A stretch of 64,000 nucleotides of DNA, taken from UHGV virus genome UHGV-1351569, one strand, 5' to 3'. Position numbers and translations under genes: made by a program. How positions within the stretch are numbered: the stretch's first letter is position 1; each line of letters begins with the position of its first letter. The DNA comes from a virus. The notes under the pieces are model-generated. The model searched no databases, was not told where the DNA came from, and worked only from the letters and a program-made list of their open reading frames with translations. This document shows positions 1 to 64,000 of this stretch, piece after piece.

Positions 1-2516
1 GATTTTCCTTTAATAATAGGATAATAACAGTCATTGCCGACGTAGCCAAAATCTACAAATATCGGCGCTTCTTGTCGCCATTGGTTTGCCCAATCGCCAG
101 CTTGGTGCGCAGTCCAGTATGCTCCATTTATATAAAGACGATCCCTATTAAAATTAAAAGTAGCAGACCCTTGAGGAGATAAAGCAATTTCTCCGACCTC
201 ATTAATATTAACACCGCTGTTAGTTTGGAAACTGTAAAATGATATAGTATTATCGGCGCCGCCGTTACCAACATACCAGTTATCAACTCCTGCCTTTTGT
301 CCTTTCATATAACCGGATTCGCTTGCAGCACTGTTAATAACAATAACATCCGAGTTGGCATTAAGAGTTAATCGACCGGTCATCGTGTCGCCTTCTTTCG
401 AAACACGAGTCGCAATAGCATCGCGAATATTTGTAGTATCACCGGCAGAAGTAAACGTTTTCCAGATATCAGACCAGATATTACCATTGCGAGCAATAGT
501 AGCTTCACCGCCGCCGACCTGAACGTTATCCGGGAAGTTAACAGTACCGTCTTGATTAAAACGAGACGTATGGCCTTGTGAACCATCTTCTTTCAGATGA
601 TGAATAACGAATGTACCCGAATTAATTTCAGTACCTAAAGACCAAACGGCTTTACCATTTAAAAACTTCTGTTTAACAATAGGATAATATTTGCTTATAG
701 CATCATCATCAATTTCCTGGAAAATAGGAGCCGCTTGAACATATTGAATGTCATAACCGCCGGCACCCGCTCCATGACCAACAAATTTAATATAACCGTT
801 AGCAGCAAACGTATTGTAACTTGATTGTAAATCTGGAATAGTAACTTTACCGGTATCTAAAGCCATACTAAACGGGCGAAGTGGACCGATATCACCATGT
901 TTACCTTCACCATAAGCAGTTGGAATAATATGAAGACTACCTTCTGAACGTCTAAAAATAGCTCCATAATCTGCGTTCCAAATACGAAGCGCATTCACAG
1001 CCCCAGATGAAATTTCGCCCGTTGTGTGAACTCCTCTATTTCCAGCAGTAACACCAGATGATTCAAATGAGCCATTGACGTTCATTTCTACTTCACCGGT
1101 AGTAAGTCTTTGAATATAGCTCATCCAGCTAGTTGCATCAGAAATTTCTATGACATTTTTACGGGTGCCTTCACTAGGATTAGTAAACGTATTACCCCAT
1201 ACAGAAATTGTCATATTATCAACTGAACTACTACCAGTGGTGTTACCTCTAAACATCAATGTAGAAGCATTATTTCTACCATCGATATTAACAGAACCAC
1301 CAATAACATCAATATTACCAGGAGTGACTAATAAACCGCCGTGAGTATTAATGTTTGTAGTACCCTTACCACGGAAATAATGATGATAATTACCGCCTTG
1401 ATAATATCCCAAAAGAGTCTGACCATCTCCAAACGCGTTATTATCATGATATGTAACGACAGTAGCGAGAGCATAGTTTTCAGTAGGAGGAGTAGTTAAA
1501 TCGGTTCCGTTAGTAGAATATCCAGCTACAAATTTTCTTAGGCTAGTTGTTTCGCTGGGACTAAATAAAAACGTTTTTGTTCCATTATTAACGCTGAAAT
1601 AATATCCGTCCTGATGCCATTTAAATCCGGTATCATTATCCCCAAGAACAATTGAGGCCGTTCCTAATTCAGAATATCCTTTTGGACCGCCTGGAGTACC
1701 TATAGAAATAGAATGACCCGCTTTCAACCCACCGGACCACGTAAACGACCAAAGATAAGCCTCCAACCCGTCACCGGCATACCAGGTTATCCCATCATTA
1801 TCTTTAACTTCATGGAAAATACCAGAACCAACGGCATTACGCATGACACGAAGATGATTAATAGCAGTAGTGCTTTCAGATAATGGGGTGTTATTTGCTA
1901 ATGAATAGATATCATAATCGCCTGCCTTCTTCCCGTCTGTAATGACTTTGTCGGTCAGAATTTGTGGAGACGAAATAGATTTCCATGCTGATACTTCAGG
2001 TGAAGTAAATAGGCCACTGCCTGAAAATGCATAAGTGCTTTCGCTACCAGCGGCATAGTCTTGAACCCTGATATTAAGTACTTGTGTAGTTAAACCGTCA
2101 TTAGCCGGGGCATAAATGATTCCACGTTCGCGACTATTGCCATCGAAAAAACGAACATGCGCTGTACCTGAACTTTTTGTAATAAGTTCTCCGCCTTCAG
2201 TCATAATCTGCCCGGCGGCAATAATATCACGAGTTACTCGAGCAATACCAGTTAAATTAAAATTACCTGTCTGAGTGAAGGTGCCATTTAAAGTATAATC
2301 ACCAGTTTGATTATAGTTTCCTATATGAATAACATTCCCGTCAATGCTACCGCCTTTAGCAAAACCCAGATCAATAATATTTCCTTGGTCATCTTTAGTA
2401 AAAAGTACACGGTCTTTTAAGTTTATAGCCAATTCACCTTCGGCTAATACTGAAGCGGCAGGACGCGCTCCTGCGGTTTTGCTTCTTTTAAATTGTATTT
2501 GTTTTAAAGTAGCCAT
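1..2516 (-). CDS. 37: long tail fibre distal subunit gp37, N-terminal ~838 codons; 3' end lies beyond window start
   Basis: Minus-strand ATG at 2516-2514; revcomp of 2461-2516 translates MATLKQIQFKRSKTAGARP, matching T-even gp37 N-terminus. No stop-bounded ORF in the track for this frame, so frame is open to the edge. Follows gene 36. Confidence 0.9.
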   Translation of the reverse strand, partial: MATLKQIQFKRSKTAGARPAASVLAEGELAINLKDRVLFTKDDQGNIIDLGFAKGGSIDGNVIHIGNYNQTGDYTLNGTFTQTGNFNLTGIARVTRDIIAAGQIMTEGGELITKSSGTAHVRFFDGNSRERGIIYAPANDGLTTQVLNIRVQDYAAGSESTYAFSGSGLFTSPEVSAWKSISSPQILTDKVITDGKKAGDYDIYSLANNTPLSESTTAINHLRVMRNAVGSGIFHEVKDNDGITWYAGDGLEAYLWSFTWSGGLKAGHSISIGTPGGPKGYSELGTASIVLGDNDTGFKWHQDGYYFSVNNGTKTFLFSPSETTSLRKFVAGYSTNGTDLTTPPTENYALATVVTYHDNNAFGDGQTLLGYYQGGNYHHYFRGKGTTNINTHGGLLVTPGNIDVIGGSVNIDGRNNASTLMFRGNTTGSSSVDNMTISVWGNTFTNPSEGTRKNVIEISDATSWMSYIQRLTTGEVEMNVNGSFESSGVTAGNRGVHTTGEISSGAVNALRIWNADYGAIFRRSEGSLHIIPTAYGEGKHGDIGPLRPFSMALDTGKVTIPDLQSSYNTFAANGYIKFVGHGAGAGGYDIQYVQAAPIFQEIDDDAISKYYPIVKQKFLNGKAVWSLGTEINSGTFVIHHLKEDGSQGHTSRFNQDGTVNFPDNVQVGGGEATIARNGNIWSDIWKTFTSAGDTTNIRDAIATRVSKEGDTMTGRLTLNANSDVIVINSAASESGYMKGQKAGVDNWYVGNGGADNTISFYSFQTNSGVNINEVGEIALSPQGSATFNFNRDRLYINGAYWTAHQAGDWANQWRQEAPIFVDFGYVGNDCYYPIIKGK

Positions 2517-2524
2517 AAGTCCTC

Positions 2525-3181
2525 TTAATAATAGCCGAAATCTTGAACAGAATCCTTAATAACAATTTGATCAAATCGTGGAACATGTGAGGGTTGAGAT
2601 GCAGGATTCTGTGAAAAAAGGTTTGGCGCAGTTAAATTTCCTGTCATAGTGTCTCCAGAGCGTAATACCCTAGAGTTTGCGTTTGCTGTAACAATATTTA
2701 TTGCTCCATCAACATAATCTTTCCGCGTAAGGTCATAATTATTTACTGGTGATAACGAAGTTACACGGATTTGTGATGCTTCAATTACGCCCTTTGAGCT
2801 AATATCTCCATTTCGTGTGTTAATTACTACAGTTCTACCTGCTGTTCCTTGTGATGATTTAAAACCAATACCATACCACGAAACAATATCCATATTTGTA
2901 GTATCATACGTGGCACTATCACCAGGACCAGCAAAAATACCATTATCGCCTGACCCTGCGCCAGGAACAGTCATTCCTTTATTAAAAATTACTTTATTTA
3001 AATAAGTACCACCATTAGCTTTAGAAACAAAATCGTTATCAGCAGCCTGCGGTTTGTTATATTCTGAATATATTTTAAATGATTTATAGAGTACATCGTC
3101 ACCGGCTGGATTCAATGGAAAATTTCCTTGATGCCAAATGACAGAGCCTCCGGTTGTTGAACCTACTTTTAAATCAGCCAT
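2525..3181 (-). CDS. 36: long tail fibre distal connector gp36
   Basis: Track ORF 218 aa, MADLKVGSTTGG...; size and position between 35 and 37 as in T4. Confidence 0.9.
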   Translation of the reverse strand: MADLKVGSTTGGSVIWHQGNFPLNPAGDDVLYKSFKIYSEYNKPQAADNDFVSKANGGTYLNKVIFNKGMTVPGAGSGDNGIFAGPGDSATYDTTNMDIVSWYGIGFKSSQGTAGRTVVINTRNGDISSKGVIEASQIRVTSLSPVNNYDLTRKDYVDGAINIVTANANSRVLRSGDTMTGNLTAPNLFSQNPASQPSHVPRFDQIVIKDSVQDFGYY

Positions 3182-3204
3182 TGTATGCCCCTTTATTTTA
3201 ATAG

Positions 3205-3212
3205 TATTTATA
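3205..3212 (-). promoter_or_regulatory. late promoter TATAAATA for gene 36
   Basis: Plus-strand TATTTATA 24 nt upstream of the gene 36 ATG. Confidence 0.65.
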
Positions 3213-3238
3213 AAGAAAAAGGGAACCCGAAGGCTCCC
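3211..3238 (-). terminator. rho-independent terminator after gene 35
   Basis: Minus transcript GGGAGCC-uucg-GGUUCCC (one G-U pair) followed by UUUUUCUUU. Confidence 0.7.
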
Positions 3239-3243
3239 TCAAT

Positions 3244-4362
3244 TTAAACTTCTCTAAATTCTTGTCCAAACACTTTACCAGTTTTAGACGATGTTTGTGT
3301 AGGAAGTACCATTATATTTGGAGGTGAAGCAGATTCACAGACATAATTAACTCTAATACCATTGACGCCAAATTCTGCAGGTTTTGAAATTCCGCCATTT
3401 CTTGATACTTCAGAAAAACTTAAATTCCTCATACCACCTTGACCTGCTTGCGCAGTTCTTTGTGCATATATCGTAAATCCTACTGCATTTTCTGGAATAA
3501 CTACATAATCTTCCTTTAATTCCCATGACCCAGCTTGTCCAGTAAACTCAGCATGTGTTGAAGAAATATATCCATTTGATGCATCATAAAAACGAATGGA
3601 TATATTTGTAGTTCCAAGATCAAGTAAATCAGCATCAGCATATAACTGTGCTTTAAGATAAAGAACATCGCCAGGAATTAAATTGTAGTCAGAAAGTTTA
3701 CTTATCGCGGATGAAGTTGGTAATCGCGCAATTTCGTTATTAGTTCCACCAACTGCTGACATAAATTGCTCGACACTTTCATATGTTCTTTTAGGAAATC
3801 CTGTAGCTCCGACGTCTTCTAAACTATCAAATACAACATCTAAAATAGTTTGATAGTCATCTGTGCTTTTTCTATTACTTAGTTTAACATGTTCTAATGC
3901 AATAGCTCTTTTAGAAGAAGTGTAAAAAGCGGCATATGATACGTCAAATCTTGACAATATAGAATCAGATGGAAAAGCAGACGTTCCGGCGGTTCTTAAC
4001 CAAGATACTACTTCAGGAGGAAAATTAACCTTTCCGTTAGTTAATATAGCAACAATTCGATTATTCGTCAAAGAATTCATGAAACTAACAAAAGCAGCAG
4101 ATGTTGTATCATTTGAAGTCGAAAAAGCATATGACTTACTATCAACTAATGCTCCTGTAGAAGGGTCAAAAACTCTTAAATGAAGTCCTGCGCTAAATGT
4201 TTGACTTCCAACAGGATTATCCTGAAATTTAACGTATGGTCCTTCTGCAGTAGAAAGCGGGCAAGAACCCGCTATACTTATTTTATATCTTACTGAATTG
4301 CTTTCCGATAAAAATGGCGTTTGGACATATCCTTGTCCAAACTCTGCCATAAATTTTTCCAT
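3244..4362 (-). CDS. 35: long tail fibre hinge protein gp35
   Basis: Track ORF 372 aa (T4 gp35 is 372 aa); position between 34 and 36. Confidence 0.9.
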   Translation of the reverse strand: MEKFMAEFGQGYVQTPFLSESNSVRYKISIAGSCPLSTAEGPYVKFQDNPVGSQTFSAGLHLRVFDPSTGALVDSKSYAFSTSNDTTSAAFVSFMNSLTNNRIVAILTNGKVNFPPEVVSWLRTAGTSAFPSDSILSRFDVSYAAFYTSSKRAIALEHVKLSNRKSTDDYQTILDVVFDSLEDVGATGFPKRTYESVEQFMSAVGGTNNEIARLPTSSAISKLSDYNLIPGDVLYLKAQLYADADLLDLGTTNISIRFYDASNGYISSTHAEFTGQAGSWELKEDYVVIPENAVGFTIYAQRTAQAGQGGMRNLSFSEVSRNGGISKPAEFGVNGIRVNYVCESASPPNIMVLPTQTSSKTGKVFGQEFREV

Positions 4363-4370
4363 AATACCTC

Positions 4371-7300
4371 TTATTCAACCCATTCAAATTTAACCGTTTT
4401 ATTCACTGGGTCAGGAATAATGCGAACATTACCAATTCGTAAGAAATCACGAATAGTAAGATTCCCCATTATAGCATTATCAGATGGTAAAGCACCGATA
4501 TCAGATGGCTGAGGAGGGTTACCTCCATCAAATACCTGAACAAAGCTTGACCAAGAATTTTTGGTTTTCTGCCATGTACGCGTCCAGCGAGTGGTGCGCG
4601 CTTCTGGGGTCGTTGGATAAGTAATCCAATCTTGGTAAAGCGAATCAAGTGTGTTACCAAACTGAGTCAATGTACCAGGAGATTTAACTTCTTCACCACG
4701 TTCTAAGTATGGAAGTCCAGTCACTTCATTAGTTTTTTCAACCATCTTAAAATAACCTGGGAACTGGTTATAAGTGGCTGAATCATTAATATCGATTGAC
4801 CAGAATCCTACAGTATCAGATGTTGGCACACGAGTATATAAATCAGAGGTTTTAGTACCCTGAGAACGAATTCTCGAGTTAACAGTTAAACCGCCTGAAT
4901 TTATAGTAGCACCTTTGGCAATAATTAAGCTTTCGCCAATCGTTACTTGGCCAGATGCATTATTAATAGCTAAAGGACGTAATCCATTAAATCCACCAGT
5001 CTGATCACCCGATGCAGTAAGCATAAAATTCGTTACTGATCCATCATTGCGAACAATGAAACCATAATTTCCGTTAATAGCACGGAAAGCATTTGCGCTT
5101 CGAGAAATAATTTCACCAGTTGCAGTGACTGAATTACCAAATGTTGCTACGCCATTTGCATTCAATGTTCCTGAAGCATTAACATTTATCGGTGTTACTG
5201 TACCGTTGATATTAAATGTTATATTTCCGGCTTTATTGCGCTGAGAATAAAAATGACTAGATGTTTCATCACTAACTTCAAATACGGTAGAACGTGTTGT
5301 ATCTAATTCCCCACTAAATTGATTTCCCCACACTCTAACAGTCATCGTTTGGGCTGGGTTTGTTCCAGTTTGAGGTCCTTTCTCAAAAATCAATCGAGTT
5401 GCTGTTCCAGTATTAGAAATAGTTAATGTACTATTTGCTGAAACTGATCCACCGAACGTAGCAGTACTAGATGATACAAGAGGGGCACTCAGATTCGTTT
5501 GTTGGGTTAAGGTTAGTGAACCATTAACTGTCTGCGCAATATCCCTACGAATGAACTGAGATGAATCTAGACCATCCAATAAATTTGTATCAGCAGCTTT
5601 TGCTTTTAACGGCAGATAATTTGCTAATACACGGTTTAATTCATATGGTGATACTGCATAGCTATTTTTCTCATATGATTCTAATGGCTGTGTTGAACCT
5701 ACCGTATCATTACCAACGAATGTAATTGAACCAGATGAAGTTTTAACAAAACCTCTTATCAGAGTAGTTGCTGCCCAAGTAGGTTCACTCTGCACAATCC
5801 ATTTTAAATTTTTTGGAGATACAGCAGTATTTGCTGACGTTCCAGCTACAGTTTCAACTTGAGTTGCAACTTTAATAACGCCTTCTTGTGCTTCAGTAGA
5901 TTTAGTACCTAAAAGCTTTTTAGGAGTTATTAGAACATTATCTAATGCTCCTGCAGCAGCTTCAACTTGTGTAGCTACACGAAGTGTACCACGCTGTGTC
6001 TCATTTGCTTCAAGAATATTAAGGGTATAATGGTCCCAGAGAGTTCCTGATTCAACTAATCCAGATAGAGCAACAACAGAAGTACGATCAGTACTATCAA
6101 ATCTAGTTTTAATTTTTAATGGTGTAGAGATACGAGTATCGTCGACGCCTGCGTCGAATTCAACTTGTGTAGCAATTTCAGCTATACCACTTAAACTTTC
6201 AGTTGCTATACGGTCATTTAAAGTTTTCGGAGTGACTGCACGAGTATAATCAGTTCCTGTATTAACTTCACTTTGCGTAGCAATTTCAATTAAACCAATT
6301 CTTGCATCAGTTGATGTCTTTTTATGTAACGTTTCTGGCGTTACAACCGCATTTGCCCATCCTTCTTGGCTTTGTCCAGCAATTACTTCACTTTCAACTG
6401 CTAAAATTACTGCACCTTGCTGTGTTGGAGTAGCTTTATACTGATCCAAAGCTTTAGGCGAAACAACTAAATTATTAGTGTTTTTATTATAAACATTTGT
6501 ACCATTTAATTCACGACTAGAAGCTGGAGTAGCTCCTGCGGTAGATACAAAGGTTACAATACCAGATAATGTTTCAGAACCTTGACGAGCTTGAAGCTTT
6601 TTAGGAGTGATGATTGCAGTATCATCAGTACCTGCGTTAGTTTCTTGCTGCGTAGCAATTTCAGCAACACCTCTGCGAGTTTCTGTGGCTGTTCTTTCAT
6701 TCAGCTTTTTAGGAGTGATGATAATATCGTCAGCAAAAGAGAATGTAGTATCCTGATTCACTTGAGCAGTGGTTGCTATTCTTGCGATACCTCTACGAGT
6801 TTCTGTAGCAGTACGGTTAGCTAATGTTTCTGGAGTAATTGCTAATTCTTTTTGTGGAGAATTTTCTAAATCGACGTTAGCTTGAGCTTGTGTAGCTAAA
6901 GCAATTACGCCTAATCTTGCTCTAGTAGAATCATTTAAAGAATCAACTCTTTCTACAGTTGGAACATTTTGTTGCACAACCCAGTATTTTCCATCAGAAT
7001 CTTCTATATAAGCAAGTTGTAAAACTGGAACATAATTAGTTTCACCATTAAAAACTAATTCTTGAACTGTTACCCATTCAGCCTCAGGTGGATATTCTGA
7101 ACGTTTTGGGAATTGCAACAATTGAACTGAAGAAGCAATTTTATCTTCACCGGCAGCTTTGATTTTAACTGTTTGGCCTTTTCTCATGTAATTCATGGAA
7201 ATTTTAACAGTATCACCAACAGAAATATTAGTTGGAAGCTGAAGTTCAATTGTTTGAGTTGTTCCGTTATTCGCACCAAATACCATAACTTCTTCATTTG

Positions 7301-8240
7301 GACGAATACTAGAATTAGTTGTTATAATACGTAAACGTGCTTTACTATCCCCGTCAAACAATCTCCACAATTTTTCGTTATCATCATACATCAAGAAACC
7401 ATCAATCGATGTACGACCTTCAATGGAATGAGTTCCAACTTCTTGTACAGAAGTAGTTTCATCGTATGTAGTAACAATTGTATGATAAAGCGGATTTAGT
7501 TTATCTAAATCGACGAAATTAATAATATCGCCGTGATTAGCAAATCTCGGAAGTTTAATATTAATCGCCGCGGCTGAAGTAAATCTACGCACGATAAAAT
7601 CGTTAGATTGCGCCTGATAAAGACTTGCCGGTGTTACAACTACAGCTTCTCTGCTATAATCAGCAACATACATTTGCCACAGACGATTACTAAAAATTAA
7701 AACTATCTGCGATTTTGGATGAGTCATTAGTACTGATCGTACTTGCTGACCTCTAAAATTTACAATGCTTTGCACCGGAGCGGTAATTAAAACTTGGTTA
7801 ACTCCAGGTTTTCCTCCAATGTCTTGGAGAACGATAGTATCTCCATCAATTGGGGAAGATGGTAAAGTAAATGTAATGTCATTACCGGCTGCAGTATCAA
7901 CTGAAATTGATTCACCTGACTTTAATTGATAAGGTCCTGATGAAACAGTTGTCCAGTTTGCATCAGTACGTAATGCTCTCCAACGTACGCTATTAAAAGC
8001 TCCCGCTGGTTTTGGAATATCATTTATAGCAGCCCAAAAGCGGTTATCATAAATGATTACAAAATCTTTTAAATATCCACGAGTTGGATCATATTGTTGA
8101 ACTGTGTTTTCTTGAATTAAGTAATCAACGTTAACACCGTCAGTTCCTACGGCACGATCAGCTAAAGCTACGTTGATTATTTTATCGCCACCTGCGTCCA
8201 GACCATCTTCTGCTCTGAACTTTCTTTTAATCTCGGCCAT
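4371..8240 (-). CDS. 34: long tail fibre proximal subunit gp34
   Basis: Track ORF 1289 aa (same length as T4 gp34); N-term MAEIKRKFRAEDGLDAGGDKI; internal ~40 aa fibrous repeats. Confidence 0.95.
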   Translation of the reverse strand: MAEIKRKFRAEDGLDAGGDKIINVALADRAVGTDGVNVDYLIQENTVQQYDPTRGYLKDFVIIYDNRFWAAINDIPKPAGAFNSVRWRALRTDANWTTVSSGPYQLKSGESISVDTAAGNDITFTLPSSPIDGDTIVLQDIGGKPGVNQVLITAPVQSIVNFRGQQVRSVLMTHPKSQIVLIFSNRLWQMYVADYSREAVVVTPASLYQAQSNDFIVRRFTSAAAINIKLPRFANHGDIINFVDLDKLNPLYHTIVTTYDETTSVQEVGTHSIEGRTSIDGFLMYDDNEKLWRLFDGDSKARLRIITTNSSIRPNEEVMVFGANNGTTQTIELQLPTNISVGDTVKISMNYMRKGQTVKIKAAGEDKIASSVQLLQFPKRSEYPPEAEWVTVQELVFNGETNYVPVLQLAYIEDSDGKYWVVQQNVPTVERVDSLNDSTRARLGVIALATQAQANVDLENSPQKELAITPETLANRTATETRRGIARIATTAQVNQDTTFSFADDIIITPKKLNERTATETRRGVAEIATQQETNAGTDDTAIITPKKLQARQGSETLSGIVTFVSTAGATPASSRELNGTNVYNKNTNNLVVSPKALDQYKATPTQQGAVILAVESEVIAGQSQEGWANAVVTPETLHKKTSTDARIGLIEIATQSEVNTGTDYTRAVTPKTLNDRIATESLSGIAEIATQVEFDAGVDDTRISTPLKIKTRFDSTDRTSVVALSGLVESGTLWDHYTLNILEANETQRGTLRVATQVEAAAGALDNVLITPKKLLGTKSTEAQEGVIKVATQVETVAGTSANTAVSPKNLKWIVQSEPTWAATTLIRGFVKTSSGSITFVGNDTVGSTQPLESYEKNSYAVSPYELNRVLANYLPLKAKAADTNLLDGLDSSQFIRRDIAQTVNGSLTLTQQTNLSAPLVSSSTATFGGSVSANSTLTISNTGTATRLIFEKGPQTGTNPAQTMTVRVWGNQFSGELDTTRSTVFEVSDETSSHFYSQRNKAGNITFNINGTVTPINVNASGTLNANGVATFGNSVTATGEIISRSANAFRAINGNYGFIVRNDGSVTNFMLTASGDQTGGFNGLRPLAINNASGQVTIGESLIIAKGATINSGGLTVNSRIRSQGTKTSDLYTRVPTSDTVGFWSIDINDSATYNQFPGYFKMVEKTNEVTGLPYLERGEEVKSPGTLTQFGNTLDSLYQDWITYPTTPEARTTRWTRTWQKTKNSWSSFVQVFDGGNPPQPSDIGALPSDNAIMGNLTIRDFLRIGNVRIIPDPVNKTVKFEWVE

Positions 8241-8274
8241 TCTCCCGGGCTCCTATTGTGTTTTCAATAATAAG

Positions 8275-8282
8275 TATTTATA
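8275..8282 (-). promoter_or_regulatory. late promoter TATAAATA for gene 34
   Basis: Plus-strand TATTTATA about 35 nt upstream of the gene 34 ATG. Confidence 0.6.
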
Positions 8283-8285
8283 CTT

Positions 8286-8315
8286 GTTTACTTTAAGATT
8301 CAGATGGTATATAAT
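8286..8315 (+). promoter_or_regulatory. T4-type early promoter for rnh
   Basis: GTTTAC 8286-91, 18 nt spacer ending TGG, TATAAT 8310-15; divergent from the gene 34 late promoter. Confidence 0.6.
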
Positions 8316-8344
8316 AGAAATCTCACTAATTGAACGAGGTTCAT

Positions 8345-9262
8345 ATGGATTTAGAAATGATGCTGGATGAAGATTACAAAGAAGGAATTTGCTTAATTGA
8401 CTTTAGTCAAATTGCGCTTTCAACTGCTCTGGTAAACTTCCCAGATAAAGAAAAAATTAATTTATCAATGGTTCGTCATTTGATATTGAACTCAATTAAG
8501 TTTAATGTCAAAAAAGCAAAAACTCTTGGATACACTAAAATTGTGCTGTGTATTGATAACGCGAAATCTGGATATTGGCGTCGTGATTTCGCGTATTATT
8601 ATAAGAAAAACCGTGGAAAAGCACGAGAAGAATCTACTTGGGACTGGGAAGGTTATTTTGAATCCAGTCATAAAGTCATAGATGAATTGAAAGCTTATAT
8701 GCCATACATTGTTATGGATATTGATAAGTATGAAGCAGATGACCACATTGCTGTTCTTGTTAAAAAGTTTTCTTTAGAAGGACACAAGATTTTAATCATT
8801 TCATCGGATGGTGACTTTACACAGCTTCATAAATACCCAAATGTTAAGCAATGGTCACCGATGCATAAGAAATGGGTTAAAATTAAAAGCGGTTCTGCTG
8901 AAATTGACTGTATGACTAAAATCCTTAAAGGCGATAAAAAGGATAACGTTGCTTCAGTTAAAGTACGATCTGACTTTTGGTTTACCAGAGTTGAAGGTGA
9001 ACGAACTCCTTCAATGAAAACATCTGTTGTTGAAGCTATTGCTAATGACCGTGAGCAAGCTAAGGTGCTTCTCACCGAATCTGAATATAATCGATATAAA
9101 GAAAATTTAGTTCTAATTGATTTTGATTATATTCCTGATAATATTGCTTCAAACATTGTGAATTACTATAATTCATATAAATTACCACCGCGCGGCAAAA
9201 TTTATTCATATTTTGTAAAAGCGGGTCTTTCTAAATTAACTAATAGCATTAATGAATTTTGA
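8345..9262 (+). CDS. rnh: RNase H (5'-3' exonuclease / flap endonuclease)
   Basis: Track ORF starts at TTG 8330; ATG at 8345 gives 305 aa MDLEMMLDEDYKEGICLIDFSQ..., matching T4 RNase H. Confidence 0.95.
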   Translation: MDLEMMLDEDYKEGICLIDFSQIALSTALVNFPDKEKINLSMVRHLILNSIKFNVKKAKTLGYTKIVLCIDNAKSGYWRRDFAYYYKKNRGKAREESTWDWEGYFESSHKVIDELKAYMPYIVMDIDKYEADDHIAVLVKKFSLEGHKILIISSDGDFTQLHKYPNVKQWSPMHKKWVKIKSGSAEIDCMTKILKGDKKDNVASVKVRSDFWFTRVEGERTPSMKTSVVEAIANDREQAKVLLTESEYNRYKENLVLIDFDYIPDNIASNIVNYYNSYKLPPRGKIYSYFVKAGLSKLTNSINEF

Positions 9263-9270
9263 GGTGAATA

Positions 9271-9540
9271 ATGGCTAAAAAAGAAATGGTTGAATTTGAT
9301 GAAGCTATCCATGGCGAAGACTTGGCTAAATTTATTAAAGAAGCATCTGATCATAAACTGAAAATTTCCGGTTATAATGAACTGATTAAAGATATTCGAA
9401 TTCGCGCCAAAGATGAACTTGGCGTTGATGGTAAGATGTTTAATCGTCTGTTAGCTTTGTATCATAAAGATAACCGTGATGTGTTTGAAGCTGAAACTGA
9501 AGAGGTAGTTGAACTTTATGACACAGTTTTCTCTAAATGA
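9271..9540 (+). CDS. dsbA: late-transcription dsDNA-binding protein DsbA
   Basis: 89 aa MAKKEMVEFDEAIHGEDLAKFIKEASDHKLK; T4 DsbA size and position. Confidence 0.9.
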   Translation: MAKKEMVEFDEAIHGEDLAKFIKEASDHKLKISGYNELIKDIRIRAKDELGVDGKMFNRLLALYHKDNRDVFEAETEEVVELYDTVFSK

Positions 9541-9856
9541 TATTCGTCCGGTCGATGAGACCGGTCTTTCAGAAAAAGAACTTTCAATTAAGAAAGAAAA
9601 GGATGAAATTGCAAAGCTTCTTGACCGTCAAGAAAATGGATTTATTATTGAAAAAATGGTAGAAGATTTTGGAATGAGTTATCTTGAAGCTACAACAGCA
9701 TTCTTAGAAGAAAATTCTATTCCTGAAACTCAATTTGCTAAATTTATTCCTTCGGGTATAATTGAAAAAATTCAGTCAGAAGCTATTGACGAAAATCTTT
9801 TACGTCCTTCTGTTGTTCGTTGTGAAAAAACTAATACATTAGATTTTCTACTATGA
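9518..9856 (+). CDS. 33: late promoter transcription accessory protein gp33
   Basis: ATG at 9518 gives 112 aa MTQFSLNDIRPVDETGL...; track ORF starts at an upstream TTG. Confidence 0.9.
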   Translation: MTQFSLNDIRPVDETGLSEKELSIKKEKDEIAKLLDRQENGFIIEKMVEDFGMSYLEATTAFLEENSIPETQFAKFIPSGIIEKIQSEAIDENLLRPSVVRCEKTNTLDFLL

Positions 9857-10506
9857 TTAAACTCCGCATGCCTGCTGGTGGTGAAAGATACATTGATGGT
9901 AAATCAGTTTATAAATTATACTTAATGATAAAACAACATATGAATGGAAAGTATGATGTAATTAAGTATAATTGGTGCATGCGGGTGTCTGATGCCGCTT
10001 ATCAAAAGCGAAGGGATAAGTATTTTTTCCAGAAGTTATCAGAAAAATATAAATTAAAGGAACTTGCTTTAATCTTTATAAGCAATCTTGTTGCTAACCA
10101 AGATGCTTGGATTGGTGACATCTCTGACGCTGATGCACTTGTGTTTTATCGTGAATATATCGGACGCTTAAAGCAAATTAAATTTAAGTTTGAAGAAGAT
10201 ATTCGCAACATTTATTATTTTAGTAAAAAAGTTGAAGTTTCTGCTTTTAAAGAAATTTTTGAATATAATCCAAAAGTTCAATCAAGTTATATTTTTAAAC
10301 TTCTGCAATCGAACATAATTTCGTTTGAGACGTTTATCTTGCTTGATTCGTTTTTAAATATAATTGATAAACATGATGAACAAACTGATAATTTAGTTTG
10401 GAACAATTATTCTATAAAGTTAAAAGCTTATAGAAAAATTTTAAATATCGATTCACAGGAAGCTAAAAAAGTTTTTATTGAAACTGTGAAATCTTGTAAG
10501 TATTAA
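9853..10506 (+). CDS. 59: helicase loader gp59
   Basis: 217 aa MIKLRMPAGGERYIDGKSVYKLY...; T4 gp59 length and position directly upstream of gene 32. Confidence 0.95.
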   Translation: MIKLRMPAGGERYIDGKSVYKLYLMIKQHMNGKYDVIKYNWCMRVSDAAYQKRRDKYFFQKLSEKYKLKELALIFISNLVANQDAWIGDISDADALVFYREYIGRLKQIKFKFEEDIRNIYYFSKKVEVSAFKEIFEYNPKVQSSYIFKLLQSNIISFETFILLDSFLNIIDKHDEQTDNLVWNNYSIKLKAYRKILNIDSQEAKKVFIETVKSCKY

Positions 10507-10539
10507 TTGCTTATTATAAATAAATTATAATTATCTCAC

Positions 10540-10605
10540 TGACCAGCTATGAGGTCATACATCGTCATAGCACCAACTGTTAATTAAATTAAAAAGGAAA
10601 TAAAA
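10540..10605 (+). promoter_or_regulatory. gene 32 translational operator: pseudoknot plus unstructured A/U-rich leader
   Basis: TGACC (10540-44)/GGTCA (10553-57) and GCTATGA (10546-52)/TCATAGC (10565-71) form interleaved stems; A/T-rich tract with SD AAGGA runs to the ATG at 10606. Matches the known gp32 autoregulatory site. Confidence 0.85.
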
Positions 10606-11514
10606 ATGTTTAAACGTAAATCTACTGCTGAACTCGCTGCACAAATGGCTAAACTGGCTGGAAATAAAGGTGGTTTTTCTTCTGAAGATAAAGGCGAGTG
10701 GAAACTGAAACTCGACAATGCGGGTAACGGTCAAGCAGTAATTCGTTTTCTTCCGTCTAAAAATGATGAACAAGCACCATTCGCAATTCTTGTAAATCAC
10801 GGTTTCAAGAAAAATGGTAAATGGTATATTGAAAACTGTTCATCTACCCACGGTGATTACGATTCTTGCCCAGTATGTCAGTACATCAGTAAAAATGATT
10901 TATACAACACTGACAATAAAGAGTACGGTCTTGTTAAACGTAAAACTTCTTACTGGGCTAACATTCTTGTAGTAAAAGACCCAGCTGCTCCAGAAAATGA
11001 AGGTAAAGTATTTAAATACCGTTTCGGTAAGAAAATCTGGGATAAAATCAATGCAATGATTGCAGTTGATGTTGAAATGGGTGAAACTCCGGTTGATGTA
11101 ACTTGTCCGTGGGAAGGTGCTAACTTTGTACTGAAAGTTAAACAAGTTTCTGGTTTTAGTAACTACGACGAATCTAAATTCCTGAATCAATCTGCGATTC
11201 CAAACATTGACGATGAATCTTTCCAGAAAGAACTGTTCGAACAAATGGTTGACCTTTCTGAAATGACTTCTAAAGATAAATTCAAATCGTTTGAAGAACT
11301 GAGCACTAAATTCGGTCAAGTCATGGGAACTGCTGTGATGGGCGGTGCCGCAGCAACTGCCGCTAAGAAAGCTGATAAAGTTGCTGATGATTTGGATGCA
11401 TTCAATGTTGATGACTTCAATACAAAAACTGAAGATGATTTTATGAGCTCAAGCTCTGGCAGTTCATCTAGTGCTGATGACACGGACCTGGATGACCTTT
11501 TGAATGACCTTTAA
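10606..11514 (+). CDS. 32: single-stranded DNA-binding protein gp32
   Basis: 302-codon [51 protein letters not shown]...; acidic Ser/Asp-rich C-terminus. Confidence 0.97.
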
Positions 11515-11536
11515 TAGATTATATTACTAATTAATT

Positions 11537-11561
11537 GGGGACCCTAGAGGTCCCCTTTTTT
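11537..11561 (+). terminator. rho-independent terminator after gene 32
   Basis: GGGGACC-ctaga-GGTCCCC followed by TTTTTT. Confidence 0.8.
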
Positions 11562-11586
11562 ATTTCAAAAATTTTTTCGCAAAACA

Positions 11587-11616
11587 GTTTACATCCTTGT
11601 CCTTCCATGGTACTAT
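11587..11616 (+). promoter_or_regulatory. T4-type early promoter (GTTTAC -35, TACTAT -10)
   Basis: GTTTAC at 11587-92, 18 nt spacer ending in TGG, TACTAT at 11611-16; upstream of ORF at 11660. Confidence 0.5.
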
Positions 11617-11659
11617 ACAACTATCGGCAATACTGCTGATGATTAAAGAGGAAAACAAT

Positions 11660-11887
11660 ATGGCTAAAGTTGATATTGACATCGTTGATTTTGAATATAT
11701 TGAAGAAATTATTCGTAATCGTTATCCTGAACTTAGTATCACAAGCGTACAAGATTCTAAGTTTTGGAGTATTCAAATCGTTATTGAAGGTCCTCTTGAA
11801 GACCTCACCCGCTTTATGGCTAATGAGTATTGTGACGGCATGGATTCTGAAGACGCAGAATTTTACATGGGATTAATTGAACAATAA
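11660..11887 (+). CDS. hypothetical protein (frd.3-like position)
   Basis: ATG 11660 with SD AAAGAGGAAAA upstream; 75 aa [25 protein letters not shown]...; track ORF extends from an upstream start. Confidence 0.7.
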
Positions 11888-11932
11888 TTATCAAGGGGCT
11901 ATAAAGCCCCTATTAAAATGAGGAAAATCAAA

Positions 11933-12319
11933 ATGGAAATCGGCAAAAAATACAAGTTAAATCCACATCGTATTAAATCTTTCATTGATATTAGTTCATC
12001 AAATGCTAATATGGTCGACATCATTCAAGAAAATGGTGGTTGGTTTGAAGTTAAATCAATATCAAATTTAGATGGCTTTGATTATGTAACCGAAATCATT
12101 TGTGCTAATGGCGAAATCTATAATGATGATGGTATGGGTGATGATTATTTTGAACTTAGTGAAGAAGAGTTTTATTGTTTCTGCGAGTATAAAGAACCGA
12201 ATTCTGAAGAAGATGAAATCGAAGACAAGGTTTCTGGCGTAACAAAAATCCACTGCATTGTTGACGAAAACAATGTAGATGAAATCATTGAACTTTTGCG
12301 AAAAACTTTCAAAAAGTAG
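11933..12319 (+). CDS. hypothetical acidic protein
   Basis: ATG 11933 preceded by GAGGAAAA; 128 aa MEIGKKYKLNPHRIKSF...; the track start at 11918 lies inside the SD. Confidence 0.7.
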   Translation: MEIGKKYKLNPHRIKSFIDISSSNANMVDIIQENGGWFEVKSISNLDGFDYVTEIICANGEIYNDDGMGDDYFELSEEEFYCFCEYKEPNSEEDEIEDKVSGVTKIHCIVDENNVDEIIELLRKTFKK

Positions 12320-12348
12320 TTTACAGAAGGGTAGTAGTGTGATACTAT
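12319..12348 (+). promoter_or_regulatory. T4-type early promoter with embedded inverted repeat
   Basis: GTTTAC 12319-24, TACTAT 12343-48; 10 bp inverted repeat GGGTAGTAGT/ACTATTACCC (12329-12353) spans the -10. Confidence 0.5.
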
Positions 12349-12378
12349 TACCCTATCAAAACTAATGGAGAAAAGAAA

Positions 12379-12447
12379 ATGTTCGCACCTTATATTATGG
12401 CAGCAGTTATGTTAGTTTGCTTATACCTTTTGATTAAAGCTTGCTAA
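12379..12447 (+). CDS. possible small hydrophobic peptide (22 aa)
   Basis: ATG 12379 with GGAG 9 nt upstream; MFAPYIMAAVMLVCLYLLIKAC then TAA. Below the track size cut-off; hand-translated. Confidence 0.35.
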   Translation: MFAPYIMAAVMLVCLYLLIKAC

Positions 12448-12457
12448 GGAGAATAAA

Positions 12458-12700
12458 ATGAGATTACAACGCCAGAGCATCAAAGATTCAGAAGTTAGAG
12501 GTAAATGGTATTTTAATATCATCGGTAAAGATTCTGAACTTGTTGAAAAAGCTGAACGTCTTTTGCGTGATATGGGATGGGAAGATGAATGCGATGGATG
12601 TCCTCTTTATGAAGATGGAGAAAGCGCAGGATTCTGGATTTACCATTCTGACGTTGAACAGTTTAAAGCTGATTGGAAAATTGTGAAAAAGTCTGTTTGA
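12458..12700 (+). CDS. hypothetical protein
   Basis: 80 aa ORF with SD AAGGAGAATAAA before ATG. Confidence 0.7.
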   Translation: MRLQRQSIKDSEVRGKWYFNIIGKDSELVEKAERLLRDMGWEDECDGCPLYEDGESAGFWIYHSDVEQFKADWKIVKKSV

Positions 12701-12710
12701 GAAAAATATT

Positions 12711-13066
12711 ATGTCTAACATTCATATAACTGGAATTACCCAAGTAAAAATTCGTTGCCAACTTAAAACCGCGCCTGGGACGACTTTTATTAATTTATCA
12801 CACGACATAGATTCCCGTGAAAGCCAGTTAATGGGTGTAATTACATTTTACGCTGGATTTGGCGGAAACGAATTTACTGTAGGCGAAATTGTCGGCCGTA
12901 AATTAAAAGTTCAGAAGAACGTATTAGAACTTTTTAATGACCTTTACGACGATAGTGACGAAGTTTTTGATGAAATCGCACAAGCAGTTAACAGAGGAAT
13001 GGTAACTTTAGTTAAAATGATTGACGCTAGCGGATATGCTCATGACCCTTTTCAATGGGAGATAAT

Positions 13067-13070
<4 letters not shown>
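12711..13070 (+). CDS. hypothetical protein
   Basis: 119 aa ORF, tightly packed in the early operon. Confidence 0.7.
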
Positions 13071-14095
<1,025 letters not shown>

Positions 14096-14096
<1 letters not shown>

Positions 14097-14956
14097 TGAA
14101 ACAATACCAATTTTTAATTAAAGATATCCTGGAAAATGGCTACGAAACCGATGACCGAACGGGCACAGGAACAATTGCTCTGTTCGGTACTAAATTGCGT
14201 TGGGATTTAACCAAAGGTTTTCCTGCAGTAACGACTAAGAAGCTCGCCTGGAATGCATGTATTGCTGAGCTTCTATGGTTTATTTCCGGTTCTACCAATG
14301 TTAATGATTTACGTCTTCGCACTCATGGTAGTCTTATTCAAGGTAAAACTATTTGGGACGATAACTATGAAAACCAGGCTAAAGACCTAGGATATCATAG
14401 TGGTGAACTTGGTCCTATATACGGTAAACAATGGCGTGATTTCGGCGGTGTGGATCAATTAGTTGAAACTATTGATCGTATTAAAAAATTACCAACTGAT
14501 CGACGTCAAATCGTTTCAGCATGGAATCCAGTTGAAATCAATCAAATGGCATTACCGCCCTGTCATATGTTCTATCAGTTTAATGTGCGTAATGGTTATC
14601 TTGATTTACAATGGTACCAAAGAAGTGTAGATGTTTTCTTGGGCTTGCCATTCAACATTGCCTCGTACGCTGCCTTGACGCATATTGTGGCTAAGATGTG
14701 TAATCTTATCCCAGGAGATTTGATATTTTCTGGTGGTAATACTCACATCTATATGAATCATACGGCGCAATGTAAAGAAATTTTACGTCGTGAGCCTAAA
14801 GAACTGTGTGAACTTAAAATTGATTGGCCTATAGAGTTTGGAAATTGTGACACCGAAACACAGCTTTACTGGTTAACTGAATACATGAAACCGAAAGATT
14901 TTATCCTTGAAAATTATGAATCGCATCCAGCAATTAAAGGGAAAATGGCAATATGA
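14096..14956 (+). CDS. td: thymidylate synthase, uninterrupted (no intron)
   Basis: ATG 14096 gives 286 aa [38 protein letters not shown]...[11 protein letters not shown]...; contiguous reading frame. Confidence 0.95.
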
Positions 14957-15216
14957 TTTTACGATTTAAAGATACTTCTGGTATAGTTCTTTTTACACTT
15001 CCTAATCCAAGGGAGTTAGAAGTTCCAGGACCAGAACAGCCTATTATCATTTATGGTAAAAAATATTATACTCATAAAATGACTCGTGAGTATTTTGACA
15101 ATAAAATTTCCACAGTTAAAACTTCTTCCGATTGTTACTATGATATTACTGTATTAACGGAAAAACAATATGACGAATTATTCCAGCGTGGGCCGTCTAT
15201 GCCGGGTAGTGAATAA
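14953..15216 (+). CDS. hypothetical protein
   Basis: 87 aa ORF; ATG overlaps td stop. Confidence 0.6.
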
Positions 15217-15496
15217 ATACAAATCCGACTTTGATGTTAATATTCACCGCGGTACATTTTGGGGAAATTACGTCGGTAAAGATGCTGGCAGCCGGGAGGC
15301 TGCCATTGAATTATTCAAAAAAGATTTTATACGTCGAATTAAATCCGGAGAAATAACTAAAGCACATTTAGAGCCTTTACGTGGAATGAGGCTAGGATGC
15401 ACATGTAAACCAAAGCCGTGTCATGGTGATATAATAGCTCATATAGTTAACCGATTGTTTAAAGACGATTTTCAAGTTGAGGACTTATGCAATTAA
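15170..15496 (+). CDS. hypothetical protein with CxC...PxPCHGD motif
   Basis: 108 aa; contains [18 protein letters not shown]. Start uncertain (47 nt overlap with the upstream ORF). Confidence 0.55.
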
Positions 15497-17751
15497 TTAA
15501 TGTTATCAAAAGTAGTGGTGTTTCTCAGAGCTTTGACCCGCAAAAAATTATTAAAGTTTTATCTTGGGCAGCTGAAGGAACATCTGTAGATCCTTATGAA
15601 TTATATGAAAATATTAAATCATATCTCCGTGATGGAATGACCACTGATGACATTCAGACTATTGTCATTAAGGCTGCTGCGAATTCTATTTCAGTTGAAG
15701 AGCCTGATTATCAATATGTAGCTGCACGCTGTTTAATGTTTGCTCTTCGTAAGCATGTTTATGGGCAGTATGAACCACGTTCATTTATTGACCATATTTC
15801 TTACTGTGTAAATGAAGGTAAATATGACCCTGAATTATTGTCAAAATATTCAGCAGAAGAAATTACATTTTTAGAATCAAAAATTAAGCACGAACGGGAT
15901 ATGGAATTTACTTATTCCGGGGCGATGCAATTAAAAGAAAAATATCTAGTTAAAGATAAAACCACTGGTCAAATTTATGAAACTCCACAGTTTGCATTTA
16001 TGACTATTGGAATGGCACTGCATCAAGATGAACCTGTTGATAGATTAAAACATGTTATCCGTTTTTATGAAGCAGTATCTACTCGACAGATTTCATTGCC
16101 AACTCCTATTATGGCTGGTTGCCGTACTCCAACTCGACAGTTTAGTTCATGCGTTGTTATTGAAGCAGGTGATTCGCTGAAGTCTATCAATAAGGCTTCT
16201 GCTTCAATTGTTGAGTATATTTCTAAACGAGCTGGAATCGGCATTAACGTTGGTATGATTCGTGCCGAAGGTTCTAAGATTGGCACAGGTGAAGTACGCC
16301 ATACTGGTGTTATTCCTTTTTGGAAACATTTTCAGACTGCAGTTAAATCATGTTCACAGGGTGGAATTCGTGGCGGCGCTGCTACTGCTTATTATCCTAT
16401 TTGGCATTTGGAAGTTGAAAATCTTCTCGTTTTGAAAAATAACAAAGGCGTAGAAGAAAACCGTATTCGTCATATGGATTATGGTGTTCAGCTGAATGAT
16501 TTGATGATGGAACGATTCGGAAAGAACGATTACATTACTTTGTTCAGTCCGCATGAAATGGGTGGCGAGCTTTATTATTCTTATTTTAAAGACCAAGACC
16601 GTTTCCGTGAATTATACGAAGCAGCAGAAAAAGACCCTAATATTCGTAAAAAGCGTATTAAAGCTCGTGAACTATTTGAATTGCTCATGACTGAACGTTC
16701 AGGAACAGCAAGGATTTATGTGCAGTTCATTGATAATACGAATAACTATACTCCATTTATTCGTGAAAAGGCACCTATTCGTCAGAGTAACTTGTGCTGT
16801 GAAATTGCTATTCCAACAAATGATGTGAATAGTCCTGATGCTGAAATTGGATTGTGTACGTTATCTGCATTTGTGTTGGATAACTTCGATTGGCAAGACC
16901 AAGATAAAATTAATGAATTAGCAGAAGTTCAAGTTCGCGCTCTTGATAATCTTTTGGATTACCAAGGATATCCAGTTCCTGAAGCAGAAAAAGCTAAAAA
17001 GCGTCGAAATCTTGGTGTAGGTGTTACTAACTATGCAGCTTGGCTGGCAAGTAACTTTGCTTCTTATGAAGATGCTAACGATTTAACACATGAACTATTT
17101 GAGAGATTACAGTATGGACTCATCAAAGCATCCATTAAGCTCGCCAAAGAAAAAGGACCTTGCGAATATTATTCAGACACTCGTTGGTCTCGAGGCGAAT
17201 TACCTATCGACTGGTACAATAAAAAGATTGACCAAATCGCAGCTCCAAAATACGTTTGTGACTGGTCGTCGCTGCGGGAAGACCTTAAGCTCTTTGGCAT
17301 CCGTAATAGCACATTATCAGCACTTATGCCATGTGAGTCATCTTCCCAAGTTTCTAACAGTACAAACGGTATCGAGCCTCCACGTGGACCAGTCTCTGTT
17401 AAAGAATCAAAAGAGGGTTCCTTTAATCAAGTCGTGCCCAATATTGAGCATAACATAGACCTCTATGATTATACGTGGAAATTAGCTAAGAAAGGTAATA
17501 AACCTTATCTTACGCAAGTAGCTATTATGCTTAAATGGGTATGTCAATCAGCTTCAGCGAATACATATTATGACCCGCAGATTTTTCCAAAAGGAAAGGT
17601 TCCAATGTCAATAATGATTGATGACCTTTTGTATTTTTGGTATTTTGGCGGAAAAAATTTCTATTATCATAATACCCGTGACGGTTCTGGTACTGATGAT
17701 TATGAAATAGAAACTCCAAAAGCTGAAGATTGCGCAGCGTGTAAATTGTAA
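15487..17751 (+). CDS. nrdA: ribonucleotide reductase large subunit
   Basis: 754 aa (T4 NrdA length); N-terminal ATP-cone region, active-site cysteines (NLCCEI...). Confidence 0.95.
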   Translation: MQLINVIKSSGVSQSFDPQKIIKVLSWAAEGTSVDPYELYENIKSYLRDGMTTDDIQTIVIKAAANSISVEEPDYQYVAARCLMFALRKHVYGQYEPRSFIDHISYCVNEGKYDPELLSKYSAEEITFLESKIKHERDMEFTYSGAMQLKEKYLVKDKTTGQIYETPQFAFMTIGMALHQDEPVDRLKHVIRFYEAVSTRQISLPTPIMAGCRTPTRQFSSCVVIEAGDSLKSINKASASIVEYISKRAGIGINVGMIRAEGSKIGTGEVRHTGVIPFWKHFQTAVKSCSQGGIRGGAATAYYPIWHLEVENLLVLKNNKGVEENRIRHMDYGVQLNDLMMERFGKNDYITLFSPHEMGGELYYSYFKDQDRFRELYEAAEKDPNIRKKRIKARELFELLMTERSGTARIYVQFIDNTNNYTPFIREKAPIRQSNLCCEIAIPTNDVNSPDAEIGLCTLSAFVLDNFDWQDQDKINELAEVQVRALDNLLDYQGYPVPEAEKAKKRRNLGVGVTNYAAWLASNFASYEDANDLTHELFERLQYGLIKASIKLAKEKGPCEYYSDTRWSRGELPIDWYNKKIDQIAAPKYVCDWSSLREDLKLFGIRNSTLSALMPCESSSQVSNSTNGIEPPRGPVSVKESKEGSFNQVVPNIEHNIDLYDYTWKLAKKGNKPYLTQVAIMLKWVCQSASANTYYDPQIFPKGKVPMSIMIDDLLYFWYFGGKNFYYHNTRDGSGTDDYEIETPKAEDCAACKL

Positions 17752-18392
17752 TGAATTATCAAAAAATTTATAACGACCTAATTTCCCGAGCTCAGGCTCG
17801 GGAACCTTTATCCGAATATAAAGAGACTCATCATATAATCCCTAGATGTATGGGAGGTTCTGATGATAAAGAAAATTTAGTTGAATTAACAGGTAGAGAG
17901 CATTTTATAGCTCATTGGCTTTTATGCAAAATATATGACACCCCAGGATTAAAGAAAGCTTTTGGTTTAATGTGCTTGACTGGTAAAAATCGCTCATATA
18001 AAATTTCTTCTCAACTATACGAATTAGGTAGACGACGTTTATCTGAAGCTGCTATAGGACGTGAAGTTTCTATAGAAACCAGGGAAAAGATAAGTAGAGC
18101 TCTTAAAGGAAGGAAATTTACCAAAGAGCATTTAGCTCGCATGAGAAAACCTAAAACCGAAGAAGCTAAAAAGAATATAGCTGCTGCTAAAGTCGGCGTG
18201 CTTAATCCGATGTATGGTACAATCTCTCCGACAAGAGATGTTCCTCATACTAAAGAAACTCGTGATTTGATTTCTTTGAGAACTAAGCAAAGTATAGAGT
18301 ATCCGCCTTGTCCGCATTGTGGCAAGAAAGTTAATAAAGGCAATGCTCTAAGATGGCATTATGATAAATGTAAATTTAAGGATTCTAAATGA
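17751..18392 (+). CDS. mobE: HNH homing endonuclease, MobE-like
   Basis: 213 aa; ETHHIIPRCMGGSDDKENLVELTGREHFIAH (HNH motif) plus repeated basic NUMOD-like motifs; sits between nrdA and nrdB as T4 mobE does. Confidence 0.8.
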   Translation: MNYQKIYNDLISRAQAREPLSEYKETHHIIPRCMGGSDDKENLVELTGREHFIAHWLLCKIYDTPGLKKAFGLMCLTGKNRSYKISSQLYELGRRRLSEAAIGREVSIETREKISRALKGRKFTKEHLARMRKPKTEEAKKNIAAAKVGVLNPMYGTISPTRDVPHTKETRDLISLRTKQSIEYPPCPHCGKKVNKGNALRWHYDKCKFKDSK

Positions 18393-19567
18393 GTACAGTT
18401 TTTAATACATCCCCTGTTAATATTTTGACTGAGCCGATGTTTTTTGGTTCTGGATTGGGTTTAGCTCGATATGATATTCAACGGCATAGAGTATTTGAAG
18501 AACTTATTGAGAAATCTTTATCATTTTTCTGGCGTCCTGAAGAAGTAAACTTGATGATGGATGCTGCACAATTTAACAAGCTTCCTCAGTATCAGCAAGA
18601 TATTTTTACTAATAACCTGAAGTATCAATCACTTCTAGATAGCATTCAGGGTCGTGCACCGTCTGCTGTACTTATGTCATTAATTTCAGATCCAAGCCTT
18701 GATACGTGGGTTGCTACATGGACTTTTAGTGAAACTATTCACAGTCGTTCATACACTCATATCATGCGTAACCTCTATACAGACCCATCTAAGGTATTTG
18801 ATGAAATTCTGTTAGATGATGCAATTATGAAACGCGCCGAATCCATTGGTCGTTATTACGACGATGTTATTGAGAAAACACGTGAATGGGAAAATGCTAA
18901 AGAAATTTTTAAATGTTTTTCCGAAAATGAATATGATTTGGATGCATATTCAAATAGTCTTATGCATGTGGAAGAATGTAAACGTGCATTAATGAAATCT
19001 CTTTACCTCTGTTTGCATGTAATCAACGCATTGGAAGCTATTCGTTTTTATGTATCTTTCGCATGTACCTTTAACTTCCATAAGAACATGGAAATCATGG
19101 AAGGTAATGCCAAGATTATGAAGTTCATTGCACGTGATGAGCAGCTTCACCTTAAAGGTACCCAATATATTATTCGTCAGCTTCAATCCGGTACTGATGG
19201 TGATGAATGGGTTAAAATCGCCCAAGAGTGTGAACAAGAAGCAGTTGATATTTTCATGGAAGTTAACCGCCAAGAAAAAGATTGGGCAGTTCATTTATTT
19301 AAAGATGGTGATGTTCCTGGATTAAATACAAATAGCATGTGGAGCTTTATTGATTACTTAACCGTATCTCGTATGAAACAGTGCGGTCTTCCATGCCCAA
19401 TTACCGATGCTCCGGTTAAACATCCGTATCCTTGGATTCGTGAATATCTTAATTCTGATAATGTTCAATCCGCACCACAAGAAGTAGAACTGTCATCTTA
19501 CCTTGTAGCACAGATTGATAATGATGTTGATGATAAAGTTATGATGAGTTTTAAAAAATATTTTTAA
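18389..19567 (+). CDS. nrdB: ribonucleotide reductase small subunit, uninterrupted
   Basis: 392 aa contiguous ORF; di-iron ligand region (...ETIHSRSYTH...), C-terminal acidic tail. Confidence 0.95.
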   Translation: MSTVFNTSPVNILTEPMFFGSGLGLARYDIQRHRVFEELIEKSLSFFWRPEEVNLMMDAAQFNKLPQYQQDIFTNNLKYQSLLDSIQGRAPSAVLMSLISDPSLDTWVATWTFSETIHSRSYTHIMRNLYTDPSKVFDEILLDDAIMKRAESIGRYYDDVIEKTREWENAKEIFKCFSENEYDLDAYSNSLMHVEECKRALMKSLYLCLHVINALEAIRFYVSFACTFNFHKNMEIMEGNAKIMKFIARDEQLHLKGTQYIIRQLQSGTDGDEWVKIAQECEQEAVDIFMEVNRQEKDWAVHLFKDGDVPGLNTNSMWSFIDYLTVSRMKQCGLPCPITDAPVKHPYPWIREYLNSDNVQSAPQEVELSSYLVAQIDNDVDDKVMMSFKKYF

Positions 19568-19571
19568 GGAG

Positions 19572-19594
19572 TGGGCCGCAAGGCCCATTTTATT
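19572..19594 (+). terminator. hairpin with GNRA-type loop after nrdB
   Basis: TGGGCC-gcaa-GGCCCA followed by TTTTATT, immediately before the denA ATG. Confidence 0.55.
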
Positions 19595-21182
<1,588 letters not shown>

Positions 21183-21185
21183 GCT

Positions 21186-21215
21186 GTTTACAAGTCCCTC
21201 GTGTTGTGTTATAGT
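21186..21215 (+). promoter_or_regulatory. T4-type early promoter upstream of alc
   Basis: GTTTAC 21186-91, TATAGT 21210-15; followed by a leader able to pair CCTC...TGTTAT with ATAACA..GAGG around the SD. Confidence 0.5.
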
Positions 21216-21246
21216 AGTCTTACTGACATAACATGAGGACTTTATG

Positions 21247-21750
21247 ATGGATTTGCAGCTTATTACTACTGAAATGGTCGTTGAAGCATACGGTGATACT
21301 ACAGATGGGATTTCTGTATTCAAAGGAAATCGTCGAGTTGGATATATCACCGATCTTAAGAAAGATTTAGCTAAGCAAGTCAAGCGGAAAACGACCATTA
21401 AAGAATATCGAAATCGTCGTCTTGAGCAAGCCCGTGATATGCTTCCTGATGCGGTTGAAGAGATGAAAGTCTTTTTAGAAAATCAACTCGCTAAGTATGA
21501 TTGTGAAGTGTTCATTAATCAGACTCAACCTAATGTTCATATCAATAATTGCAAATGCTACATCATCGTTAATCCTTTGACGGGAAAACATCGTCTTGGA
21601 ATTAGTAATCCAAATCGTAGTGCATCGGATATGGCAGAAGATGTTGAGGCATGCTTTAAAATTTCTAAATCTCCGGCTGAACATCATATTTTAATTAACG
21701 GTCTTTCTCAAGATGATATTATAGAGGTTATTAAAACTTTATGCAATTAA
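21247..21750 (+). CDS. alc: Alc, inhibitor of host transcription on cytosine-containing DNA
   Basis: 167 aa MDLQLITTEMVVEAYGDTTDGISVFKGNRRVGY...; follows gene 63 as in T4. Confidence 0.9.
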   Translation: MDLQLITTEMVVEAYGDTTDGISVFKGNRRVGYITDLKKDLAKQVKRKTTIKEYRNRRLEQARDMLPDAVEEMKVFLENQLAKYDCEVFINQTQPNVHINNCKCYIIVNPLTGKHRLGISNPNRSASDMAEDVEACFKISKSPAEHHILINGLSQDDIIEVIKTLCN

Positions 21751-22094
21751 GTAATACGACAGCAGGCTTGTTATTAATTGTAATTGCATTAGGCGGAACT
21801 TCTTTAATTTTAAAAAATAAAATTGAAAGATTAGAAACGTCTGTTGTAGAAATTACAAAAACTGCTAATGAAAATGCTTTAGCATTAAATGATTTAAAAA
21901 ATCAATATAATTATATTGATGCAATGAATAATAAAAATCGTGAATCAATTGCTGCAATTGAGCGTGAAAATGAAAAACTGCGCAAAGACGCAAAGAAGGC
22001 GGATGTGGTGGCTCATAAGCCAGGATTGGTTGAAAAACAAATCAACAACTCCTTCAACAAGTTCGCAGAAGACATCCAGGACCTTTCTAAATGA
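21741..22094 (+). CDS. pseT.3: spanin inner-membrane subunit (i-spanin)
   Basis: 117 aa; N-terminal TM helix AGLLLIVIALGGTSLIL then coiled-coil-like periplasmic region; overlaps the next ORF. Confidence 0.75.
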   Translation: MQLSNTTAGLLLIVIALGGTSLILKNKIERLETSVVEITKTANENALALNDLKNQYNYIDAMNNKNRESIAAIERENEKLRKDAKKADVVAHKPGLVEKQINNSFNKFAEDIQDLSK

Positions 22095-22390
22095 TTAAAC
22101 TATCAGCAGTAATATTATCTATCGGTCTTCTAGTTGGTTGTTCGACAAAGCCTCTAGAAGTAAAGAAAGAAACAGTTCATCCTAATTGGCCTGTGCAAAT
22201 AAAGTCATATGATGAAGCTAAACTATCTTGGCAAGTTAAAGTTATTGATGGTAAAGCTTGGGTAGGTATGCCATTTGAAGATTCTCAGGAATTTCGTATT
22301 TGGCTTAATGATGTAAAACGATATGTACATGACCAGAAAACTATGATATGTTATTATCGTCAAGAGCTAAAAGAGGATAAATGTAAATGA
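22091..22390 (+). CDS. pseT.2: spanin outer-membrane lipoprotein subunit (o-spanin)
   Basis: 99 aa; signal peptide with lipobox LLVGC at residues 13-17; immediately downstream of the i-spanin. Confidence 0.75.
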   Translation: MIKLSAVILSIGLLVGCSTKPLEVKKETVHPNWPVQIKSYDEAKLSWQVKVIDGKAWVGMPFEDSQEFRIWLNDVKRYVHDQKTMICYYRQELKEDKCK

Positions 22391-22613
22391 TTTCATGGCA
22401 TCAATTTGAACATCTAAAAGAATTAATTTATGAATCCGAGATGGCTGCAATGATTTATGGACGACAGATTCAACGATTAGAATCTTTACCTCCAACTAAT
22501 GATGTTTTATTAGCTCAATCACGCGCTAATCTCAAAAATGAATATCAAAATAAGTGGGGTAAAGCATCTAAAGACCTGCATGATTATATTCAATCATTGG
22601 TTGAGAAAAATAA

Positions 22614-22617
<4 letters not shown>
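22387..22617 (+). CDS. hypothetical protein
   Basis: 76 aa ORF overlapping neighbours by 4 nt. Confidence 0.65.
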
Positions 22618-23817
<1,200 letters not shown>

Positions 23818-23818
<1 letters not shown>

Positions 23819-24015
23819 TGGCTTTACATCATGAAACTTGGTCTATTGTTATTGTAAATAGCGGTTTAGTTGGTACTAGTAATGGGCAATTTTGTGTATT
23901 CACTAGTGAAAACAGAGCTTGGGAGGAATGTCTTAAATTAAGAGAAAAGAATCCTAATGTTGAACTAACAGTAAAGAAAACTAAACTGCCTTTACCATGG
24001 AAAACTTATGAATAA
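23818..24015 (+). CDS. hypothetical protein
   Basis: 65 aa ORF, start overlaps pseT stop. Confidence 0.6.
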
Positions 24016-24208
24016 TCTAGAAAAGATTTATCGTCTTTGTGATAAAATTGAAAAAGAAAAGAAATATCTATTTTGTTTATGGCCTATTGTTGATGGAAGA
24101 GTAGGTTTAGATGTTCTTGATTATGAAACAGAAGACAAAGTAGATGGTTCAATTTTTGATAACGCTTTGGATGTTATTGATTGGCTTGAAGAAAATTATG
24201 TGAGGTAA
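24008..24208 (+). CDS. hypothetical protein
   Basis: 66 aa ORF. Confidence 0.6.
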   Translation: MNNLEKIYRLCDKIEKEKKYLFCLWPIVDGRVGLDVLDYETEDKVDGSIFDNALDVIDWLEENYVR

Positions 24209-24210
24209 AT

Positions 24211-24486
24211 ATGTTTCCGACTTATTCTAAAATCGTAGAAGTAGTGTTTAGCCAAATTATCGCTAATAACATGTTTGAAAAGCTTGATAATGCAGCTGAG
24301 CTTCGAATTCATGCTCAAGTGACTCATGTATTGAACACTTTGCTTCCAGACCAGGTGGATTCTATTGCAATTACGCTGTATCCAGGTTCCGCGCATATCA
24401 TTGTCGTATTCGGTCTTGATGCTGAACTAGTCATCAAAGGCGATATTCGTTTTGAATCACAGACATCAGAATTCAAAGCAATTTAA
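24211..24486 (+). CDS. hypothetical protein
   Basis: 91 aa ORF. Confidence 0.6.
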   Translation: MFPTYSKIVEVVFSQIIANNMFEKLDNAAELRIHAQVTHVLNTLLPDQVDSIAITLYPGSAHIIVVFGLDAELVIKGDIRFESQTSEFKAI

Positions 24487-24488
24487 TA

Positions 24489-24518
24489 GTTTACTTTACG
24501 GTAGAGTTGTGATATTAT
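24489..24518 (+). promoter_or_regulatory. T4-type early promoter with embedded inverted repeat
   Basis: GTTTAC 24489-94, TATTAT 24513-18; inverted repeat GGTAGAG (24500-06)/CTCTACC (24521-27) spans the -10. Confidence 0.5.
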
Positions 24519-24548
24519 AGCTCTACCAAAACAAATGAGGAAATTGAA

Positions 24549-25076
24549 ATGAGCGAATGGTTTGAAGAAGATAAGGTTTATCGCTTTAAAGCTGGATATA
24601 AAGATATTTTTAATGAAACTTGCGGGGCTAATAAACGAATTGCCCAGTTTATTGGGGAAAATTCATTTAAAGTAAAAATAGATCCTGCGAAAAATGTTAT
24701 TAGCATTAAACGCGAAATTGATGATTGTTGGTATAAAGCTGTTGATGTAATGGGTGAATCCTATAAAGTTAGCCCGTTATTTTCAATTGCTTATATGTTA
24801 GAATATTCTTTTTTCGAAGAAGTTCAAAAAGATGATTCTGTCAGTAAATTTGAAATTAAATCTGATAAAGAAATTAAGTGGAAAGTAGTAGGTATTACTG
24901 GTTGTATGTTTTATATCTATGCTCAAACTGATACGAAGGAAGAAGCTAAAAAGAAAGCTCTAGAATATCTTGAAGAGTATGAAGAAGGTCCGGTAATGAT
25001 TACTCAAGATGCTGAATTAGTTTCTGTCAAATTAGTTAAAAATGTTGAAAGTAAGGAGCTGGGATCAACATGCTAA
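24549..25076 (+). CDS. hypothetical protein
   Basis: 175 aa ORF with SD GAGGAAA before ATG. Confidence 0.7.
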   Translation: MSEWFEEDKVYRFKAGYKDIFNETCGANKRIAQFIGENSFKVKIDPAKNVISIKREIDDCWYKAVDVMGESYKVSPLFSIAYMLEYSFFEEVQKDDSVSKFEIKSDKEIKWKVVGITGCMFYIYAQTDTKEEAKKKALEYLEEYEEGPVMITQDAELVSVKLVKNVESKELGSTC

Positions 25077-25306
25077 GTGAAAAACCAATTACTGTTAAAG
25101 AATTCCAAGAAAAAGTTAAACTATTTGCACAGGAATTAGTAAATAGGGTTTCTGAACGATTTCCTGAAACATCGGTTCGTGTTATTACCGAAACTCCTCG
25201 TTCAGTATTAGTAATTGTGAATCCAGGTGATGGTGACCAAATAACACATCTTAAACTGGATTTTGATGGATTAGTTGAAGCACAAAGGGTGTATGGCGTA
25301 CTATGA
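25070..25306 (+). CDS. hypothetical protein
   Basis: 78 aa ORF. Confidence 0.6.
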   Translation: MLSEKPITVKEFQEKVKLFAQELVNRVSERFPETSVRVITETPRSVLVIVNPGDGDQITHLKLDFDGLVEAQRVYGVL

Positions 25307-25641
25307 TGAATTTAACTGATATAATTGATAATTGTCTTGAAAATGATACTGGCGATCATAGAGCGCTTGATTCTGAAACAGCACAGTTCATTAGAATAAC
25401 TTTAATGAATGATACTCTAGTGAATAGTATTCATCCTTCTGTGTATGATGCTATTATTGTGACGAAGTATCCAGTTGAGCTTCACAAAAAGATGGCTGGT
25501 GCAATTTTTATTGATAAGAAAAACCGCTTTAAAGATGGGCAGAATATAATTAGTTCTGTTATTAAAAGTATAACTAAACTTCGTCACGAAATTTATCGTG
25601 TTGAAACTGCTAAATCTGCTTATCTGGTGATTATGAAATGA
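25303..25641 (+). CDS. hypothetical protein
   Basis: 112 aa ORF; start may be the second ATG at 25306. Confidence 0.6.
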   Translation: MMNLTDIIDNCLENDTGDHRALDSETAQFIRITLMNDTLVNSIHPSVYDAIIVTKYPVELHKKMAGAIFIDKKNRFKDGQNIISSVIKSITKLRHEIYRVETAKSAYLVIMK

Positions 25642-26219
25642 AAGCGAGTACAGTACTTCAAATTGCATATTTAGTATCACAAGAATCCAAATGTTGCTCC
25701 TGGAAGGTAGGAGCAGTAATTGAAAAGAATGGACGTATTATTTCTACTGGATATAACGGCTCTCCGGCAGGTGGTGTGAATTGTTGTGATTATGCTGCCG
25801 AGCAAGGTTGGTTGCTGAATAAGCCTAAACATACTATCATTCAAGGTCATAAGCCTGAATGCGTATCGTTTGGTTCAACTGATCGTTTTGTCTTGGCGAA
25901 AGAACACCGCAGCGCTCATTCTGAATGGTCGTCTAAAAATGAAATTCATGCTGAACTAAATGCGATTTTGTTTGCTGCACGAAACGGTTCTTCAATTGAA
26001 GGTGCTACTATGTATGTAACACTTTCTCCTTGTCCAGATTGTGCAAAAGCGATAGCTCAATCTGGTATTAAAAAGTTGGTTTATTGCGAAACATACGATA
26101 AAAATAAACCTGGCTGGGATGATATTCTGCGAAATGCGGGTATTGAAGTGTTTAATGTTCCTAAGAAAAACTTAAATAAGTTAAATTGGGAAAATATCAA
26201 CGAATTCTGTGGTGAATAA
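25638..26219 (+). CDS. cd: dCMP deaminase
   Basis: 193 aa; zinc-binding deaminase motifs HAE...PCxxC (HAELNAILFAA...SPCPDCAKAIAQSGI). Confidence 0.93.
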   Translation: MKASTVLQIAYLVSQESKCCSWKVGAVIEKNGRIISTGYNGSPAGGVNCCDYAAEQGWLLNKPKHTIIQGHKPECVSFGSTDRFVLAKEHRSAHSEWSSKNEIHAELNAILFAARNGSSIEGATMYVTLSPCPDCAKAIAQSGIKKLVYCETYDKNKPGWDDILRNAGIEVFNVPKKNLNKLNWENINEFCGE

Positions 26220-26455
26220 TGAAATTTCGTTTGGTACAGCTCACAGCAATTAGTTCTTATTCTAACGAGAACATTTCATTTGCAGTAGAGTATAAGAAAT
26301 ATTTTTTCTCTAAATGGAAGCAGTATTATAAGTCAGAATGGGTTTGTATTGATAGACCATATAGTTGGAAATCTGATTTAGAAAAATGCCAAAAATTGCT
26401 TTCCACTCTTAAAGAACGTGGAACAACCCATATTAAAACTGTAATAGGTAAATAA
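26219..26455 (+). CDS. hypothetical protein
   Basis: 78 aa ORF. Confidence 0.6.
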   Translation: MKFRLVQLTAISSYSNENISFAVEYKKYFFSKWKQYYKSEWVCIDRPYSWKSDLEKCQKLLSTLKERGTTHIKTVIGK

Positions 26456-26764
26456 ATGAAACTGACGACTGAGCAGAAAGTAGCAATTCGTGAAATTTTG
26501 AAAACTAAATTGTCCATGGGTGTTTCAAACGTAGTTTTTGAAAAGTCTGATGGTACTATTCGTACTATGAAAGGTACTCGTGATGCAGACTTTATGCCAA
26601 CCATGCAAACCGGTAAATTGACTGAATCTACTCGGAAAGAATCTACTGATATGGTTCCAGTATTTGATGTTGAGCTTGGTGCATGGCGAGGTTTTTCTAT
26701 TGACAAATTGATTTCCGTTAATGGCATGAAAGTTGAGCATTTGCTTCAATTTATTGGTAAATAA
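26456..26764 (+). CDS. hypothetical protein
   Basis: 102 aa ORF. Confidence 0.6.
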   Translation: MKLTTEQKVAIREILKTKLSMGVSNVVFEKSDGTIRTMKGTRDADFMPTMQTGKLTESTRKESTDMVPVFDVELGAWRGFSIDKLISVNGMKVEHLLQFIGK

Positions 26765-26765
26765 A

Positions 26766-26790
26766 TGCTTTAAGAATTATTTGTTATTAT
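26766..26790 (+). promoter_or_regulatory. probable MotA-dependent middle promoter for gene 31
   Basis: MotA box TGCTTTA at 26766-72, TATTAT at 26785-90, spacing consistent with a box centred near -30. Confidence 0.5.
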
Positions 26791-26820
26791 TAATTCATCT
26801 GTTAACAAAAAGGAAAAACG

Positions 26821-27156
26821 ATGTCTGAAGTACAACAGCTACCAATTCGTGCTGTCGGTGAATATGTTATTTTAGTTTCTGAACCTGCACAAGCCGGTGA
26901 TGAAGAAGTTACAGAATCAGGACTTATTATCGGTAAACGTGTTCAAGGTGAAGTTCCTGAACTGTGTGTAGTTCACTCTGTTGGTCCTGATGTTCCTGAA
27001 GGTTTCTGCGAAGTTGGTGATTTGACTTCTCTTCCAGTTGGTCAAATTCGAAACGTTCCGCATCCTTTTGTAGCTCTGGGTCTTAAGCAGCCAAAAGAAA
27101 TTAAACAAAAATTCGTTACCTGTCACTATAAAGCTATTCCGTGTCTTTATAAGTGA
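26821..27156 (+). CDS. 31: co-chaperonin gp31 (GroES functional analogue)
   Basis: 111 aa [40 protein letters not shown]... Confidence 0.93.
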
Positions 27157-27164
27157 TATAAATA
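27157..27164 (+). promoter_or_regulatory. late promoter TATAAATA upstream of rIII
   Basis: Exact TATAAATA directly after the gene 31 stop codon. Confidence 0.5.
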
Positions 27165-27303
27165 ATAATATGAATTGGGTGTCGGAATAATAAGTTAACC
27201 GAACAATTCTACGTGGTAGTCTACAACTGAGAGATCTGTCGAAAGAAGATGAAATTCAGAAGAAGGTGACTACCGAGTTTTAATCTCTAATGAGAATTTT
27301 TAA

Positions 27304-27552
27304 ATGATTAAACAATTACAACACGCTCTTGAACTGCAACGAAACGCATGGAATAATGGTCACGAAAACTATGGCGCATCTATTGATGTTGAAGCCGAAG
27401 CTCTTGAAATCCTGCGTTATTTCAAACATCTGAATCCTGCTCAAACTGCACTAGCTGCCGAGCTTCAGGAAAAAGATGAACTTAAGTATGCTAAGCCTCT
27501 GGCTTCTGCTGCACGAAAAGCAGTTCGTCACTTTGTGGTAACACTGAAGTAA
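27304..27552 (+). CDS. rIII: lysis inhibition accessory protein rIII
   Basis: 82 aa MIKQLQHALELQRNAWNNGHENYGASIDVEAEALE...; T4 rIII size and position after gene 31. Confidence 0.9.
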   Translation: MIKQLQHALELQRNAWNNGHENYGASIDVEAEALEILRYFKHLNPAQTALAAELQEKDELKYAKPLASAARKAVRHFVVTLK

Positions 27553-27671
27553 TTATGTTGACGGGTTTATGGTTATCCTGGTCGTTAAATATTCAAAACC
27601 TAAGTACCCCTTGAGGGCTTTCGCAGGCAATGCCAATAAGTCCTGCATTTTCATTTAAAAGAGAATTTATA

Positions 27672-27848
27672 ATGGCAAAACAAGCTAAAGCAAAGAAAGC
27701 AGTTGAAAAGAAAGTTGGTGATTCTAAACGCGCTGGTTACAAGCGTGGGTCGAACTCTCGTATCAATCAAACTGTTGAGAAGATCATGCGCCGAGCACGT
27801 GCGGTTCTTCGAGATGATGCTTCTCGTTTTGGTAAGCAGAAAGCATAA
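27672..27848 (+). CDS. small basic protein (Lys/Arg-rich)
   Basis: ATG 27672; 58 aa MAKQAKAKKAVEKKVGDSKRAGYKRGSNSR...; followed by a strong terminator. Confidence 0.6.
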   Translation: MAKQAKAKKAVEKKVGDSKRAGYKRGSNSRINQTVEKIMRRARAVLRDDASRFGKQKA

Positions 27849-27853
27849 GTTGA

Positions 27854-27882
27854 GGACTCCTTCGGGAGTCCTTTTTTATTTT
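27854..27882 (+). terminator. rho-independent terminator
   Basis: GGACTCC-ttcg-GGAGTCC followed by TTTTTTATTTT. Confidence 0.85.
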
Positions 27883-27903
27883 CCAAAGATTGCACAAAGT
27901 TGT

Positions 27904-27933
27904 TTACAGTATGGTTCCTTTGTGATAGTATTA
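27904..27933 (+). promoter_or_regulatory. T4-type early promoter
   Basis: GTTTAC 27904-09, TGTGA-TAGTAT at 27928-33. Confidence 0.45.
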
Positions 27934-27958
27934 TCTTACACAAACAAAGGAGAATAAA

Positions 27959-28291
27959 ATGAAAACGATTAATCTGAACGCTACAGTTAAAACTAAATGC
28001 TTCAATGGTAAATATGATGAAACTATGTGGTTCTTAATGGCAGTTGAAGGTGATATTATTGAAGTAGAAACAACAGAAGGTATGGGAACAGATTTCACCT
28101 TTACAATTCAAGTTCATAATTTCTTTACTGGTTGGATTTATGAATTGAATACAGTAATCGTTGGAAAAATTGAACAAAATGAATTGGGTGAATGGTATTA
28201 TGTTACAGCTCGCCAACGTGCCGAACGCTTAATTGAGAAGATGAAAAAAGTTGGTAAACTTGACATGCAACATTGGAAAGTAGTAAAATAA
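27959..28291 (+). CDS. hypothetical protein
   Basis: 110 aa ORF with SD AAGGAGAA. Confidence 0.7.
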   Translation: MKTINLNATVKTKCFNGKYDETMWFLMAVEGDIIEVETTEGMGTDFTFTIQVHNFFTGWIYELNTVIVGKIEQNELGEWYYVTARQRAERLIEKMKKVGKLDMQHWKVVK

Positions 28292-28312
28292 TTGTTTACT
28301 TTGGTACAGGAT
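28284..28312 (+). promoter_or_regulatory. T4-type early promoter with embedded inverted repeat
   Basis: GTTTAC 28284-89, TATTAT 28307-12; inverted repeat GGTACAGG (28293-300)/CCTGTACC (28316-23). Confidence 0.5.
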
Positions 28313-28359
28313 ATGATATTATATACCTGTACCGCAATTAAACATCTTGGAGAATAAAA

Positions 28360-28725
28360 ATGAACTACATCAACTTTGAACGTAAATATGTTTCTAACGG
28401 TATTGCAGGTTCTATTGATACTATCTGCCTTTGGAAACATCAAAATGGATCAGTATGCGAAATTGAACAGTATATGACTCCTAACTACGTTTATATGCGA
28501 TTTGAAAATGGCATCACGGTTTCAATCACGAAAGAAGGTTCTTCTTTTAAAATCGCATTAGATGATGATTTTCGTCAACGCGATTTGGGGACTCATCCTT
28601 GCTGGAATGGCGTTAATCGTAAACTTCTAGTTAAAACTTGGATTCGTCACATCCTGAGCAACCGAGCTAAACCTGAGCATCTTGAAGCAATCTTTGATGT
28701 AGTTCTTAACGAATTTGATATTTAA
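28360..28725 (+). CDS. hypothetical protein
   Basis: 121 aa ORF with SD GGAGAA. Confidence 0.7.
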   Translation: MNYINFERKYVSNGIAGSIDTICLWKHQNGSVCEIEQYMTPNYVYMRFENGITVSITKEGSSFKIALDDDFRQRDLGTHPCWNGVNRKLLVKTWIRHILSNRAKPEHLEAIFDVVLNEFDI

Positions 28726-28764
28726 AATAAAACAGGGGCTTCGGCCCTTACTGAGGAAAATACT

Positions 28765-29052
28765 ATGTTTATGACTACTTATTTTGATACCCGCAAAAAT
28801 TTCTGTGAAGTGGTTTTCTCTAAGGCGCCTAAAGACCTTCCTGCTCATTTGCAGCCTACCAGTGAATCGATTAAAAACTACGTTAATGTAGTATGTCCTT
28901 TAGAGTTCCGTACTGTAAATGGACGTGATACTCTAGCAATCATTAAACTCAATCGTGAAATTGACATTGATCCTTCAATTGCGCGTGAAATTAACATTTC
29001 TGACATTGGCGGAGGTAATGTTAAATCACATGGCTTTCAGATGAGGTTTTAA
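28765..29052 (+). CDS. hypothetical protein
   Basis: 95 aa ORF, SD GAGGAAAA. Confidence 0.65.
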   Translation: MFMTTYFDTRKNFCEVVFSKAPKDLPAHLQPTSESIKNYVNVVCPLEFRTVNGRDTLAIIKLNREIDIDPSIAREINISDIGGGNVKSHGFQMRF

Positions 29053-29249
29053 TGAAATTCTTTTTAGGTCAAACTGTTGAATTAAAGGGAGTTGGTATAC
29101 CTGGATTAATTTCTAAGGTTCTACCTCCATTTAAATGGAGTGGTATTCAAATAAAAGAGGCTTATATTGTTTCCTGGGTAGATGGAAATGAAGACCTTCG
29201 TATGGGCGATGAATTATCTCCTATCTATGGATTAAAGGAATTAGTATGA
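29052..29249 (+). CDS. hypothetical protein
   Basis: 65 aa ORF. Confidence 0.6.
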   Translation: MKFFLGQTVELKGVGIPGLISKVLPPFKWSGIQIKEAYIVSWVDGNEDLRMGDELSPIYGLKELV

Positions 29250-29452
29250 ATATAATTAATAAGATTTTTGGAATTCAGTACATTAAGGTCACATATAGAG
29301 TAACGTATAAAGGTCCGTATACCGATGAACATGAAGAGCCACAAGTTCAGTCTATTATATTAGAAAAGGACCCTAACTGGCCAGTTGAATTTCGTCTTCC
29401 TTGCTACGGTCATTGGGCTGATGTTGAAATTATAAGCATTGAAAATGTCTGA
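29246..29452 (+). CDS. hypothetical protein
   Basis: 68 aa ORF. Confidence 0.6.
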   Translation: MNIINKIFGIQYIKVTYRVTYKGPYTDEHEEPQVQSIILEKDPNWPVEFRLPCYGHWADVEIISIENV

Positions 29453-29903
29453 GTTAGAGATAAGAAGCAATTTTAGATGGCCATCATGCGCATTAAGTAA
29501 TTTCGCCCAATGGCCTTTCGTTATGGATGGTATTCAATTTGGAGGTCTCGAAGGATTCCTCCAAGGATGCAAGGTGAAAAATGTTGAACAACAGCGTCGT
29601 ATATTTGGGTTATCCGGGCTTGCCGCCCAACAAGCTGGACGAGCTTATGCTAGAGCTCAGGACCGTGGGACCCTCTTCTGGCTTGGAGTTCCGTTTTCAA
29701 GATACTCTCCAGCGTGGAAAGAATTATACACAAATGCATATTTTGAAGCAGCGTTCCAAAACAAGGGCTTTCGCGATGCATTACAAGCCTCGAAAGGAAA
29801 AGTTTTGAAGCACAGCATGGCTAGTGGTCTAACAAAAGATGATACAATACTAACCGAAGCTGAATTTATTGATGTGTTAAACCTATTAAGAGACTCTCTA
29901 TGA
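29439..29903 (+). CDS. 30.3: NADAR (YbiA)-like domain protein
   Basis: 154 aa; LSNFAQWPFVMDGIQFGGLEGFLQGCK resembles the NADAR signature (FSNF..WP...DG.....E.F.Q..K). Confidence 0.7.
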   Translation: MKMSELEIRSNFRWPSCALSNFAQWPFVMDGIQFGGLEGFLQGCKVKNVEQQRRIFGLSGLAAQQAGRAYARAQDRGTLFWLGVPFSRYSPAWKELYTNAYFEAAFQNKGFRDALQASKGKVLKHSMASGLTKDDTILTEAEFIDVLNLLRDSL

Positions 29904-30751
29904 AGCCTACTATTTTAACTGATATTGATGGAGTATGTTTAAGCTGGCAATCAGGCCTTCCTTATTTTGCTCAGAAATATAATCTTCCGTTAGAACATAT
30001 TTTAAAAATGATCCAAGATGAGAAATTTATTTCTCCGGGTAAACTCTTTAATTGTGATGAAGAACTTGGCGTCAAGTTAATTGAAAAATACAATCGTTCA
30101 GATTTTATTCGTTATTTGTCTCCATATAAAGACGCCCTGTGCGTAATTAACAAATTAAAAGAAGATTATAATTTTGTAGCTGTTACAGCATTGGGTGATT
30201 CTATTGACGCTCTGCTGAATCGTCAATTTAATTTGAATGCTCTTTTTCCTGGTGCCTTCTCAGAAGTAATGATGTGTGGTCATGATTCTTCAAAAGAAGA
30301 GTTGTTCAAAAAGGCAAAAGAGAAATATAACGTGATTTGTTATATTGACGATCTCGCTCATCACTGCGACCACGCGAGTGAAATATTAAATGTTCCTGTT
30401 TATTGGATGGCTCGAGGAGAGCGTGACAATATTCCAAAAACCGCTCAGCGAGTTTATACATGGAATGATGTAGAAAATAAGCTTTTTTCACCAAAGGAAA
30501 ATAAAGAAAGTTTTGATAGTGAAAAAGCTATAAAAGATGTAATTGAGAAGATGGTTAAAAACGATTCTTTTCGTTGGAACACTACCTGGAGAACTCCTGG
30601 ATTTAATCCGTATAATCCATATTATACACATCCATATAATCCATATTATACACACCCGTACCATATGAATCCATTCCATACGTGGAGTTATACTAAGCCT
30701 GGTGATGCAGGGTATTTTAATAGTGATAATATTTTCCAAGGAGCATTCTAA
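29900..30751 (+). CDS. HAD-superfamily-like protein with C-terminal Pro/Tyr-rich repeat tail
   Basis: 283 aa; N-terminal ILTDIDGV (DxDG motif); C-terminal NPYNPYYTHPYNPYYTHPYHMNPF. Confidence 0.7.
   Translation: MKPTILTDIDGVCLSWQSGLPYFAQKYNLPLEHILKMIQDEKFISPGKLFNCDEELGVKLIEKYNRSDFIRYLSPYKDALCVINKLKEDYNFVAVTALGDSIDALLNRQFNLNALFPGAFSEVMMCGHDSSKEELFKKAKEKYNVICYIDDLAHHCDHASEILNVPVYWMARGERDNIPKTAQRVYTWNDVENKLFSPKENKESFDSEKAIKDVIEKMVKNDSFRWNTTWRTPGFNPYNPYYTHPYNPYYTHPYHMNPFHTWSYTKPGDAGYFNSDNIFQGAF
30611..30658 (+). repeat. 24-bp direct tandem repeat, 2 copies, inside a coding region
   Basis: TATAATCCATATTATACACATCCA then TATAATCCATATTATACACACCCG; encodes the duplicated YNPYYTHP peptide. Confidence 0.85.
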
Positions 30752-31020
30752 TGTTTGTCGTTCATACTATTTATGAAAATGAAGGTAATACTACACGTGA
30801 TTACGGTCACGTAAATCAATTTTTTAGATGCAATCCAGAATTCCGAGCTCAAAAAGACGAACGAATTTTTAAAAAATGTGTAGAGCAAGGTTTCATTTAC
30901 GTCAAGCACTGGATGCAAGGAAATAAAGTTAGAACTACATATCATAAGTCTTTGCCTGAGCTTAATGATGAATTGATTTATAATAGAGCTGTAAACCAAG
31001 CTTTGAAGGATGAGCAATGA
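30751..31020 (+). CDS. hypothetical protein
   Basis: 89 aa ORF directly upstream of DNA ligase. Confidence 0.65.
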   Translation: MFVVHTIYENEGNTTRDYGHVNQFFRCNPEFRAQKDERIFKKCVEQGFIYVKHWMQGNKVRTTYHKSLPELNDELIYNRAVNQALKDEQ

Positions 31021-32480
31021 TTCTTAAAATTCTGAATGAAATAGCATCTATTGGATCAACTAAGCAGAAGCAAGCAATTCTTGAAAAGAATAAAGATAAT
31101 GAATTGCTTAAACGGGTATATCGTCTGACTTATTCTCGTGGGTTACAGTATTATATCAAGAAATGGCCTAAACCTGGTATTGCTACCCAGAGTTTTGGAA
31201 TGCTGACTATTACCGATATGCTTGACTTCATTGAATTCACGTTAGCTACTCGGAAATTGACCGGAAATGCTGCAATTGAGGAATTGACTGGATATATCAC
31301 TGATGGTAAAAAGGATGATGTTGAAGTTTTGCGTCGAGTGATGATGCGAGACCTTGAATGTGGTGCTTCAGTATCTATTGCAAATAAAGTTTGGCCAGGT
31401 TTAATTCCTGAACAACCTCAAATGTTGGCAAGTTCTTATGATGAAAAAGGCATTAGTAAAAATATCAAGTTTCCAGCCTTTGCGCAGTTAAAAGCAGATG
31501 GAGCTCGGTGTTTTGCTGAAGTTAGAGGTGATGAATTAGATGATGTTCGTCTTTTATCACGAGCTGGTAATGAATATCTAGGATTAGATCTTCTTAAGGA
31601 AGAATTAATCAAAATGACTGCTGAAGCCCGCCAGATTCATCCAGAAGGTGTGTTAATTGATGGCGAATTGGTATACCATGAGCAAGTTAAAAAGGAACCA
31701 GAAGGCCTAGATTTTCTTTTTGATGCTTATCCTGAAATTAGTAAAGCTAAAGAATTCGCCGAAGTAGCGGAATCTCGTACTACTTCTAATGGAATCGCCA
31801 ATAAATCCTTAAAAGGAACCATTTCTGAAAAAGAAGCTCAATGCATGAAGTTTCAGGTCTGGGATTATGTCCCGTTGGTAGAAATATACGGTCTTCCGGC
31901 GTTTCGTTTAAAATATGATGTGCGTTTTTCTAAACTAGAACAAATGACATCAGGATATGATAAAGTAATTTTAATTGAAAACCAGGTAGTAAATAACCTA
32001 GATGAAGCTAAGGTAATTTATAAAAAGTATATTGACCAAGGTCTTGAAGGTATTATTCTCAAAAATACCGATGGATTATGGGAAAATGCTCGTTCAAAAA
32101 ATCTTTATAAATTTAAAGAAGTAATTGATGTTGATTTAAAAATTGTAGGAATTTATCCTCACCGTAAAGACCCTACTAAAGCAGGTGGATTTATTCTTGA
32201 ATCAGAGTGTGGAAAAATTAAAGTAAATGCTGGTTCAGGCTTAAAAGATAAAGCCGGTGTAAAATCACATGAACTTGACCGTACTCGCATTATGGAAAAC
32301 CAAAATTATTATATTGGAAAAATTCTAGAGTGCGAATGCAATGGTTGGTTAAAATCTGATGGCCGCACTGATTACGTTAAATTATTTCTTCCGATTGCGA
32401 TTCGTTTACGTGAAGATAAAACTAAAGCTAATACATTCGAGGATGTATTTGGTGATTTTCATGAGGTAACTGGTCTATGA
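31017..32480 (+). CDS. 30: ATP-dependent DNA ligase
   Basis: 487 aa MILKILNEIASIGSTKQKQAILEKNK...; adenylation motif KADGAR (FAQLKADGARCFAEV). Confidence 0.97.
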   Translation: MILKILNEIASIGSTKQKQAILEKNKDNELLKRVYRLTYSRGLQYYIKKWPKPGIATQSFGMLTITDMLDFIEFTLATRKLTGNAAIEELTGYITDGKKDDVEVLRRVMMRDLECGASVSIANKVWPGLIPEQPQMLASSYDEKGISKNIKFPAFAQLKADGARCFAEVRGDELDDVRLLSRAGNEYLGLDLLKEELIKMTAEARQIHPEGVLIDGELVYHEQVKKEPEGLDFLFDAYPEISKAKEFAEVAESRTTSNGIANKSLKGTISEKEAQCMKFQVWDYVPLVEIYGLPAFRLKYDVRFSKLEQMTSGYDKVILIENQVVNNLDEAKVIYKKYIDQGLEGIILKNTDGLWENARSKNLYKFKEVIDVDLKIVGIYPHRKDPTKAGGFILESECGKIKVNAGSGLKDKAGVKSHELDRTRIMENQNYYIGKILECECNGWLKSDGRTDYVKLFLPIAIRLREDKTKANTFEDVFGDFHEVTGL

Positions 32481-32665
32481 AAGCTTACTTAGAAACAATT
32501 GTCGTGGCTCAAAAAGAAGGTGGAGATGTTTCTACTTCTGTATCACAAATTATGATTGAATTTATAGATGCATATGCTTATAATAAATTCACAGAAACAT
32601 TTGATGCCTATGAAAAAGGTCCAAAGTTTGAAATATATCGTACTCTCTTACCAATAGATTATTAA
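32477..32665 (+). CDS. hypothetical protein
   Basis: 62 aa ORF overlapping ligase stop. Confidence 0.55.
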   Translation: MKAYLETIVVAQKEGGDVSTSVSQIMIEFIDAYAYNKFTETFDAYEKGPKFEIYRTLLPIDY

Positions 32666-32690
32666 AGGCCTTCGGGCCTTTAATTTTATA
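32664..32690 (+). terminator. rho-independent terminator
   Basis: AAAGGCC-ttcg-GGCCTTT followed by an A/T-rich tract. Confidence 0.7.
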
Positions 32691-32717
32691 AATAGAATAA
32701 ACACTAGAGAGGATATG

Positions 32718-34811
32718 ATGGAACTCATTACAGAATTATTTGACGAAGATACTACTCTTCCGATTACAAACTTAAATCCAAAGAAGAAAATACCACAAAT
32801 TTTTTCAGTTCATGTTGATGACGCAATTGAACAACCAGGCTTTCGTTTATGTACCTATACATCTGGAGGTGATACTAATCGCGATTTAAAAATGGGCGAT
32901 AAAATGATGCATATTGTTCCTTTTACATTAACTGCTAAAGGTTCAATTGCTAAATTAAAAGGTCTCGGTCCAAGCCCAATTAATTACATCAATTCAGTTT
33001 TTACTGTTGCGATGCAAACAATGCGTCAGTATAAAATTGATGCTTGTATGCTTCGTATTCTTAAGTCTAAAACCGCTGGTCAAGCTCGACAAATTCAAGT
33101 TATTGCTGATAGACTTATCCGTAGTCGTTCAGGTGGCAGATACGTCCTTCTTAAAGAACTCTGGGATTACGATAAAAAGTATGCATATATTCTTATACAT
33201 CGCAAAAATGTATCACTAGAAGACATTCCAGGAGTTCCGGAAATTAGTACCGAGCTCTTTACTAAAGTTGAATCGAAAGTCGGCGATGTTTATATCAATA
33301 AAGATACTGGAGCTCAAGTAACTAAAAATGAGGCAATTGCAGCATCTATTGCACAAGAAAATGATAAACGTTCTGACCAAGCTGTTATTGTTAAAGTTAA
33401 AATTTCCCGTAGAGCAATTGCGCAAAGTCAATCATTAGAATCTTCTAGATTTGAAAGCGAATTATTCCAGAAGTATGAATCTACTGCAGCTAATTTCAAT
33501 AAACCTGCTACAGCTCCTTTAATTCCCGAAGCAGAAGAAATGAAGCTTGGAATTAATTCATTAGCTTCTAAAACTAAGGCAGCAAAAATTATTGCCGAAG
33601 GAACCGCAGATGAACTTCACTATGACTATAAATTCTTTTCAAAAAGTGAGGTTAATGAAGTTTCTGAAAAAATTAAAGATGTAATTCTTAATGCGATTAA
33701 AAATGAACCAACTACTTCAATAAAATGTTTAGAGAAATACGCAGCAGCTGTTAATCAATTATTTGAAGAATATAAAGATAATTGGCTTGATAAACATAAT
33801 AAAACCCGTAAAGGACAGCCAGATGAAGTCTGGGAAGAAATGACTAAAAATTCCTGGAACGCAGCAAAAACTAAATTCCTCAAAAGAATGATTTACAGCT
33901 TTTCTGGAATTGGTGCAGGTCCAATGATTGATATTACTATTGCTCGTGATGGTTCTAAATATACTCCATCACAAAAGCGCGGCATTAGAGAGTATTGTGG
34001 TTCAGGATATACTGACATCAATAATCTTCTTTTGGGTCGTTACAATCCAGAACGATATGATGTAATGAGTGAAAAAGAAATTGAATCTGCTATAAATAAC
34101 TTAGATTCAGCTTTTGAAAATGGTGACCGTATACCAGAAGGCATTACAGTTTATCGTGCTCAAAGTATGACTGCTCCTATATACGAAGCACTAGTTAAAA
34201 ATAAAGTGTTCTATTTCAGAAATTTTGTATCTACTTCTTTAACTCCTATCATTTTTGGACGTTTTGGAATTACACATGCTGGTATTGGTCTTTTAGAACC
34301 AGAAGCTCGTAATGAATTAACAGTTGATAAAAATGAAGAAGGAATAACTATTAATCCAAACGAAATAAGAGCGTATAAAGAAAATCCTGAATACGTTAAA
34401 GTTCAAATAGGATGGGCAATTGATGGAGCTCATAAAGTTAATGTTGTATATCCAGGAAGTCTCGGAATAGCAACAGAAGCTGAAGTTATTCTACCACGCG
34501 GATTGATGGTCAAAGTTAATAAAATAACTGATGCTTCTAATAATGATGGAACAACATCTAATAATACAAAACTCATTCAAGCTGAAGTTATGACTACGGA
34601 AGAACTCACCGAATCAGTAATTTATGACGGTGACCGTCTAATGGAAACTGGTGAAGTAGTTGCAATGACAGGTGATATTGAAATAGAAGACAGAGTTGAC
34701 TTTGCATCATTTGTTTCATCAAATGTTAAACAAAAAGTAGAATCATCTCTTGGAATTATTGCATCTTGCATAGATATTACAAACATGCCTTACAAGTTCG
34801 TTCAAGGATAA
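32718..34811 (+). CDS. alt: Alt-like ADP-ribosyltransferase (capsid-packaged)
   Basis: ATG 32718 gives 697 aa MELITELFDEDTTLPITNL...; C-terminal motifs ...VYRAQ, FVSTSLTP, TEAEVILPRG (R / S-T-S / E-x-E). Confidence 0.9.
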   Translation: MELITELFDEDTTLPITNLNPKKKIPQIFSVHVDDAIEQPGFRLCTYTSGGDTNRDLKMGDKMMHIVPFTLTAKGSIAKLKGLGPSPINYINSVFTVAMQTMRQYKIDACMLRILKSKTAGQARQIQVIADRLIRSRSGGRYVLLKELWDYDKKYAYILIHRKNVSLEDIPGVPEISTELFTKVESKVGDVYINKDTGAQVTKNEAIAASIAQENDKRSDQAVIVKVKISRRAIAQSQSLESSRFESELFQKYESTAANFNKPATAPLIPEAEEMKLGINSLASKTKAAKIIAEGTADELHYDYKFFSKSEVNEVSEKIKDVILNAIKNEPTTSIKCLEKYAAAVNQLFEEYKDNWLDKHNKTRKGQPDEVWEEMTKNSWNAAKTKFLKRMIYSFSGIGAGPMIDITIARDGSKYTPSQKRGIREYCGSGYTDINNLLLGRYNPERYDVMSEKEIESAINNLDSAFENGDRIPEGITVYRAQSMTAPIYEALVKNKVFYFRNFVSTSLTPIIFGRFGITHAGIGLLEPEARNELTVDKNEEGITINPNEIRAYKENPEYVKVQIGWAIDGAHKVNVVYPGSLGIATEAEVILPRGLMVKVNKITDASNNDGTTSNNTKLIQAEVMTTEELTESVIYDGDRLMETGEVVAMTGDIEIEDRVDFASFVSSNVKQKVESSLGIIASCIDITNMPYKFVQG

Positions 34812-34814
34812 ATC

Positions 34815-36872
34815 ATGGAACTTATTACAGAATTATTTGACGGCGCTTCGGCGCCGGTTGTTAACTTAAATCCTAAGCATAAAATACCTCAAATTTTTGC
34901 TATTCAAGCCGGCGAAGAAAGTGTGCTTCCTGGATTTAGATTTTGTACATACACCTCTGGCGGTGATACAAATAAAAACGTTAAGCCAGGCGATAAAATG
35001 ATGCATATCGTAATGATAGGTGTCAATGAGAAACTGTCATTAGTTAAACTTAAAAACTTGGGTGGAAATCCAATTGGTGTCATTAATGCGGTTTTTGATA
35101 CTGCTCTTCAAACAATGAAACAGTATAAAATTGACGCATGCCTATTACGCGTACTAAAAAGTAAAACAAATGGCGCAGCTCGTCAAATGCAAGTTATTGC
35201 TGATCGTTTAGTACGTACTAAAGGAGCAGGTCGATATGTTCTTTTAAAGGAAATCTGGGATTACGATAAAAAGTATGCATATATTATGGTTTACCGTAAA
35301 AATGCCAATTTAGAAGACATTCCAGGTGTACCTCCTATTTCAACTGAGTTATTCACAAAAGTTGAATCAAAGGTTGGTGATGTTTATGTAGATGTTAAAA
35401 CAGGTAATGCTGTTCCTAAAGCTGTTGCTGTTGCTGCTTCTATTGCTTTAGAAAATGATAAGCGCACGGATCAAGCTGTTATTCAGAAAACTAAAATTAG
35501 TCGTCGATTAGCAGCACAAGCTCAATATTCTACTGTCGATGCTTCACTTCAGGGCGATAGCTTCGCTGCCAAGAAATATCAAGAGTTTGAATCTAAAGTT
35601 CCGGTATATAAAGCAGAAGGACCAATGAACTCTGGTGTTATTCAGATTGGTTCAAACTTCGGCAAAGGAGCTATCGGTGGTATGAGAAGTGCTTCTCGTT
35701 TTAAATCTAACGATTATGAACTAGAAAGCTTCCGAAATCATATTGCATTGGCCCATGCACGTTTACGTGATCCATCTATCAAGCTGCAGAGCGATATAAC
35801 ATATCAAGGTTCTCAAGAATATTTAAAGAATAAAGAATTCTTTGATTATAAAACCGATAAAATTTTAAGCGATCTCGCTGACATTAATATTTCTAATAGC
35901 TTTGATGTTATTAAGAAAATTATCAATGATTTAGTTAAAGGTTCTAAAGCCACGCCAGACGAAAAAGTAGCTATTATTCAATTTGTCATGAATAGCATTT
36001 ATAAATTGATTAATGAATCTGCTGCTCAGGCATATGAATACGCAAGCACCGAAGTAACTCCAAAAGGACTGACTCAGGCTGAGTCTGATGTAATTGAAGA
36101 TTATTGTGCAGATTCATATGTTGAAATGAACTCGTTCCTCCTGGGTAAACCAGATTCTACCCGTGAAGAATACATGGAACGAGCTATTAAACACATTGAG
36201 ACAATGGATTCTGCCTTTGCCAAAGGTTCAGTTCTTCCTCCAGGAACTACGCTTTATCGTGGACAAGAAGTTACCTTTAAAACTTTACGCCATAATATTG
36301 AAAATAAAATGTTCTATTTCAAGAACTTCGTATCAACATCGCTTAAACCAAATATCTTCGGTGAGCATGGTAAAAACTATATGGCTCTAGATGATTCCGG
36401 TGCAGTATTTTCTGGTGAAGGAGAAGGTTCTGTTGATGCTGAAGATTTAATGCATATGGGTAGTCATTCTGCATATGCTAATGAAGATGCTGAAACTAGC
36501 GTGGGTATGGTAATAAAAGGAGCTGAGCGAATTAAAGTTATCGTTCCAGGTCATTTATCAGAATTTCCATCAGAAGCTGAAGTTATTCTACCACGTGGAA
36601 TTTTGTTGAAGATTAATAAAGTAAGCACGTACATGATGAAAGAAACTGCTTATAACAAGTATTTAATCGAAGGCACAATCGTTCCTCCTTCTGAACAATT
36701 AGAAGAATCGGTATATGATGGCGATCATCTGATGGAAACTGGTGAAGTTCGTCCAATGGCTGGATTTAATCAATTCCTTGTAGAAGAATCAAAAGAAGAG
36801 GAAAACGAAGTTTCTCAAATCTTGGCTTCTTTGGTTAACATCAACGGAATGTCTAAAAAGTTCAAAATGTAG
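34815..36872 (+). CDS. second Alt-like ADP-ribosyltransferase paralog, intact
   Basis: 685 aa MELITELFDGASAPVVNL...; N-terminal ~230 aa and C-terminal motifs (TLYRGQ, FVSTSLKP, SEAEVILPRG) shared with upstream alt; central region divergent. Confidence 0.85.
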   Translation: MELITELFDGASAPVVNLNPKHKIPQIFAIQAGEESVLPGFRFCTYTSGGDTNKNVKPGDKMMHIVMIGVNEKLSLVKLKNLGGNPIGVINAVFDTALQTMKQYKIDACLLRVLKSKTNGAARQMQVIADRLVRTKGAGRYVLLKEIWDYDKKYAYIMVYRKNANLEDIPGVPPISTELFTKVESKVGDVYVDVKTGNAVPKAVAVAASIALENDKRTDQAVIQKTKISRRLAAQAQYSTVDASLQGDSFAAKKYQEFESKVPVYKAEGPMNSGVIQIGSNFGKGAIGGMRSASRFKSNDYELESFRNHIALAHARLRDPSIKLQSDITYQGSQEYLKNKEFFDYKTDKILSDLADINISNSFDVIKKIINDLVKGSKATPDEKVAIIQFVMNSIYKLINESAAQAYEYASTEVTPKGLTQAESDVIEDYCADSYVEMNSFLLGKPDSTREEYMERAIKHIETMDSAFAKGSVLPPGTTLYRGQEVTFKTLRHNIENKMFYFKNFVSTSLKPNIFGEHGKNYMALDDSGAVFSGEGEGSVDAEDLMHMGSHSAYANEDAETSVGMVIKGAERIKVIVPGHLSEFPSEAEVILPRGILLKINKVSTYMMKETAYNKYLIEGTIVPPSEQLEESVYDGDHLMETGEVRPMAGFNQFLVEESKEEENEVSQILASLVNINGMSKKFKM

Positions 36873-36901
36873 TTTACAAGTTCCTCGTGTTGTGTTATAA
36901 T
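36872..36901 (+). promoter_or_regulatory. T4-type early promoter; near-duplicate of the alc upstream cassette
   Basis: GTTTAC 36872-77 (overlapping the alt paralog stop), TATAAT 36896-901; about 85% identical over ~55 bp to 21186-21240. Confidence 0.5.
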
Positions 36902-36932
36902 AATTTTACTTACATAACATGAGGAACACAAA

Positions 36933-37223
36933 ATGAAATCTTCTTTACGCTTTTTAGGTCAAGAACTTGTAGTTGAAGGCGTTATTCCTGCTGATAATGC
37001 TTTTAATGAAGCAGTTTATGATGAATTTATCAAAATTTTTGGAACAGATAAAAAGTTCGGAATTTTTCCTTCTGAAAATTTTTCAAAGCCAGAACAGACT
37101 GAAAGTATTTTCCAAGGTGTAGTAACAGGTAAATTTGAGTCAGAAGCTCCGGTAAAAATTGAAGTTTATATTGAAGACAGTTTAGTTGCTTCAGTTGCTG
37201 CTTTTATTTCATTCCGTAAATAA
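36933..37223 (+). CDS. hypothetical small protein with N-terminal capsid-targeting-like sequence
   Basis: 96 aa MKSSLRFLGQELVVEG...; SD GAGGAA; adjacent to head-packaged alt genes. Confidence 0.7.
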   Translation: MKSSLRFLGQELVVEGVIPADNAFNEAVYDEFIKIFGTDKKFGIFPSENFSKPEQTESIFQGVVTGKFESEAPVKIEVYIEDSLVASVAAFISFRK

Positions 37224-37227
37224 AAAT

Positions 37228-37249
37228 ATGGGGACCGAAAGGTCCCCAT
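37228..37249. terminator. bidirectional hairpin terminator between convergent genes
   Basis: ATGGGGACC-gaaa-GGTCCCCAT; T-rich on the minus-strand side and moderately so on the plus side. Confidence 0.75.
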
Positions 37250-37251
37250 TG

Positions 37252-38217
37252 TTATATTGCTCCTAATATTTTACTTTGCGAGTTGACAATTCCCGTCATA
37301 GTATTAATGTTTGAAATGCTTCCCGCAGTTCCTCCTAATCTACTAAGTCGTGAAAGCGAATTAGATAGTCCAGTAACACCTCCACTATTTCCGAGAACGC
37401 TTTGAATGCCATTTATAGCAGCAGATTCAAGCCACTCAAGCGCAGCTTGTCTATCAACTGACCCAGCCTGCATGACTCTATACGCAAAAGTAACATCAAA
37501 TGTAGTTATTTGGTTATCTCCATCATATGATAACTCAGGAGCACTTACTGACACTGGAATGCATCCGGTGAACATCACAGCAGTATGAGGTAATCCATTA
37601 CGAGCATGAAGATTAACCTGAATATCTGCCTCGACATCTTGTGGCAAAGCACGCAATCCAGTTACTGGGTCTTGAACAGCGTTAACCCAGTCTTGCATTG
37701 CACGATAGTTACAAGCTTCTGAATCCATCCTAAATGAAATAACCAAAGGGTCTAATTCTCTCCCAGTTATACGAATATTAGGAGAATTATAGTTCCAGTC
37801 AGTTTCATAGGATAATCTATTCTCTGGCATTTTTACAGAATATATCATCAATCCAGATGAGTTATATGCCATGTTAAAGAAGTCAATTAAATATGTACCA
37901 ACTGTAAATGAGCCCAATAAACTTTGAACTGTACGTTGACTCATGGCACCAATAAGATATTTACTAACCCCTGATTTTCTTATCAGTTTTTGTGTGCCAG
38001 CAGTAATTAGCGTGGTAATTCCCTGATTAATATCGCCTTGAGTCAATCCTAACCAATCTGAATTTAGACCCAAGTTATTATAAGAAAAGTTGCTAATTGA
38101 ACTTATCAACGAAGAGCTTTTAGTTGATGGAGTTGTCGCAAAAACGCAGCTAAACATATTATTACGTTGGAAATCTGCGTTTATTGCTTGATTATTAAAT
38201 TCCTCTAAAGAATACAT
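37252..38217 (-). CDS. 54: baseplate tail tube initiator gp54
   Basis: 321 aa; T4 gp54 size and order 54-48-29. Confidence 0.9.
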   Translation of the reverse strand: MYSLEEFNNQAINADFQRNNMFSCVFATTPSTKSSSLISSISNFSYNNLGLNSDWLGLTQGDINQGITTLITAGTQKLIRKSGVSKYLIGAMSQRTVQSLLGSFTVGTYLIDFFNMAYNSSGLMIYSVKMPENRLSYETDWNYNSPNIRITGRELDPLVISFRMDSEACNYRAMQDWVNAVQDPVTGLRALPQDVEADIQVNLHARNGLPHTAVMFTGCIPVSVSAPELSYDGDNQITTFDVTFAYRVMQAGSVDRQAALEWLESAAINGIQSVLGNSGGVTGLSNSLSRLSRLGGTAGSISNINTMTGIVNSQSKILGAI

Positions 38218-39311
38218 TAAAAAGTCCCCGCATATAAAGAAGCACGGTTTAACGTGATAATTTCTCTCATAGTAATCTCAAGTGTAAATGTACTAGGGAG
38301 GTTTGGAGCAATAGCTAATCCGTTAAAGTTACCATTAGGCGTTTTATCAAATCTGATGCTCTGTATTTGGCATGGGCCAAATATTTCCGTTTTTCCATCA
38401 AACTTAGATGTTGCACCAAAGTTTTTCACCATCCAGATTGTCGGGTTTGAAACTACTAGAACGTTAGTTAAACTCGATGTCATTTTCTCAAATAGTGTTT
38501 TATTTTTAGCCGCGTCTTCCGGAGATAAAGGTTCAATTAATGTAGAACGATACCAATCATCTAAATATCCCTTTATTTCAGCAGCATATTGAGATTTACC
38601 CGTTTCACCATAAGAAAAATAGTTAAAATATTGATAGATATTAATAATAGCCATCAAATCTTCTGTTGAACGTGGCGTCAAATCCCATGTAAACACTTTA
38701 GTTCTATTCTCAGCACCGCCATACATACTTCTGGCTGTCGTATAAATCTGTTCATTATTATCAGCCATTATACCTTGCGTTATACTTTCCAGTGCCCCAA
38801 ATACTGCAGTTGAAGCAATATTACTTAACACGCCAGTAGCAGTACCTCCGCCTCTGCTGATGAGACTTTCTTGAACATCATTAAATCGGTGTGATGATGT
38901 ATCAACATCAGATTTAGATCTCGGCAAAAGAATATTTGCCACAGGAGCTTTACTTATTGTTCCTGAATTATTGTTTGATATTAATCCATTTGATAGTTTT
39001 GATACTGTACTACTAATAGTGTTTCTAGCTGTACTTAAAATACTCGAAGATGAAGAAGAGTAGTTAGATCTCATCGATCTAAGACTTCCAGAATCCCTAG
39101 ATGACATATTGTATGCAGTAAATAATAATCCATTCTTATATAGATCTGTTACCTGGAAGTCCCCTGTAGTGTCATTACCACTAGCACGCCCAGTTGGAAA
39201 CTGGGCAGTGTATGTTTTAGTTGCTACTTCTGATTTAGTACTCTGTCCGGCTGAAATTTTCTCACCGGACTTTTTAATTAAATCAGCAGTTATTTCTTTA
39301 ACAATTGCCAT
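38217..39311 (-). CDS. 48: baseplate tail tube cap gp48
   Basis: 364 aa (T4 gp48 length). Confidence 0.9.
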   Translation of the reverse strand: MAIVKEITADLIKKSGEKISAGQSTKSEVATKTYTAQFPTGRASGNDTTGDFQVTDLYKNGLLFTAYNMSSRDSGSLRSMRSNYSSSSSSILSTARNTISSTVSKLSNGLISNNNSGTISKAPVANILLPRSKSDVDTSSHRFNDVQESLISRGGGTATGVLSNIASTAVFGALESITQGIMADNNEQIYTTARSMYGGAENRTKVFTWDLTPRSTEDLMAIINIYQYFNYFSYGETGKSQYAAEIKGYLDDWYRSTLIEPLSPEDAAKNKTLFEKMTSSLTNVLVVSNPTIWMVKNFGATSKFDGKTEIFGPCQIQSIRFDKTPNGNFNGLAIAPNLPSTFTLEITMREIITLNRASLYAGTF

Positions 39312-39319
39312 ATTATTCC

Positions 39320-41092
39320 TTAATTAACTCCGGTCGCATCAAATACACCAGGAGCAGTCGTGCTCGTTACGGGTGTCATATTATGAACGACAGTATTTTT
39401 CTTAACAACATTATTAGTATTATTGATCGAAGGAGATGCTTGTTGAACAGGAGCTTGCTGTGCTTTGTTCTTTTCTATTACCTGGACTTGTTTTGCTTCT
39501 GGCGATTTAGCAGAAGTTTCAGGTTTGGCATTAGGCTGATTTTTCTTGAGCTCTTGATAAGTAGCATCAATTTTAGAAAATCTAGCAGCAAGTTCTTTTT
39601 TAACTGCCGGTGAATTATTTAAATCCGGGTCATCCATCCGTTTTTTAAGGTCTTCATAGGCAGCTTCAACTGATTTAACCGTTGAGTCTTTACTCATATC
39701 AGCAGAATCAGCATATTTTTCAAAACGAATCATCGCGGCCCGAGCTTCATTAGCCTTCATTAAAGCATTTTTTCTTTCTTCTGGTGAAAGTTGCTTTAAT
39801 TTTTCTTCTTCTGCTGCGCGTTCTTCATCGGTTGTCAATGCTTCTTTATTATCAACACCACGAATCCAGTTAGATGCACGAGTTTTCCAATTAGCAATTT
39901 TGTCTAATCCTTTTGCTATCGGACCAAGGTCTCCATTCATTCGTTTATCTTGATAATTTGCAACTTTTTCCTGGTCTTCTTTATTGAGAGATGCTCCAGT
40001 AGAATTTTGGAAATTTTCTAATGCTCTTCCTTCTACTTCATCAGCAGTATCCTTCATACCAGGAATGACTCGAAGAATTGCTGCAGATAATTTAGCCATA
40101 CCTAATTGAATAAGTTCACCTAAATTATAAAGAACCTTTCCAAGCCCTTCTACAATAGCTACCGTCAAACCGCCCCAATCTCCCTCTTCCCAGAACTTTT
40201 TAATTTCATCAATAGAACTAAAGATGCTCTGTAATAAAGGACCCCATGTTCCGGTTTCGCTAGAGAATTTAGTAAAGTCTGTACTAAATAAATCCCATGC
40301 CTGCGAAAATTTATCTGACCAATATTTAAAGTGAACCATCAGCAGATCTATTCCAACAACAACAGCCAATATCATTGCAGTCATTTTAGCAGCTTCAATA
40401 GCAGCACTGACGGTATACTTAAATAGCATGCTTGATATTTTATCAGTAATTGAAATAGATTTCTTAAATCCGAAATCAACAGTCTTTGTTAATTTATCTA
40501 AAGCTTGAGATAATTTTAAGTTAAATGCGTCTTTTTTCTGTTTTTCTTCTGGCGATTCTTGTTTAGGTTCAACTGGCTGAGGGGTAGGGAAAAAATCAGC
40601 ATCAGGATCATTATTAACTGCTTCAGGAGCCGGTAATAAAGGACCCACGGATTCAGCTGTATCGTCCTCAACAACTTTAACAGGAATAGCGCTTTCAACC
40701 GTAGCTAAACTAGTTCCAGTCTGTTGAATTCCAGCTGTCTGGATTTTTTGCTCCAGTAAACTCGTTAATTTATCTAATTTACTTCCGAGTGATTCACCGA
40801 TTTCTTTATTAATATTATTGCCAGTTTCAACAGTTTCAGCAATTAACTCAGAACCAGCAGTAGTATCACTCACTGCGCTTTCTACGTTACCAATTGCTCC
40901 AACTATTTCATTCGATTTTTCTTCGACAGTTTGAGCAATTAGTTCAGAAGCAGCTTGAGCATCATCCAATTTCGTAGATATATCGTTAAGTCCAGATAAA
41001 GTGTTAGAAGCGGATTTAGCCGCTTCCTGTGTTGGTTTATTATCTGAAATAACTTTTCTACGCATCGTTTGCATTTCTTGTGGCTTTTTCAT
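39320..41092 (-). CDS. 29: baseplate hub subunit / tail length determinator gp29
   Basis: 590 aa (T4 gp29 length); extended low-complexity Ala/Gln/Glu regions. Confidence 0.9.
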   Translation of the reverse strand: MKKPQEMQTMRRKVISDNKPTQEAAKSASNTLSGLNDISTKLDDAQAASELIAQTVEEKSNEIVGAIGNVESAVSDTTAGSELIAETVETGNNINKEIGESLGSKLDKLTSLLEQKIQTAGIQQTGTSLATVESAIPVKVVEDDTAESVGPLLPAPEAVNNDPDADFFPTPQPVEPKQESPEEKQKKDAFNLKLSQALDKLTKTVDFGFKKSISITDKISSMLFKYTVSAAIEAAKMTAMILAVVVGIDLLMVHFKYWSDKFSQAWDLFSTDFTKFSSETGTWGPLLQSIFSSIDEIKKFWEEGDWGGLTVAIVEGLGKVLYNLGELIQLGMAKLSAAILRVIPGMKDTADEVEGRALENFQNSTGASLNKEDQEKVANYQDKRMNGDLGPIAKGLDKIANWKTRASNWIRGVDNKEALTTDEERAAEEEKLKQLSPEERKNALMKANEARAAMIRFEKYADSADMSKDSTVKSVEAAYEDLKKRMDDPDLNNSPAVKKELAARFSKIDATYQELKKNQPNAKPETSAKSPEAKQVQVIEKNKAQQAPVQQASPSINNTNNVVKKNTVVHNMTPVTSTTAPGVFDATGVN

Positions 41093-41622
41093 TCAAATAA
41101 TCCAATAATATTGCCAATTCCGGTTATTGGACCATTAGGGCCAGGAATTGCTAAAGTTGTAAAAATATCATTTGCCCATTTTAAAACGAATGCTGGCATC
41201 TCAAGAAAATTAATTTCTTTAACTTCATCATTGACCTTAAGCAAGCATTTGGATAACATATCGCTCACCGTTAAAAATTGTTCAAATTTTCCAGGAGGTC
41301 TAAAATAAAATGTATTTCCTTGGTATTGAAATTCCAATCTTTGGCATACATAGACATCATTAATGTCATAAGTATAGCCATCTATTTCTTTACGAGATTT
41401 AATCTTTCCATTAAATTCCAATAAATGAATAGAAACGAAATCAACTTCTGCCGGTGATAAATTCGGACAAATAGAATCAATAAGAAGTTTTAAATTTTCA
41501 TCAGGACCTTTAACATCTTTTAAAATGTTATAATGTTTAAGACCCATTTTAGGAATAGAAACTTCTTTATTGCTTATTGGAAGAACTACTTTCTTCAGTG
41601 GTAGTATCAGATTTAAATTCAT
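41089..41622 (-). CDS. 28: baseplate hub distal subunit gp28
   Basis: 177 aa; overlaps the 3' end of gene 27. Confidence 0.85.
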
Positions 41623-42742
41623 TTTTAACCTTAACTGGGTCTATTGTTTCCAGTTTCGTTGCATTAGTGAACATATATAGATGAGTTACTGAATTATTAT
41701 TTGATAATTCATGGATGACTTCATCAACGTAAAATTCTGTTTTAAATTGGTTTTTACTATCGTTAAAAATAATTTTAACGCCAGGAGTCAAGTTAAAATT
41801 ACCGACAGTAGAACATTTAGCATAACCATCGTATTGTGCCATAGTTTGAAGACGAATAGCTTCTTCATATCCATTCCTATAAGTCATTTCAGAATAAGCA
41901 CCTGACCTTGATACTACAATAGAGTTTTCGCCCTTTCCCGTAGTAATCATTGGCAATGAAGAATCTAAAAATGAATGAGCATAGATAGTAGCATTTTTCA
42001 TTGGGTCACGTTTGTGAGGATTCGATTTAGTCAACCAAACGAAATCATATGCTAATGGGTATTTTAATTCTTGGATGAATTGACCTATTAAAGATGGCTC
42101 ACCGACAATCATTGGATATGGTTCTTGATTTATCATCATATCATAGTCCATCATGTTAACTCCCATGATGTCTTGCCACACAAATACAAATTTGTCACTT
42201 CCTACAGCTAGAGCAACTTCTCTGACATATGACAAATAGTTTTCAAATGTGCTAGTCCACGGAATATCAGGAACATAAGCATTTATAGCATTTATTGCTG
42301 GAGTTAATAATGTGCGATCTTGATAAATGACACCAAGCATTTCCTTTATAGATTCACCTGCATCAGAGAAAAACGGTCTGCCAAATTTAAGATTTTCTAT
42401 AGAATGAATAGTTCCCAATTCAATAGCAATGATGTTATCACCCTTTGAATCTACAGATACAGAAAAATGCTTACATCCATAAATTCGTGTTTTAACATTA
42501 TTAATATCGTTTGCATTAGCTACAGAAATCTGAATTATTTCATTTCCATCCATTTTTGTATGGATATTTTTAGAATCATAAAACTGCAGCATTCCTTCAT
42601 TTCGGCCATAAAGAGAATCCCGCATAGTTAATGTGGTAATAGTAGCAGCTAATTCAACAAATCTATTATTACTCCAAGCGTCGTAGCTATCAAATAATTT
42701 AACGCTGAGATTTGGATATCCTGGGCGTTGCAACATACTCAT
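41567..42742 (-). CDS. 27: baseplate hub subunit gp27
   Basis: 391 aa [28 protein letters not shown]... Confidence 0.93.
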
Positions 42743-43491
42743 TATTGTTTATCCTTCTCAATCAGTTTTAATACGAATCCGCGCTCAGCAGGAATCATTT
42801 TCATTATTGAATTTAAGCTATAATTACTTTTTACGAGCGTGTGATTGATTTGATAAAAAGTAAATATTTCATCTGGGTTAACTAATAGCTTAAACACATC
42901 TACTATATCAGTGTATTTTTTTACATACTTATTACAACATGACATATGCAATGTTAAATTAATAGGATTCATTGCATCGAGAATTTTTTCTAATGTTTCT
43001 ATTTCGATGGCATCAACAAGTTCTATTTGACTTGATTCGCTAATTTCCTTCCAATCATACCATGTTTCATCTACTTGAACAGAATGAATATTTTCAGTAA
43101 TCATCTTTGCTTTATTTTCATAAAACTCAGAAGGAAACTTTAATTTAATTTTAACATTAGCTACATCAAAAACAGGTTCCTTTAATTCTTTTTGATATAT
43201 TTCAAATGGAACCGTCTTTTCTTTTTTACATTTTGGGCATACAAATGTGACCGGTACTTTAGTTTTACCTATTGACCCTACAAATACCTGCAAAAATATA
43301 AATGGTTGCCAAGTCTTCGGATAGTCTCCAAAATAATCAGCAATTAAATCAGCAATTATTTCTTTTTGTTCTTGTGGTGACCGATGTTCTATATCGTTTC
43401 GAACTAACAAAAAATCTCGATAATCTTCTACCGTAAATGGTTTAAAACGATGAACACCATCTGGTAATTTACAACGAATAATGTTTGCCAT
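42742..43491 (-). CDS. 51: baseplate hub assembly catalyst gp51
   Basis: 249 aa; divergent from gene 26. Confidence 0.9.
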
Positions 43492-43508
43492 AGATGCTCC
43501 TTTTATTC

Positions 43509-43520
43509 TATTTATAAATA
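43509..43520. promoter_or_regulatory. palindrome TATTTATAAATA carrying divergent late promoters for genes 51 and 26
   Basis: Perfect 12-bp palindrome; TATAAATA reads on plus (43513-20) and on minus (43516-09). SD AAGGAG present on both sides. Confidence 0.7.
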
Positions 43521-43541
43521 TGATAAATAAAGGAGCTAAAT

Positions 43542-44168
43542 ATGTATGAATACAAATTTGATGTGAGAGTTGGTTCTAAAATAATCAACTGTCGCGCATT
43601 TACTCTTAAAGAATATCTAGAACTTATTACTGCTAAAAAGAACGGTTCAGTAGAAGAGATCGTTAAAAAGCTAATCAAAGAATGCACAAATGCAAAAGAT
43701 TTAAACCGCCAAGAATCAGAACTACTGTTGATTCATTTATGGGCGCATTCTCTTGGAGAAGTTAATCACGAAAACTCCTGGAAGTGCACCTGTGGAACTG
43801 AAATACCAACCCATATAAATCTATTACATACACAAATAGATGCACCAGAAGACCTCTGGTATACACTGGGTGACATTAAAATTAAGTTCCATTACCCTAA
43901 AATTTTTGATGATAAAAATATAGCCCACATGATAGTATCATGTATAGAAACGATTCATGCTAACGGTGAAAGCATTCCAATTGAAGACTTAAATGAAAAA
44001 GAGTTGGAAGATTTATATTCTATCATCACAGAGTCAGATATTGTAGCTATAAAAGATATGCTTTTAAAGCCTACTGTTTATTTGGCTGTTCCAATTAAGT
44101 GTCCAGAGTGTGGAAAATCTCACGCTCATGTAATAAGAGGACTCAAAGAATTCTTTGAGCTATTGTAA
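43542..44168 (+). CDS. 26: baseplate hub subunit gp26
   Basis: 208 aa (T4 gp26 length). Confidence 0.9.
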
Positions 44169-44566
44169 TGGCAAATATTAATAAGCTTTATTCTGACATT
44201 GACCCAGAAATGAAAATGGATTGGGACAAAGACGTTTCCAGATCCCTTGGATTAAGGTCAATTAAAAATAGCCTTTTAGGAATTATTACAACCAGGAAAG
44301 GGTCAAGGCCATTTGACCCGGAATTTGGATGCGATTTATCTGATCAGCTTTTTGAGAATATGACTCCTCTTACTGCTGATACTGTTGAGCGTAACATTGA
44401 AAGCGCAGTAAGAAACTACGAGCCGCGTATTGATAAATTAGCAGTTAATGTAATACCAGTTTATGATGATTACACTCTGATAGTAGAAATACGCTTTTCG
44501 GTCATCGATAACCCTGATGATATTGAACAGATAAAACTGCAACTGGCTTCTAGTAACAGAGTATAA
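44168..44566 (+). CDS. 25: baseplate wedge subunit gp25
   Basis: 132 aa [28 protein letters not shown]... Confidence 0.93.
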   Translation: MANINKLYSDIDPEMKMDWDKDVSRSLGLRSIKNSLLGIITTRKGSRPFDPEFGCDLSDQLFENMTPLTADTVERNIESAVRNYEPRIDKLAVNVIPVYDDYTLIVEIRFSVIDNPDDIEQIKLQLASSNRV

Positions 44567-44592
44567 TGCTTCACGTATAAACGTGGTATAAT
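44567..44592 (+). promoter_or_regulatory. MotA-dependent middle promoter
   Basis: MotA box TGCTTCA (44567-73), TATAAT (44587-92); spacer contains the small palindrome CACGTataaACGTG. Confidence 0.6.
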
Positions 44593-44632
44593 GAATCTAA
44601 GTCCATCCAATAACAATTGAATAGAGAATAAT

Positions 44633-45232
44633 ATGAAATTAGTACATTATTGTTACTTAACTAAAATTATTCATAATGATAAAATTAGACTATACTTTGG
44701 CAAACACTCAAGTAGATGTGGATTAGATAATAATTATATAGGTTCTGGCAAGTTTATTAAAAGCGCAAGAAAAAATCCAGAAGTAAAATTTGAGAAAACA
44801 GTACTTTGTGTCTTTGACACAAAAGAGCTCAATGCCGAGTTTGAAAATTTATTAGTATCTGAAGCTAAAGAAAAATTTGAAAACTGTGTTAATATAGCTG
44901 AAGGTGGAATTGGTGGTAAAACTTGGGGAAATAATCCACATCCGATGCAAGGAAGACGCATGCCAGCTTCGGAAGATAGAAAAGCTAAAATATCTGCTAC
45001 GATGAAAGATAAATTTTCAAATCAAATTCATTGGGCTAAAGACGTCGATAGACCAAGCAGACGTAGTTCTCGCATTCCATGGGAACACTATGATGCTCTT
45101 TATAATCTTTGGGTAAATAATAATTTTCCTAAACGCGGGAGTTTTAATAAACTTGCAAAAACGCATGGATATCCTGCTGTAGATTATGCTGGTATGGTTA
45201 TTAATTTTATGAGGAAACGTGATGAGACTTGA
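44633..45232 (+). CDS. Seg-like protein, degenerate GIY-YIG homing-endonuclease fold (putative)
   Basis: 199 aa; N-terminal HYCYLTKIIHNDKIRLYFGKH...NNYIGSGKF resembles GIY...YIG spacing; basic C-terminal region. Confidence 0.55.
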   Translation: MKLVHYCYLTKIIHNDKIRLYFGKHSSRCGLDNNYIGSGKFIKSARKNPEVKFEKTVLCVFDTKELNAEFENLLVSEAKEKFENCVNIAEGGIGGKTWGNNPHPMQGRRMPASEDRKAKISATMKDKFSNQIHWAKDVDRPSRRSSRIPWEHYDALYNLWVNNNFPKRGSFNKLAKTHGYPAVDYAGMVINFMRKRDET

Positions 45233-45635
45233 AGAGTTACAGGAAGAATTGAAGAAAGATGTGTTTATAGATTCGACTAAATTACAGTATGAAGCAGCTA
45301 ATAATGTGATGTTATATAGTAAATGGCTTAATAAGCATTCAAGTATTAAAAAGGAAATGCTTAGAATTGACGCACAGAAAAAAGTTGCTCTTAAAGCTAA
45401 ATTAGACTACTACTCGGGACGAGGAGATGGTGATGAATTTAGTATGGATCGTTATGAGAAATCAGAAATGAAGACAGTTCTATCGGCTGATAAGGATGTT
45501 TTAAAAGTTGATACTTCATTACAATATTGGGGAATTTTATTGGATTTCTGTAGCGGAGCTCTTGATGCTATTAAATCACGCGGATTTGCTATTAAGCATA
45601 TTCAAGACATGCGAGCATTTGAGGCTGGAAAATAA
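45222..45635 (+). CDS. uvsY: recombination mediator UvsY
   Basis: ATG 45222 gives 137 aa MRLEELQEELKKDVFIDSTKLQYEAANNVMLYSKWL... Confidence 0.95.
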   Translation: MRLEELQEELKKDVFIDSTKLQYEAANNVMLYSKWLNKHSSIKKEMLRIDAQKKVALKAKLDYYSGRGDGDEFSMDRYEKSEMKTVLSADKDVLKVDTSLQYWGILLDFCSGALDAIKSRGFAIKHIQDMRAFEAGK

Positions 45636-45859
45636 TGAAATATAGCATTGATGATGCTTTTAATTATGAAGAAGAATTTGAAACGGAAATTCAATTCTTA
45701 ATGAAAAAGTATAATCTCAAGCGTCAGGATATTCGTATCCTGGCCGACCACCCATGCGGTGAAGATGTACTTTATGTTAAAGGAAAATTTGCCGGATATC
45801 TTGATGAATATTTTTATTCCAAAGATATGGGCATTGATATGCATATGAGAGTTATATAA
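45635..45859 (+). CDS. hypothetical protein
   Basis: 74 aa ORF; start overlaps uvsY stop. Confidence 0.6.
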   Translation: MKYSIDDAFNYEEEFETEIQFLMKKYNLKRQDIRILADHPCGEDVLYVKGKFAGYLDEYFYSKDMGIDMHMRVI

Positions 45860-45887
45860 ATAGATATATAATTCAGAGGAGACAATC

Positions 45888-46037
45888 ATGTCAGATAAGA
45901 TTTGTGTTGTCTGTAAAACTCCAATCGATTCTGCATTGGTTGTTGAAACAGACAAAGGTCCTGTACATCCTGGGCCTTGTTATAATTACATTAAAGAACT
46001 ACCAGTTTCAGAAAGTTCGGAAGAACAATTAAATGAA
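45888..46037 (+). CDS. possible small Cys-containing protein (49 aa)
   Basis: ATG 45888 with SD AGAGGA 7 nt upstream; MSDKICVVCKTPIDSALVVETDKGPVHPGPCYNY...; hand-translated. Confidence 0.35.
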
Positions 46038-46079
46038 ACACAACTTTTGCTATAGTGTGACCTTTAGTCTATAGTTTTG

Positions 46080-46113
46080 GCCCTTCCTTTTTGGTTGGGC
46101 CTTTTTTAATTTA
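46080..46113 (+). terminator. hairpin terminator
   Basis: GGCCC-(13 nt loop)-GGGCC followed by TTTTTTAATTT. Confidence 0.6.
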
Positions 46114-46341
46114 AAAGCTTTCTTCTACTTCATCGTCTGAATCTTCTAATTCAGCTCTTTTTCCTGCCAAAGCATCTCTCACAGAGATGTCATCAGTATC
46201 TTTTAATTCAGTTTCTTTAACTCTTTTCTTATAATAAGCTTCAAGTTCTTCTAGACCTTCTAATGTTTGGCAAGAGGCAATTTTACCCATAAATTCATCA
46301 ATAGAAGCTTCATAAAGAAATTGTTTAAATTCTAGTAACAT
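46111..46341 (-). CDS. uvsW.1: UvsW.1-like small acidic protein
   Basis: ATG at 46341 gives 76 aa MLLEFKQFLYEASIDEFMGKIAS...; SD GGAG upstream; track ORF starts at an upstream TTG. Confidence 0.65.
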   Translation of the reverse strand: MLLEFKQFLYEASIDEFMGKIASCQTLEGLEELEAYYKKRVKETELKDTDDISVRDALAGKRAELEDSDDEVEESF

Positions 46342-46366
46342 CTTTTTCTCCAAAGGGCCGAAGCCC

Positions 46367-47059
46367 TTATAAATTAACTGTTTTTCTAAGTATTCTTAGT
46401 TTGTACATTGATAATCCAGTAGCTTTAGAAGCATCTTTCATACATTTATACTTAACACCATTTACTTCTATAGGTTTAGCAGCTGGGTTATTAGCTCCTG
46501 AATTATCTGGCATGTTATCTTTAATTTTCTGAATAGATTTAGCGGAATGTTTCCTTCCATACATGCCGTTATTTTTACCCGATTGATTGATTGAATGTAA
46601 TCTTTTAGCTTCTTCAGTCCATTTCGTTGGGTTCATTCTTTTAGTTTTACTAATTTTATTTCCCCATGTAATTGGACGACTTTTCATGAGTTTTGACATA
46701 TATTGTTTATGTTCTTCCGTGTGGTGTTTTCCGTAAAATGGATTACCTTCGCCGGATTGAAGTTCTGCCATTTTACGACGTTCCCATGCGTAAGATTTAT
46801 TGACGTGTCTTTCATGAGTATTTGAATTCATCCCCATACATATAACAGCTTTAATTATACCGTAATGGTTTGGATGAATTTTAGCTAAAAGTTTATGGGC
46901 TATAAAATGTTCTTCAGCCGTTAGTTCTACTAAATTACACTTATCATTTGTACCACCCATACATCTAGGAATTATATGATGTGTTTCAGTGTATCCATTA
47001 AGGCGAGCCCGATTCTGGGCTCTATTAATTAAATTATCATATATTAATTTATAATTCAA
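46367..47059 (-). CDS. HNH homing endonuclease (Mob-like) between uvsW and uvsW.1
   Basis: 230 aa MNYKLIYDNLINRAQNRARLNGYTETHHIIPRCMGGTNDKCNLVELTAEEHFIAH; NUMOD-like motifs; apparent TTG start overlapping uvsW TGA. Confidence 0.75.
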   Translation of the reverse strand: MNYKLIYDNLINRAQNRARLNGYTETHHIIPRCMGGTNDKCNLVELTAEEHFIAHKLLAKIHPNHYGIIKAVICMGMNSNTHERHVNKSYAWERRKMAELQSGEGNPFYGKHHTEEHKQYMSKLMKSRPITWGNKISKTKRMNPTKWTEEAKRLHSINQSGKNNGMYGRKHSAKSIQKIKDNMPDNSGANNPAAKPIEVNGVKYKCMKDASKATGLSMYKLRILRKTVNL

Positions 47060-48567
47060 AGTTTAACCTCTTTCATCACATAATTAAACTTTTCATCAGC
47101 ATAACGCTGAATACGATCAAGTCCATGTTTTAAAAGATAGTTTAAATGCGAGTATTTTTTAGAAGATGTTTTTGATTTAGAAACTACGCCCGCGTCATCT
47201 ATGAGGTCCCAGACCGTTGCGATTGTTTTAGAACCATGCTTACGTAATACGCGACCTATTGTTTGCAATACAATAATTTTAGATTTAACACCGTGTGCTA
47301 AAACGACGTGATGCAGATTTTTAACTGAAATACCAGTAGAAAATACACCATAACTAGCTACTATAATTATTCCTTTACCGTTTTCAGCTAGGGTTTTCAT
47401 TACGTTGCGTGTTTCGGTATCAACTTCCCCTGATACGTAATAAACTTTATCGTATTCATTTTTAATTAAATCGAAAATAGCTTTACCGTGCGATACGTGT
47501 TTAAACATGACAAAAGCGTTTTCATCTTTTTGTGCAAGCTTAATAGCTAATTTAGCGATCCATTTATTTCTTTTACTGAGTCCAGTAATAATTTTTATTT
47601 CTTCTTGGTAAGTTTTTCCCTTTAATTTAGTAGTGAACTCATCAGGATAACGAAGAAAAATACTATTAATTTTTAACTCAGTTACTTGTCCATCTTCCAT
47701 TAATTTAGAAGTCGTTACTGGCTTAAATATTTCACCAAACATTCCAACATACTGCATGATATTAGCTTTGCCATCACGTAATGAACCCGATAGACCAAAT
47801 TTGAACATGCAGTTATTTAAACCTGATATGATAGATGAAATACTTTTTCCTGTAGCAAGATGGCATTCATCATTCATCATCATTCCAAACTGTGAGAACC
47901 ATTCTTTTGGTTGTTTAACTACAGTTTGCCATGTACCAACAACGACCGGTGCATCATTTTTATATTTATCATCTTTTGATGCTCCGCCACCAATTTTCTT
48001 TATCATTGCATGACTGAATAAACGATAGTCAACAAAGTCATCAGCCATCTGAGTTGTCAAAGCAGTTGTTGGAACAATGATAAGAATTTTACCTTCATAA
48101 TTTTCCAAATAATATCGCGCAAGCAAAGCCTGAATTAAAGATTTACCGGCGGATGTTGGAAGATTAAGAATTCTACGACGATTAACTAATCCTTCGAACA
48201 CTGCATCTTTTTGATACCAGTGCGGTTCAATTCTTTTATTTCCTGAATAGATTTCTAATTTAGAAAGCCATTCATCAAAATCTTTTCTTGATAATTCTTC
48301 TTTTTCGTTAATTTGTGGGTCAATCCAGGCTTTATAGCCAAAGTTATCACAGAACTTTTTAATTTGCCCGACTAAGCCGAATGGAAGAAGACGATTATAA
48401 TCTAAAAGACGGATTCGTCCATCCCAGTTGCCATATCTGTACTTCGGATTAAAACGATACCCATCAGCTTCAAAGCTAAAGAAATCACGGAGTTCATGAA
48501 ATGTACTTTCTTCACAATCAATTCTCACGTGACTAAAATCATAAAAATGTACTTTAATGTCAGTCAT
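47056..48567 (-). CDS. uvsW: UvsW helicase
   Basis: 503 aa (T4 UvsW length); Walker A region LPTSAGKS, DECH box. Confidence 0.95.
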   Translation of the reverse strand: MTDIKVHFYDFSHVRIDCEESTFHELRDFFSFEADGYRFNPKYRYGNWDGRIRLLDYNRLLPFGLVGQIKKFCDNFGYKAWIDPQINEKEELSRKDFDEWLSKLEIYSGNKRIEPHWYQKDAVFEGLVNRRRILNLPTSAGKSLIQALLARYYLENYEGKILIIVPTTALTTQMADDFVDYRLFSHAMIKKIGGGASKDDKYKNDAPVVVGTWQTVVKQPKEWFSQFGMMMNDECHLATGKSISSIISGLNNCMFKFGLSGSLRDGKANIMQYVGMFGEIFKPVTTSKLMEDGQVTELKINSIFLRYPDEFTTKLKGKTYQEEIKIITGLSKRNKWIAKLAIKLAQKDENAFVMFKHVSHGKAIFDLIKNEYDKVYYVSGEVDTETRNVMKTLAENGKGIIIVASYGVFSTGISVKNLHHVVLAHGVKSKIIVLQTIGRVLRKHGSKTIATVWDLIDDAGVVSKSKTSSKKYSHLNYLLKHGLDRIQRYADEKFNYVMKEVKL

Positions 48568-48596
48568 GTCTAAATACCATGTAATAAATATATCTA

Positions 48597-48604
48597 TATT
48601 TATA
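48597..48604 (-). promoter_or_regulatory. late promoter TATAAATA for uvsW
   Basis: Plus-strand TATTTATA about 30 nt upstream of the uvsW ATG. Confidence 0.6.
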
Positions 48605-48617
48605 CTGAGGAAATATT

Positions 48618-49298
48618 ATGATAGATAAAGATTATATTGCAGAGCTGAAGGCTCTTGATGATAATAAAGAAGCTAAAGCTAAATTAGCTGAATATGCTGA
48701 ACAGTTTGGTATAAAGGTCAAAAAGAATAAATCTTTTGATAATATCGTTAATGATATTGAAGAAGCCCTCCAGAAGCTCGCTAGTGAACCTATGCCAGAG
48801 ACTGATGGGTTATCTATTAAAGACTTAATTGATGCTGCTGATGCCGCAGACGGATTAAAATATGACGATGAAGAAGTCAATCCAGAGGCAGCACTTCTGA
48901 TTGATTCTCCGGTTAAATCTGACATTAAAATTGAAGTAGTAGAAATGGATAAAATTCCTGAAAATACTGATGTTTTGATTGAAGACACTCCTTTTGTTGA
49001 AGAAAAATTCGAGCAGGCTGTAGCTGAGATTATTGAATCTGAAAAGCCGTCTATATTTACTCTTCCGGAAAACTTTAGCCCGAATCTTCAGCTGATTGGA
49101 AAAAATCCAGGATTCTGTACTGTTCCTTGGTGGATTTACCAGTGGATTGCTGAAACTCCGGATTGGAAATCTCACCCAACTAGTTTTGAACATGCGTCAG
49201 CACACCAAACTTTATTTAGCTTAATTTATTACATTAATCGTGATGGATCAGTTCTAATTCGTGAAACACGCAATTCTTCTTTCGTAACATTAAAATAA
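48618..49298 (+). CDS. inh: Inh-like protein (inhibitor of prohead protease), acidic
   Basis: 226 aa ORF at the T4 inh position upstream of hoc; assignment by size and position only. Confidence 0.6.
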   Translation: MIDKDYIAELKALDDNKEAKAKLAEYAEQFGIKVKKNKSFDNIVNDIEEALQKLASEPMPETDGLSIKDLIDAADAADGLKYDDEEVNPEAALLIDSPVKSDIKIEVVEMDKIPENTDVLIEDTPFVEEKFEQAVAEIIESEKPSIFTLPENFSPNLQLIGKNPGFCTVPWWIYQWIAETPDWKSHPTSFEHASAHQTLFSLIYYINRDGSVLIRETRNSSFVTLK

Positions 49299-49307
49299 GG
49301 ATAACTT

Positions 49308-50438
49308 ATGGCTTTTACAGTTGATATAACTCCTAAAACACCTACTGGAGTTATAGATCAGACTCAGCAGTTTACTGCTACACCCAGTGGTCAAACTGGA
49401 GATGGACCTATTACATATGCTTGGACTGTAGATGATGTTCCACAAGATGGAGCTGAAGCAACTTTTAATTATGTATTAAAAGGACCTGCCGGTCAAAAGA
49501 CTATTAAAGTAGTTGCAACAAACCCAGTTCCAGATACTGATGCTGAAACAGCAGAAGCTACTACAACTATCACAGTTCAAAATAAGACACAGACAACTAC
49601 CTTAGCTGTAACTCCTGATAGTCCTGCTGCTGGAGTGATTGGAACTCCTGTTGAATTTACTGCTGCTTTAGCTTCTCAACCATCAGGCGCATCTGCTACG
49701 TATCAATGGTATGTTGATGACTCTCAGGCTAGTGGGGAAACTAACTCTACATTTAGCTATACTCCAACTACAAGTGGAGTAAAAAGAATTAAATGCATAG
49801 CTCAAGTAACAGCGACAGATTACGATACAAAAGAAGTTACTTCTAATGAAGTATCATTAACAGTTAATAAGAAGACAATGAATCCACAGGTTACATTGAC
49901 TCCTCCTTCTATTAACGTTCAACAAGATGCTTCGGCCACATTTACTGCTAATGTCACTGATGCTCCAGAAGAAGCGCAAATTGAGTATTCATGGAAGAAA
50001 GACTCTTCTCCTGTAGAAGGATCGACTAATGTGTATACAGTTGATACCTCATCTATTGGAAGTCAAACTATTGAAGTTACTGCAACTGTTACCGCTACTG
50101 ATTATGATAGCAAAACTATCACAGCAGAAGGTCAAGTTCAGGTAACTGATAAAGTTGCTCCGGAACCAGAAGGTGAATTACCTTATGTTCATCCTCTTCC
50201 ACATCGTACTTCAGCTTATATCTGGTGCGGTTGGTGGGTTATGGATGAAATCCAAAAAATGACTGAAGAAGGTAAAGATTGGAAAACTGACGATCCAGAT
50301 AGTAAGTACTACTTGCATCGTTACACTCTTCAGAAGATGATGAAAGACTATCCAGAAGTTGATGTTCAAGAATCGCGCAATGGATACATCATTCATAAAA
50401 CTGCTTTAGAAACTGGTATCATCTATACCTATCCATAA
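49308..50438 (+). CDS. hoc: highly immunogenic outer capsid protein Hoc
   Basis: 376 aa MAFTVDITPKTPTGVIDQTQQFTATPSG...; repeated Ig-like modules, conserved capsid-binding C-terminus. Confidence 0.93.
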   Translation: MAFTVDITPKTPTGVIDQTQQFTATPSGQTGDGPITYAWTVDDVPQDGAEATFNYVLKGPAGQKTIKVVATNPVPDTDAETAEATTTITVQNKTQTTTLAVTPDSPAAGVIGTPVEFTAALASQPSGASATYQWYVDDSQASGETNSTFSYTPTTSGVKRIKCIAQVTATDYDTKEVTSNEVSLTVNKKTMNPQVTLTPPSINVQQDASATFTANVTDAPEEAQIEYSWKKDSSPVEGSTNVYTVDTSSIGSQTIEVTATVTATDYDSKTITAEGQVQVTDKVAPEPEGELPYVHPLPHRTSAYIWCGWWVMDEIQKMTEEGKDWKTDDPDSKYYLHRYTLQKMMKDYPEVDVQESRNGYIIHKTALETGIIYTYP

Positions 50439-50450
50439 TCATAATCATAA

Positions 50451-50477
50451 GGGGCTTCGGCCCCTTTCTTCATTTTG
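50451..50477 (+). terminator. rho-independent terminator after hoc
   Basis: GGGGC-ttcg-GCCCC followed by TTTCTTCATTTTG. Confidence 0.75.
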
Positions 50478-50533
50478 AAAGCACACAAAACACACTCAGA
50501 AAATGATGTATATAATGGCACCAACTCGATAAC

Positions 50534-50749
50534 ATGAGATTGATTATGAGAACTGAGGTTGTGGTGTTTACTCTTCATGAGTCTGGAAAGTCATTCATTG
50601 AAATTGCTCGTGAATTGAACTTACAGGCGAAAGAAGTGGCTGTATTATGGGCTCGAGCTATGACTGCTAAAAATAAATTTGAAACTCGAGAAAAAGTTGT
50701 CTATAGAAAAAGACATATCAATAAAAAGGTGAAAAATGGAACAGTATGA
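50534..50749 (+). CDS. hypothetical protein
   Basis: 71 aa ORF; basic C-terminus. Confidence 0.55.
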   Translation: MRLIMRTEVVVFTLHESGKSFIEIARELNLQAKEVAVLWARAMTAKNKFETREKVVYRKRHINKKVKNGTV

Positions 50750-51014
50750 TCTTTATGAAAATGAATCTTTTGCTAATCAATTACGTGAAAAAGCACTTAA
50801 AAGTAAACAGTTTAAGCTAGAGTGTTTTATTAAAGATTTTTCGGAACTTGCTAATAAAGCAGCTGAACAAGGTAAAACATATTTTAGTTATTATTGTACT
50901 GCTCGCGATAAATTGATTACTGAAGAAATTGGTGATTGGCTGAGAAAAGAAGGATTCAGCTTTAAAGTTAATAGTGATCAGCGTGATGGTGATTGGTTAG
51001 AAATTACATTTTGA
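50736..51014 (+). CDS. hypothetical protein
   Basis: 92 aa ORF. Confidence 0.6.
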   Translation: MEQYDLYENESFANQLREKALKSKQFKLECFIKDFSELANKAAEQGKTYFSYYCTARDKLITEEIGDWLRKEGFSFKVNSDQRDGDWLEITF

Positions 51015-51023
51015 GGATTAATT

Positions 51024-52028
51024 ATGTTTAAAAAGTATAGCAGTCTTGAAAATCATTACAACTCTAAATTTATTGAAAAACTTTATAGCCTGGGATTGAC
51101 TGGTGGGGAGTGGGTAGCTCGTGAAAAGATTCACGGCACAAATTTCTCATTGATTATTGAGCGTGATAAAGTAACTTGCGCTAAACGTACTGGTCCTATT
51201 CTTCCTGCTGAAGATTTCTTTGGGTATGAAATTATTTTAAAGAATTACGCTGATTCCATTAAAGCAGTACAAGATATTATGGAAACTTCAGCAGTTGTAT
51301 CTTATCAAGTCTTTGGCGAATTCGCTGGACCTGGCATTCAGAAGAATGCTGATTATGGCGATAAAGATTTTTATGTATTTGACATTATTGTCACTACAGA
51401 AAGTGGTGATGTGACTTATGTCGATGATTATATGATGGAATCATTCTGTAATACATTCAAATTTAAAATGGCTCCACTTTTGGGTCGTGGTAAATTTGAA
51501 GAACTTATTAAATTGCCAAATGATTTAGATTCTGTCGTCCATGATTATAATTTTACAGTAGACCATGCTGGATTAGTTGATGCAAATAAATGCGTTTGGA
51601 ATGCCGAAGCAAAAGGCGAAGTATTTACTGCTGAAGGATATGTATTGAAACCTTGTTATCCTTCTTGGATGCCTAATGGCAATCGTGTAGCGATTAAATG
51701 CAAGAACTCTAAATTTAGCGAAAAGAAAAAGTCTGATAAGCCTATTAAAGCTAAAGTTGAACTGTCAGAAGCTGATAACAAATTGGTGGGAATTTTAGCT
51801 TGTTACGTTACACTGAATCGTGTGAATAATGTTATTTCTAAAATTGGTGAAATTGGTCCGAAGGATTTTGGAAAGGTGATGGGGCTAACGGTTCAAGATA
51901 TTTTGGAAGAAACTTCTCGTGAAGGTATTACTCTAACTCAAGCAGATAATCCTTCTTTGGTTAAAAAGGAATTAGTTAAAATGGTACAAGATGTACTTCG
52001 TCCGGCTTGGATTGAATTGGTAAGTTAA
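51024..52028 (+). CDS. rnlB: RNA ligase 2
   Basis: 334 aa; ligase motif I KIHGTN (lysine nucleophile) at residues 35-40. Confidence 0.93.
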
Positions 52029-52035
52029 ATAAAAA

Positions 52036-52062
52036 GGGACCTTTCGGTCCCTTTGTTTTATT
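52036..52062. terminator. bidirectional terminator between rnlB and gene 24
   Basis: GGGACC-tttc-GGTCCC with T-rich flanks on both strands. Confidence 0.75.
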
Positions 52063-53341
52063 CATCAACGATAATTTTTGGTAGCTTAACACCTAATAAA
52101 ACAGACAAATCTGAACGACCCGCCATTTTATCCATGTCTCCACCATCAATTATTCTTGCTTCTTTTTCATCTTTTGCTACAGTATAAGGATTTGCAGATA
52201 AAGCATATCTAACTAATAAACCGATAGATGGCTGCAAACTTTCTGGATCAACTACAACTTTAAATGCACCTACATGTTCAGGGTCATCTAAGTCAAGACC
52301 TTCTGTATACGGAGCATAGAAAATTGATCCAACAATTTCTTTTTCACCAATATTTTCTACTACACCCACGATTACATAATCTAATGGGCTATTAGTATCG
52401 CAATAAAGCGGTAAACCATTAGCTAAGAACCCGTAGGCATTTTGTGAAAGATATTTGTCATCTTCTGGTTTATGTTTTAACCAACCTGATGCAGCAAGAA
52501 TCGCAGCGGCACGAGCTGAAGCAACACAGAACGTTGCAGTATAAGTTGATTCTTTTTGGATATGCGAAACCATTTCACACACCATTCGGTATAATGAACG
52601 ACCAGCTTCAGGCGCAGATGCATAACTCAAATCAATGAATCCAGTATCAGTAATTCCTGTAACTTTATAGCGTTTTGACACTGTAATCAAAGACTGCAGA
52701 ATATCTTTATTGATTTCATCCGCCATTTCAGTTGCAAGCAAATCTTCCAAGAAATTAGGAGCATCGAATCCATTTGCTTCTAAATCTTGTGCTAATTCAA
52801 CCGTAATGCCAGTTTTAAGTTTACGAGATTTAACTGCGGTTTGCCATTTATTAATCTGGAATCTAGCATCCGCAATTTCACTATCAGAGCTTTCAAATTT
52901 GCTTGTTACTGCAGCATCAGAAAATAAACGAACCTTTAAAAGAACAATTGCAATCTGAAGAGCTAATTCTAAATCGCTTTCTTCAATATCAGCAAATGGT
53001 GTATCTTCTAATACTTTATAAACGATATTATTATATTTGAATAAATCGCCTTTATTGAGAGTTAATTTAGACTCTTCTGTTAATTCTGTGATTTGTTCTC
53101 GGTCTACGTATCCAGCTTCGCCAGCGTAAGTAGCACCAGTTTTAAATGTAAATTCGTTATCTGGATTAAGGTATTTGATACCATAAAAAGCAGCAACAGG
53201 TTGATTAGTTCTTTGCGTTGCTACAATGTCAGAATATATTAATTTAGTGGTAGCGCGAGTCAAAGCAACGAGATTTGGGCGACCGATTGAGTTGCTATTC
53301 GTTGTGGTTGATTCGCGCAGAAGTTCGTTGATTTTAGCCAT
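52058..53341 (-). CDS. 24: head vertex protein gp24
   Basis: 427 aa; paralogous to the major capsid protein. Confidence 0.95.
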   Translation of the reverse strand: MAKINELLRESTTTNSNSIGRPNLVALTRATTKLIYSDIVATQRTNQPVAAFYGIKYLNPDNEFTFKTGATYAGEAGYVDREQITELTEESKLTLNKGDLFKYNNIVYKVLEDTPFADIEESDLELALQIAIVLLKVRLFSDAAVTSKFESSDSEIADARFQINKWQTAVKSRKLKTGITVELAQDLEANGFDAPNFLEDLLATEMADEINKDILQSLITVSKRYKVTGITDTGFIDLSYASAPEAGRSLYRMVCEMVSHIQKESTYTATFCVASARAAAILAASGWLKHKPEDDKYLSQNAYGFLANGLPLYCDTNSPLDYVIVGVVENIGEKEIVGSIFYAPYTEGLDLDDPEHVGAFKVVVDPESLQPSIGLLVRYALSANPYTVAKDEKEARIIDGGDMDKMAGRSDLSVLLGVKLPKIIVDE

Positions 53342-53368
53342 TGCGCTTTCCTTTTGGTTTATATGATT

Positions 53369-53376
53369 TATTTATA
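53369..53376 (-). promoter_or_regulatory. late promoter TATAAATA for gene 24
   Basis: Plus-strand TATTTATA about 28 nt upstream of the gene 24 ATG. Confidence 0.65.
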
Positions 53377-53379
53377 CCA

Positions 53380-53409
53380 TAAAAACAACTAAAGGGACCC
53401 GAAGGTCCC
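53380..53409 (-). terminator. hairpin terminator after gene 23
   Basis: GGGACC-cgaa-GGTCCC; on the minus transcript followed by a U-rich tract. Confidence 0.7.
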
Positions 53410-53424
53410 TTAAATCGTCAAAGA

Positions 53425-54990
53425 TTAGATACCTTTAACATATACACGGCGGAAGTAAGCGTTTTTACCAAGGCTATTCAGAATAGAAGGCATACCGCTC
53501 TGGATGCGAGAAGCCGGAGCCTGAGCAGCGGATTCTGCAAATGGGTTGATACCGATACCGTAACGAGTTTTGAATCCCATTACTGGTTGGAAGTTCTTCG
53601 GATCGGAACCACGCAGCGGAGTCAGAGCTACATATGGAGCGTAGTAAATACCAGCATCCATTTCGTTCGGACCTTTATAACCTACAGTGAAATAATCCTG
53701 TTTAGCATACTGGTCGATATATACACGGTATTTACCACCCAGAACACCAGCAAATACTGACTTGGTAGTATCAGTGTTAAAGCCGGTAGCCAGACCTTGT
53801 GCAGCATAAGAAATGCCAGTATCAACTGAAGCCAGAACGTTAACTACGTTACGGGAAGCGATAATGAAGTTACCTTCACCGCGACCGGTTTGACGAGCAA
53901 TTTCAACTGCTTCTTTGTCAATCTGGAACAACAGAGCTTTAAAGGATTCACCCGCCCAGCGAGCACCACGAATATCAATCGGATCCTGGAAGTCAAATAC
54001 ACCAGCTTTAGAACCCGGAGTCAGGGTCATACCAGATTTACCAACCTGAGCGGAGTAGTTAATCCAATCAACAACTTCACGGTTGATTTCCAACATGATT
54101 TCTGTAGCCAGAATACCAGACAGTTCAGCATCAGCATCCATACCGTGAACAGCGCGGAGGTCCTGTGCTAATTCGATAGAGTAAGCAGCTTTCAGCTGAC
54201 GAGATTTAGCTTCGATAACTTGTTTATCGATACGGAAGCCCATTTCATTCCATGGGTTATCGGTAGAACCGTTGAAACTTTCCTGAAGTTCAGCGATAGA
54301 AGTAGCCATACCTTCAGCGATTTCTACCAGTACACCAGCTTCCATTTGTTTCTTAATTTCAGCATCTAATTTAGCTGCGTCAGTTGCACTAGTATCAATT
54401 TGCTTAACTTCTGTAGCTTGCAGATACACAGTACCAGTGTCCTGGAAGAAGTGGGTGTAAATAGTTCCAACTTCAAGAGTATCACTTGCTTTCAAAGCAG
54501 CGAATTTCTTAGCAGCACCCTGACCAGAGAACATTGCATCTGGACCATACATTGGGTGGAATGCTTCTTTAGCACCGGCAGCGATTGGGTCTTTACCATA
54601 TACTGCGCGCAGTGCGAATACCTGACCGGTCGGGCTGTTCATCGGCTGAACACCGCAAATATCGAAAGCAATCAGGTTAGGAATAGCACGACGTACCATA
54701 CCCATAACAGCTGGGCCAATCTGAGTTACTGCGCCAGAAGTCTGACCAGCAGCGATGTTAGTAGCGTTGTAACCGTGGTCACCACCGATTTCAGCTTCTG
54801 TTAAGAAAGAACCGAATGCCTGAGCAATTTTTTCGTCTTTGTACTCTGGAGCTGTCTGGAAATCTTTTTCCTGGTTTTCAAAGATTTTAGCGATAATCGC
54901 TTGTTTGCTATTAGCAATTTCCGGTAAACCTTCACCTTCCAGTAATGGCTTCCATTTGTTCAAAAGTTCAGCTTTAGTTTTGATAGTCAT
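53425..54990 (-). CDS. 23: major capsid protein gp23
   Basis: 521 aa MTIKTKAELLNKWKPLLEGEGLPEIANSKQAIIAKIFENQ... Confidence 0.97.
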   Translation of the reverse strand: MTIKTKAELLNKWKPLLEGEGLPEIANSKQAIIAKIFENQEKDFQTAPEYKDEKIAQAFGSFLTEAEIGGDHGYNATNIAAGQTSGAVTQIGPAVMGMVRRAIPNLIAFDICGVQPMNSPTGQVFALRAVYGKDPIAAGAKEAFHPMYGPDAMFSGQGAAKKFAALKASDTLEVGTIYTHFFQDTGTVYLQATEVKQIDTSATDAAKLDAEIKKQMEAGVLVEIAEGMATSIAELQESFNGSTDNPWNEMGFRIDKQVIEAKSRQLKAAYSIELAQDLRAVHGMDADAELSGILATEIMLEINREVVDWINYSAQVGKSGMTLTPGSKAGVFDFQDPIDIRGARWAGESFKALLFQIDKEAVEIARQTGRGEGNFIIASRNVVNVLASVDTGISYAAQGLATGFNTDTTKSVFAGVLGGKYRVYIDQYAKQDYFTVGYKGPNEMDAGIYYAPYVALTPLRGSDPKNFQPVMGFKTRYGIGINPFAESAAQAPASRIQSGMPSILNSLGKNAYFRRVYVKGI

Positions 54991-55008
54991 TTGTGTTAAC
55001 CTTTAAAA

Positions 55009-55818
55009 TTAGAAACGAGATGCGACTTTCGCATATACACTTACAATATCTTCTGCACCAGGTGCAGCTTTATCTTCTACAGCTTCAGTGACGAAATTCA
55101 GTCCGGCTGCTTCAGTATCAGGAGTATTTATACCCTCAGTAATAGTGCTTTCATCTTTATTAGACTTCTTCACCATTTCTACGATGGCACTCAATTTATT
55201 TGAGAATTCATCTGAATAATCCATACCTTCGACCAGAGCAGAGACTTTTTCTTTTTGAGACTCAGTCAGATCTTTAGTACTTTCGCTCAATGCCACTTCA
55301 CGCTGCACATAATTGATATATGCGTCACGCTTATTGAGTTCTTCGAACAGACGAGCTGATTCTTCTTTATGTTCTTGCAGCTCTTCTTCCATTTCAGCTA
55401 CAACATCAACTGATTCTTCTGGAACAACAACGTTGTGTTCAACAAAGAGCTCTTTTAATCCACCAAGCATGGATTCAAACAGTTCGGCTTTGATGCCTTT
55501 ATCAACTGCTAATTTATTTTCAGCGAGCCATTCTTTCGCAAGATGGTCGATGAATTTAGAAGCTTGCTCAGCGATTTTCTTCTCAGCTTTTTCTTCGGCT
55601 TCTTCTTTATTTTTTTCTACTTCTTCTTCTGCTTTTTCAGCAATTTTAGCGATATGGGATTCAGCTAATTTAACGGCGTGCTGCTTGACGGTAGCTTCGA
55701 ATACAGTGCCGAAAGTTTCTTTTGCTTCCGGAGAAATATTAACTGATTCGAAAATACTATCAAGAGCAACGGAAGCATCAATTTTTTGCGCTTCAGCAAT
55801 CAGTTGTTCTTTAAGCAT
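55009..55818 (-). CDS. 22: prohead core scaffold protein gp22
   Basis: 269 aa, Glu/Lys/Ala-rich coiled-coil composition. Confidence 0.93.
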   Translation of the reverse strand: MLKEQLIAEAQKIDASVALDSIFESVNISPEAKETFGTVFEATVKQHAVKLAESHIAKIAEKAEEEVEKNKEEAEEKAEKKIAEQASKFIDHLAKEWLAENKLAVDKGIKAELFESMLGGLKELFVEHNVVVPEESVDVVAEMEEELQEHKEESARLFEELNKRDAYINYVQREVALSESTKDLTESQKEKVSALVEGMDYSDEFSNKLSAIVEMVKKSNKDESTITEGINTPDTEAAGLNFVTEAVEDKAAPGAEDIVSVYAKVASRF

Positions 55819-55845
55819 TTTGTAGTCCTGTTGTTTAGATAATAA

Positions 55846-55853
55846 TATTTATA
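55846..55853 (-). promoter_or_regulatory. late promoter TATAAATA for gene 22
   Basis: Plus-strand TATTTATA about 28 nt upstream of the gene 22 ATG. Confidence 0.65.
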
Positions 55854-56487
55854 ACGCTTTTTTCATGGCCTCTGCGAGAGCCATATAGGCGTCATCGGCA
55901 CTTGTATCGGCTTCCGCCGTCTGTGATTCGGTAATTTCCTTAGGAGTTACCCATGCATCTGGAGCACTTGGACCCCATACTGCATCAACACCTACAGTTA
56001 ATTTGAATCCTTCGTTTACGATACGATAACCTTTATTTGTGTCAGTCAATGAACCTAATCCACGAGAAGAAACTCCTGGAATCCATCCGGCACGAATATT
56101 AGCTGCTAATTTATCTCCAGGACCATGGTCACCTTCAATAACACGAGCTCGTCCGTATACGTCATTTCCTTTCCACCACATATCTTCTATAATGATAGCG
56201 GCTTGCATCGGGTCAACATTAGCGCGTGGAGGATGATTTAATTCTCCGAGAGCTTGTTTAGTTAAAACTTGCTCATTAATATAGTCTTTTACCGCTTTTT
56301 CTAATATGCGTTTTGGATAAAGACGTTTATTTCTATTGACGACTTCCGCCTGCATGAATATTCCTTCGATGTATAAACCAGGTTTTAAACCTAAGTCTTT
56401 TCCATCGTGGGATTCAAGCATTGGCACACCATCAATAATTTCGCCAGGTTGACCCCAAGTTTCAATTAGTAATTGGGGTTCATTCAT
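55849..56487 (-). CDS. 21: prohead core protease gp21
   Basis: 212 aa [33 protein letters not shown]... Confidence 0.95.
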   Translation of the reverse strand: MNEPQLLIETWGQPGEIIDGVPMLESHDGKDLGLKPGLYIEGIFMQAEVVNRNKRLYPKRILEKAVKDYINEQVLTKQALGELNHPPRANVDPMQAAIIIEDMWWKGNDVYGRARVIEGDHGPGDKLAANIRAGWIPGVSSRGLGSLTDTNKGYRIVNEGFKLTVGVDAVWGPSAPDAWVTPKEITESQTAEADTSADDAYMALAEAMKKAL

Positions 56488-56912
56488 TAGCTTAATCCTA
56501 ATGCTTTACGGCGTTTAAGAGCTTTTTTACGCTTACGCTGAGCACGAGATTGACCTGCTGGATTGGCAATCTTCGTTTTGGTAGCTTTGCGAGCAATTTG
56601 TCTACGTTTTGCTTTAGACAGCCCAGTGGTTTGAAATGCATTACGTTCGCGTGTTTTGCGGTCTTTAGTACGTGTAATTTCACCACGGGCTGAAACATGC
56701 TTAACAATGAATTCATTTAACGGCATATTTTCATTAATAGAAGCTAATGCAACTGCTAAATCAGTTTCATCATCAAGCATATTCTCGACAATTGTATTTA
56801 TATCGTCTTTATTTAAAGCAGAAGACAATTCGTCAAAGCGACCCTGCGCTTCAGGAATAAGTGCTTCGACATTCTCGAGAACTAATTCATGAGTTTCAGG
56901 GATCAGAAGCAT
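56487..56912 (-). CDS. 68: prohead core protein gp68
   Basis: 141 aa; basic C-terminus. Confidence 0.85.
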
Positions 56913-57159
56913 TATTCATCATCCTCGTCTTCGTCATCTTCGTCAGAGTCTTTGTCTTTTTTGTCGTCTTTATCGTCACTATCTTCGTCTTCGTCATCAT
57001 CCTCGTCTTCAGGTTCTTCACCTTCGATTAAGAAATTACGAGCGATAGCGATTTTTTCTTCTTTAATTAAATCAATCGTTCTTGCAGCCATGGCTTCAGC
57101 AAATAATTTACGAGCGGCTACGAGGTCGTTTGATTTAATAGCTTCAATTAAACCTTCCA

Positions 57160-57160
<1 letters not shown>
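56912..57160 (-). CDS. 67: prohead core protein gp67
   Basis: 82 aa with a long Asp/Glu-rich C-terminal tail. Confidence 0.85.
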
Positions 57161-58785
<1,625 letters not shown>

Positions 58786-58817
58786 TTAAGCAGGATGGGG
58801 ATTTCTCCCCATTCATT

Positions 58818-59309
58818 TTATTCCCAATAATCGAGAGCGAGAGTTACTTCAAAGGTTTGGATTTCATTGTTTGAATCCCAATCTAATTGAAGTTCACCCA
58901 CGTTAGTAGGCCACAGGCCTTTAATTTCGACTTCTTTTGTTACAGTTTTAGCGTCACGAGCATATTGGCGTACAATAGCGCTCTTTTTATACTCTGCTGG
59001 TTTTCCACCAGTAATTTCGTTTCCTTGCCCAGCAGCAATGCTTTGCCAGTCAACAAACTTCTGGCGTGCATCATGCGCCTCATCATTCATTACTGTAATA
59101 GTCCAGTCATCGAATGTACGATCGCCTGCTACGTTAATTTTACGGTTCATAAATCCGACTGGAATTTTTTCTACAATACCAGCTGGTAAAGCAGTGGCTT
59201 TACATTGAAACGTAAAATTTTGTCCAAGATAAGAAATTTCTACTTGGAATAAGTTAGGTCGAGCAAAATCACCAGATTCAAACGCTCGTGTTACATCATC
59301 TACAAACAT
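58818..59309 (-). CDS. 19: tail tube protein gp19
   Basis: 163 aa MFVDDVTRAFESGDFARPNLFQVEISYLGQNF... Confidence 0.95.
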   Translation of the reverse strand: MFVDDVTRAFESGDFARPNLFQVEISYLGQNFTFQCKATALPAGIVEKIPVGFMNRKINVAGDRTFDDWTITVMNDEAHDARQKFVDWQSIAAGQGNEITGGKPAEYKKSAIVRQYARDAKTVTKEVEIKGLWPTNVGELQLDWDSNNEIQTFEVTLALDYWE

Positions 59310-59323
59310 ATTAGCCTCTGTAG

Positions 59324-59331
59324 TATTTATA
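59324..59331 (-). promoter_or_regulatory. late promoter TATAAATA, proximal to gene 19
   Basis: Plus-strand TATTTATA 14 nt upstream of the gene 19 ATG; SD GAGG between. Confidence 0.55.
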
Positions 59332-59382
59332 TCCCTATGTTTAACCTAGGGCATATAGAATTAAAGAATTAAGGATATAGTG

Positions 59383-59390
59383 TATTTATA
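59383..59390 (-). promoter_or_regulatory. second late promoter TATAAATA, distal, after HNH gene
   Basis: Plus-strand TATTTATA; adjacent hairpin GGCCTG-ccgaaa-CAGGCC (59391-59408). Confidence 0.5.
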
Positions 59391-59416
59391 TGGCCTGCCG
59401 AAACAGGCCTTTAGAA

Positions 59417-60022
59417 TCATTCTAGTAAATCCCAAAGATCTACGCTATTTCTTTTTGACTTTTCTCGATTAGATTCCCAAGTGATTATTTCTAAATTTTT
59501 TACGCTTGCTATAATTTCCGGCGGAATTAAATTATCAAATCCATATTTGATAGATACTTTATGATCGAGTTGGTAAGCACCTTCTACGCCACACACTCCT
59601 ATTTTATCAGCATTCGGCCATTTTGACCAGATTTTTCTTATTTTAGCTGACTTAGTTATAGAATGAACTCTACTAGCATATAATGCAAACTCTTTTCTTT
59701 TACCAGTCCATCGAGGATGTTTATCACCTCTTTGCCATGGTCTACTTATTCCAGATTGAACTTCCGAATTTTTAATAGCAACTTGTTTAATGCTACATTT
59801 TCTACATGCATGCGTGGGTGTTCTATTTAAAAGCTGAATACTTCTACTAAATTTAATACCACACAAATCACATTTAGCGTCAACTATTTTATTACTATTC
59901 TTTGGCATTAATTCTATTGGAACAGATACTGTATCATGATATGATACTTTATATCCCAGAATTGTCGACCACATTTTTGAATGATTTCTTGGTTTTATTG
60001 TAACAAACTTAGAAATAATCAC
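59417..60022 (-). CDS. HNH endonuclease with N-terminal Cys-pair zinc ribbon, inserted between genes 18 and 19
   Basis: Track ORF 59417..60061; C-terminal VCGVEGAYQLDHKVSIKYGFDN...NLEIITWESNREKSK (HNH) and CDLCG...HACRKCS. Start set at GTG 60022 (SD GAGGAAA 6 nt upstream); ATG 59974 is an alternative. Confidence 0.6.
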   Translation of the reverse strand: MIISKFVTIKPRNHSKMWSTILGYKVSYHDTVSVPIELMPKNSNKIVDAKCDLCGIKFSRSIQLLNRTPTHACRKCSIKQVAIKNSEVQSGISRPWQRGDKHPRWTGKRKEFALYASRVHSITKSAKIRKIWSKWPNADKIGVCGVEGAYQLDHKVSIKYGFDNLIPPEIIASVKNLEIITWESNREKSKRNSVDLWDLLE

Positions 60023-60061
60023 TTGTTTCCTCGAGAATAGGGGCCGAAGCCCCATAATCAA

Positions 60062-62041
60062 TTAACCTGCAAGACCAGTTAACTCATCAAAATCTGCACC
60101 AGTAGCAGTTGCGACGAAATTAAGTTGGATATAATTTATACTACGAGCCGGTTGGATGTAGAATGTTGCAACAAACTCATTTCTATCAATTACTGACGGA
60201 GTGTTATTTGTTGTATCGCAAACTACACGATATTCATAAATTCCACCGAGAGCTTTAATTCCCTGTAAGTATTGGGCAGTTTCTGTGCGGAATGATGAAC
60301 GAGTAAACGCGTTGTTTAATTCGAACAAACGATATTTTGAACTACGTCCGATATTCGTTTTCAACATATTAAACAGACGACGAACGTTAATACGATCAAA
60401 TGGAGAAGGAACAGAAGTAGCTGTTTTATCACCATATAATACGTAACCATCACCACCTGTACCAGTTACTGGGTTGATAGCTTCTTGGTATAAACGGTCG
60501 CGCTGAGCTTGGCGAGTTTCAATAGCAAGTTTAATAACGTTAAGAATCTGACCACGATTATAACCAGCTGGAGACATCCAAGTCTGAGAAACGTTATCGG
60601 TTCTTGCACATAAACCGGCAATATCAGCTGCTAATGGAACCCAGCGATTTACATCATTATATTTGTCATACTGATATTTGTAGTTACCATCAATTGCTGC
60701 ATAGGTTGAACTGATATTAAAGTTATTATCAGTGTATGAACCTGTTGCGGTTCTCCAATTGACTAAGTTGTCAACAGCGCGAGTTACAGGAATTCCAACT
60801 ACAGTTTCGCGCGGTGGTGAGCACAATACTAAGCAATCTTGGCGAGCATCCCCAATTGAAACGACGTGTTTTTGGACAGTAGATGCTGTTTCTAAAGATT
60901 CACCGGCACAAGAACCCGCAATAAACAACTGAACGTCAACAGATTCACGGTCAGCAAAGAAGTCCCAAGCTTCCATCAAATCTCCTGCTGTTACTTCAGC
61001 ATTTGATGATAATCCACCAGACAGAGTTAAAATTCCAGAGAAGCCTTCTGGCCAGTTTTGTGCAGTTGCAAAAATATATTCTGAACCACCTTTTGCGAAA
61101 AAGTCATCAATATAGATGTTACTATCGTAAATATCTTTTTCACCGCGCTTTGTTGAAAGAACAACGCTTTGAACAATAGCATCATTACGACGAACTATAA
61201 TAGCGTATTGTGAATCAGTTTGTGGTCCATATCCAAACACTGCCTTGGCAGTAGATGCGCGTGTTCCGCCACCCGGATAAATTGGGAGTAATGCAGAAGC
61301 CCCTTTTGCGTAGTCAGCTTTAGATACGATTTCGATTTCGATTTTATCGCCCAACTCGCCTGGATAAAGAGCTACTACTCCTGGAATTCCATATTTTTCG
61401 AGATTTGCCTGAAAGTCAACCGCTGTCATAGCAGCTTCGGCATTTTCAATTTCAGCTAATAAAATACCAGAATCAGTAATAATTTTTCCAAGAGTTATTA
61501 CTGCAGCTAAACCAGAGGAAGACGAAGAAATTTCCGCGGTCCAGTTAGAACCTAATGCTGGATATTCACCGACTTCTTTCGCTTTAGCGATAATTTTTGC
61601 GGTAGGAATATTAATTTTCTTAATTTTTCCATCAGCATCTACTTCGGTAATTTTACCCTCTGTTTCAACATTTTCTGAAACATACTTAACCGTGATTTTA
61701 TCTCCAACCGCGTAGTTACTACCTGGGGCTGAAATAGTGTATTCAATATTACCAGCAATCGGAGATGAGTTTTTAGCGGTATCTCTATCGACAGCACGCA
61801 CAACTCGCAAATCATTTCCATATTGTAAGAAATTCATTGCAGACATAAAATAATCAGCAGTTTCAGCTGTAGGTTGACCAAAAGTATTAACTAAATCTAC
61901 TTCATTTGTAACCTGTTTAATCTGAAAAGCAGGACCCCACTGGAATTTACCGGCCAAAGCTGCTGTACCAGTAGAGTTATTAACAACGGTGCTTTGAACC
62001 GTAGTTTCTTTGAGCTCAATGCCCGGAGATAATAAAGTCAT
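60062..62041 (-). CDS. 18: tail sheath protein gp18
   Basis: 659 aa (T4 gp18 length) MTLLSPGIELKETTVQSTVVNNSTGTAALAGKFQWGP... Confidence 0.97.
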   Translation of the reverse strand: MTLLSPGIELKETTVQSTVVNNSTGTAALAGKFQWGPAFQIKQVTNEVDLVNTFGQPTAETADYFMSAMNFLQYGNDLRVVRAVDRDTAKNSSPIAGNIEYTISAPGSNYAVGDKITVKYVSENVETEGKITEVDADGKIKKINIPTAKIIAKAKEVGEYPALGSNWTAEISSSSSGLAAVITLGKIITDSGILLAEIENAEAAMTAVDFQANLEKYGIPGVVALYPGELGDKIEIEIVSKADYAKGASALLPIYPGGGTRASTAKAVFGYGPQTDSQYAIIVRRNDAIVQSVVLSTKRGEKDIYDSNIYIDDFFAKGGSEYIFATAQNWPEGFSGILTLSGGLSSNAEVTAGDLMEAWDFFADRESVDVQLFIAGSCAGESLETASTVQKHVVSIGDARQDCLVLCSPPRETVVGIPVTRAVDNLVNWRTATGSYTDNNFNISSTYAAIDGNYKYQYDKYNDVNRWVPLAADIAGLCARTDNVSQTWMSPAGYNRGQILNVIKLAIETRQAQRDRLYQEAINPVTGTGGDGYVLYGDKTATSVPSPFDRINVRRLFNMLKTNIGRSSKYRLFELNNAFTRSSFRTETAQYLQGIKALGGIYEYRVVCDTTNNTPSVIDRNEFVATFYIQPARSINYIQLNFVATATGADFDELTGLAG

Positions 62042-62069
62042 TTTTAATCCTCTTTAATATGCTTTAATA

Positions 62070-64000
<1,931 letters not shown>

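Follow-up and report, generated by a model that had tools for sequence, protein, structure and literature searches.

A predicted Mob-type HNH homing endonuclease gene with a TTG start codon between uvsW and uvsW.1 of a T6-like phage

The window analysed is a stretch of 64,000 nt of the UHGV virus genome UHGV-1351569. An ORF of 230 aa was found on its minus strand between the helicase gene uvsW and uvsW.1. The range 46341-47100 given in the initial annotation contains this ORF, but also spans the ATG of uvsW.1 and the 3' end of uvsW. The following features were distinguished, all of them on the minus strand except the last:

46111..46341, minus strand: uvsW.1, 76 aa from the ATG at 46341, Shine-Dalgarno sequence GGAG at 46351-46348
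46353..46368, minus strand: AAGGGC-UUCG-GCCCUU stem-loop of the C(UUCG)G type, a hairpin native to the intercistronic uvsW/uvsW.1 region and outside the insert
46367..46381, minus strand: former uvsW end ACAGTTAATTTATAA (TVNL*), reused in its original codon phase to close the endonuclease ORF with final codons and stop
46367..47059, minus strand: ORF of a predicted Mob-type free-standing HNH homing endonuclease, 230 aa, TTG start, TAA stop, same ends as in T6 RefSeq
46382..47070, minus strand: insertion relative to the insert-free Tequatroviruses T2, T4 and OES_C-3, 689 nt, boundary ambiguous by 3 nt (AAA)
46400..46780, minus strand: residues 94-220, comprising the NUMOD3 repeats and a DNA-binding region resembling that of I-TevI
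46892..46993, minus strand: HNH nuclease core, residues 23-56, with H27, H28, N42, H51 and H55
47005..47022, minus strand: internal stem-loop GAGCCC-AGAAUC-GGGCUC, spanning nt 38-55 of the ORF and located where T4 mobE has its internal terminator hairpin
47056..47128, minus strand: recoded uvsW 3' end with mostly synonymous changes and the new tail EVKL*, travelling with the insert
47056..48567, minus strand: uvsW helicase gene, 503 aa, the upstream host gene and probable target gene
47057..47059, minus strand: putative TTG initiation codon, overlapping the uvsW TGA (47056-47058) as TTGA
47066..47070, minus strand: Shine-Dalgarno sequence GAGGT, the first bases of the insert, doubling as codons E-V of the new UvsW tail
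48597..48604, minus strand: match to the T4-type late promoter consensus TATAAATA, ~30 nt ahead of uvsW
17751..18392, plus strand: mobE paralogue between nrdA and nrdB, 213 aa, its ATG overlapping the nrdA stop

The assignment as a Mob-like HNH homing endonuclease, proposed initially from the letters of the sequence, agrees with the homology searches. The ORF matched PHROG 655 'homing endonuclease' with an E-value of 4e-60 in an alignment starting at residue 1, which together with its conservation in 49 phage records places it beyond chance. The HNH core ETHHIIPRCMGG..NLVELT..EHFIAH is present as it had been described, and the residues H27 H28, N42 and H51/H55 of the H-N-H motif are invariant across 8 homologues. 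Profile matches to the HNH regions of McrA (E 5.5e-4), a group II intron maturase and Cas8f-HNH were obtained; as a single sequence, the Pfam HNH score was 16.2 bits, below the cut-off of 21.4. An AlphaFold single-sequence model, untrustworthy at a pLDDT of 42, shows residues 30-32 and 42-44 as strands and 48-61 as a helix, compatible with a beta-beta-alpha fold. By its motif, the ORF is an HNH (beta-beta-alpha-metal) nuclease for which metal-dependent cleavage or nicking of DNA is predicted. The NUMOD-like repeats mentioned in the initial annotation are NUMOD3 (PF07460, E 7.6e-14, 51.8 bits against a cut-off of 20.4) in two stretches, and residues ~153-220 match the I-TevI DNA-binding domain (PDB 1I3J/1T2T, profile E 2.8e-5).

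The second mob gene of the window belongs to the same PHROG 655. BLASTP between the two proteins gave an E-value of 1e-32 at 39% identity overall, and tblastn of the 230-aa protein against the T4 nrdA/mobE locus gave 42% identity. Close paralogy over the first ~60 aa, as claimed, was confirmed: 42/60 residues are identical and the alignment starts at residue 1. The two copies are indeed inverted and ~29 kb apart, but the identical runs of more than 20 bp attributed to them do not exist, the longest exact run being 14 nt (CCTAGATGTATGGG). The inverted repeat between them covers 117 nt at 76% identity; hence, the sequence offers no basis for an inversion between the two genes. What looked like a third mob start at 41696-41712 was discarded as a chance 17-nt match in a 391-aa ORF without mob similarity. 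The label 'mobD' for the gene in PST is unsupported, since the closest T4 paralogue is MobE.

Comparison of the uvsW/uvsW.1 junction in related phages, which had been suggested as a check, revealed a precise presence/absence difference of 689 nt. The insert is found in 49 Tequatrovirus records out of 502, including T6, whose record is already annotated with this TTG start; the span measures 1501 nt in carriers versus 812 nt in insert-free Tequatrovirus records. Beyond this genus, coverage of the carrier query reaches at least 80% in ~9 records of Dhakavirus and 13 of Jiaodavirus, while sampled relatives are insert-free, and overall the insert occurs at the uvsW/uvsW.1 boundary in five genera. 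Only two close loci were obtained in an IMG/VR scan, which was therefore of little use for a survey of start codons. All seven Tequatrovirus copies fetched contain the intact ORF of 230 aa, and in 49/49 carriers the DNA aligns over its full length with an identity of at least 97%. Diverged copies differ by 19-21 synonymous and 4-5 non-synonymous substitutions; dN/dS is 0.04-0.05 in three comparisons with ~20 synonymous differences, and lower or not estimable in comparisons with few differences. By these counts the ORF is under strongly purifying selection, and since dN/dS is ~0.05 or lower, the protein is probably made. In the genomes compared, the gene stands alone between conserved genes and is sporadic, with clean absences in other close relatives, as expected of T-even Mob endonuclease genes; Dhakavirus and Jiaodavirus show this pattern as well. 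Literature searches found no paper on this particular endonuclease; Petrov et al. 2010 only counted the mob-like genes of T6.

The insertion point lies 15 nt before the uvsW stop codon, where the insert-free junction of T2 reads TACGTAATGAAA followed by ACAG. The cassette opens with 15 nt, GAG GTT AAA CTT TGA, that replace the UvsW tail and hold the GAGG(T) Shine-Dalgarno sequence; insert-free alleles lack GAGGT and have ACAGT, CAGGT or ACGGT instead. The displaced uvsW tail of 15-18 nt, (K)TVNL*, is read by the endonuclease ORF, which reuses the old uvsW stop. Because the ORF reads through the old tail to the old stop, the native UUCG hairpin and the ribosome-binding site of uvsW.1 are untouched. 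The same arrangement of a recycled tail exists in Dhakavirus and Bragavirus. Upstream of the insertion, the recoded 73-nt uvsW end has an identity of at least 95% in exactly 49 records, i.e. the carriers, versus 90% or less in all others. Divergence from OES_C-3 is asymmetric, with 10 mismatches over the final 80 nt before the insert and 0 over the first 240 nt after it. The flanking uvsW polymorphisms are thus, on comparison of these records, linked to the endonuclease gene, as a signature of either co-conversion or immunity. Recoding is not strictly required for self-immunity, because the carrier UP19 retains the insert-free TACGTA flank. Genome comparison thereby establishes the anatomy of the locus, i.e. 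boundaries, replaced and recycled tails, recoded flank, start position, conservation and purifying selection.

Two RNA structures were considered. The gene had been described as ending exactly at a GGGC-UUCG-GCCC hairpin; its stop does directly abut GGGCTTCGGCCC, but this is not a terminal signal of the gene itself, because hairpin and the last 18 nt of the ORF together constitute the original uvsW end and junction. The same hairpin occupies the equivalent position in insert-free T2, T4wild and OES_C-3. It folds with -13.9 kcal/mol (z = -1.6), was not reported in a terminator pattern scan and is followed only by UUU before GGAG. An intrinsic (rho-independent) terminator, for which a GC-rich stem plus a U-rich tract was demanded, was consequently rejected. 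A further stem-loop inside the ORF at nt 38-55 had not been mentioned initially. In eight of nine related genes, no other 30-nt fold along the gene is as stable, although the stem sequences differ, and the IMG/VR scan found it in some distant Mob-like genes, not in all. Its role as a terminator is doubtful, because a U tract is missing.

The sequence around the start reads cTTTGAatt, so TTG overlaps the uvsW TGA as originally noted, and the GAGG Shine-Dalgarno sequence located in the coding end of uvsW was found at 47070-47066, 6-7 nt upstream of TTG. An in-frame TAA precedes TTG by two codons, and the first ATG to follow is codon 34, past the catalytic His; judged from the reading frame, TTG is the only usable start of the ORF. 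Orthologous insertions in four other genera use TTG, GTG or ATG at the same codon, always as NTGA over the uvsW stop. The stretch of 36 nt with Shine-Dalgarno sequence and TTG is identical in 49/49 carriers. The family-invariant residues M1 N2 Y3 Y7 L10 I11 begin at the TTG codon, and the predicted N-terminus of the protein is (f)Met-NYKLIYDNLINR. Initiation at TTG, as first proposed, is therefore supported by comparative evidence. The GAGG motif is present in TTG and GTG alleles and absent from the two ATG alleles, a small sample. Sequestration of the ribosome-binding site as in I-TevI or Aeh1 mobE was rejected: the centroid fold leaves Shine-Dalgarno sequence and TTG unpaired, and MFE pairing is weak. 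An RF2-like +1 frameshift at CUU UGA producing a UvsW-endonuclease fusion was rejected as well, since the +1 frame GAA UUA UAA stops after two codons and the endonuclease is in the other frame.

The late promoter consensus upstream of uvsW is the sole exact match on this strand within 45500-49500. Between this promoter and the endonuclease, exact TATAAATA was not found; near-matches of 7 out of 8 positions lie inside the ORF at 47053..47047 and 46450..46444. T4 endonucleases often overlap the upstream gene (PMC2988022). The endonuclease would be read from the uvsW late transcript, with low-level translation through termination-reinitiation at UUGA, and the stem-loop at nt 38-55 may act as a further brake by analogy with mobE. 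By homology to MobE, the enzyme would nick or cut uvsW near its 3' end in a co-infecting relative that lacks the insert, and repair would then copy the cassette and the recoded flank into this relative. Overall, we consider it probable that the window derives from a T6-like Tequatrovirus in which a MobE-like HNH cassette of 689 nt sits in the uvsW 3' end, with expression coupled to uvsW and spread by homing.

It is plausible that weak initiation at TTG limits the expression of a toxic nuclease, as had been suggested; this would fit the literature on T4 endonucleases (PMC2988022), but because of translational coupling, the choice of the start codon may also be neutral. TTG would then be the real start, while expression is mainly set by coupling and ATG, GTG and TTG drift. 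We regard this as a serious possibility of somewhat less than even probability: the start codon takes its first base from the wobble position of the last UvsW codon (CTN / TTR / ATH), hence from a synonymous site, all three canonical starts occur in orthologues at the same position, and low downstream expression has been attributed to coupling itself (PMC2988022). Drift is opposed by the invariance of TTG in the 49 Tequatrovirus copies and by its presence in all three Dhakavirus carriers examined, even though two of them carry an orthologue of 59% identity and the third, Bp7, an endonuclease of only 28%. The distribution of GAGG over the alleles, while small as a sample, resembles compensation. 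Much less can be said for the ORF being a decaying or silent relic, in which ATG mutated to TTG and a functional endonuclease is no longer encoded. The non-ATG start would suit this, defunct endonucleases such as I-TevIII are known in T4 (PMC2790892), and 4/49 carrier GenBank records have no endonuclease CDS annotated over the TTG region. Against it stand the intact and near-identical copies, the low dN/dS, the invariant HNH residues and the persistence of TTG in two genera, so that a relic appears very improbable.

The records without a CDS could also reflect a shorter protein, started at the ATT of codon 11 or the ATG of codon 34, given that gene callers and annotators sometimes avoid TTG. 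However, the product from ATG34 would lack the catalytic H27/H28 and thus the nuclease base, the invariant N-terminal motif falls within residues 1-13, the Shine-Dalgarno sequence is spaced for TTG, and both the PHROG 655 and the MobE alignments begin at residue 1; this reading has next to no probability. Finally, the insertion itself might have created the split between uvsW and uvsW.1, like mobE in Aeh1 nrdA or mobA in T4 gene 39/60, and later have been lost from most phages. Its position at this boundary in five genera and the ATGA overlap of uvsW and uvsW.1 in insert-free Dhakavirus and Jiaodavirus would be explained thereby. Yet a HMMER search with UvsW.1 among 1.84 billion representative proteins gave no helicase with a C-terminal UvsW.1; the matches were stand-alone proteins of 40-145 aa, four of 287-295 aa with an N-terminal domain and one weak match in a 523-aa protein. 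Moreover, two ORFs are present in all T4-like genomes examined in PMC1524935, and the T4 uvsW/uvsW.1 'fusion' is a sequencing error. Such an origin of the split is hence highly unlikely.

Beyond the probable MobE-like cassette, a more general reading is offered tentatively and is rather unlikely to hold in full: a 'gene-end replacement' cassette conserved in at least five T4-like genera, with recoded end, tunable NTG, reused tail and stop, and compensated stem-loop. The recoded end of the host gene may give both self-immunity and a strong Shine-Dalgarno sequence, and the NTG start may sit on the wobble base of the last host codon. Reuse of the displaced host tail and stop may let the translation signals of the downstream gene survive. 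The stem-loop ~35 nt into the ORF may be kept by compensatory change though it dictates the local amino acids, and it may be a family-wide regulatory RNA or DNA element with a role other than simple termination.

For annotation, the TTG start should be used and the UUCG hairpin should not be assigned to the endonuclease gene. The locus is a clean natural example of a selfish endonuclease gene placed within the final codons of a core gene of replication and repair, harming neither uvsW nor uvsW.1. As the start codon begins at a silent uvsW site, versions with ATG, GTG, TTG and CTG can be compared while UvsW remains unchanged.

The locus represents an uncharacterised member of the known Mob endonuclease family and no new kind of system. 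T4 MobE is promoterless, co-transcribed, has an internal terminator hairpin and nicks its target (Wilson & Edgell 2009, PMC2790892). Like MobE, with which it shares 39-42% of its residues overall and 70% of the first 60, the ORF has an N-terminal HNH domain, NUMOD3, no evident promoter of its own, a sporadic occurrence among close relatives, a start codon that overlaps the stop of the conserved gene before it and a stem-loop ~30 nt into the coding region. It differs in its insertion site and presumably its target (uvsW 3' end versus nrdB), in the I-TevI-like DNA-binding region of its C-terminal half, in TTG versus ATG and in a hairpin without a U tract; further, the cassette lies within the last codons of the host gene and supplies a replacement tail, and its activity is predicted from sequence. 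I-TevI shares the DNA-binding domain, but its catalytic domain is GIY-YIG and it is intron-encoded, in contrast to the free-standing HNH enzyme here. SegE, a T4 GIY-YIG endonuclease at inh/uvsW, targets uvsW (PMC2988022 Table 1). Both are free-standing endonucleases flanking uvsW, and T6 has both (segE is absent within the 64-kb window), but they belong to different nuclease families, with SegE at the 5' end of uvsW and this gene at the 3' end. MobA is the sole T4 free-standing endonuclease predicted to have a non-AUG start (GUG). Accompanied by the gene 60 bypass element (Bonocora et al. 2011, cited in PMC10236363; see also PMC2988022), it is likewise a Mob cassette with altered adjoining host sequence. 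Unlike MobA, which splits a topoisomerase gene, the cassette described here leaves uvsW whole and exchanges only its last four codons and stop.

The source of the window is a T6-like Tequatrovirus. Its stretch 46000-47500 was matched by 502 phage records, 49 of them end to end at 97-99% (T6, PST, G8, HY03 and others). The following features were considered:

48604..48597, minus strand: T4 late promoter, exact consensus match TATAAATA, ~30 nt ahead of uvsW
47056..48567, minus strand: uvsW, 503 aa, UvsW_N and helicase domains
46367..47059, minus strand: endonuclease ORF, 230 aa, between uvsW and uvsW.1
47022..47005, minus strand: stem-loop GAGCCC-AGAAUC-GGGCUC, ORF bases 38-55, -13 kcal/mol for the region
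ATG at 46341, minus strand: uvsW.1, 76 aa, PF11637 (E 1.7e-30)

The 230-aa ORF is a real Mob-type homing endonuclease gene, correctly recognised as a Mob-like HNH gene in the initial annotation. The protein carries the HNH core ETHHIIPRCMGG..NLVELT..EHFIAH and two NUMOD3 stretches (E 7.6e-14), and it falls into PHROG 655 'homing endonuclease' (E 4e-60), as does the mobE of the window (17751..18392, plus strand). The C-terminal region matched the I-TevI DNA-binding domain with E 0.006 as a single sequence and with E 2.8e-5 when a profile built from eight homologues was used. The structure model was of unusable quality. In the T6 RefSeq record, the gene is annotated 'homing endonuclease' with identical ends, including the TTG start. 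Other carriers label it 'mobD' (PST), 'group I intron endonuclease' or 'hypothetical', and the GenBank records of four carriers (ESh30, ESh36, FL08 and W143) contain no endonuclease CDS over the TTG region. A literature search did not find a paper characterising this uvsW-site endonuclease. The gene is already known as an annotation in T6 and relatives; the details added here, the anatomy of the cassette and the conserved hairpin inside the ORF, are modest.

Paralogy with mobE from codon 1 was confirmed: the proteins are 39% identical (E 1e-32), and the alignment begins at residue 1; over the first 60 residues, 42 positions are identical. The two mob genes indeed lie about 29 kb apart in inverted orientation and have a 117-nt stretch in common (76% identity). 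The claim of identical runs of more than 20 bp is incorrect: exact identity between them extends over 14 nt at most and, therefore, the proposed inversion between the copies has no sequence basis. A further ORF of 199 aa (44633-45232, plus strand) lies between gene 25 and uvsY, where T4 and T6 have no gene. It matched PHROG 314 'homing endonuclease' (E 8e-19). Its N-terminus is GIY-YIG-like, but a Pfam search gave no match. The gene segE, which T4 and T6 carry between inh and uvsW, is absent from the window, whose endonuclease gene set is therefore unlike that of T6. The inh-uvsW gap (48568-48617) comprises about 50 nt and contains a late promoter.

The uvsW/uvsW.1 junction was compared in related phages, as had been recommended, and clean insert-free alleles were found. 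In T2, T4 wild (KJ477684) and OES_C-3, the junction reads ...GTAATGAAA ACAGTTAATTTATAA GGGCTTCGGCCCTTTGGAGAAAAAGATG..., in the order UvsW tail (TVNL-stop), hairpin, uvsW.1 Shine-Dalgarno (SD) and ATG. In the window it reads ...GTGATGAAA [ GAGGTTAAACTTTGAATTAT ... CTTAGAAAA ] ACAGTTAATTTATAA GGGCTTCGG..., where the outer brackets enclose the insert. The insert spans 47070..46382 (689 nt, boundary ambiguous by 3 nt) and is located 15 nt ahead of the original uvsW stop. Its first 15 nt encode a new UvsW tail (EVKL-stop) and include the endonuclease SD, whereas the endonuclease ORF terminates through the displaced uvsW tail, in the original codon phase and at the old uvsW stop; the phase is kept because the TTG has a frame offset equal to 689 mod 3. 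As described, the endonuclease TAA directly adjoins GGGCTTCGGCCC, but this GGGC-ttcg-GCCC hairpin is not the gene's own end: judged from the insert-free alleles, the native junction consists of the UUCG hairpin together with the translation signals of uvsW.1, and both are foreign to the endonuclease gene. A pattern scan and fold prediction did not give a terminator pattern for the hairpin. C(UUCG)G hairpins are reportedly an intercistronic feature of T4 mRNAs.

The same cassette design recurs, by sequence comparison, in other genera. In the insert-free Dhakavirus IME281, the uvsW end is ATGAAACAGGTGGATTTATGA, followed directly by uvsW.1; in the Dhakavirus carrier PSD2002, uvsW ends with ATGAAAGAGGTCCAAATTTGA and the endonuclease ORF with the identical 21-nt ATGAAACAGGTGGATTTATGA. 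KEVKL-stop ends both uvsW and the endonuclease in Bragavirus PM2, and in Jiaodavirus the repeat has shrunk to CTATGA.

That the insert caused the split between uvsW and uvsW.1 was considered and rejected, for no helicase with a C-terminal UvsW.1 emerged when all 1.84 billion representative proteins were scanned with UvsW.1 as query. Matches were mostly stand-alone proteins of 40-145 aa, and one weak match lay within a 523-aa protein. Four proteins of 287-295 aa (P0022-P0024 and P0026) have an N-terminal UvsW.1-like domain, an architecture not seen in T4-like phages. The old sequence of the T4 RefSeq record NC_000866 (3170-3195 of the fetched locus L002) shows both genes fused as a 587-aa ORF, which is a known sequencing error; T4 wild and T2 have the uvsW stop and the full GGGCTTCGGCCC hairpin.

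Initiation at TTG is well supported by comparative sequence evidence. The TTG (47059-47057) overlaps the uvsW TGA (47058-47056) by two bases, and the SD GAGG(T) was found at 47070-47066, both as initially annotated. A TAA two codons 5' of the TTG prevents the ORF from beginning further upstream, and the next ATG in frame is codon 34, past the catalytic His27/His28. At this site, four genera besides Tequatrovirus have orthologous genes, which start with TTG in Dhakavirus (PSD2002, UP19 and Bp7), GTG in Bragavirus PM2, and ATG in Gualtarvirus Rgz1 and Jiaodavirus pzk-kv6-1; each overlaps the uvsW stop as NTGA. The variable first base is the wobble base of the last UvsW codon, free to vary without changing UvsW; nevertheless, none of the lineages seen has C there. 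Residues M1, N2, Y3, Y7, L10, I11 and R13 are invariant among the uvsW-site endonucleases and mobE, and the 36 nt covering SD, TTG and the first six codons are 100% identical in 49/49 Tequatrovirus carriers. Diverged Tequatrovirus copies show 19-21 synonymous versus 4-5 non-synonymous changes (dN/dS ~0.05); therefore, the reading frame is translated and under selection. GAGG is present upstream of the TTG and GTG alleles and absent from the two ATG alleles, which in this small sample hints at compensation. An RF2-like frameshift at CUU UGA was dismissed, as it yields a two-codon extension only. The suggestion that a weak start limits a toxic nuclease is a plausible, putative regulatory rationale.

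The closest phage lacking the insert is OES_C-3. Relative to it, uvsW shows 10 differences over its final 80 nt, and the first 240 nt of the downstream flank show none; outside the replaced tail, all uvsW differences but one are synonymous. The recoded 73-nt uvsW end is ≥ 95% identical in exactly the 49 carriers and ≤ 90% in every other record and, therefore, travels with the insert. No 'footprint' alleles were seen among the matching records. Just 5' of the insertion point (window 47077-47088 and homologous positions in the fetched loci L003-L006 and L088-L096), 4/4 insert-free alleles from three genera have TAC GTA ATG AAA, while 6/7 carrier lineages have TAT followed by GTG, GTC, GTT, ATC or ACT, the exception being UP19. 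This difference is a lead towards a candidate recognition or immunity determinant. The uvsW of OES_C-3 is of carrier type at first but changes to T2/T4 type some 70 nt ahead of the insertion point, which suggests a recombination breakpoint beside the insertion site.

The late promoter ahead of uvsW is the only exact consensus on the minus strand between 45500 and 49500, and a scan for sigma-70-type promoters gave background level only. For these reasons, the best reading is that the endonuclease would be co-transcribed with uvsW from the late promoter and translated through reinitiation at UUGA. Fold prediction did not find convincing sequestration of SD and start codon. Two 7/8 late-promoter matches lie within the ORF on the minus strand, TATAAATT just after the TTG (47053..47047) and TATAAATG about 100 nt ahead of uvsW.1 (46450..46444).

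In mobE and all uvsW-site endonuclease genes examined, the coding region contains a stem-loop about 30-38 nt from its start (e.g., window 47005-47022, minus strand; window mobE 17782-17804; fetched loci L090, L092, L093 and L006). More distant Mob-like genes have it in some cases only. When 30-nt folds were compared over the whole length of each gene, the most stable one began at nt 24-38 in 8/9 related genes (window endonuclease, HY03, window mobE, Jiaodavirus, two Dhakavirus, PM2 and Rgz1); in the ninth, Bp7, the fold at this position is second best by 0.2 kcal/mol. Stem sequences differ, e.g., AGAAGCC-GAAA-GGCUUCU and GAGGCCUU-AAAA-GAGGCCUC, and the protein is variable here, even palindromic (RGLKRGL); therefore, selection acts on the nucleic-acid structure.

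The T4 mobE hairpin at the corresponding position is an intrinsic terminator of 30-50% efficiency (PMC2790892), whereas most versions in the genes studied here have no U tract, which leaves their role uncertain. All free-standing T4 endonucleases have predicted AUG starts except mobA, with GUG, and the T4 mobE/nrdA overlap UAAUGA has been read as translational coupling holding expression low (PMC2988022). The mobE gene demonstrably lacks a promoter and is co-transcribed with nrdA (PMC2790892); the probable co-transcription of the uvsW-site endonuclease with uvsW would parallel this.

Follow-up and report, generated by a model that had tools for sequence, protein, structure and literature searches.

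The DNA analysed here, called the window below, is a stretch of 64,000 nucleotides from the virus genome UHGV-1351569, in which the tail sheath gene 18 (60062..62041) and the tail tube gene 19 (58818..59309) are separated by a third gene; these and all other features given below lie on the minus strand. Gene 18, labelled tail sheath in T6, T4 and others, matched five gp18/sheath Pfam domains (best E=1e-39) and is the upstream neighbour of the third gene in the late operon, and the downstream neighbour, gene 19, matched Pfam Phage_T4_gp19 (E=3e-15). A sequence-only reading had reported an ORF of about 200 codons between the two, and this ORF is present at 59417..60022, with 201 codons for a 201 aa product, a TGA stop and a GTG start at which the N-termini of the homologues line up in the alignment. 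By its sequence it is ORF19.1 of phage T6: the product is 99% identical to T6 ORF19.1 (CAA84443) and matched PHROG 5104 (E=5e-82). The T6 gene was deposited in the 1990s and its annotation is still "hypothetical". In the literature on ORF19.1, gp19.1 and the 18/19 locus we found no study of the gene and no report of cleavage, homing or expression for ORF19.1; Petrov et al. 2010 counted one unnamed "other HNH" in T6.

The 18-19 junction was compared across 18 Tequatrovirus genomes, a check that the sequence-only reading had proposed. Where T4 has the 8 nt TACGGTGC, the window has a cassette of 644 nt (59418..60061) made of a hairpin, a Shine-Dalgarno sequence and the ORF, and the flanks are otherwise identical. 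The same holds between the 10 carrier and the 8 empty-site genomes: in the carriers the 8 nt are replaced by 643-656 nt with identical boundaries and flanks. The shared right flank begins with the last base of the ORF19.1 TGA stop (59417). The T4 spacer between 18 and 19 is short, as had been claimed, at 116 nt. ORF19.1 is found in about 117-128 of some 520 close relatives, and the flanking sequences of carriers and non-carriers show 96-99% identity. Relative to T4 the ORF is inserted, and since only about a fifth of the close relatives have it, it is no universal T-even gene. A tblastn search with ORF19.1 returned 240 places in 239 records, that is one place per genome, and most of the ORF was retained in 233 of these 239 phage records.

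The leader hairpin GGGGC-UUCG-GCCCC (60040..60053; GGGGC-TTCG-GCCCC in the DNA) lies between the gene 18 stop and the Shine-Dalgarno sequence of ORF19.1 and is part of the predicted fold. The Shine-Dalgarno sequence GAGGAAA (60026..60032) is 6 nt 5' of the GTG. Beyond the ORF follow a hairpin GGCCUG-UUUCGG-CAGGCC (59392..59409; GGCCTG-TTTCGG-CAGGCC in the DNA), which is common to T4 and there stands directly 3' of gene 18, and two TATAAATA late-promoter motifs for gene 19. The distal motif (59383..59390) is identical in T4, and at the position equivalent to the proximal one (59324..59331) a late promoter is annotated in fPS-90. Both hairpins and both motifs had been described in the sequence-only reading and were recovered, as were the peptides YQLDHKVSIKYGFDN...NLEIITWESNREK, CDLCG and HACRKCS, all located in ORF19.1. 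The opposite strand at the 18-19 locus holds no ORF of 40 aa or more. An Rfam scan of the region gave no credible family, and a sub-threshold snoRNA match was dismissed.

Scans of the ORF19.1 protein against Pfam, NCBIfam and PADLOC did not return any nuclease family. Tested against 42 close homologues, the HNH models gave a single HNH_4 match (E=0.078) and none that was significant, and against 37 distant relatives they gave no match. In the AF2 model of the protein (mean pLDDT 90.4), residues 150-188 (YQLDH...NLEIITWESNREK; 59459..59575) form a strand, a strand and a helix, the two antiparallel strands followed by a helix of the HNH superfamily. Y150, D153, H154, N176 and N185 are invariant in all three alignments (42 sequences in A1, 37 distant sequences in A2 and 43 core domains in A3), so that the conserved D-H general base plus Asn residues of HNH enzymes is found here as D153, H154, N176 and N185. 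The HNH assignment of the sequence-only reading stands as regards the beta-beta-alpha fold of the model and the invariant residues, and does not as regards HNH profiles, none of which matched. The C-terminal half is probably a divergent HNH (beta-beta-alpha-metal) nuclease core, with H154 as the putative general base and D153 and N185 as putative metal ligands. The N-terminal half, with the four zinc-finger cysteines C51, C54, C73 and C76 (codons within 59795..59872), is presumed to bind DNA; these cysteines are invariant or nearly so among the homologues, and weak matches to the DUF4379 treble-clef were seen in 14 of 42 of them.

When the core was compared by hhalign with the SpCas9 HNH domain (sequence checked against the PDB), YQLDH was aligned with YDVDH with a probability of only 6.7%, and Foldseek of the model against the PDB gave nothing below E=0.3. 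A PDB profile search with the full-length protein gave zinc-finger noise only, and one with the core domain gave leucine-rich-repeat proteins through a short P-x-x-I-G-x-x-x-N-L-x pattern, which were treated as spurious. DUF7487, present in some relatives, was rejected as the nuclease core since it lies upstream of it. The nuclease-core family comprises 6612 representative clusters at E<=1e-3, and the Pfam HNH models reached no sampled member significantly.

In distant relatives the C-terminal core is kept and joined to N-termini of several kinds (NUMOD3, HTH_23, HTH_5, Sigma70_r4, CapR, DUF4379 or a zinc finger), and some contigs carry 2-4 copies of the family. The rnlA gene of Acinetobacter phage 133 is split by an ORF19.1 homologue. 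The T6-type and RB3-type alleles are chimeric: identity is about 30% across their N-terminal portions and rises to about 88% across the C-terminal ones. Two marks of homing endonucleases are found here: presence or absence with precise intergenic boundaries, and a nuclease combined with DNA-binding modules that are shuffled within the family. The place of the gene is also recurrent, with homologues 3' of gp18 in about 45 of 80 viral-contig loci and the association holding even at a gp18 identity of only 35-50%. Among 12 homologues whose loci were inspected, the gene has gp18 on one side and gp19 on the other in every case with two legible flanks, and in phiM12 a homologue is still 3' of gp18 though the next gene is not gp19. 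Very distant phages carry the same family at the same locus, often with a gap to gp18 of less than 40 nt or with an overlap.

A stable hairpin stands at the leader position in nearly every homologue examined, with differing sequences, and in the window it ends 7 nt upstream of the Shine-Dalgarno sequence. A local hairpin sequestering the RBS was looked for and rejected, the Shine-Dalgarno sequence being unpaired in the local fold. Instead, the start codon of the ORF19.1 mRNA appears to be concealed through base pairing with a region about 500 bases further along the same mRNA, a long-range interaction that is new here and had been overlooked in the sequence-only reading. The 5' arm (60000..60025) consists of 3 nt of spacer, GUG and codons 2-7, and the 3' arm (59478..59503) of codons V174-W182, including N176 and L177. 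The two arms form an inverted repeat (I1) of 26 nt with 92% complementarity. The start-region duplex of the window (-30.7 kcal/mol) is the best partner anywhere in the ORF19.1 mRNA, and the MFE fold includes the helix at a pair probability of 1.00.

In 16 of 23 homologues the start region was predicted to form some 18-26 bp with the codons of N-L-E-I-I-T-W, at a distance of about 500 nt in the 3' direction. There the duplex (-19 to -37 kcal/mol) is again the best partner in the mRNA; the helix is missing in the other 7. No shuffled 5' arm attained the observed energy (0/200), and the MFE fold of the full 700-nt mRNA contains the helix in 12/12 genes of the pairing group (pair probability 0.76-1.00). 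Of the helix alignment cells, 81.8% were paired versus 33-47% in slid registers, a percentage that is inflated, since the helix had initially been drawn from a sequence that is itself in the alignment. Ten cells were changed on both sides, and no shuffle matched that count or the covariation score (0/500). The two-sided changes fall in only 3 pairs, a pair count matched by 206/500 shuffles and so not above them. Since the homologue sequences are related, shuffle controls overstate the significance of the helix. Paired changes were seen as ATT to ATC with GAA to GAG, and as A to U at -2 (counted from the start codon) with ACT to ACA. In the arms the commonest codon has a frequency of 0.885, against 0.66 at 47 other conserved codons (p=0.0004), and in 14 genes with a protein identity of only 42-73% Leu177 is always TTA and Ile179 always ATA. 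These compensatory changes and frozen synonymous sites support the predicted helix.

No TATAAATA motif was found between gene 18 and ORF19.1, and a sigma-70 promoter scan of the locus was at background level. Because the cassette seems to lack its own promoter, its transcription would depend on read-through of the late gene 18 message, which is abundant. Three features would hold its expression down, namely the stable hairpin before the Shine-Dalgarno sequence, the GUG start and the conserved long-range helix. The helix would leave the start codon accessible only in nascent RNA or during unwinding of the 3' arm by a ribosome. We infer the function of this expression scheme, parts of which can be read in the sequence.

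The coding sequence of gene 18 itself differs from T4 in an unusual way close to the insert, a feature that the sequence-only reading had also missed. A patch of 39 nt (60110..60148; codons A-R-S-I-N-Y-I-Q-L-N-F-V-A), lying 50-88 nt upstream of the insert, carries 11-14 mostly synonymous changes relative to T4, and it holds 14 of the 36 differences between the window and T4 in the last 700 nt of gene 18 (Fisher p=4e-10). The underlying peptide PARSINY/FI.LNF is conserved across the T4 superfamily and is the most conserved part of the gp18 C-terminus. The variant patch is present in 10/10 aligned ORF19.1 carriers, and the T4-type patch was found at empty sites only, in 5 of 8 empty-site genomes (Fisher p=0.0065, in a test that ignores phylogeny). 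The other 3 of the 8 share the variant patch, which is therefore not diagnostic of ORF19.1. This patch would be the likeliest target of the putative endonuclease, and we regard it as a candidate recognition, cleavage or immunity site.

Taken together, these observations suggest, with a probability that we put at about 0.68, that ORF19.1 is a free-standing, promoter-less and self-limiting homing-endonuclease cassette placed directly 3' of the gene 18 stop. The homing or marker-exclusion role proposed in the sequence-only reading fits the comparative data. During co-infection with a cassette-less relative, the genome of that relative would be nicked or cut by the enzyme close to where 18 and 19 meet, most likely within the 39 nt of gene 18 coding for the universally conserved ARSINYI(T/Q)LNFV. 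Repair by recombination with the carrier genome would next transfer the cassette together with nearby markers, and carrier genomes would be protected by the synonymous recoding of the 39-nt stretch.

The constancy of the locus could also be that of a long-resident, domesticated nuclease, inherited vertically between 18 and 19, repeatedly lost (as in T4) and serving, for example, in competitor exclusion, in attack on host or foreign DNA or in a late DNA transaction. It would account for the position 3' of gp18 in about 45 of 80 loci, even at 35-50% gp18 identity, for the tight packing (<40 nt) or overlap in very distant phages, for the retention of most of the ORF in 233/239 records and for the invariant putative catalytic residues; the elaborate and conserved translational control likewise suggests long co-adaptation. 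However, patchy presence among genomes 96-99% identical in the flanks, with identical boundaries, is hard to reconcile with such a history, as are two alleles at one site with swapped N-terminal halves, a paralogue that splits rnlA, and the multi-copy loci and modular DNA-binding domains typical of homing endonucleases. We consider domestication improbable as the explanation of the cassette, and a homing gene could at the same time benefit the phage. Far less probable still is a zinc-finger regulator that binds nucleic acid and has an inactive HNH-like remnant, with no nuclease activity. Such a protein would explain why no HNH profile matched and why the only weak profile matches were to zinc fingers, but the putative catalytic D-H, N and N are invariant at 23-38% identity, and it is the zinc-finger half that is swapped for other DNA-binding modules, the opposite of what a decayed active site would give.

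The patch and the helix each have a competing explanation as well. The patch may be no recognition or immunity site, but a co-conversion or recombination tract left by a divergent donor, or a late-promoter-like TATAAAT (60134-60140) that drives the ORF. T-even genomes are mosaics, the empty-site genomes with the variant include C40, RB68 and T2/SV76, and there are at least four variant haplotypes, which share AGTATAAATTATAT, one base from TATAAATA. On the other hand, about 50 nt of near-identity lie between patch and insert, not what one would expect of a simple conversion tract, TATAAAT is absent from more distant carriers such as L016 and L020, and T4-type sequence never adjoins the ORF in the sample. 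The patch moreover coincides with the most conserved gp18 peptide, a typical target of a homing endonuclease, and we find these alternatives for the patch somewhat unlikely. The helix, for its part, may have no regulatory role and be a by-product of two conserved, commonly inherited peptides encoded by its arms, or an inverted repeat acting at the DNA level. The relatedness of the sequences behind the shuffle controls and the seven homologues that manage without the helix would agree with this, as would the about equal energies of the sense and antisense duplexes, which do not distinguish the strand. Yet the peptides do not force complementarity, since homologues lacking the helix use different codons (AGT Ser, CTA Leu, ATT-ATT Ile) for peptides that are identical or similar; synonymous sites are more frozen in the arms than at the 47 other conserved codons, and variable codons change together with their pairing partners. 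The arms also do not resemble terminal inverted repeats, since they are set back 36 and 60 nt from the ends of the cassette. A helix with no role is therefore doubtful in our view.

A wider proposal can be made only tentatively, and we think it possible but rather less than even: the ORF19.1 family would be an unrecognised HNH branch that tracks one target, the DNA for the gp18 peptide PARSINYIxLNF, across the T4 superfamily. One large sublineage would gate its own translation by the conserved helix, with a span of about 500 nt, that buries the start codon, and synthesis of the endonuclease from the very abundant sheath mRNA would be confined to a brief period during transcription. If true, this would be a mode of self-limitation of homing endonucleases not described before, and the helix would exemplify how a selfish nuclease gene survives downstream of a top-expressed phage gene. 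For intron-less homing and marker exclusion, T-even phages serve as the reference system, and the reviews consulted on these subjects do not discuss the cassette despite its presence in T6 and more than 100 sequenced relatives. An active enzyme would add a homing site within the core tail operon and account for local mosaicism in the terminal part of gene 18. Because the nuclease-core family is large and missed by current HNH profiles, one biochemical characterisation would annotate thousands of "hypothetical" phage proteins.

Among known systems, ORF19.1 resembles the free-standing T-even seg and mob genes (SegF, SegG, SegB, MobE; background in PMC2988022) as a small promoter-less intergenic cassette between conserved genes, variable in presence among close relatives and combining a putative nuclease with a DNA-binding module. 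As with those genes, the presumed target falls within an adjacent conserved gene, some tens to hundreds of nt away from the insertion point, and expression is apparently tightly limited. Unlike them, it has no detectable sequence relation to seg or mob (tblastn, one place per genome) and sits in the late tail operon. It further differs from the T4 Mob family (MobA-E), whose HNH_3-type domain is N-terminal, in having no HNH_3 match, a C-terminal nuclease core and no paralogous Mob matches by tblastn. When set beside HNH nucleases without structural zinc in the core (Cas9 HNH, Gme HNH 4h9d, GVE2 HNH 5h0o, T5 SciA), it is significant to no Pfam HNH model, and its hhalign probability with SpCas9 is the 6.7% given above. 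With F-CphI and the DHHRN enzymes of the Endo VII motif it shares a free-standing phage gene and a C-terminal beta-beta-alpha-type domain missed by standard HNH models (PMC6083498). In contrast to these, it has no CX2-4C...DHDH...CX2C...N; the core reads LDHKVS (DHKV) and has no flanking Cys pairs, those of ORF19.1 being some 80-100 residues upstream.

As in I-TevI, I-TevII, I-TevIII, segB and Aeh1 mobE, the translation start of the putative endonuclease would be buried in RNA structure on a long transcript, and as in seg43(25) a very stable hairpin stands just 5' of a free Shine-Dalgarno sequence (PMC2988022). In the known hairpin-regulated T-even genes the RBS is caught in a local hairpin, and transcripts that start at a late promoter within this hairpin escape the block. 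In ORF19.1, by contrast, the start codon and not the Shine-Dalgarno sequence is predicted to be paired, the partner lies about 500 nt downstream in the same ORF, and there is no internal promoter for relief. The nearest mechanistic analogue would be the control by long-distance pairing and delayed folding in the RNA phage MS2.

The sequence-only reading had placed an ORF between the tail sheath and tail tube genes. A 201-aa ORF (ORF19.1) was indeed found there, ending at 59417 on the minus strand, in the gap between gene 18 (60062-62041, minus strand) and gene 19 (58818-59309, minus strand), both confirmed with Pfam, and every motif quoted in that reading was located and assigned coordinates in the minus strand of the region. 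The longest mechanical ORF would open at TTG 60061. The true start is GTG 60022, since a Shine-Dalgarno sequence GAGGAAA lies 6 nt upstream, the GenBank record of the identical T6 gene gives a likely GTG beginning, and the homologue N-termini M-I-I-S-K fall exactly at that residue; in phage PP01 the annotated ORF begins at an ATG further downstream and has 185 aa. The opposite strand of the region holds no ORF, and an Rfam search of the region returned no credible family. The product matches PHROG 5104 (function unknown) with E=5e-82 and is annotated "hypothetical" in almost all genome records. Some GenBank labels on it are clearly mistaken ("holin", "putative head morphogenesis protein", "type II restriction endonuclease"), and its neighbours are mislabelled too, gp19 as 'tail fiber protein' and gp18 as 'long tail fiber proximal subunit'. 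A literature search found no paper dedicated to ORF19.1; a 2010 review on mobile elements in T4 makes no mention of the 18-19 locus, and T6 appears with one unnamed "other HNH" in the tally of Petrov et al. 2010. ORF19.1 is an old, uncharacterised GenBank entry, and one more free-standing T-even endonuclease is unsurprising in itself.

The 18-19 junction was compared in 18 Tequatrovirus genomes, 10 of them aligned carriers of the ORF19.1 cassette and 8 aligned empty-site genomes. At the point where empty-site genomes show the 8 nt TACGGTGC, carriers contain 643-656 nt. Both flanks are alike in the two groups, and the shared right flank opens with the last A of the ORF19.1 TGA stop; the ORF is thus part of an insertion with exact boundaries. 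It is not common to all T-even phages, as carriers number about 117-128 among roughly 520 close relatives. The cassette supplies its own hairpin, GGGGC-UUCG-GCCCC, and its own Shine-Dalgarno sequence, and sits upstream of the hairpin and two TATAAATA motifs that precede gene 19 and are also present in T4. The leader is 1 nt shorter in the carriers ECML-134 (locus L085) and PP01 (L088), with TTGATAAGGGGC for TTGATTATGGGGC, and these two have GAGGAATCAAGTG in place of GAGGAAACAAGTG. The same site holds two alleles, a T6 type and an RB3 type. When RB3-type genes (RB3, locus L004, 1018-1635; HY03, L090; Sf22, L091) were compared with window 59417-60022, the N-terminal 130 residues were about 30% identical and the C-terminal 70 about 88%, and the 5' leader and first codons were nearly identical. 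This pattern suggests recombination or domain swapping between alleles.

The product had been read as an HNH endonuclease. Profile searches did not bear this out: Pfam HNH models had no match in the ORF19.1 protein, 42 close homologues or 37 distant homologues, NCBIfam and PADLOC scans of the protein gave nothing, and hhalign against the SpCas9 HNH segment (sequence verified) aligned YQLDH with YDVDH at only 6.7% probability. Structure prediction and conservation did agree with it. AlphaFold models the protein with high confidence (mean pLDDT 90.4), with a core of strand 150-154, strand 177-181 and helix 182-188; the invariant residues Y150, D153, H154, N176 and N185 are also found in relatives at 23-38% identity, and among the BFVD matches are proteins labelled endonuclease, HNH endonuclease and homing endonuclease. 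Because of this confident predicted fold and the residue conservation, ORF19.1 is very probably a divergent beta-beta-alpha-metal nuclease despite the silent sequence profiles. Membership of the Mob family and of DHHRN (F-CphI) was ruled out. The family is large, with 6612 representative clusters at E<=1e-3, or 1755 at the stricter E<=1e-10, and would be an HNH branch so far unrecognised.

Distant relatives keep the C-terminal core and exchange the N-terminus for NUMOD3, HTH, Sigma70_r4, CapR or zinc-finger modules. Some metagenomic viral contigs carry 2-4 paralogous genes with this core inside 8 kb (L059 and L060, about 320-5790; L078, 2104-3141 and 5775-6824), and in L059 and L060 a gp18-like fragment adjoins the copies. 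In Acinetobacter phage 133 (NC_015250; L102, 1570-3647), the homologue Acj133p227, whose record remarks "some similarity to ORF19.1 of phage T6", lies between rnlA-A and rnlA-B, which the annotation gives as parts of a split gene for RNA ligase 1, and looks like an endonuclease insertion that has broken rnlA apart. Module swaps, multi-copy contigs and this rnlA-splitting homologue all point to a mobile family. The homologue follows gp18 in about 45 of 80 viral-contig loci, usually with gp19 directly next, and holds this position even where gp18 is 35-50% and gp19 30-38% identical to the window's proteins. All 12 individually checked homologues were at the same locus wherever flanks were readable, as were those of Shewanella phage Thanatos-2 and of members of several Straboviridae genera. 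Homologues often lie less than 40 nt from gp18 or overlap it. In Sinorhizobium phage phiM12 (L100, 589-5250) the gene after the homologue encodes a NosD-like domain protein, not gp19; the constant partner is therefore the end of gene 18.

Close to that end, the final 700 nt of gene 18 in the window show 36 differences from T4, of which 14 are packed into a single 39-nt patch (60110-60148, minus strand; 50-88 nt before the stop codon; Fisher p=4e-10). Nearly all are synonymous, and the patch codes for ARSINYI(Q/T)LNFVA, the best-conserved piece of the gp18 C-terminus across the superfamily. All 10 aligned carriers (7 T6-type, 3 RB3-type) have a variant patch, each allele being accompanied by its own haplotype, and the empty-site genomes have the T4-type patch in 5 of 8 cases and a variant in 3 (C40, RB68, T2/SV76), an association with p=0.0065 by a statistic that ignores phylogeny. 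Rough database-wide numbers from identity bands are ~250 empty T4-type, ~150 empty variant and ~128 carrier records. The patch is a candidate target or immunity site, and sensitive empty, resistant empty and resistant carrier sites are what a homing-endonuclease cycle would predict. Alternatively, it may be a recombination remnant, or be explained by the TATAAAT that it creates at 60134-60140. That position is within gene 18 on the minus strand, about 110 nt upstream of where the ORF begins; there, variant haplotypes make GTATAAATTATAT, one base from the T4 late-promoter motif TATAAATA, and the T4-type haplotype does not.

The leader itself was surveyed over 80 nt upstream of the start codon (loci L005, L101, L103-L106, L108 and L189-L200). 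In almost all of these homologues, a stable stem-loop separates the gene 18 stop from the ORF Shine-Dalgarno sequence (predicted at 60040-60053, minus strand, in the window); the sequences are unrelated, many with UUCG or GAAA loops, and position and structure are conserved. The stem-loop resembles the hairpin just upstream of the RBS of seg43(25) (PMC2988022). Its probable roles are to leave the gene 18 message with a 3' structure and to restrain read-through or re-initiation.

A repeat scan revealed a 26-nt inverted repeat, 92% complementary, with its 5' arm on the mRNA at 60000-60025 and its 3' arm at 59478-59503. The 5' arm (CAA-GUG-AUU-AUU-UCU-AAG-UUU-GUU-AC) covers three bases of spacer, the start codon itself and codons 2-7, and its partner, the 3' arm, covers the V-K-N-L-E-I-I-T-W codons, including those of the invariant N176 and L177. 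When the start region was scanned against every 36-nt window of its own mRNA in 23 homologues, the 3'-arm segment was its single best partner in 16, among them the T6 and RB3 types, VR7, KP185, STP4-a, phiS, QL01 and Thanatos-2, at -18.9 to -37.2 kcal/mol, against about -9 +/- 2.5 kcal/mol for shuffled 5' arms (0 of 200 as strong as observed). In folds of the whole 700-nt mRNA the MFE structure holds 14-18 of 18 core pairs, and these pairs form with a mean probability of 0.76-1.00 in all 12 helix genes folded and of zero in three helix-lacking genes. Duplex energies fail to tell sense from antisense.

Shared ancestry of the coding sequence could also leave complementary arms, and the codon evidence bears on this. 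The seven helix-less homologues, which mostly start with ATG, encode the same or similar peptides with a different codon choice (AGT Ser, CTA Leu, ATT-ATT Ile). Among 14 helix-bearing genes of only 42-73% protein identity, synonymous sites in the arms are frozen: the commonest codon has a frequency of 0.885, compared with 0.66 for 47 conserved codons elsewhere (Mann-Whitney p=0.0004), with Leu177 always TTA, Ile179 always ATA and Ile2 always ATT. Where arm codons do vary, partners change together: KP185, STP4-a and Thanatos-2 have ATC for ATT and GAG for GAA; phiS, L111 and P0034 have U for A at position -2 relative to the start codon and ACA for ACT; and VR7 and P0034 have GTC for ATC, which makes a G.U pair. 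These three lines argue for a helix beyond shared ancestry. In formal counts over 22 mutually related sequences, helix-less ones included and one of them the member on which the helix was originally defined, 81.8% of cells are paired vs 33-47% in slid registers; cells altered on both sides number 10 and the covariation score is 0.124 vs 0.084, values that none of 500 shuffles reached. Only three pairs covary on both sides, a number not above shuffles. From these sequence comparisons, we put the probability of a real, selected RNA helix at the start codon at roughly 0.7.

We infer nicking, repair copying, read-through and translational restraint as follows. Cassette-free relatives would be nicked or cut by the enzyme within the part of gene 18 that is recoded in carriers, and the cassette would then be copied into their genomes during repair. 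Because the 39-nt leader has no TATAAATA and no other promoter, expression would come from late gene 18 transcripts that read through into ORF19.1. Three elements, namely the leader hairpin, the GUG start codon and the long-range helix, would keep translation low, and translation may be limited to the time before the 3' arm is transcribed. The observation of the sequence-only reading is thus confirmed and its interpretation supported. What is notable is the probable unrecognised HNH branch, its superfamily-wide fidelity to the gene 18 end, the recoding of gene 18 at an invariant gp18 peptide and, most of all, the conserved start-codon helix of ~500-nt span, which is new here. Known T-even endonuclease genes are controlled by local RBS hairpins that are relieved through internal late promoters (PMC2988022); the ORF19.1 helix differs from these in its span, in the element that is paired and in having no promoter relief.
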